NCBI RefSeq assembly: GCF_006345805.1
Contig: NW_021835092.1
Coordinates: forward strand, 1 to 43,930
Reading direction: 5' to 3'
DNA length: 43,930 bases
Source of the DNA: Octopus sinensis
Lineage: Eukaryota
The notes under the pieces are model-generated. The model was not told the DNA's origin, made no database searches, and worked only from the letters and a program-made list of their open reading frames with translations. The position numbers and the translations under genes are program-made. The number at the start of each line of letters is the position of its first letter. Positions within the stretch are counted from its first letter, which is position 1. Positions 1 through 43,930 of the stretch are shown one piece after another.

Positions 1-119
1 ACGAATCCCGATAAAACCACTGACAAAATAAAATAAAATCGATTTTCTGTCCCAACTGAAATGTGCATGTCAGGTGATCGTCCTGTTTCTGGAAGAATTA
101 TGTTGCTGAAGAAAATATG

Positions 120-1640
120 CACCAGAACAATGAAGAAATCGTCTCTAAACGGAAAGTGAACATTTTTCTTATAAATATCCAAAGGAAGCTTGAAGTTGAC
201 AGCTTCGATATCTACAGCCACAATGGTCTTCCTTGACCAGATACAAGAATTGTTGAAGTAGCTAATATTCCAATTGGGTTTAGAGAAGAAACCATTTTTA
301 AGGTGAAAAAATGTATTAATAAACTTCTGCCAACTTTAGACATTGAACAACGACTAGATTTTGATAAAGCTATCAGGTCCATAAATAGTAAAAGAAGGAA
401 GAATTCTGTTCTTAAATGCAAATGGTGGCACAGGGAAAACCTATGTGATCAACATCATACTTGATAGTTGCTACTGCCACGTCTGCTATTGCAACCACTT
501 TGCTTCTGAAAGGGAGAGTTCTTCATTCTATGTCCAGGATTTCTCTCAGTGAGACTACAAAATCAACATTAAGACTCACAAAGAGAGACGCCACAAGAGA
601 ATTTGTGCCTCAATCTGGTCTCTTAGTTATCGATGGGACCAGGATGGGGCCTAAGCATCTCTGTGAGTGCCTTGAAAGGAGATTGCATGATGTGTGAGAC
701 TGTAACAAACCTGTTTGTGAATTTACTATATTACTGTCTGGTGATAGAAAACAAATTCTTGCAGTTATGTCATCTTGGAAGATTATAATTTGTTGATGCA
801 GATCTTTTCTTGAGGATTGAGTAGAAATAGTGAAGATAGGAACCAATCTAAGACTTCTTAAAAAGGTCATTCTGATGAAAAGAGTCTGTTAATCACCATT
901 TTGATGCTGGAAATGGTGATATTTCTGTCGAACAAAGTCTAGGTGCATCCAAAATCAATCTGCTTTACAACTTTGGCCTGTCAAGTTTATGTGATGTTGT
1001 CTTGCAAATAATTTCACAGACCCCATGTGGCTTGCAAACAGACCCAATATTACTCCAACAAATGAAATATCACAATTTGTAAATGAATTCATGTTGACCA
1101 GGATCCCTGGTGAGGTAAAGATATGCAGAAGCTCAGATACAGTTGATAATGAAGCTCTGTACCTAATCAAATTCATCAACACACTCCTACCATCAGGGTT
1201 TCTATGGACATATCCTCACACTAAAGCAAGGAGCTGCATTTTTGAAGAATTTAGATGCTAAACAAGACCATTGCAATGACACAGGCTACGTTATTATCTG
1301 CTTCCAAGATCTTATTTGTGACTGCCGGGTTGGCTTGTGGTTCTTTTGCAGGATCAATGTTGGTATTCTCAGGGATCCCAATGGGTCTCAAGGAATGGAG
1401 TTCCCATTCATGTTACCATACAAACAATTTCCGGTGGAACCATTCTTTGCATTGACATGCAACAAAAGCACAGGGACAGACATTTAAAACAAATTGGAAT
1501 ATATCTTCCAACACAACTCTTCTCCCGTGGTCAGCTATAAGTGTCACTTTCTAGAGTTTGGATGAAGCCTCATGGCAAATTATTGGCAGAGAGAAATAGA
1601 AACCGTATTTACTAACAATCGAGTCGACAAGGAGGTTCTA
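120..1640 (+). mobile_element. Degenerate Helitron PIF1-type helicase region (frameshifted pseudogene)
   Basis: Across frames: GGTGKTYVINII (Walker A), VATATSAIATTLL..GRVLHS, LLVIDG, FINTLLPSG, KNLD....CNDT, QFPV..FALTCNKS.G, GIYLPTQLFSRGQL, terminal KEVL. Confidence 0.9.
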
Positions 1641-1747
1641 TTTGACGGAAATATGCATTTTAAGTAAGTTTCATAATATTGAATTTCATTCTTCATTTTT
1701 TTTCTGAAACTCCACAGAGTTTTAAACTGTTTATGTAACAATGGAAG

Positions 1748-1940
1748 TGTTTAGAGAGGTCGGGGCTTACAACAACAACATCAACAACAAATGAAGATTT
1801 CAAAGTTATCTTTATTTCCAAAGTAAATCTCCAGCAAAAAGGGAGCCAAACCAAGATCTGCTATAATTAGTACCCCGAATCCTACTCCATTCAAATTTAT
1901 CATCTTAAAGACAAGGTGGTTCTGGGTTCTCTATACGTTG
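1748..1940. repeat. Dispersed repeat, homologous to 6457-6690
   Basis: Shared order (CAA)n-aatgaa.atttcaaagtt-tatctttattt-ggagccaaacca-agatctgcta.aattagtacc-gtggttctgggttctcta. Confidence 0.8.
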
Positions 1941-2104
1941 GGAAAAAACATGGCGGTGGTGTTGAGTGTCTGGTCGAAATAAGATCTAAAATACTTTAAT
2001 ATTTCTCTAAACGTAGCGAACTTACAACTTTCAAAGTTACACATAATTCTCGCAACTGGAAATAAATTGGAGACGTTTCATTCTAAGCATGGAAGACTTG
2101 TAGG

Positions 2105-2425
2105 CAAGGTGTGGCTGTGCAGTAAAAAAATTTCCTTCGCAACCAAGTGGTTTCCAGTTCACTCCCAGTGCATGGTACATTAGGCAAGTGTTTTCAGTGT
2201 TTAGTATTATACCCTTGGATGGACCATTCTGGAAAGAATGGAAGCCCGTTGGTGTAGTTTGTGTGGTGATTTGTTCGTGTTTGACGTTGTCTCGCATCAC
2301 CCGTGTGAAGACCGGTGTTGGTTTGTTTACTCCGTCGCAATCTCCGCTTCCGTAAAAGGAACTGATAGACTTATAAGCGTTGATCTGATTAAGGAAACTA
2401 TTTTAGGCGGTGCCCTAGTATGACC
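2105..2425 (+). mobile_element. Degenerate tRNA-head SINE (same family as 22795-23198)
   Basis: gtggctgtgcagtaa head, cagttcactccc box B-like, gaagcccg and ggtgttggtttgtttac core remnants. Confidence 0.6.
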
Positions 2426-2985
2426 GAGCCAAATGAATGCAATTTGTAAAAGAATATACGAACACAATTTTTTTCGTAAATATTTCGAAAATTGTAAATA
2501 TTTTAAAGAAACATCGAAATTAGTTTCAAACTGCTTTTTTCCTTCTCATTACTCATCTTTTGTATTTTTAATTATTTCCTTCTTTTCTTCTTTATGTAAG
2601 AATATTCTGTTTGATAAAAATCCTCATTAATCCTCACATTACATTGAATGGCCATTTCTTCATTAAGCCTTTGTAGCTAATTTGCAGGTTTATCTTTGGA
2701 GTTTTCTGACCAAATGCCAATCAGAAAAATAGAAAAATTATAAACAACCTTTTACACTTTATCATTTCTATATGAGATTTGGCTGTGATTCTAGCTGGTC
2801 TCTCGACTATAGAGGTTGTGTGACGATTGCGGGTTCTAGATTTTGAGTTCTAGTTTAGGAGCAGAAGTGTAAAATGTGAAATTGTTAGATGTCCAAACGA
2901 AAAACAACCAGTGATGTGGAAGATGTTGTTGAAACTAAAAGGGTTCTAATAAGAGTTATATATCCTCTTTCTTTCTCTCCTTCCA

Positions 2986-3369
2986 TCTCCTCTATATAAA
3001 CGGCAGGTTGTCTGTCTGGTGTCGGTGTGTCTGTTTTCTCGTACCCTCACTCTGACCACGGCTTTCAACCGATTCTGATGAAACTTGACACACACATAGC
3101 CCAATGTCATAATTCAAAACTAACGCAGCGAAAAATTTTGAAAAGTTCCCCAGTTCTGAAAAACATCGATAAATTCGACATGGGGTCGAGAATCAGAAAC
3201 ACAAACCACAGACTGTCTAGGGGACGCAACTCGACCTTTTTTACTAAAAAAAAATACCATCGTTTTTTTTTTTTTCATTTTTTTGCTATTTTTTGGGCTA
3301 TAAACTCTCTAAAAATACTTTATAGTTATTTCCCTTACAAACCCGAGCAACGCCGGGTGATAATGCTAG
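2986..3369 (+). mobile_element. Non-autonomous Helitron with both termini
   Basis: A|TC...tctatataaa 5' end; 3' hairpin cccgagcaacgccggg then CTAG|T; inserted in an AT dinucleotide. Confidence 0.8.
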
Positions 3370-3659
3370 TCTTGCTATAATTCAGTATTACTACTCTCGC
3401 ACCCAGCTTTCATTATTACCTCATACCCTTCCTCTATTAGTAAATATATTTATCGTTCGGCTTCTCTTTCTCTTCTGCGCACTCTCCCCCTCTAACTATC
3501 CCAGTCTCTGCCTCTGTCTCTCCTTCTATCTCTCCCCCTCTCTCTCTCTCTCCCTTCATGTTGGTCACTCCCTACAATACAGTAGCCTTCCCCTCTCCTA
3601 CTTTCTGTTTTAACTCCTCCTCTGCCTACGTTTCGATACACATATCATTTACTATCGAT

Positions 3660-4220
3660 TTCTCTCTCTCTCTCTCTCTTTCACTCTCTTTCTCTCTCGC
3701 TTTCTCTCTCTCTCCTCTCTCTCGTTCTCTCTCTCTCTCTCGTTCTCTCGCTTTCTCTCTCACTTTCTCTTTCACTCTCTCTCTCTCTCTCTCGTTCTCT
3801 CTCTCACTTTCTCTCTCGTTCTCTCTCTCACTTTCTCTCTCACTTTCTCTTTCACTCTCTCTTTCTCTCTCGCTTTCTCTCTCTCTCTCTCTCTCTTTCT
3901 CACTCTCTTTCTCTCTCGCTTTCTCACTCTCTCTCTTTCTCTCGCTTTCTCTCTCGTTCTCTCTCTCACTTTCTCTCTCACTTTCTCTTTCACTCTCTCT
4001 TTCTCTCTCGCTTTCTCTCTCTCTCTCGTTCTCTCTCTCACTTTCTCTCTCGTTCTCTCTCTCACTTTCTCTCTCGTTCTCTCTCTCACTTTCTCTTTCA
4101 CTTTCTCTTTCACTCTCTCTTTCGCTCTCGCTTTCCCTCTCTCTTACTCTCTCTCTTTCTCTCTCTCTCTCTCTCTTTCTCTCACTTTCTCTTTCTCTTT
4201 CCCTCTCTCTTACTCTCTCG

Positions 4221-4258
<38 letters not shown>

Positions 4259-4277
4259 TTCTCTCTCTCTCTCCTCA
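3660..4277. repeat. Compound (CT)n polypyrimidine tract with cactt/cgtt/cgctt variants
   Basis: Seen directly; explains ORFs 3558..4280 and 3772..4113. Confidence 0.97.
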
Positions 4278-4667
4278 TAATTACTCCAAAAGAGATTATG
4301 ACATCACAATTCCGAGAAATATCATCTGAATACTATAATCTCTTCAATTCGACTTCCTTCACAATTGGTGTCGTATCGATCAAACGATGATATCTATAAT
4401 AACTATCGATCTATTTAATTCGTATCTTGATTTCCAGCAATTTCTTCATAAATTTCCCAGTATATTGATTTCTTCTTCCTGAAGCTGTCTTTTCTTTCTT
4501 CTTTCACTTCTCTTCTTCCTTTCTTAAGCTCATTCATTCATTCTTTCTTTCCTTCGTTGTTTGACTTAGCGATTATTTATTGATCTTTGATTTAAACATA
4601 TTTGTCACATTTTAGCTTACTGTTACAGTCTCATTGAATCTCCTGTATCTCTCTCACTCTATCTTAG

Positions 4668-4746
<79 letters not shown>

Positions 4747-4756
4747 TATATATATA
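4668..4756. repeat. (AT)n microsatellite
   Basis: Seen directly. Confidence 0.97.
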
Positions 4757-6308
4757 AATGAAATAAGTAATAATGATGTCAAGGCATTAGACCACTACGG
4801 CTGTTTCAAGCAGACCCATTTAGTATCAGTGAATCTCTCTCTCTCTCACTCTCTCTCTATTATATATATATATTTCTTAAAAATCAGCATGAAAAAGCCG
4901 TGTATTTCCAAAAATACTTACTCCTTTCCTTACATGTTTTCTCAGTTTATGGCGATGATAATCATTGATTTCACAATTAACATCTCATATTTCACGTGCC
5001 TTCAACGAGATCTTTACACAGTTCTTATCCTTGTTTATGGAAAGTGCCACCAGCATAAACGAAGTGTACAATTTAACATATAGCATCTGTTTAGGGATTC
5101 TCTGATCATTAATCTGAAGAAGATGTCCTGTTCACCGTAATTGGTGATGGTATATCATCATTATTCTCTGTGCTTTTATAATTTGACAAATCCAACCTCT
5201 CTTCTCTGGGCAACATATTTTCCTTTTGATGCTTTTAAAATATGAAAATTCCTTTGACAGTCATTGACCAGAACAAGATGAAGATCTCAGTCAGTAAAGG
5301 AATTTGTCTGGGGTCATCAAAGTTTGAAGTTACTCTTTTTAGTTTTATAAAGTCACTAAAAGTCTTACGTTTTCTCAATTTATAGAAAACTCGCTCTTTT
5401 ATATCAGTTTATTGGCTATTCATTAAATGTTAAATTAAATTTGCTGCAGCTGGGTCTATATAAACAGTAACCTACTGTTTTGAACAACTTACTATTTTGT
5501 TGTGTGTTATTTACTCACATATAATGTGTGAATATTTCAACCCCAGCTATTCAAGCAAAAATCAGAAGCATTATTTAGAATAATTTGGTTTTAAAACGAA
5601 ACATTTTAAATAATAATTTTCTGAATGAAGTCCTTTTTTTTCTATTTCAAATACCTTTTTTATTTAATTTCAATATTTGTCCCCTTCAATCAGAAAAGAA
5701 TCCAGTAAGGCGTGGATAATACTTATGAGTCTTCCTTTCCAATTCCACAAAAGTCTGCTCGGTAGAGCTTCCTGTCACATCTTATAATGTACATAAAGGT
5801 CTCATGTGTTTACTTATTTAATCTTGGTCTCTGCTGTAAGAACTTGAAATCTAATTTCAAATTAAAATAAGAGTGGAGTAGTATGAAGGTAAATATTGTA
5901 GGGAAGAATTGTACTCTTCCTTTATCTGAATTTATTTAAAAGGAGTTATTTGAAATCACATGGAATTATAATAACCAATGTTGCACCATTATTTTATTCT
6001 GACAGGATGTTTCAGAACAATTATTAAATACATAAATTGCTGATTTGCTTTTACAATGTACAATCGTTAAGTTTTGTTTTCTACTGAGAAAAATTGCAGT
6101 AATTAGTAAATAACGATGATCCTGAAGTAAGAATATTAAAAAAAATTGTATACTGCACTCACAAACCCCTGAAGTTTTATTCAACAGCCTCCACTTTGGA
6201 GAGTCCTGTCTTAAACCACAACAGGACAAAGTGAGATATCCTTAGATACATCATATATTATATAGAAAGAAATACTATCTCTGTAGGATATATAAAGGGA
6301 AAAGACAT

Positions 6309-6310
<2 letters not shown>

Positions 6311-6369
<59 letters not shown>
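6311..6369. repeat. (AT)n microsatellite
   Basis: Seen directly. Confidence 0.97.
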
Positions 6370-6371
<2 letters not shown>

Positions 6372-6456
6372 AGGCATTCTATTCTAAACTAAAAATGAAG
6401 GTAGATAACTATCAATATAGCAGAAGATATTAAAGCTGTCTATATAGCCATGGGGT

Positions 6457-6690
6457 TGTTTAGGGAGGGATTAGATATACAACAACAACAACAACAACAA
6501 TAAATGAACATTTCAAAGTTTATCTTTATTTCAGAAGTTAATCTTTAAGAAGAAAGGAGCCAAACCAGTAAGGTAATGTTATATGGTAGAGAGATCTGCT
6601 AGAATTAGTACCTAAATCCTCCTCAATTCACAATTATCACTTTAAAGAAGGACAGATAGGACAACGTGGTTCTGGGTTCTCTACATTAAG
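6457..6690. repeat. Second copy of the 1748-1940 repeat, in the probable 3' UTR of the gene
   Basis: Same motifs with two short insertions (~6570-6593, ~6650-6660). Confidence 0.8.
6525..6530 (-). terminator. Candidate polyadenylation signal AATAAA of the ANK-RING-DD gene
   Basis: First minus-strand AATAAA I found after the stop, about 270 nt downstream, followed by a UG-rich (TTG)n tract. Confidence 0.35.
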
Positions 6691-6798
6691 GATAAAGCCA
6701 GGAGAGCCCTGGCTAGAGGCTAGAAGACATTTGATTATAGGTCTCTGCTTGGTCGCGATTGACCTCGGATGAGACAATTACATTATTTACACAAAATT

Positions 6799-7001
6799 TT
6801 ACATCATATGAGGTAGACATTCGAGTGCATCGAAACACTCAAATTTCTCAAGAGCTTCTCCGAGTGTTCTGTGTGTTCGCGTCTCTGGATCACAAGTTGT
6901 AAACCATCTCCGCAGCATCTGGAAGCTTTGTTCAACGGTGTCAAGAGGATTGTCATTTTTGATGATTTCCAATCGAACAGTTTTAATTCCTAATTCTCTT
7001 C
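6799..7001 (-). CDS. Terminal death-domain exon (G)[66 protein letters not shown]
   Basis: Acceptor gttttgcag; LG+...+..I......EQ..QML..W......L..AL death-fold pattern; TAA stop. Confidence 0.9.
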
Positions 7002-10000
7002 CTGCAAAACATACAACAGTTAGAAATAACTGCAACAACATAAACAATATTATAAAAGATGTTTACTGTAGTTTGTTATAAATACAACAAAGGCATTATG
7101 TCCATAGAGGAATGAGAAGTAGTTAAGAAACATAAAATATATAAGACATCGTTCTCTATTTCTAAGAACGCTGATTAAATAATAACAAAGAGGTTGAAGT
7201 ACAGGATGAAAATTGTGAAGATTTTAAAGAGAATTAATTGTAAATTACATTTGAGAATATGGTAAATAGATGGCAGGAGAAGTGTTTATGGGGGCAAAAG
7301 TATATGAGAACCTAGAAAATCAACATAGACGACCAACAGTCAAACCATTTGATCCATCCGTCCATTTCCCCTGCTCAATATTCCTGGGAGGGTTTTGGGG
7401 TAGAGGCCTCCTCTATAGGGTCCCATCAGATGCAACCGTCGTAAGACGTTTTGGTTGGTTTCCTATGCGCAAACAACTAAGACTATGAATATGATCCAAC
7501 CATTTCGTTTTTGGTCTACCCCTAGGTCTTCTACTCCATTGGTTTTGTTTTGAGAATTTGTCCTTTAATTTGTTCCTGCGACATTCCGATCATATGTTTG
7601 TAGTACCAGAGATGTGAACATGAAGAGACTCCCATATTTCTGAACTATACATTCTATTGAGTAATGTTACTCTAAAGACCCATAAATGGAATCTCATTCT
7701 GACTGTTTGATAACATCCTATGATCAATGACTAAAGCATATCACGATTTAAAAATATCTTGATTGATTTTCTGGATTGAACTCTCAGAAAAAGCTAGGTA
7801 CATCTGAACTAATTAAAATACGAAAAGACAAGATACAAAAATGACCTCCACGTATTATATTTTGTCCATCTGTTTGGCTTTCACTTTTCAATTCCTTCAA
7901 TTTTTTTCCGATTGATTTCAAATTTCATGTATTGATGTAGAGTTGTATGCTAATTATGGAAATGATTCACTTTCCCCCCAAATTTAATAAATAAAAACTT
8001 AACAGCTTTTAAATCTACAAATTTTGTATTGTACTTTAGTCACTCGAAATCCACAAATGCATTGGCACCCGTTTCCATGGTATCAAGCTAAGGTGTTGTG
8101 TAGCCTCCTTACTCGTCTGTTACCTTTTATTCTTGCTTTTACACGTCTGTTATTGTCACTCTGAAACTTCCCCTTCTAAGGTTGACTCGTGTCTCTGCGA
8201 GTTTATTTGGCACAGGGATTACGAAAATTGGCAGGAATTCTGGTTTTCTTATCCCCACATAATCCCAAATAACTTTCTGTATTTTGGGGGATTTTCAGAA
8301 ACTGATTGCAAATTTGTGTTCTATACATGGGAATTATAAAATTATGAAGTAAAAATCTGTGTGAGTTAAGTTAAGTTAATTTTTTGGCTCAAAAGCAAAA
8401 AGCAAGGCCATGTAGGGGGACATGGAGTTAAGTACAGGGTGGTGTTCATGTAAAGAGTTCAGGCCACTTGAGGTCAAGGGAGACTTTGAACAAAGCGGTC
8501 GTCGGCATCTTCACCATCTTGTCTGTTAATGGCGATTTAGCTGTTGTTTTTAGCACATCTCCTTACCACCTGACATCTTCCTCGTTTCCTTGCTACTATG
8601 ACATGTATTGATGTCTTTCAATATTTTTCCTCCCATAAACTCATTAAATGGAATGATCATGCAGTGAAGGGTGGTCGGTTGCTGGGATTTAGGCAAAGAA
8701 TTCGGACAAACTCTGTATTTCAAACTCTGATTTGAAAAACAAAAAATTGGAAAAGTGTATAAATTTTAGGATGTATGAAGGTAAGGGATTAATAAATGTT
8801 TTGAAATAAGTTTGCTTAATCAGAGGAATTCCCGTGAGTAGGACTCAAATTTGCAAACATTTTCTCAAAACTCCAAAAAATAAAAAAAACTGTATACGTT
8901 CAAATGGGATGCTTAAATCAGAATTTTCTTTTACAAACTCCTAAACTGCGTCGCAAACTTTCGTTATTTTTTCGTAATTCAACATTCCCATTTAGTTTAT
9001 ATTGTTTTTTCTCGTTTTTCTAATTTTTCTCATGCCTGTTATGATATTTCACATAAGTTAATTGATTAAAACTTATTAAAACTTCCGTCGTTGAATTTTT
9101 TGTCGTCGTAATGTCGTCATCTGTTGTCGCTGTTTTGTGATCCCGCTCAAAATGCTTTCTTCCAAATCCTGTTTTCTCATTGGGTAAAAATTATCAAAAT
9201 TTAATCTGCTAACATTTGAAGAAATTTTTCTGGAACAAGTGAATAACATCAGGTTCAGTATGAAACAATATATCAATAGTTTCCCCTTGATAATAAAATT
9301 TCAAAAGTTAAAGCAAAAAAAAAAAGAATGATACGCATTTCTTTCACGGTGTCAATGCCATGATTTAGAGAGAAATCAATAATGGATCGGTGTTATGATA
9401 AAGCTAGAAATGAGAAGAGATTTAGTTAGTAGGAAAGAAGGCAGGACCCACCAACCTCTACGTTATTCACCTACATACAATAAACCACTATATGTGGGTG
9501 CTGCCTGGTACACTACTAGATGGACACTGGACAGTGGAGAGGCTACATGTCACACAATATACACAGAAAGCTGTGAGAAAGGACCATTTAATGATGCCGT
9601 CCTGTACTCTCAAATATGTCCCCTATCTATTATTATCAAAACCGCTGACCTCGGTGGATATTTTCTGAGTCACTTTAAAGAATCCCTTTAAAGCTAACCT
9701 TTCAATTGGATAGAAGGAATGGGACCTTTTTTTCAGTCTGAAACTTATATAAATCAATTAGGTACTCTTATTTTATACTCACCGACTTGTTGCCATTTTC
9801 CTCCTAAATTTTGTGCGACATCTTGGAGAAACTTTTCATCTAACACTGGAGACTCTGAAATAGATATTCCGAAATTAGATACTTAAAGTTAATTTTCTTT
9901 ATTAATAATCTATATTTATTATTGTGAGAAATTCCTATCATAATTGGTCACTGGTGACCGCTATGGTTCGGTCAGCATTATACTTTCCACGGAGGCCTCA

Positions 10001-13000
10001 TATAATAGCTCAATACTTAGGCCCACATCAAAATACACTAACCTTTCTAATTTCCTATCTCTTTTACGGCTTCTTAATAGTGTAATAATGTTACTATTAT
10101 CTCATTTAATTATCACAGTATTTTTTTAGTTTTGTATTTCTTCCATTACATCTGTGCGAAATCTATGACATGGCATTGGCCTCTGGCGTCTAGACTTCAC
10201 TAACCAACTCTCTTCTCATTTGCTTAATTCCAATATTAACCCAGTTTGCCGTCAAACATGCAGCCACAAACACATGGCACCTCACACCAAGTAGAATAGA
10301 CATGCATCTGCTAACGTTGCTGCTGGTAATCTTTAACTAACATCACGGTTCACCATCTGATTCAGGAAATATTTGAAGACTCCTTCTTAAAGCAGCTTTT
10401 TTTAAAAGCAGAGAAATGATTAGTTCTACACAGGTGGAACACAAACTGTCCACATCACTGTACACCGGAATGTTATGTAACTCAAGAAATGTTTGCAAAT
10501 ATTTGAACGCCATACATTCTCCATAATAAGGGCATTTGTTCAGGTGGGTAATGGTTAGATTCTGCACAGGGGGCGAAATAGCATGATATCTCTCACACAT
10601 TATCATATGAAAACATTTGAAAAGTATTCGAGGAGGTACCTGCGAAAAACTGGAATTTTGCAATATTATTTTATTCACTTAGCTTTACACGTTTACACTT
10701 TTACAGCCCTCAAAGTATTATCCATTTGAAGCAATCCTCGGCCCAGAAGCTTTAATATGAAGCTGTAATATTATACTCACCAACTGGCTTTGTTGTAGAG
10801 GATGTAGGCTCTGACACCTTCGAGAATTTCCCATGCGTTGGAGCCTCTGAAAAAATATGTTCAAGTTTCAGGCATTAAAGTTTCGTTATCATTCATACTA
10901 TATTTATTGTTGTGAGATATTCTTATCGTCCATAATCAACTGGTGAGCACTATTTTTTCCACCAACATTTCTATACTTTTTACTGTGATCCTATTAAATG
11001 CGCCAAATGTAGGACCGTGTAATAACCCAATATATAGGTCTACTACTAAATAGACTGACCTTCCTAAATCTCCTCGCACTATTAAGACATCCTACATAAT
11101 CTAACACTATTGCACTTATCTCATTTAATAATCACTTGTTAACACTGCTAATCTCCTTATTATATAATCTAATCTATGACATGATTGTCCTCTCATCTCT
11201 AGACTTCACTAATCAACATTCTTCTCGTTTTCTACTTAATTCCATGACAACCAAATTGGTCCTCAAAAGTCGGACCATGACACATCGTTTCAGGTAGGAT
11301 AAACATAACCCCGCTCTCTTTTTTAAAGGTCACTGTTGGCAATCTTTACTTTTAACTGACCACATCACACTTCATCAGAATATCATCTGATTAAGGAAAT
11401 ATTTGAAAATATTTCCATGTCAATCATTCTCTTAATAAGCGACTTTTTTCAGGTGAACAATGATTAGTTCTACACAGGTGGAGAGGTAAGCGATAACAGG
11501 TATCCTGAAACACTGTACTTTTGTACAAAACCTCCTTAGCAACAAAATCACTGTTCATGTACACATTATTACAAAGGGGTTATATCCAAATTGAGAACTA
11601 ACAATTTATTCTGGAGAATATATAAATCGAACTGGAAACATGAAATTTTGCACTTTTTTTAGTAGTTTTGAATTATCAGTTGTTTTCTGTCCATCTTCAG
11701 CTTTGCCATGGTCTCACTACCCCAGTATGTATCAGTCAACAAGATAGCGTACCACCATCTTTACCTTTTGGTTTGTCTTTCACTTTTGGCATGAGTTCTC
11801 CTGCCGTTCGTAACTTCCCTTGCTCCAGCTGACCATTCACAAATGATATACTGCATTACTTATTTGTTTGAAACCACATTCTTGACTAAGTACTAACTCT
11901 ATCGAGTCTACTAACCAGAACTATTTGCATATCCTTTTAGTCTCTTGTTAGTATTGTTATGTCAGCCATGAATATATTTCCGTGGAGCAATTTCTTCTGG
12001 ACATTCTGTTAATCTAATTAGCAAAACTATAAAGATCACCAACCAACTGATATTGTGCAACCTACAGTTATTCCAGATCCAGAACCTGGCAGTCTTTTGT
12101 CAAGTTTTATCCTATGAAACACATTTTGAAACTGTTATAGCATCTCCTCATCAGATCCTTAATCTCCTCCCATTTATGAAAGAAATTCCTTGTTTCCATC
12201 AACAATGTGTGTGGTACAGAACAATAAGCATTAGCCAGATCAAGCCATACTACATCCGAAACCCTTTTATTCTTCTTTGCATTTTATATGGCATCCCAGA
12301 TTTAAAATGCATGTTCTACACACCAGACATTCTCCGAATTCTAGTCTTCTGGATATTTTCTGTCATATAACCATTATTTGCTGACATGTAACTGATTTCA
12401 TAGCAAGTACACCCATGTAAATCTTGCCATTCAAGATTGAAATTGGCTTCAATTGGTCACTTAGTTCTGCATTAACTTACTTTGATGAATAAAATCCTTT
12501 GGCTTGCACCATTCATTAATCAGTTACCCTTTATCCCACAACTCTCTAAATAGTAATTAATGCTTATAACACCTGGGCACAACATTTGTACACGTTCTAT
12601 GGTACACAATCACCTCCCGTTGCAATCTCCGGTCTTGCCTTCTTCACTAAGCTTTATACTTGTTTCTTGCTGAAATCGCAAAGCTGAAATATTTGATTAC
12701 TGGTTTCATTGGACATTTCAATACAAACATGAGCAGGTAAAGTTGACTTCGCTTGGGATCATTGTATATCTCCCGTATATTCTTGTTCACTTCATCTTTA
12801 TTTCGTTATAATCTGCTGCTCTTAGCGGCTGCAAAAAGAATCCTAGCACCGTAAGCAGGGTTCTTAAGGAGCTGCTATCTAAAGTGTTCACTATCCTTTC
12901 TCATTTCAACCCGTCCGATGTCTCTTTGAATGTATTTGATTGTATTGTATCATACAGCCTCTATGAAGTTTGGAGAAAGGGAAACAGACAACGGTTTTCT

Positions 13001-16000
13001 GAGCAGCAAACCAACGTCTTCCACTTGAATAAAGACAATGTTTACTGGATGCAATGATAGATTTATTATCAGTGAAAAATGACAGGGTGTTCATATTTGG
13101 AACGCATTTCATTGTAAGTCTGCCAGATTATGAGAGACATCAGGCAAAATAACAACAAATAACAGTCCCACTGTGTGGCACCTTGGGCAAGTGTCTTCTA
13201 CTATAGCCTCGAGCCAACCAAAGCCCGTCGTATGTATGTTGTATGTATGTATGTATATATGTATGTATGTGTGTATGTGTTTGTCCTCCCAACATTGCTT
13301 GACAACCGGTGCTGGTGTGTTTCCGTCCCCGTACCATAGCAGTTTGGCTAAAGAGACAGATGGAATAAGTACTAGGCATACAAAGAATAAGTCCTAGGGT
13401 CGATTTGCTCGACTAAAAAGGTGTTGCTCCAGCATGGTGACAGTCAAATGACAGAACCGAGTAAAAGAGTATAAAACAAACAAAACCTTTGTCATTACCT
13501 CACCTGTTAAACCACAACATATATTATTTGGCTGTTCCAAAAGAGAACCTGAAATCTATTTCGCTTCTAATTTATCCATTTCACCAACCGTGCTAACCTG
13601 ATTGGATACTTTATGAAATGTCAATAGTATCGATATGTTTAATATGATTAGTTTAATGCTAAAACTTCCCATTGACAGGTAAGAATGGAAGCTGCTCTTT
13701 ATCATTCTGATATCAAAATAGTTCAGCAGGGGATAAACCTTACAGAAATCAATCAAGTGCTGTTATTTTATACTCACCAACAGGTTCAGTCAATTTCTGT
13801 ATTTCCTTGACTTCAAATGTTCGATTCACTGAAATGAATATTTCCAAGTTTCAAACAATTTAGAAAAAATTCTCTATCTTTACTAATAATATATATTTTA
13901 TTATCAGCGACTACTGTGATCGATGATCAACTGTTGAAGACAATAATTTTGGTTAGAATGTTTATAGTTTCAACAGGATTACCATGTAATAGTTTAATAT
14001 TTACACTGCTTTCCAAAATTTCCTTTATCTTTTGAGACATTCGACATAATCTAACAACTGTGTCATTATTTCATTTAATTATCACTTGATAACACCAATC
14101 TTTGATTAGGTTTGTCTTTCCTTCTTATATCTGCACTAAACATGACGTGAAATTGTGCCCTCACTTCTGCCCTTCTCTAACCAACATTATTCTCAGCTTT
14201 GCTTAATTCCAATGGCAACCAGTTTGTCATCAATGATCTAACCATTAACACATTACACACACCACTTTAAGTTGTATAAACACTCACACCTGATCTCCTT
14301 CTTAAACATTACTGCAGGTAATGATTAGTTTTCAACTTCCTGCATCACTGTTCACCAGAATGTCAGCTGATGCATGAAATGCTTTAAAACACCTTAATAG
14401 AGCAGTGTTTATAAAGATGAGCGAAGATTACTTCTACACAGGTGGAACAGAAAATGATAACAGGTGTCCTCAAAGAGGATACACTTGCACAAACTTCACT
14501 CTACTACAGGTAACTCTTCGTCCTTACATTATAGCAGTGCAAAGATCTGAAATGGTAGAATGGAAGTGATTCTGAAAACTCTAGGATATCTCTGACAACC
14601 CGCTTCTATATATCAACCAAACTTTCACCTCTCCTTTGACGTCCCCTTAATCAATGCGATGCCTCTGAATGGGCTGAAAACTCAGTTCAATCAAATCTGA
14701 GGGGACGAAATGGACATCTCTGTAGAAATATTTACCTGACAGAAACCGTCTTCCTGATGTTGTAGTTAACAACATTACAAGGAATATGAAACCCTGCTCA
14801 CACCCCATTCCACCATCACTGTTTTACCACATTTGTCACTAATGATCATTGACGTCAACTAATTGAAAATGTTTCTAAAATGTTTTATAAAATACATCTA
14901 ATTAGTGTCAAATACGTATACAGAAATGTTCCACAACATAGTGTTTCTTATGAAATGAAGCAAAAACACAATACCATCAAAACTTACTGAAACATAGGAA
15001 CCATAATCACGGTTCGTATGGATGTGGTCATGTAACCAAGGAAAATTGTAAAACTACAGAGAGTAATAAGGTGTAGAATGTTACTCGAAGATGCTAAGTT
15101 CTGTTGAGGTTCTACAATTTGAGAAATGATCTACCAATGAAAAGAAGATTCACAATATACAATATGATATTTAGAGGCCTCTGATATTCGTTCCGGGTGT
15201 AAAAATCGTGTTTTTGACAATTTTCAACTCGCCACTTCACCATGTGTCCTATTCAACAATGGATCGAAACTTATTCTCCAAGATTGTATACATCTACACT
15301 TTATTCGTTCAAAATTTCAAAGTCTGTTCTTAACTTCTTCACAGTTAATTTTATTTTTCCAATATGTGTTTTTTAACAAAATTGCACAGTTCTCTGACAG
15401 AACTTTTATCACACAAGGTCAATAAAAGTGACAGGACCAGCAAGTTCAGGGAGGGAATACATTGATTACATCGACCCCAGTGCACAACTGGTATTTTCCT
15501 ATTGACCCTGAAGGAGGGGTGAAAAGGCGAAGTCAACCTCGGCAGAATTTGAAATTAGAACCTAAAGACGGACGAAATGCAGTTAAGTGCATTAACGATT
15601 CTGCCAGGGGTCACCTTATCTATTATTTAATAATATTAAAGCGGCGAACTAGCAGAATCGGTGGCGCGCCGAACAAAATGCCTAGTGGCGTTTCGTCCGT
15701 CTTCACGTTCTGAGTTTAAAATTCCACCGAGGTTGTCTTTGCCTTTCATCGTTTCAGCGTTAATAAAATAAGTACCAGTTGTGTACTGGGGTCAATATAA
15801 TCGACTCATTTCCTTCCCTGAAAATGATCACACAAGATCAATAAAAGGGCAGATATAAACCTATTTGGTAAAAGGATCTTATTTTACATATAAAAATTTA
15901 TATTTTAAATCATATTATTTTCATATTGAAATGCTTATGGTATTAAAGTAAAACTCCTAATTACAATTTGAGATGTTATTGATTTACAATTCATTGATTA

Positions 16001-19000
16001 GATATTAACAGACAATTATCTAATTAGATCATAATTATACGTTTTTGTATTTTTGATTGTAAAAATAACTAGATATAAACGATGACAATCTCTTCTGGAT
16101 GAGAGCAGATCCTCAGGCGCCAGCTTATAAAACCTGGTTCTCTGTCCCAGGTTCTCAAACCAATCAGATAATGTTCTGTTAGGGCACCCGAGAAGCATTG
16201 CTACAGATCGAGGAACGCCATGACCGAAGTCATGCGTTTGATTGGTGCATGAAATTAATAAATCTTGGTTTTCATCTGAGAGTTCAATGATACAACCAAT
16301 GTACCAATCATTTTCATTCGTGTATCCAACATATTTTCAGGACTTTAACTTTGAAATATCTTGCTCAGATGCTGGTCTCTCCTCACCTAAAAGAGTGAAA
16401 TTGTCATCAGCTGATATCTTCTTCGTTAGAAGATCAGATCTTGAAGAAGGGACGAAGCGGTGATGGGATCGTGTGCCAACTAATTTCACTGAGCTGCTGA
16501 TTCGTGAAAGCAAGTCGAAGCTGTTTTCATTTTGGATGACATCGGCTGCCGACATGTCAAAGAACATTATCTCTGGAATGCTTGCACATGCTCAGCCATA
16601 CATCTTGCAACCTGTGAGAAAATGTCTTTCCTGGTTGCTTGTAGACTTGCTTTTTCAGCAACACATTTCTTCATCCTACTGATTCCCTCATATGTACTTT
16701 TTCCACATGACATGGCAAAGAAAAACGACTCCGCTTCAAGTCCTTGATCATTCTGATGATGACAGAGATTTGTTTGGTGTCTCTAGTTCTTGTATTGGTC
16801 GGCTGCACCGTCACTGAAGTACAGAGAATGTTTATGAATGGAAGTTCTGTCTTTATATGCGATATCACCCTCGTAATAAAAGCATGCACTGTGGTGTTGT
16901 CATGTTTCAAACAATCAGATATGACACAGATTGAAGTGCATTGAGGGTTTGAACCAGTCTTATAGTAGATCGCGAATGGATGAATATATTGGCCTGGGAG
17001 TTGTTCCAATGAAACCCTTGATCCGAATCCTTTTCTACAAAACTATAATTTTCTGCCAAGTCTGACAATACTGTTGCTTGATTTGATGTCAGATCATCTT
17101 TCTGATGAAAAAGGAGACTAGTTTGAGCCTTTGCTATGAAATGGGGTTGATGCAGAGTATCAAACACATTTTTAGTGGTTTGAAGGAAATCATTCACTGG
17201 GGAAGTTAGGCACATCAGGAAGGCCCAGTCCACATAAATCCTCGTTACTAAATCCTCTGAGTCAAAATCACATGATTAAAATATGTCAAACACTTCAGTC
17301 CACTCAGCTGGCGAAAATATGTAATTTTACAGCGGACTAAATCAAAATCAAAATCGATCAACATCAATGGAAATTGTAGCTGTGATACCAGTGCCGGTGG
17401 TACGTAAAAGAACCATCCGAACGTGGCCGTTGCCAGCACCGCCCGTCTGGCCTCTGTGCCGATGGCACGTAAAAAGCACCATCTGATCGTGGCCGTTTGC
17501 CAGCCTCGTCTGGCACCTGTGTCGGTGGCACGTAAAAAGCACTCACTACATTCACGGAGTGGTTGGCATTAGGAAGGGCATCCAACCGTAGAAACTTTGC
17601 CAGATCAGATTGGGCCTGGTGCAGCCTTCTGGCTTCCCAGACCCCAGTTGCACAGTCCAACCCATGCTAGCATGGAAAGCGGACGCTAAATAATGATGAT
17701 GATGAATGATGATGACTAGCGTCCTGTTCATGGAAGAATATATACCTCGGGGGAACCGGGAAACCAACCCTATGCTTCTTATGGTCTTACATAATTAGGT
17801 ACAGTTATTTTCTACTCACCAGGTGGTTCTGCCAACATCTGGACTTCCGGCTTTGACGACTTTGGACCCTCTGAAATAAACAATTTCATGTTTTAAACAC
17901 TGTAGAAAAAAGTCTTTATCATTATTAATAATCGATGTTTTATTATTGTTAGACAATCCTATCATCATTGGTCAACTGGTGACCATCATGCTTTTGGAGA
18001 GCATTTGTATAATTTCTACAGTATTACAATGTAATTATTCAAAATTTAGGTCCACAACAGCATAAACTACACTTAACAACCCTTCTCTGTCTCTTAAGGC
18101 ATCCAGCAATTCTAACAATTCTGAAATTATCTAATTTAATTATCACCTAATAACAACAGATTCTCTCTTAGTTTCGTTTTGGTTTTCTTATGTTTGTTCC
18201 AGATCTTTGACAAGACATCGTCATTTCACCTCCAGAGATCTCTAATCAATATTCGTCTCATCTTCTGCTAAATTCAAATGTCAACCAAGTTGCGCATCAA
18301 ATATCCAACCCCAAACACGAAACACCACTTCAGGATATATATATAATATATATATATATATATACCTGTTCTCTTTGTTATTGGTTACTACTAGTAATCT
18401 TTAATCTTAATTACCCACATCACAGTTCTCCAGAATGTAATCAGATGTGGGGAAATATCTGAAGATATTTCAATGTCATTCATCCTCCTGAATAAAGCAG
18501 GTCGAACAGAAAGTGACATCAGGTCTAACAGGAAGTGATATCTCGTGTCCTAAATTAACACACTACATTCCACAAACCACCTCATAACGACATAAAACTT
18601 GTCGTCCAAACATTATTGCTGTGAAAATATTTGAAACGGTTCAGAAGAACTGATCCTCAGGAATACTAATCTATACATCAATCAAAGTTTCCCACCCTTT
18701 TGATGTCCCCTCTCTAATGTTGGTCCCTAAACCCTCAGTTGAGATTTTCTTATTGAGTCTCCTATTTTATAAAGGCTCACTCTGATATTCATATAAATGC
18801 AGTTGTTTTTAATTATCGGCTTCCGAAGATATTGATAAATCATTAATCACTCTAATCACACACAAGATGTCGGTATTTACTGATAGAACCTTGGTGATTT
18901 ATTGGTATTTAGTCACCATTTATAATTCAGTATTCTTTATAAATTTTATGTTGCAGAAAGTAACCATCTTGAAATGTGACAAGTCTTCTAATTGGACGAG

Positions 19001-19565
19001 AACAATGTTTAGTGGGAGTAGTGAGAGACATAATATGACAGAGAAAAGACACCTGGAACATCTTTTATCAAAAGTGTGCTTGATTAAGGCAAACTGGATC
19101 TAAACAACATGAAATACAATATTCCACACCATAAAGCCCATGAGACAAACATACAGATCATACAGTATTCTTACCCAAACTATTTTTGCTCGTTATATTC
19201 TGTCTACACATAGGGCATCGTTTAGGTATCTTTTGGGGACAGCATTTCTTACACAGCGAAAGATGTTTACATGGAAAGAACGTCTCTGTGGCCACTTCGT
19301 CTTCACAAAACACACATCTGAGGAACAAAAACATGAACACATCCCATTAATAACATTCATTATAACAAATATTACATTGTGTGCATATTTACAGTAGAGA
19401 ATATTATGCGACACCACAATAAACAATTACATATTGGCGAATTTTGTGTGTATATAAATGCATCCACAGACACACACACAAACACACGCACAAACACACA
19501 CACACACATAGACACACACACACACATACACACACACACACAACACACCACCACACACCCACAAC

Positions 19566-19599
<34 letters not shown>

Positions 19600-19765
19600 A
19601 ATGGACACAAATATTAATAAATATATGTCATAACATTGATACATCACAAAAAGTGATTTACGCAAAGTGAAACATAATTCCAGAATATAATTCACTTATA
19701 TACATACACATACCACACACATACATACATACATACATACATACATACATACATACATACATACA

Positions 19766-19796
<31 letters not shown>

Positions 19797-20908
19797 GTTT
19801 AGATGGGCTGGGCACATCGCCCCATCACCGAAAATCTGTGGACACGCGCAGTTGTCGAGTGGTACCCGCGCGAGTGGAAACGACCACCCGAAGGCCTCCA
19901 CGTCGGTGGAGTAACGATTTCAGGAGGACGATTGGGATCACGTAGATGAGGAAGGCGCGATCCAGAGAGGAGTGGACATTGTGCTGTGACCAGCGGTGTC
20001 AATTGGACGCCCGGACGCCCGGACGGACTAGTCGGTCAAGGTGATATATATGTATGTATGAATATATGTATGAACGTATGTAATATATATGTATATATTG
20101 TATCTATTATATATATATTGTGTGTTGTGTGTGTGTGGTGTGTGTGTGTATACATACATACATACGTACGTACGTACGTACATACATGCATACATACATG
20201 CATACATATAACACTTGATTGTATCTAATCTGTTTTAGAAGTCGGCTATACTTAGACATTTGACTTTGAATTTTATGGATGGACAGATAGGACACAATTG
20301 CTACAGCTTCATGTATGGCTGATCCATGCCACAAAACAGGTCATTGTTCTAAATTAGAGTAATGACTTTAGATTTATATACGATATGTGTGTACATAACC
20401 AGGGAATTATTTTCAAAAGTGATGAGTTGAATGCAGTAAATGTCATGTTTCCATCTGCCATCACTGCACCACAAACTTCAGATTGATCTCAGGCCATTAC
20501 AAGGTACATTGTTATTCAATGACTGAAAGACTGTGAGAAATAGTTCAACTACCTGATTGGTCCCTTCAGTGCCTGATCCATGCGTCTTCCTCCACCATGG
20601 CTGTGGAATAAATAGCAAGTTACATTTCGTTACACAGAGACACTCTAATTTACAGTAGAGAATATTATGCGACACAACAATTAAACAATTACATATGGGC
20701 GAATTTGTGAGTATATAAATGCAGACACAGACACACAGACACAGACACAGACACACAGACACACAGACACACAGACACACACATACACACACATATATAT
20801 ATATATAAATGGACACAAATATTAATAAGTATATGTCATGACATTGATACATCACAAAAACTGATTTACGCAAAGTGAACAACGTATATTCCAGAAATAT
20901 AATTCACT

Positions 20909-20963
<55 letters not shown>

Positions 20964-21144
20964 GAGTCAGTCGCCATGATAGATTGTTAGCCGCTACACA
21001 CATTTTTTTCTCTCCATGTTTCTATCCTTGTTTTTTTTTCCGTGTCCCTTTCTGTAGAAGAGCGAAGGCTCGAAACGTAAAAGGCTTTTTCTATTCCTTC
21101 AACACCACCTGTCATCGTCTTTTGTTTTTTTCGTAAACTCTCCC

Positions 21145-21179
<35 letters not shown>

Positions 21180-21212
21180 GTGTGTGTTTGTGTGTGTGTG
21201 TGTGTGTGTGCG

Positions 21213-21251
<39 letters not shown>

Positions 21252-22747
21252 GGGGGGAAATAAATATTCGTAATGTCAAAATTCTTTATTTATTTAATTT
21301 CTAATGAACATAAATGGGATATACCAATACTATATTCACTTACATATGCATAAACTAAGAATATGCAAAAGAAACTAATAAATTATAGTAACTAAGGAAT
21401 TTATATACAATTATAAATATTTAGGGGTGAAAAAAGTATTCGTTCAGAATATAAATAACTGATAATTTTGATTTGATACTTCGTAGCATAACCATTATTC
21501 AGTTCCACTTCAACCAATATCTTCTTGTAGTTCTTCACCAATGACTCGCATGTTTCTTTAGGAATTTTTTCCTATTCTTCTTGACAAATTTTCTTCAAAT
21601 CTGTAATGCATGTTGTGGCTCTTGAATTTCAGTTTTCAAATAACGCCACAAATTTTCAATGGGGTTCAAGTCAGGTGACAGGCTTGGCCATTACAATAAT
21701 TTTATATTGTGATTGACAATCCATATTTGGTAGACTTCACCGTGTACTTAGGGCCGTTACCCTGTTGTAAAACCTACCCTTCACAAAGCTGGAGCTTTTC
21801 AACAGAGTCCCATAAATTATTGTTCAAAATATTTTGGTACATCTCTGCATTCATTCTACCATCTATCACATGTAAATTGCCAGTACCATTTGCAGAGAAA
21901 CACCCCCACACCTCCAATCTTTACGGTAGGAATTATGTTTTTACTCCAAACATGGGTAAGCGAATTTCGTCCAAACAATTCAATTTTCGTCTCATCTGTC
22001 CATAGAACATTTTCCCAGAATGTATCAGATTTATCTTTATGTTCATAACAAATTTTAAACGGGCATCTCTATGCCTTTTAGTCAACAGAGGAGTTTTTCT
22101 AGGAGAGCGTGACTTCAGTTCATTCCTATGAAAACTCCTTTCTGGTGATTATTGCGTTTTTTTCCGATTCTTCGCTTCATTTTTCATAAAGATCTTGGGG
22201 AAATCTTGCGTGGTGCTCCGGATCTTATTCTGTTTTCAACAGTTCCCGATTCCTTATATCTTTGAATAAATGAAGATATGGTAGTAAGCGGAATACAAAG
22301 TGTCTCTGATATTTTCCTGTATCTTTTACCTACTTTCTACAGTTCAATAATTAAGTTTTTCACTGAATTTGTGAGTTCTTTACTTTTCGCCATTATTGCG
22401 ATATCACTTTATGTTGTCTCAGTGCTGAATGAAGAAGCTAGTGTTTTGACACTCAAAAATGAAAACTGATAAGATTATTGGAATAAACAAGAAATTTCTA
22501 GTAAAAACATATTTTAACAGTATTTTGTGGCATAGAAAATCATACATTTATTCTGTACGAATACTTTTTTCACCCCTAAATATTTATAATTGTATATAAA
22601 TTCATTAGTTACTATAATTTATTAGTTTCTTTTGCATATTCTTAGTTTATGCATCTGTATGTGAATATAGTATTGGTATATCCCATTTATGTTCATTAGA
22701 AATTAAATAAAGAATATTGACAGACGAATATTTATTTCCTCCCCACA

Positions 22748-22787
<40 letters not shown>

Positions 22788-23209
22788 TTCTCTTTTTTCT
22801 CTTTTTACTTGTTTCAGTCATTTTGACTGTGGCCATGCTGGTGCACCGCCTTTAATCGAGTAACTCGACCCCGGGACTTATTCTTTGTAATCCCAGTACT
22901 TATTCTATCGGTCTCTTTTGCCGAACCGCTAAGTGATGGGGACATAAACACACCAGCATTGGTTGTCAAGCAATGCTAGGGGGACAAACACAGACACACA
23001 AACATACACACACATACATATATATACATATATACGACGGGCTTCTTTCAGTTTCCGTCTACCAAATCCACTCACAAGGCTTTGGTCGGCCCAAGGCTAT
23101 AGTAGAAGGCACTTGCCCAAGGTGCCACACAGTGGGACTGAACCCGGAACCATGTGGTTGGTAAACAAGCTTCTTACCACACAGCCACTCCTGCGCCTAT
23201 ATATGTATA

Positions 23210-23256
<47 letters not shown>

Positions 23257-26200
23257 ATCTATGTATGCATGTATAAATACGTATGTATGTATGTATGTAT
23301 CCATGTATGTACACTCATTGTATGTGTTTGTAGGCGATTTTCTCAGGATAGCTCACATGGACATGACTGGGTGGGACAGAGAAAACAGAGGAACAATCTG
23401 TTGGTAGACAGATAAATTCCATCACTTCACTATTTACTTCTACATTTTCTCATTGGTCCCAAATCTTTAAAATAGGGAATTGAGAGAGGTGGGTGGGGAT
23501 TTTAGGAGAGGTATAACAGTCAACGCAACCAATCATTTGAATGTAATCAAAATAGTGTCCTTTCTTTTAATTAGCTTAACATCTGCATATTGTTTATTGT
23601 TCTTCTTACTGTTGTTGTCTAACCTTTCATTAAGCTACTAAGACAGTATAATGTATCAGTAGAATTAAAACAATATAAACATATAAACACGGTTATATAC
23701 AAAATAGAAAATGTAATGGTTTATCTTGTCATTGCCAGTGAATACTTACTGCGGTGAGAATAACGTCTTTAACATCTTTTTTAAATTTTCCTTTTCTATT
23801 AGGTCCAATGGTGTTCTGCCACTTTTGTTTTTACAGTAAAAGTTGGCCCCGTGGTGGGCTAGGTAGCTGGCAACTACCACACCAGAGCACCTTTCTTCGT
23901 TTCCCAGTTTCAGCTCTACGCAGAACTACAAATGATGAAATATAAAATGATGAGTTAAAGATTACACAAACATATACTAAAGATGCCCCAAATTACACAA
24001 CAGTTCAACTACATTTACACATAGTTTGTTTCCCCAGTGATTAAACTAATCACACAGCGTTGATTTCTTACATCATCTCTTAGTTGAGTCCACTTTTCAT
24101 TATCATTTGTTTTACTTTACGTTCTACATTAAGACAAAAATTATGATCATTATATTGAACAAAACGCACATTAGTGGTCAACGTTATTGCTTAACAATGA
24201 TATTTAATGAGTAAATATTTACTTGCCAATCACAAATGTCACAAACTATTCAATAAAAACACAATATAAAGTTATTATAACATCAAGTCAAATATACAAA
24301 ATATAAGGACAGAAATGTCACAATAATGAAAGACAACAAACCAACAAGAACCTATCTCTACAACTGGCTTGATAAAGCCAAATGGCCATAGCAAGAGAAA
24401 TACTTACGGAAGAGTATTGTACATATAAGTACTAGCTTAAGGTGACCCGCTCTACGCGTGGGTGAGGGTGTGATTGTTACTTTCTGTTGCTTCCTTTGTT
24501 TCTTATCGCCATATTCACCCTCTTTGTTCCTCTCTCCTTTCTCTCTCGCATCCCCACTCTCTTACTCTTCCTTTATCTCGGACTCTCCCTCACTTTCTCT
24601 TGCTTTTTATCTTTATCTATCTACCTCCCATTTATAAAAAATTAGATTTCCGTGCTTAAATTACAAATCTTCTACTTTACCATGTTGAAAATTTGATTGA
24701 AATCGGGCAAAAGGTGTCCAATCTAAACCCCCAATTGTCCCCCAAAATCAATAAAATCCCAATTTTCACACCAAAACGACCACAGTAGCGCCCCAAAAGT
24801 CTCTCAAACAATTTCTCACCGCAAGTTACCCCCTCTTTTAAATTGTAATCCCATTCCATGCCCAATTACACATATTTTTACATAAAAATCCAATTTGTAT
24901 CATCGTTCGCCTTCTTCATTTGATAGATTAGAAATACATACCCGGCCTTGTTCGGGATTAAAATAGTTTCTTATTGTTTTACTCGTTTTGGTATTATAAC
25001 CCGATTTCATTCGGGTCTAAGCGGGCCACATTTTAAAAGATGAGGAATTTTGCCCTAGAGTCCATGCCTTTCAATTGAGCAAATTCGAAGTTCCAATACA
25101 AACTCGCTAGCACATTTAACATAGGTGTGCATATTTTTAGCACAATCCAACCACATATGCACACAGTATATATACAAATTAACACAATATATCTGTTTAA
25201 TAATATCTGTTATGACTGTGCGATGGAGGTGGGCGATATTAATTCACCGTTCTAAAAGACCTGTGGCGAGAATATTTAAACTTTTGCGGTTGTCATCGCT
25301 TTCTGTCTATAGATACAGACAGACGTACAGTGAGAGAGGTGGTGCAAGAAAGAGTGACAGAGAGACATCGTTATAGAGGGATCAAAAAAACTCTTTTTGC
25401 CATAGCAACCACATCTTATAGCTTGCGAATTTTAACCATCGCGGGTCTCATTCTCACCACGCATTTAGTATCCTTGCCTCGGTTTGGCTGCCATTAACCT
25501 CCAAAGCAAAATGTGCATAAAATTTTCGTCAAAGGACTGTCTTATAGATATGAATAACACCACAAATAATATAAGTTATACCAGAAAAGAGAACAGCAAC
25601 AACATAGCAAGGCCTTCAGACATAACAACTAAATCAACACCACATAGACATATCCACGCAGATCAATAATGTTTCTTTAATTAAGTGGATTGGAGAGAAA
25701 AACAGGGTATATAAGGCATCGGATTTTGTGCGCAAGAGAGAAGTCTACCATGGTATGGTTATGTGATGCATATGGATGAAGATAGCTTCATCAAGAAGTG
25801 GTGATCTCTCATTGTGGAGGGAATGTGTGGAGGGGGTAGACCCAGAAAGACGTGCAATAATGTGGTGAGAAAGGACCGTCAGACGTTGGGCCTCACAGAG
25901 GGGATGAAATGGGAGCGATACTTTTGGCAGTCTGCTGTACTTGAGATGATATGCCAAGCTAAGTCGTCGTTGTCCTTGCATACTGTCATGACCCGTGTAA
26001 CATTCTTCGTCTGAGATATCCTAATCTTGTGGGATCATGGGTGCTGATGCTTCGGAAAAATCACCCATGCTGGTGTCACATACAAATATCCGTGTCGGTG
26101 CTGCAGAAAAGCACGCAGTACATTATGTAAATTGGGTGGCATTAGGAAGGACGTCCAACTGTCGAAACAATGCGAAAAGAGATATGGAGCCCAGGTAGCT

Positions 26201-27383
26201 TTTCAGCTGACCAGCTTCTGTCAAAGCGTCGAACCCATGCCAGCTTTGAAAACAGTCGATACATTATCATGATGATGATGATGATGAATTAATAAGGAAA
26301 CATCTTTTGATGAAGAAAGTGAAGTAAGGGAAGTAAGAATCGGTGTCACAGTTGAGGCAGAACACCAACGCATAGTTGATAATTTGTTCAGTGTTAGTCT
26401 GATGGACTATTCCAGTAGGTGGGGAGGTCGCTGGCTGTCAGAGTAGGTTCCTCTCACCAAAGTAGACATTACAACAATACACAGATGACCATCAACTGCC
26501 TGAATAGTAGTCAGTCATCTGTAGTGAGCTTTATTCATATGGGAATAGCCCAATGTCATAATTCAAAACTAACGCAGCGAAAATTTTGAAAAGTTCCCCC
26601 AGTTCTGAAAAAATTCGATAAATTCGACATGGAGTCGAGAATCTAAACTTTTTATATGCAACACATCTTCTGTCTAGAGGACGCAACTCGACCTTTTTAT
26701 CGCCCAAAGGGACAGCTAGGAACATCGTATACACAGAAGTATTCGAGTGAAGAGAAGATATTGCAACCTACACATGCGCCTTCGTTCCCAAGAGGGAAAG
26801 GACTAGATTGGGTCTAGTCGTTGCCTACTAGGGGCTCTTACATACCCAGGCAATGCCGGGCTATGCTGCTAGTATTATATAAAAGAAATGTGACAGAGAG
26901 CTGTTTCAGGCAGAATTCTTCATGGAATGGACAAGATGTATTTATTATCATGGCACCAGCACTATAAATGTTACTGTCTATCATATGAACCTCTCTTCTA
27001 CCCAGTATCATTGTTAATTCAGAATAATATCTCCTGTCTTGAATAGATCATTTCTCCTTCAAATTTTGATGACCGTGTTTGTATGGCCAACATTCGAGAT
27101 GGATCACCTTCTCTACCATGGAGAGGTCGTGCCTTTGAGGACGGAAGGGGACGGAATAGAGAATAGTGTTTGTTACATAATAATATAACTAAGGGTTACC
27201 ATTGTGACTGGATCAGGAAATGGTAATGGAGGATGGGGTTGGTAGGTGAGAATTGCGATATAAACAATGTCTGTTTCTGTCTGTCTTTCTCTGTCAGTTT
27301 GTCTATTTTACACACACACAGACGCACAAATGCACACACACACACGCACACACACACAAACACACACACACAGACGCACAAAT

Positions 27384-27416
<33 letters not shown>

Positions 27417-30400
27417 ATGTGAAAACTTACCTGATCTAACATGGTCATGTGCTCCACCTCAGAATGAAAGTTGTTTTTTCTTTTTAACGCCAGATGCAGG
27501 CAATTATTTCCTCCATGTTCAACAACATTTACATTCGTGCCCCTGGCTATCAGCCGCTGCATTATTCCGAGGTGACCGTCCGAGACAGCTTCAAGCAATG
27601 GTGTCCTATATTCTTTGTTCACAATTTCTAAATTCACCGAATCCTTTGTGGAGGTAAAAATGGAAAATGAAAATTTACATGAAAATCAGGGTTGATATCA
27701 ATGTCATTACAGTTTTCTACTGGGTACTAGATCAAACTGATCAAATACATTTGATGTTTGTCAGTGAAATAAATCTTCCATAAGGACCTTCTATAACCTG
27801 ATACATGTGTGTGTTAGAGACATGATAAACATATTAAGATGTCCTACATTTGCCCCTCACTATAGTAAGTTGTAGGGCAACAGAACTAGAGTAAACACAT
27901 GATTAGCAGATCAAGTCAAGTAAAGAAGAATTATAATTTCTAATGTCTACTTTTGACGTTGCTACATTAATAAGGGGTTCATAAAACTGCTGAGCCGGTT
28001 AGCGTCCACATGCATAAAACTAATGCGCACGCACGCACACACACATAAACATCAGTGTTACATATATAAATACATATAATGAATTGGGGAAACGGAGTTC
28101 ATGAGAATATGCATCACAACGATCGTTTCGACCCATCTTGCATCGGTCGATGGCGGGTGGGCTACTATACAACGTGTTGTGTTGCATCCTCCAGTGCAGA
28201 TGCATCTCATCGGGTGCCTTGTTTTAATGTAAAGATACCTCACTAAATATATTCAGTTTCACTTGACATGTTGTTGCTAGGAGCTTCTTGGATTACAACA
28301 TGAGAGACAACAGCCTCCTGGCAACAACAACATTCCAAGCGAAACCGAATATATTTACAGAGGTATCTTCTTTAAAAGAAGACACCCGATGACATGCATC
28401 TGCACCGGAGGATGTCCCACAACCAGTTATACAATATCCTACCTGCATGGGCCCGATGCAAGATGGATTGAAACAATCGTTGCGATGAATGAAAATTCTC
28501 GTTAACTCCATTTTCTGCTACCCTCAGTCATTATAAACTGAACGAACACTGCAGAATACATGAGGTAGATCCAGTGTCACTTATAGCTCAACTGTGGATG
28601 ACATGAGGTAACCGAATCAGCGAAAGATCTTTAAGCGTCATACTTCTAAATGTATACACAAATTCCAAATATTTACAAATACACACGCACACACACACAC
28701 ACATACAGGGAAGATGATGCTTTGGACGGGAAGAATTACAGAGGTATCAAACTATTAGATGAAGCAATGAAAATTACAGAGAGGGTCACAGACAAAATAA
28801 TTAGGATGTGTGTTAGACCAGAAGAGATGCAATTTGGTTTTGTGCCACAGCGAAGCACCTCTGATGCTATATTCCTGATACGGCGGCTGCAGGAAAAGTA
28901 CAAAGCCAAAGATAAACTCTTGTACTGGGCCTTTGTTAAACACGGAGAAAGGCTTTGACAGGATCCCTCGATCCCTTATTTGCTGGTCACTGCAAAAGCT
29001 AGGGATGGACGAATGGTTGGTGAGAGCGTTACAAGTCATGTACAGGGATGCTGTCAGTAAGGTGAGGTTTGGCATCGTGTGTAGCAATCAATTAGGGTAC
29101 AAGTAGGGGTTCACCATGGATTAGTCCTCAGCTCCTTCCTGTTTATCAGAGTCCTGCAGGCAATAACTGAGGAATTTAAGAAGAACTGCTTCTAGGAGAT
29201 CCCCAATGCTGATGACCTTGTTATCATAGCCGAAAAACTTTCAGAACTAGGTAAATTTTAGGTATATCAGTAAGGGCTAGAATCAAAGGACCCTAAACTT
29301 AGTCTAACAAAAACCAGTTTTAGTAAGTAGGAAAGCGGACAATTCACAAATCCCCTTAGGAAGATGGCACTGTTCGATCTGTAGAAAAAGCGTAGGTAGG
29401 AAGTTCATAAGATGTGCCCAGTGTAAGGTATGGACACATAAGTGTTACAGCAATATCAGAGGAAGGTTAACAGGGATAATAGTTTTTCTGTGTGGAAGGT
29501 GCACAGGTACAATAAACAGCACAAATGTAGAGAAAATAGAGCCATCAATTGCCAGGTAGGAGCTACTGGTAGTTGATAGTTTCCGCTATCTCGGTGGCCA
29601 AGTCAGGAGTGTGGTTGGTTGTTCCTTGAGTATAGCTGCAAGAATAAGAATAAGATGTGCAAAGTTCAGAGTAATCTTAACTCTAATGGTAACAAAGAGC
29701 GTCTCCCTGAGATTGAAAGGCAGACGTTATGATGCCTGTGTGTAAACAACTATGTTACATGTCAATGAAACATGGGCTGTGACTTCTGAGGACTTCCATA
29801 GGCTTCAAAGAAATGAAGCCAGTATGTCTCGCTGGGTGTACAATGTCAGTGTGCATGTACGACAGAGTATGGAGGCCTTGAGAGAAAAGCTGGGCATTGG
29901 AGACATCAAATGGAGTGTGCAATGAGACGTCTGCGTTGGTATGGTCTTGCGATGTGTATGGACATGGACAGCTGTGTCAAAAAGTGCCGATCTCTAACTG
30001 TGGAAGGATCCTTTGGAAGACGGAGACCCAAGAAGACTTTCGATGAGTTGATGAAGAATGATCTCCAACCGTTGGACATCATAGAGGAGATGACAAGTGA
30101 CCGAGAGCCCTGGTGATATTCTCTGCGGGAGAGGACATGTCAGGCCAAGTGACGATAAGGATGTGGTCGTGCCAGTGTCCTATAAGTGGCAGCCGTGCAT
30201 CATAGCCGTGGCTGTTCGCTTCCGGTGCCATGTCAATGACACCTGGGTATCGTAGTTGTGGTCACCGATGGTGCCATGTAAATTGGCACCTGGGAATTAT
30301 CGTCGTTGGTGGTGCCATTTAAATGGCAACCATCCGTGAATCGTAGTCGTGGCCATTGTCGGTGTCATGCAAGTGGCACCCGTGCCGGTGGCATCTGAAA

Positions 30401-30764
30401 GCACCAGTTACACACCTGGGGTGGTTAGCATTAGGAAGGACATCGAGCTGTAGAAACCATGCCAAATCAGACAGGAACGTGGGGCAGCTCACCGACTCAT
30501 AATCTCCTGTCAAACCAGCCGACACATGCCAGTATGGTGAGTGGATGTTAAATGATGATAATGATGGTGATGATGATGATGATGGTGGTGATAACGCACA
30601 AATAGAGACATAGACATACACAAATATGAAAGTAACAATCAAAACTATCATTGTTTAATATATATATATACATGTGTATATTTAGGGCTAAAAACCACTA
30701 TGTGGACAGCCATATGCTAGTAGAAGATCACATACGATCTAACCATAAATCCATTCATCTCCAG

Positions 30765-30808
<44 letters not shown>

Positions 30809-32571
30809 TAGATAGAAAGATAGATAGATATGTTTCTTTATTAGCCACACAGGGCTGCACACAGATAGAACAAATTACAAGGTAGAGCTTTTCTTTTGAA
30901 GGTTTAAAAAAAAAAAAGAAAGGAAGGGGGAGTTTCGATCAAAAGGGATCGTAAAAGGAGAGAAAGAGGACAAAAAAGGGGGGGTTAAAAAAAAGGGGGA
31001 GAGGAAAAAAAATTGATCAATAGGGATCAGATAGATAGATAGATAGATAGACAGAGAGAGATAGAGAGACAGACAGACAGATAGATAGATAGATAGACAG
31101 AGAGAGAGATAGAGAGACAGACAGACAGGCAGATAGATAGAAAGATAGACAGATAGAGAGAAAGATAGATAGATAGATAAATAGATGGATAGATAGATAG
31201 ATAGATAGATAGATGGATAGATAGAGAGAGAGAGAGAGAGAGAGATAGAAAGAAAGAAATAGATAGACACACACATCCATATATACATGGTTGTAGTGTA
31301 AGGAACATTTTTCCCAGCCATACACGGTTCCACGTTGAATCCCTCTGCATGGAAACTCAGGCAAGTATATTCTACCCTTACCTAGGGCTGAACAAAATCT
31401 TATAAGCGGATTTGGGAAATGAAAACTGAAAGAAGCTTCATAACAGGAGTGTGTCTATGTGTGTGCCTATGTATGTGTGTGTGTGTGAGTTAGTGTTTGC
31501 ATTTGTGTGTGTGTGTGTGTAGCGGTTCGGTAAAGAGGCTGAGAGGATAAGTGATATGCTTAAAATAAAAGAAAGGACTGGGATCGATACATTTGACTAA
31601 AAATTCAAGGTGATGCCCCAGCATGACCGCAGTCAAATGTCTAAAACAATTAATATATATATATATATATATATACCTGATGTCTGTTATATTTTGGTTC
31701 ATCTCATAATGACCTTGTTTCATTTGACCATTAAAGATATTACTATCAGTGGTGGTGGTCAGTTGGACTGTCCACACCACTAATATCAACATCAACATGA
31801 TCAATATACAATTCCTCCACAAACACAAGTGTTGTGTAGTACATGTGATTAAATCTACCCCCATTATTTCACTGGTACCTTGATAGTATTTATATTATAC
31901 AGATCAATAAGATACTGGAGAGTGTATAAAATACGTATTTATTAACTAACCTGCTTCAGCATCGCACACACCACTATATATTTTCGCCTGAAAGTAATGG
32001 ATGAGGAAAGAAAAACATGAAAAAAACAAACATCACACAGCTTGAGATAATAGTTATTAGGTCATTAAAGAAAACAAATGTAATTAGATCACAATAACTT
32101 AATTACAGCAATTATTACACACATATTCTCACACACATATATATTTATTCAATACACACTCTACACAGTAGAACAATGATATATACACACCTGAGTAAAC
32201 CCAGAAATGTAAAGACAGGAAAAATACTGCTAAGAATTCTGACAACTTATATAAACATGAAATTTAGGAAGGAAAGAAGGGCTACAGGTAATCATATGAA
32301 CCCCAGTACATCACTGGTATTGTATTTTATCAACCTTGCAAAGATGGAAGGAGAAGTTGACCTTGGCAGGATTTGAACTCTGAACGTAAAGAGTCGTAAA
32401 TAAAATAACACAATTTATTTTCTTCAAAAGTAATAAGAAAGAAGATAATCATCATCATCATCATTATCATCATCATCAGCATCATCATCATTATCATCAT
32501 CATCATCATTATCATTCTCATCATCATCATCATCCTCATCATCATCATCATCCTCAACATCATCATCATCC

Positions 32572-32610
<39 letters not shown>

Positions 32611-33092
32611 GCATCATTATCATCATTATCATTCTCATCATCATTCTCATCATCATCATCATCCTCATCATCATCATCATCCTCATCATCCTCATCATCA
32701 TCATCATCCTCATCATCATCATCATCATCATCATCCTCATCATCCTCCTCCTATCATCAGCAGCATCATCATCATCATCATCATCATTATCATTATCATC
32801 AACTTCATCCTCATCATCATAATCATCATCATCATCATTATCATCATCATCATCATCATCCTCATCATCATAATCATCATCATCATCATTATCATCATCA
32901 TCATCCTCATCATCATCATTATCATCATTCTCATACTCATCATCATCATCATCCTCATCATCCTCATCATCATCATCATCATAATCATCATCCTCATCAT
33001 CATCATCATCATCATCCTCATCCTCATCATCATTATCCTCATCATCATCATCATCCTCATCATCATAATCATCATTATCATCATTCTCATAC

Positions 33093-33123
<31 letters not shown>

Positions 33124-33532
33124 CATCATCATCATCATCCTCATCATCATCATCATCCTCATCATCCTCCTCCTATCATCAGCAGCATCATCATCATTAT
33201 CATCATCATTATCATTATCATCAACTTCATCCTCATCATCATTATCATCATAATCATCATCATCATTATCATCATTATCCTCCTCATCATCATCATCCTC
33301 ATCATCATCATCATTATCATCATCATCATCCTCATCATCATCATTATCATCATTCTCATACTCATCATCATCATCATCCTCATCATCCTCATCATCATCA
33401 TCATCCTCATCATCCTCATCATCATCATCCTCATCCTCCTCCTATCATCATCACCATCATCAGCATCATCATCATCATCATCATCATCATTATCATTATC
33501 ATCAACTTCATCCTCATCAACATTATCATCAT

Positions 33533-33577
<45 letters not shown>

Positions 33578-33951
33578 TACCATCATCATTATCCTCCTCA
33601 TCATCATCATCATCCTCATCATCATCATCTTAGTGAGTTTTCCAGTATTTAAGTTCTATACTTAGGCACACACACACACTGAACCTAAAGAGTCGTAAAT
33701 AAAATAACACAATTTATTTCCTCTGAAAGTAATAAGAAACAAGAACTGGAGAAAAGAAGGAAGACAGTTTATTAAAGGAACCCCTGGGTATTACTGGTAC
33801 AGATTATATTGACCCCAGAGTGATAGTAAATATTTTGGTAGGATTTGAACATGGAACATAAAGAGACAAATGTAAATACTGTAAGGGGATGATTCTCTAT
33901 TTAGCCCAGGGTCGGAGTAAATAGGGAAACTACAAAGGAGAGAGAGTGAGG

Positions 33952-33988
<37 letters not shown>

Positions 33989-34701
33989 AGTTCTAGATGG
34001 GATGAAAAGAAGAAGAGAGAGGATTTGAACCTGTGACGTTGAGGAAATTGAGAACGAGATGACGTAAAGTGTCCAGTCAGGCAACAACAATAACAATTAT
34101 GGTGATGATTAATTAATAAAGTAGATTACAGTGCGAAAGAGAATAGAAAGACAATGACCCCATGGTGGGATTATGACATGAATGACTGAATGCAAAAGAA
34201 AAGAACATTATTGAAAACGTAAAAGAAACAGATTTGGATATTCCAGATCCAATGGGGACTTACTGCTGAACTGCCACATGCAGTGGTGTGTCTCCATCGT
34301 TGTCTACCACATTGGCATCGATGCCATTGTGACCCAACAAAAGATCGACAGTGTGCAAGTATCCCTGATCACAGGCCCAGTGCAGCGGTGTTTGACCATC
34401 TTCATTTCGAGGATTCACCTGATAAAGAAAAGAATAAAAACACTAAAAATGGTGTCTGAAAGGGGAGTCGGGTGGTGAAGAATTAAAAGAAAAACTCACA
34501 GAAAAAGAGAAGAGAAGGAATGAAATTAATTAAACAGGTGGAATGATTGGGGTGGGGAGTAGGTAATAGAGATTTCTATTGTATATACACACACGCGTAT
34601 ACACACATACATATGTACATATAAATATATTTATACACACACACACAAACACACGCATATAGGATGAACAACTCAATAAATAAACACATAGAGCAGCAAA
34701 A

Positions 34702-34734
<33 letters not shown>

Positions 34735-35015
34735 GTTCGCGTGTGTGTGTGTTCATAGTTACATTTATTCTTTTATTCTTTCATTTGTTTCAGTCATGTG
34801 ACTGTGGCCATGCTGGAGCACTGTCGTTAGTCGAGCAAATCGACCCCAGTAAGCCTTGTACTTATTTTATTAGTTTCTTTTGCTGAAACGCTAGTTTACG
34901 GGGACGTAAACACACCAGCAGCGGTTGTCAAGCGATGTTGGGGACAAATACAGACACACAAACACACGCACGTACACACAGACACTCATAACACACACAC
35001 AGACACGCACATATA

Positions 35016-35054
<39 letters not shown>

Positions 35055-35971
35055 GGACATACATATATACATATATATATATCTGTATATATATAAGGCA
35101 AGATGTGTGTGTGTGTACGTTTTTGTAATTTATGCACATCTAGAAATTAACACGCATGCCGCTCAAATTTTAGGGGGTCATTCGTCATGACCCCGGCAGT
35201 ATTTTCGTCAAATTTCTCCCGAGACATCGGCGAATAGCGGTAAATAATTTTGAGCCATAACTTCTAAATTTTTAAGATGGCGAAAGCTACCATTGTTTAC
35301 AAAGCAAACATTAATTAAGTCACCTCCTAGCGACGGTGTAAATAGAGAGAGGGAGAAGGAGAGGGAGAGAGAGAGATTTTTATAATTTCGTCTTTTTACT
35401 GGCAATAACAGACAGACATGTGTTGTTATGTGTGAATGGCTTCAGTCACGCATACACACACGCGAGCATGTATGCGTAAAAGACACATATATGCAATGTT
35501 TGTGTGTGTGTGTGTTGCGTATATATATATACGGGCAACATAGACGATATTCTCCGTTTCTCCACAACTAATTTCCAAATTAGCTGAATCCGTTTTTCTA
35601 ATCATAGCGATATATAGCTGGTCGTGCGTGAACATGGGAGAGAGCAGAGGTTACCAGAGCAAAAGACCTACGTGTTGACTGTAGACACGCTCCTTCGCAA
35701 ACGATCAACTATTATTTTGTAAACAATGTTTCGAAACTGTTCATGTTTTCGAAAGGAGAGGGGTCAACCTAAAGCGTTTTACCCGGTCATAAAAACAAAC
35801 AAAAAAATAGTAATATGTGTAAAACAACTTCCTCTAAACGAATATGACCAAAAAAATGTGCGCTCGCGAAAGGAGGGGGGAGGAGAGGCCTATGGCCTTT
35901 TCTTTGATAATATCTTTCTTGCTTATTTAAATTCAGTTCAATGCACACTTGCCTTGAACCAAACATTTCTC

Positions 35972-36046
<75 letters not shown>

Positions 36047-36759
36047 GTGTGTGTGTATGTTCTGGATAATCGTTTAGAACAAGTTGTTTTACACCTATTA
36101 CACTATTTTTTTTTGTTTTTGTGTCCGGGTCAGACACGTAACATTCACGATGTGAATTTTCCGAGGCCTCTCCCCCGCACCCTTTCGCGAGCGCGCATTT
36201 TTTGGGTCATATTCGTTTAGAGGAATTTGTTTTACACCTATTACACTATATTTTGTTTGTTTAATGACCGGGTCAAACGCTTTAGTTTGACCAGGAGAGG
36301 TATGACTTTCACATCTCTGCGGGAGAAGGTAGGCTTCTCTCTTCCTGTTACAAAACTTACTTCCGGGAGCCAAATTTGCTTCAATTGATGGTATTACTCG
36401 GGTAGGTGGTGGTGGTGGGACAGTGGCAGTGGCAAGGCGTGCAGAAACATGTATACAATAGGTGTATGTACGTATATGTTTGTGTGTGTGTGTGTTTTGC
36501 CCATATATATAAACTTATTTGTGATCTGAACATAACCGCTTTTCACACAGAGGATCAGGAACCATTTTGGGCTTTCTATTTTCCTTGCTGGAAGGGTTCT
36601 CAATCCATGGGCAAAATGGGGTTACATAAAATAAAACAATCGATGAGTGTAAAAAATCGAGAAACCGATTTCTTATGGAACCATGTGGTTTGTAAGCAAG
36701 CTACTAACCACACAGCCACTCCTGAGCCTGTGTATATATATATATATATAATACTATAT

Positions 36760-36792
<33 letters not shown>

Positions 36793-37672
36793 TAATATAT
36801 ATATATATGAATGTGGTTGTATGTTCCTCATGAAGCTTTTTAAAATAGATATTTCTTAGTGAAATTTTCTGAAAATCAATCCCTATCCATGTCTTAATCA
36901 ACAATTATGTCTGGAGTTGGGATTGGTTTGAAACTCATCAAATGGTTTTATTTTCTCAACATAATCGGAAACACCAGAAAGTTGTGGGGAAAATATAAGG
37001 GTCTCAGGAAGTATATATATATATATTTGTGTGTATGTGTGTGTGTGTATATGTATATACATACTCATGTATATATATATATATATACATATAAACATAT
37101 ATTAATTATAATAAAGGTTTAATTGCAACAAGTTGCTCAAAACCACATACAGAAAATATTAGGAATAGCAGCCAAATAGATCACTATTTCCTCTACTAAT
37201 AAAAAAGTCTCCACAAACAAACAGAATTTGTAACCCGTATATGGTAAAGAGAAAGAAAACAACGAAATCCCAGCCTATTGGATTAATTATAGACGAATCG
37301 TTTCTGGATTAGAATCGAAAGTTCAAGGAAATGAACTTTCGATTCTAATCCAGAAACGATTCGTCTATAATTAATCCAATAGGCTGGGATTCGTTGTTGT
37401 TTTCTTTCTCTTTACCATATACGGGTTACAAATTCTGTTTGTTTGTGGAGACTTTTTTTTAGTAGGGGAAATAGTGATCTATTTGGCTGCTATTCCTAAT
37501 ATTTTCTGTATGTGGTTTTGAGCAATTTGTTGCAATTAACCCTTTATTATAATTAATATAATTCTCACCAAATATGGTCTTTTCCATACCGAAAAATCTA
37601 CTAGGTGAAATTATCAATTTTATTAAATTAATAATATTTCACCCTTTTTTGTACATATATATATATATATAA

Positions 37673-37715
<43 letters not shown>

Positions 37716-37720
37716 CATAC

Positions 37721-37753
<33 letters not shown>

Positions 37754-37754
37754 A

Positions 37755-37803
<49 letters not shown>

Positions 37804-43930: not shown

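Follow-up and report, generated by a model that had tools for sequence, protein, structure and literature searches.

An Octopus sinensis gene has four micro-exons between its RING exon and its last coding exon, and the questions that this locus raises are how this series arose and what it contributes to the protein. The gene is on the minus strand of the window (the whole 43.9 kb stretch of DNA analysed here). Its protein combines ankyrin repeats with a C3HC4 RING and, at the C-terminus, a death domain; the Pfam matches are Ank, zf-C3HC4_3 and Death. The zf-C3HC4_3 match on the RING exon scores 37.5 bits (cut-off 27), and tblastn of relatives agrees with this exon. If the intron 3' of the RING exon is retained, the frame closes at ...SLGKNTV-stop, and the relative P0017 has an identical read-through tail. 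Death (PF00531) is matched at 35.8 bits (cut-off 22.6) over profile positions 2-82 of 86, and AlphaFold2 models the death domain as five helices with pLDDT 82-91. The gene belongs to a lineage-expanded octopus family in which a RING ubiquitin ligase is joined to a death domain; a full-text literature search found no paper on this octopus death-domain or MIB2-named family. Features are collected in Table 1.

Table 1. Exons, cassettes, intronic 20-mers and gaps from the RING exon to the last coding exon (window coordinates)
Feature	Position	Strand	Description
RING (zf-C3HC4_3) exon	19175..19317	-	phase 2 in, phase 1 out (...NITSKNSL G|gtaaga)
Cassette D	17778..18640	-	homologous intron and micro-exon 17820-17870, 51 nt, 17 residues
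Intronic 20-mer, cassette D	18127..18146	-	GTGATAATTAAATGAGATAA-type
C-D gap	14494..17777	.	inverted repeat pair 15474-15568 / 15700-15801; frameshifted ORFs 16019-17275; SINE-like 17391-17715
Cassette C	13736..14493	-	homologous intron and micro-exon 13778-13828, 51 nt, 17 residues
Intronic 20-mer, cassette C	14066..14085	-	
B-C gap	11530..13735	.	decayed ORFs and dispersed SINE-like repeat 13163-13475 with microsatellite
Cassette B	10740..11529	-	homologous intron and micro-exon 10781-10846, 66 nt, 22 residues
Intronic 20-mer, cassette B	11116..11135	-	
Cassette A	9741..10576	-	homologous intron and exon 9783-9854, 72 nt, 24 residues; death-domain helix 1
Intronic 20-mer, cassette A	10097..10116	-	exact consensus match
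Last coding exon	6799..7001	-	rest of death domain and stop codon; phase 1 in

Tandem duplication of intron and exon

All four exons, D, C, B and A, follow a ...TTTCAG acceptor, have an open frame, are phase 1-1 and end at the donor G|GTGAGTA(T/G)AA. The string GGTGAGTAKAA has four matches in the window, all at these exons, with 0.03 expected by chance. A preliminary description of this DNA had listed phase 1-1 exons of 51, 51, 66 and 72 nt at 17820, 13778, 10781 and 9783, a common donor context and a spacing of 998 bp between the first two cassettes; coordinates, frames and splice sites agree with this account, the donor context is found at these four exons only, and 998 bp is the distance between the donors of exons A and B, the units of which abut directly. 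The homology that it had proposed for the introns 5' of these exons was likewise recovered, i.e. 0.7-0.9 kb of colinear homologous intron precedes each exon. Self-blastn aligns all four units colinearly at 65.6-69.3% identity over 230-660 bp (E 1e-16 to 6e-36), their MAFFT alignment spans ~940 columns, and a repeat search returns four-copy families in register at spacings of ~1010, 2960 and 4060 bp. The five colinear blocks quoted earlier each occur in 4/4 copies, some in degenerate form. Moreover, homologous intron lies on both sides of the exons, and the consensus of the modules aligns in register with the A-type consensus. It is thus shown directly that the intron+exon units arose by tandem duplication of a genomic segment. 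Duplication on a smaller scale is present in the intron of cassette A (10350-10448 / 10444-10576). Older dead exons were also sought inside the introns; local alignments of exon units to their own introns score no better than shuffles, which rules out that the conserved intronic blocks are relics of such exons.

The DNA between the cassettes had been described as containing Hero, SINE, Sola-like and RTE insertions. Dispersed repeats are indeed present, and those at 13163-13475, 17511-17715 and 15474-15568/15700-15801 have further copies in the window by self-blastn; the names Hero, Sola-like and RTE receive no support from Pfam, which gives no match, even at E<=1, in the decayed ORFs or in the three minus-strand frames of both long gaps. 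A repeat-rich genome with dispersed repeats in the gaps between units is what would be expected if the unit itself were a dispersed transposable element carrying splice sites, inserted four times and exonised. However, self-blastn detects no fifth copy of the unit elsewhere in the window, and none lies outside the RING-to-death-domain interval at six related loci. In addition, orientation, phase and position are common to all copies, units A and B are contiguous, one copy codes for a helix integral to an ancient domain, and target-site duplications and terminal repeats were not seen. We therefore regard a transposon origin as extremely improbable.

Helix 1 of the death domain and the linker modules

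The preliminary description had treated exon 9783-9854 as one of the linker exons. This assignment must be revised, as the exon encodes helix 1 of the death domain: the Pfam Death match has its first residue, 238 of the gene model, within this exon, and the AlphaFold2 helix spanning residues 110-130 begins in it. By contrast, the stretch encoded by D, C and B (56 aa) is predicted to be disordered, with pLDDT below 50 and no secondary structure over residues 44-105. Its modules of 17, 17 and 22 residues are rich in Pro, Lys, Glu, Val and Ser. The module consensus CPKSEEKAVQTVAESV agrees with the A-type consensus at P2, K3, E5, E6, K7, V12 and A13, and the linker of P0042/P0185 holds a decaying second A-type exon (SLNLEENRAHSTSKKVAVKQQQV). 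To judge from these sequences, the 51-nt modules seem to be truncated versions of exon A.

Based on these data, we suggest the following model, to which we assign a probability of about 0.78: the helix-1 exon was tandemly duplicated together with its intron, and the copies became skippable, disordered linker modules of changing number. In this model, a ~1 kb segment comprising the intron and the 72-nt helix-1 exon would have been duplicated in tandem between the RING exon and the last exon. The 3'-most copy, A, would have retained its role in the death domain, while the upstream copies D, C and B would have lost 21 nt or otherwise drifted, giving rise to a disordered tether of 56 residues. Because the exons are phase-1 symmetric with a G|GTGAGTA donor and a TTTCAG acceptor, any module can be omitted without a frame break, and if modules are left out freely, eight linker variants of 0-56 residues would be possible. 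At the same time, the homology between units allows unequal crossing-over and slippage, by which copy number changes between loci. Tether length, in turn, might affect the position of the RING and ankyrin repeats relative to a death-domain assembly.

The same modules could instead be peptide motifs that bind a partner, i.e. degenerate copies of helix 1 whose number and splicing set valency rather than distance. Such motifs would derive from a helix packed within a protein-interaction fold, and O. bimaculoides, O. sinensis and O. vulgaris all have modules of the consensus x-P-K-S-E-E-K-A-V-Q-x-V-A-E-S/P-V. On the other hand, the low pLDDT of this stretch, the strong departure of the C and B types from the module consensus and the lack of any identified known motif argue against binding, and we consider this alternative unlikely.

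The rate at which the linker exons diverge bears on their function. Exon D diverges at the rate of its intron, while exon C does so faster (13/51 differences in the exon against 27/388 in the intron, Fisher p=1.7e-4). With rates equal to (D) or above (C) that of the intron, the linker exons appear to be sequence without evident purifying selection, which would fit a spacer and would equally fit a neutral by-product.

Cassette number and exon skipping among paralogues

Paralogues had been expected to differ in cassette number, and they do so over a wide range. Related loci in O. sinensis, O. vulgaris and O. bimaculoides have 0-6 modules, with repeat units from 166 bp to ~2 kb. The closest locus, L003 (O. 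sinensis LOC115232124, placed on its contig through its longest isoform, P0021), is 94-96.5% identical to the window and has five cassettes because the C unit was recently duplicated, the two C copies being 97.6% identical to each other; other loci have 3, 2 or 0 cassettes. By cassette type, identity is 97-98% for D (to D of L003 and L001), 92-95% for C (to those of L001 and L003) and 99.2% for B (to B of L003), the B exon being identical. Overall, identity across loci is 84-99% within types D, C and B and ~66% between types. Because the types cluster across loci, the array is older than the spread of the paralogues, and its copy number continues to change. Between paralogue subfamilies, however, A-type cassettes are only 57-65% identical, i.e. 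as divergent as the types are among themselves, and for this reason no clean order of events emerges and we invoke mosaic recombination.

All introns from the RING exon to the last exon are phase 1, making in-frame skipping possible. The earlier proposal that any linker exon can be skipped in frame thus holds by phase, and it agrees with RefSeq isoforms of paralogues; it does not extend to exon 9783-9854, the skipping of which truncates the death domain. At LOC115232124, isoform X1 comprises D+C+C'+B+A, X7 lacks both C copies, and X6 lacks D and one C. XP_029656407 X1, X2 and X3 have both modules, the second only and the first only, respectively. For one paralogue gene, isoforms X9-X22 range from none of its four modules, through each module singly, to all six possible pairs. 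All of these RefSeq isoforms, at every locus, are models, and the completeness of their combinations may partly reflect junction enumeration by the annotation pipeline. Mutually exclusive splicing is ruled out, as the longest isoforms (P0021) carry all copies and others have 0, 1 or 2 modules. From the annotation of these relatives, we infer that RING-to-death-domain spacing could be tuned by regulated splicing at the window gene.

Whether D, C and B are exons at all in the window gene can also be questioned: they might be pseudo-exons, with the RING exon spliced directly to A, or the gene might be a decaying paralogue. No database match was returned for a protein identical to the predicted product, and many family members are fragmentary or chimeric as annotated. 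Nevertheless, consensus splice sites and open frames are kept in 4/4 exons, neither the RING exon nor the death-domain exons are disrupted, RefSeq isoforms of L003 contain identical D, B and A peptides, and P0001, P0009 and P0010 carry the same D peptide (100% identity by tblastn). This possibility is accordingly quite improbable.

More weight attaches to the view that the array is real but neutral, a result of slippage, unequal crossing-over and splicing noise in which linker length has no adaptive meaning. Consistent with neutrality, linker exons change at least as fast as introns, module number differs widely even between near-identical loci, and L004 contains a 166-bp array of 5.9 copies in which one unit is already dead; such 166-bp mini-cassettes lack the intronic 20-mer described below, yet are annotated as exons. 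By contrast, across six loci in O. sinensis and O. bimaculoides no cassette has lost its splice sites or phase, each of the module positions P2, K7, V9, Q10 and E14 is retained by 16-18 of 22 modules, and the 20-mer is conserved against a background identity of ~66%. Neutrality is thus a possible explanation, but a clearly less probable one than the duplication of a helix-1 exon into linker modules.

In most long cassettes, those of O. bimaculoides among them, the 20-mer is found 245-292 nt 5' of the acceptor; it holds two GATA-type sites and a TAATTA core. A structured RNA or known RNA gene in the conserved intronic block is supported neither by RNAalifold, which gives -0.37 kcal/mol and no real structure for the most conserved intronic region of 12 cassettes, nor by Rfam, which gives only two sub-threshold mir-297 matches on simple repeats. 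We speculate that the array might be a selected device in which the 20-mer controls inclusion or acts as a repeated enhancer and the cassettes act as in-frame recombination adapters. This is doubtful; if true, homologous phase-1 cassettes would let paralogues swap ankyrin-RING "heads" and death-domain "tails". Within cassette D, the similarity of the window to L002 falls from 95% to 78%, and that to L001 ends between cassettes C and B.

Comparison with known systems

Many family members are named after Mind bomb (MIB1/MIB2) in RefSeq, and they share with it the order of ankyrin repeats followed by a zf-C3HC4_3 RING. However, full-length relatives have a C-terminal death domain and no MIB_HERC2 or ZZ match; for P0041, P0190 and P0047, Pfam at E<=0.001 lists only Ank, zf-C3HC4_3, Prok-RING_4 and Death (the latter in P0041 and P0047). 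Vertebrate MIB2 is not known to have a death domain. The resemblance to Mind bomb is a partial domain similarity and not orthology. The combination of RING and death domain suggests a role in cell-death or innate-immune signalling, in which the distance between catalytic and assembly parts could matter.

Dscam1-type clusters also arise by tandem exon duplication and are spliced in a mutually exclusive manner (PMC9013439). The octopus array resembles them in that exon and intron were duplicated together and the duplicates are alike in length class, phase and splice-site context. However, its exons would act as additive cassettes, as judged from the longest paralogue isoforms (P0021), in which all copies are present, and RNAalifold found no docking/selector pairing in the most conserved intronic region.

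The array is clearly a tandem exon duplication of an ordinary kind, presumably with additive cassettes, and its behaviour is closest to that of the titin PEVK exon arrays. In titin, short symmetric exons were tandemly duplicated with their introns and encode a Pro/Glu/Val/Lys-rich disordered segment; exon number varies by species, splicing sets length, and transposons lie between units (PMC6469411). Symmetric exons, a product predicted to be disordered, variable copy number and insertions between units are all found in the octopus array, and going by the annotated isoforms of paralogues its length, too, would be set by splicing. The array changes no general principle. It accounts for dozens of isoforms and for chimeric models in the annotation of these genes, and through a common phase and common splice sites it would make linker length heritable by copy number and adjustable by splicing. 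The two systems differ in scale, with 3-6 modules in octopus and more than 100 in titin, and in location, the octopus modules being placed between a RING and a death domain and those of titin in a muscle spring. They also differ in that the octopus modules appear to be derived from the first exon of the adjoining folded domain. If so, the octopus array would represent a clean, datable case of the birth of a disordered linker, in which an exon coding for part of a folded domain is duplicated along with its intron and the duplicates degenerate into spacers.

Tandem cassettes of intron and micro-exon

Stop-to-stop ORFs, together with tblastn matches to related proteins, placed the gene in the window. 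The joined model matches Ank families, zf-C3HC4_3 (37.5 bits) and Death (35.8 bits) in Pfam, and its closest database proteins, from O. sinensis and O. vulgaris, are labelled "MIB2-like" or uncharacterised. The RING exon ends with the first base of a codon, and the last exon opens with the other two; thus, all introns from the RING exon onward are in phase 1. The optional 48-nt exon, which some RefSeq isoforms of relatives include (the database proteins P0002, P0003 and P0021) and others lack, shows no sequence relationship to the cassettes. The GAT/GAC-rich repeat gives open poly-Asp/Glu frames of up to 1457 codons on the minus strand.

Features of the gene and its cassettes
Feature	Position	Strand	Length, phase or basis
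Ankyrin-repeat exons	~38.2, 34.3, 27.5, 23.8 kb	minus	ORFs and tblastn
Optional exon, between ankyrin and RING exons	20553-20600	minus	48 nt; phase 2-2; ORFs and tblastn
RING exon	19175-19317	minus	ORFs and tblastn
Micro-exon D	17820-17870	minus	51 nt
Micro-exon C	13778-13828	minus	51 nt
Micro-exon B	10781-10846	minus	66 nt
Exon A	9783-9854	minus	72 nt
Last coding exon	6799-7001	minus	ORFs and tblastn
GTGATAATTAAATGAGATAA block	10097-10116, 11116-11135, 14066-14085, 18127-18146	minus	one per cassette
(TA)n microsatellite in cassette D	18324-18364		
Internal tandem duplication, cassette A intron	10350-10448 and 10444-10576		~100-130 bp
Stretch matching P0008, C-D intron	15059-15130	minus	24 residues
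GAT/GAC-rich repeat	38400-43930 and 32330-33650		several kb; GC skew near -0.95

The preliminary description had claimed four tandem, homologous units of intron and micro-exon, and this observation is confirmed. With 9500-19000 as query and the whole window as target, self-blastn found colinear similarity among all four units (65.6-69.3% identity over 230-660 bp, E 1e-16 to 6e-36) and no fifth cassette copy in the whole window. The units align in MAFFT over ~940 columns, from ~800 nt 5' of the acceptor to ~35 nt past the donor, and a separate repeat search returned four-copy families in register. The exon sizes, the 1-1 phase and the common donor context likewise hold in the sequence: all four micro-exons have an acceptor ending in TTTCAG and a final G followed by the donor GTGAGTA(T/G)AA, and GGTGAGTAKAA occurs in the window four times, at these exons only (0.03 expected). 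Units A and B adjoin, with donors 998 bp apart, as had been stated. An extra 2.2 kb and 3.3 kb lie in the B-C and C-D intervals, respectively, and hold frameshifted ORFs as well as dispersed repeats that recur elsewhere in the window. Thus, the insertions described earlier for the longer gaps are present, while their assignment to Hero, SINE, Sola-like and RTE families is without Pfam support, the frameshifted ORFs of both intervals giving no Pfam match.

Both copies of the internal duplication in the intron of cassette A match 11354-11484 in cassette B. The 24-residue stretch in the C-D intron is 100% identical to part of P0008, a database protein that also has two death-domain tails; this match points to exonised intron sequence or, alternatively, to a gene model that joins tandem paralogues as a chimera.

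Conservation across the four units peaks not at a splice site but in the intronic block GTGATAATTAAATGAGATAA, in which 17 of 20 columns are invariant compared to 29.5% overall, and which each cassette in the window contains once (0.01 occurrences expected). Allowing ≤4 mismatches, most long cassettes of the six related octopus loci compared, L001-L006, have it 245-292 nt 5' of the acceptor, with an exact match in O. bimaculoides; at this threshold it was not detected upstream of the L002 A-type exon, the two modules of L005 or the L006 exon at 49146, and the 166-bp mini-cassettes described below lack it. The block contains two GATA-type sites, a TAATTA core and stop codons in all three frames, and gave neither a predicted RNA structure nor an Rfam match.

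Exon A and the origin of the modules

Exon A had been described as linker. This is not borne out, because the Pfam Death match starts within it, at model residue 238, as does the helix spanning residues 110-130 in an AlphaFold2 model of the RING-to-end sequence (alignment of 10 relatives). The rest of the domain has pLDDT 82-91, while residues 44-105, comprising the RING-exon tail and modules D, C and B, have pLDDT <50 and no secondary structure. Exon A is part of the death domain, and the linker proper is thus D+C+B, 56 residues. Skipping exon A would keep the frame but remove helix 1.

Because each is flanked on both sides by homologous intron, the four exons are positional homologues. When consensus sequences are drawn from 22 modules and 11 A-type exons of the family, that of the modules (C-P-K-S-E-E-K-A-V-Q-T-V-A-E-S-V) matches that of the A-type exons in register at 7 of the first 13 positions. 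Moreover, P0042/P0185, proteins of locus L004, have a second 72-nt A-type exon within the linker, encoding SLNLEENRAHSTSKKVAVKQQQV and devoid of death-domain signature residues. By inference, the exon for death-domain helix 1 is probably the source of the modules, which would be shortened, drifting copies of it.

Copy number and exon choice among paralogues

As anticipated in the preliminary description, cassette number differs among paralogues, with 0 to 6 modules per protein across the family and 26-residue variants in some. Over 27 kb, L003 (O. sinensis LOC115232124) aligns colinearly with the window (94-96.5% identity), and it has an additional C-unit copy from a ~1.9 kb tandem duplication, the two copies being 97.6% identical. 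L001 carries D and C together with a divergent A; in L002, D is accompanied by a different divergent A. Genes of O. bimaculoides are built to the same plan (L006). The L004 unit measures just 166 bp (exon 51 nt, intron 115 nt) and forms a minisatellite at 8394-9370 (5.9 copies, 94% identity), in which one unit is dead: it has a frameshift, its donor is damaged, and the annotated protein omits it. The acceptor context AAT.TTTATTTCAG is kept in all cassettes of all loci and the donor GTGAGTATAAAA in nearly all. In a neighbour-joining tree, 14 cassettes cluster by type and not by locus, and identity across loci is 84-99% within the D, C and B types, compared to ~66% between types; thus, the founding duplications predate the spread of the paralogues.

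A few similarity boundaries suggest mosaic recombination in the linker region: against L002, similarity drops from 95% to 78% at the (TA)n tract within cassette D, and against L001 it ends between cassettes C and B. The (TA)n tract also borders, on one side, the deletion by which L001 lost its RING exon. Exon D diverges between loci at the same rate as the intron. By contrast, exon C (window compared to L001 7127-7177 and L003 17249-17299) changes 4-5 times faster than its intron (13/51 vs 27/388 sites, Fisher p=1.7e-4), which could reflect diversifying selection or a gene-conversion patch. Most exon C differences are amino-acid changes.

Among RefSeq isoforms of the paralogues, the differences concern entire modules. 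For LOC115232124, all five micro-exons are present in X1 and X2, both C copies are missing from X7, and D and one C from X6; XP_029656407 has both modules in X1, the second only in X2 and the first only in X3; O. bimaculoides MIB2 X1, X2 and a third product show loss of one, then two modules; and isoforms X9-X22 of one O. sinensis gene cover the module-free form, every one of four modules alone and all six pairings. The A-type exon is also skipped in some isoforms (P0014, a related protein). At the level of paralogue annotation, then, the in-frame skipping proposed for the linker exons is supported, and with it the earlier interpretation, once exon A is corrected. The related O. sinensis protein P0017 ends just past the RING by intron read-through, and in the window the intron after the RING exon, if retained, gives its exact tail (19161-19175, minus strand; SLGKNTV and a stop). 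Such an isoform would have a C-terminal RING and neither linker nor death domain.

Relation to known systems

A full-text literature search turned up no publication on this octopus gene family. Orthology to mind bomb was rejected: in Pfam, three full-length relatives show only ankyrin repeats and RING, with a death domain in two of them. A mutually exclusive exon cluster was also rejected for the array. Tandem exon duplication is a well-established source of alternative exons (PMC9013439), and the octopus array is a case of it. The nearest functional analogue is titin PEVK, in which short duplicated exons encode a disordered segment whose length is set by differential splicing (PMC6469411).
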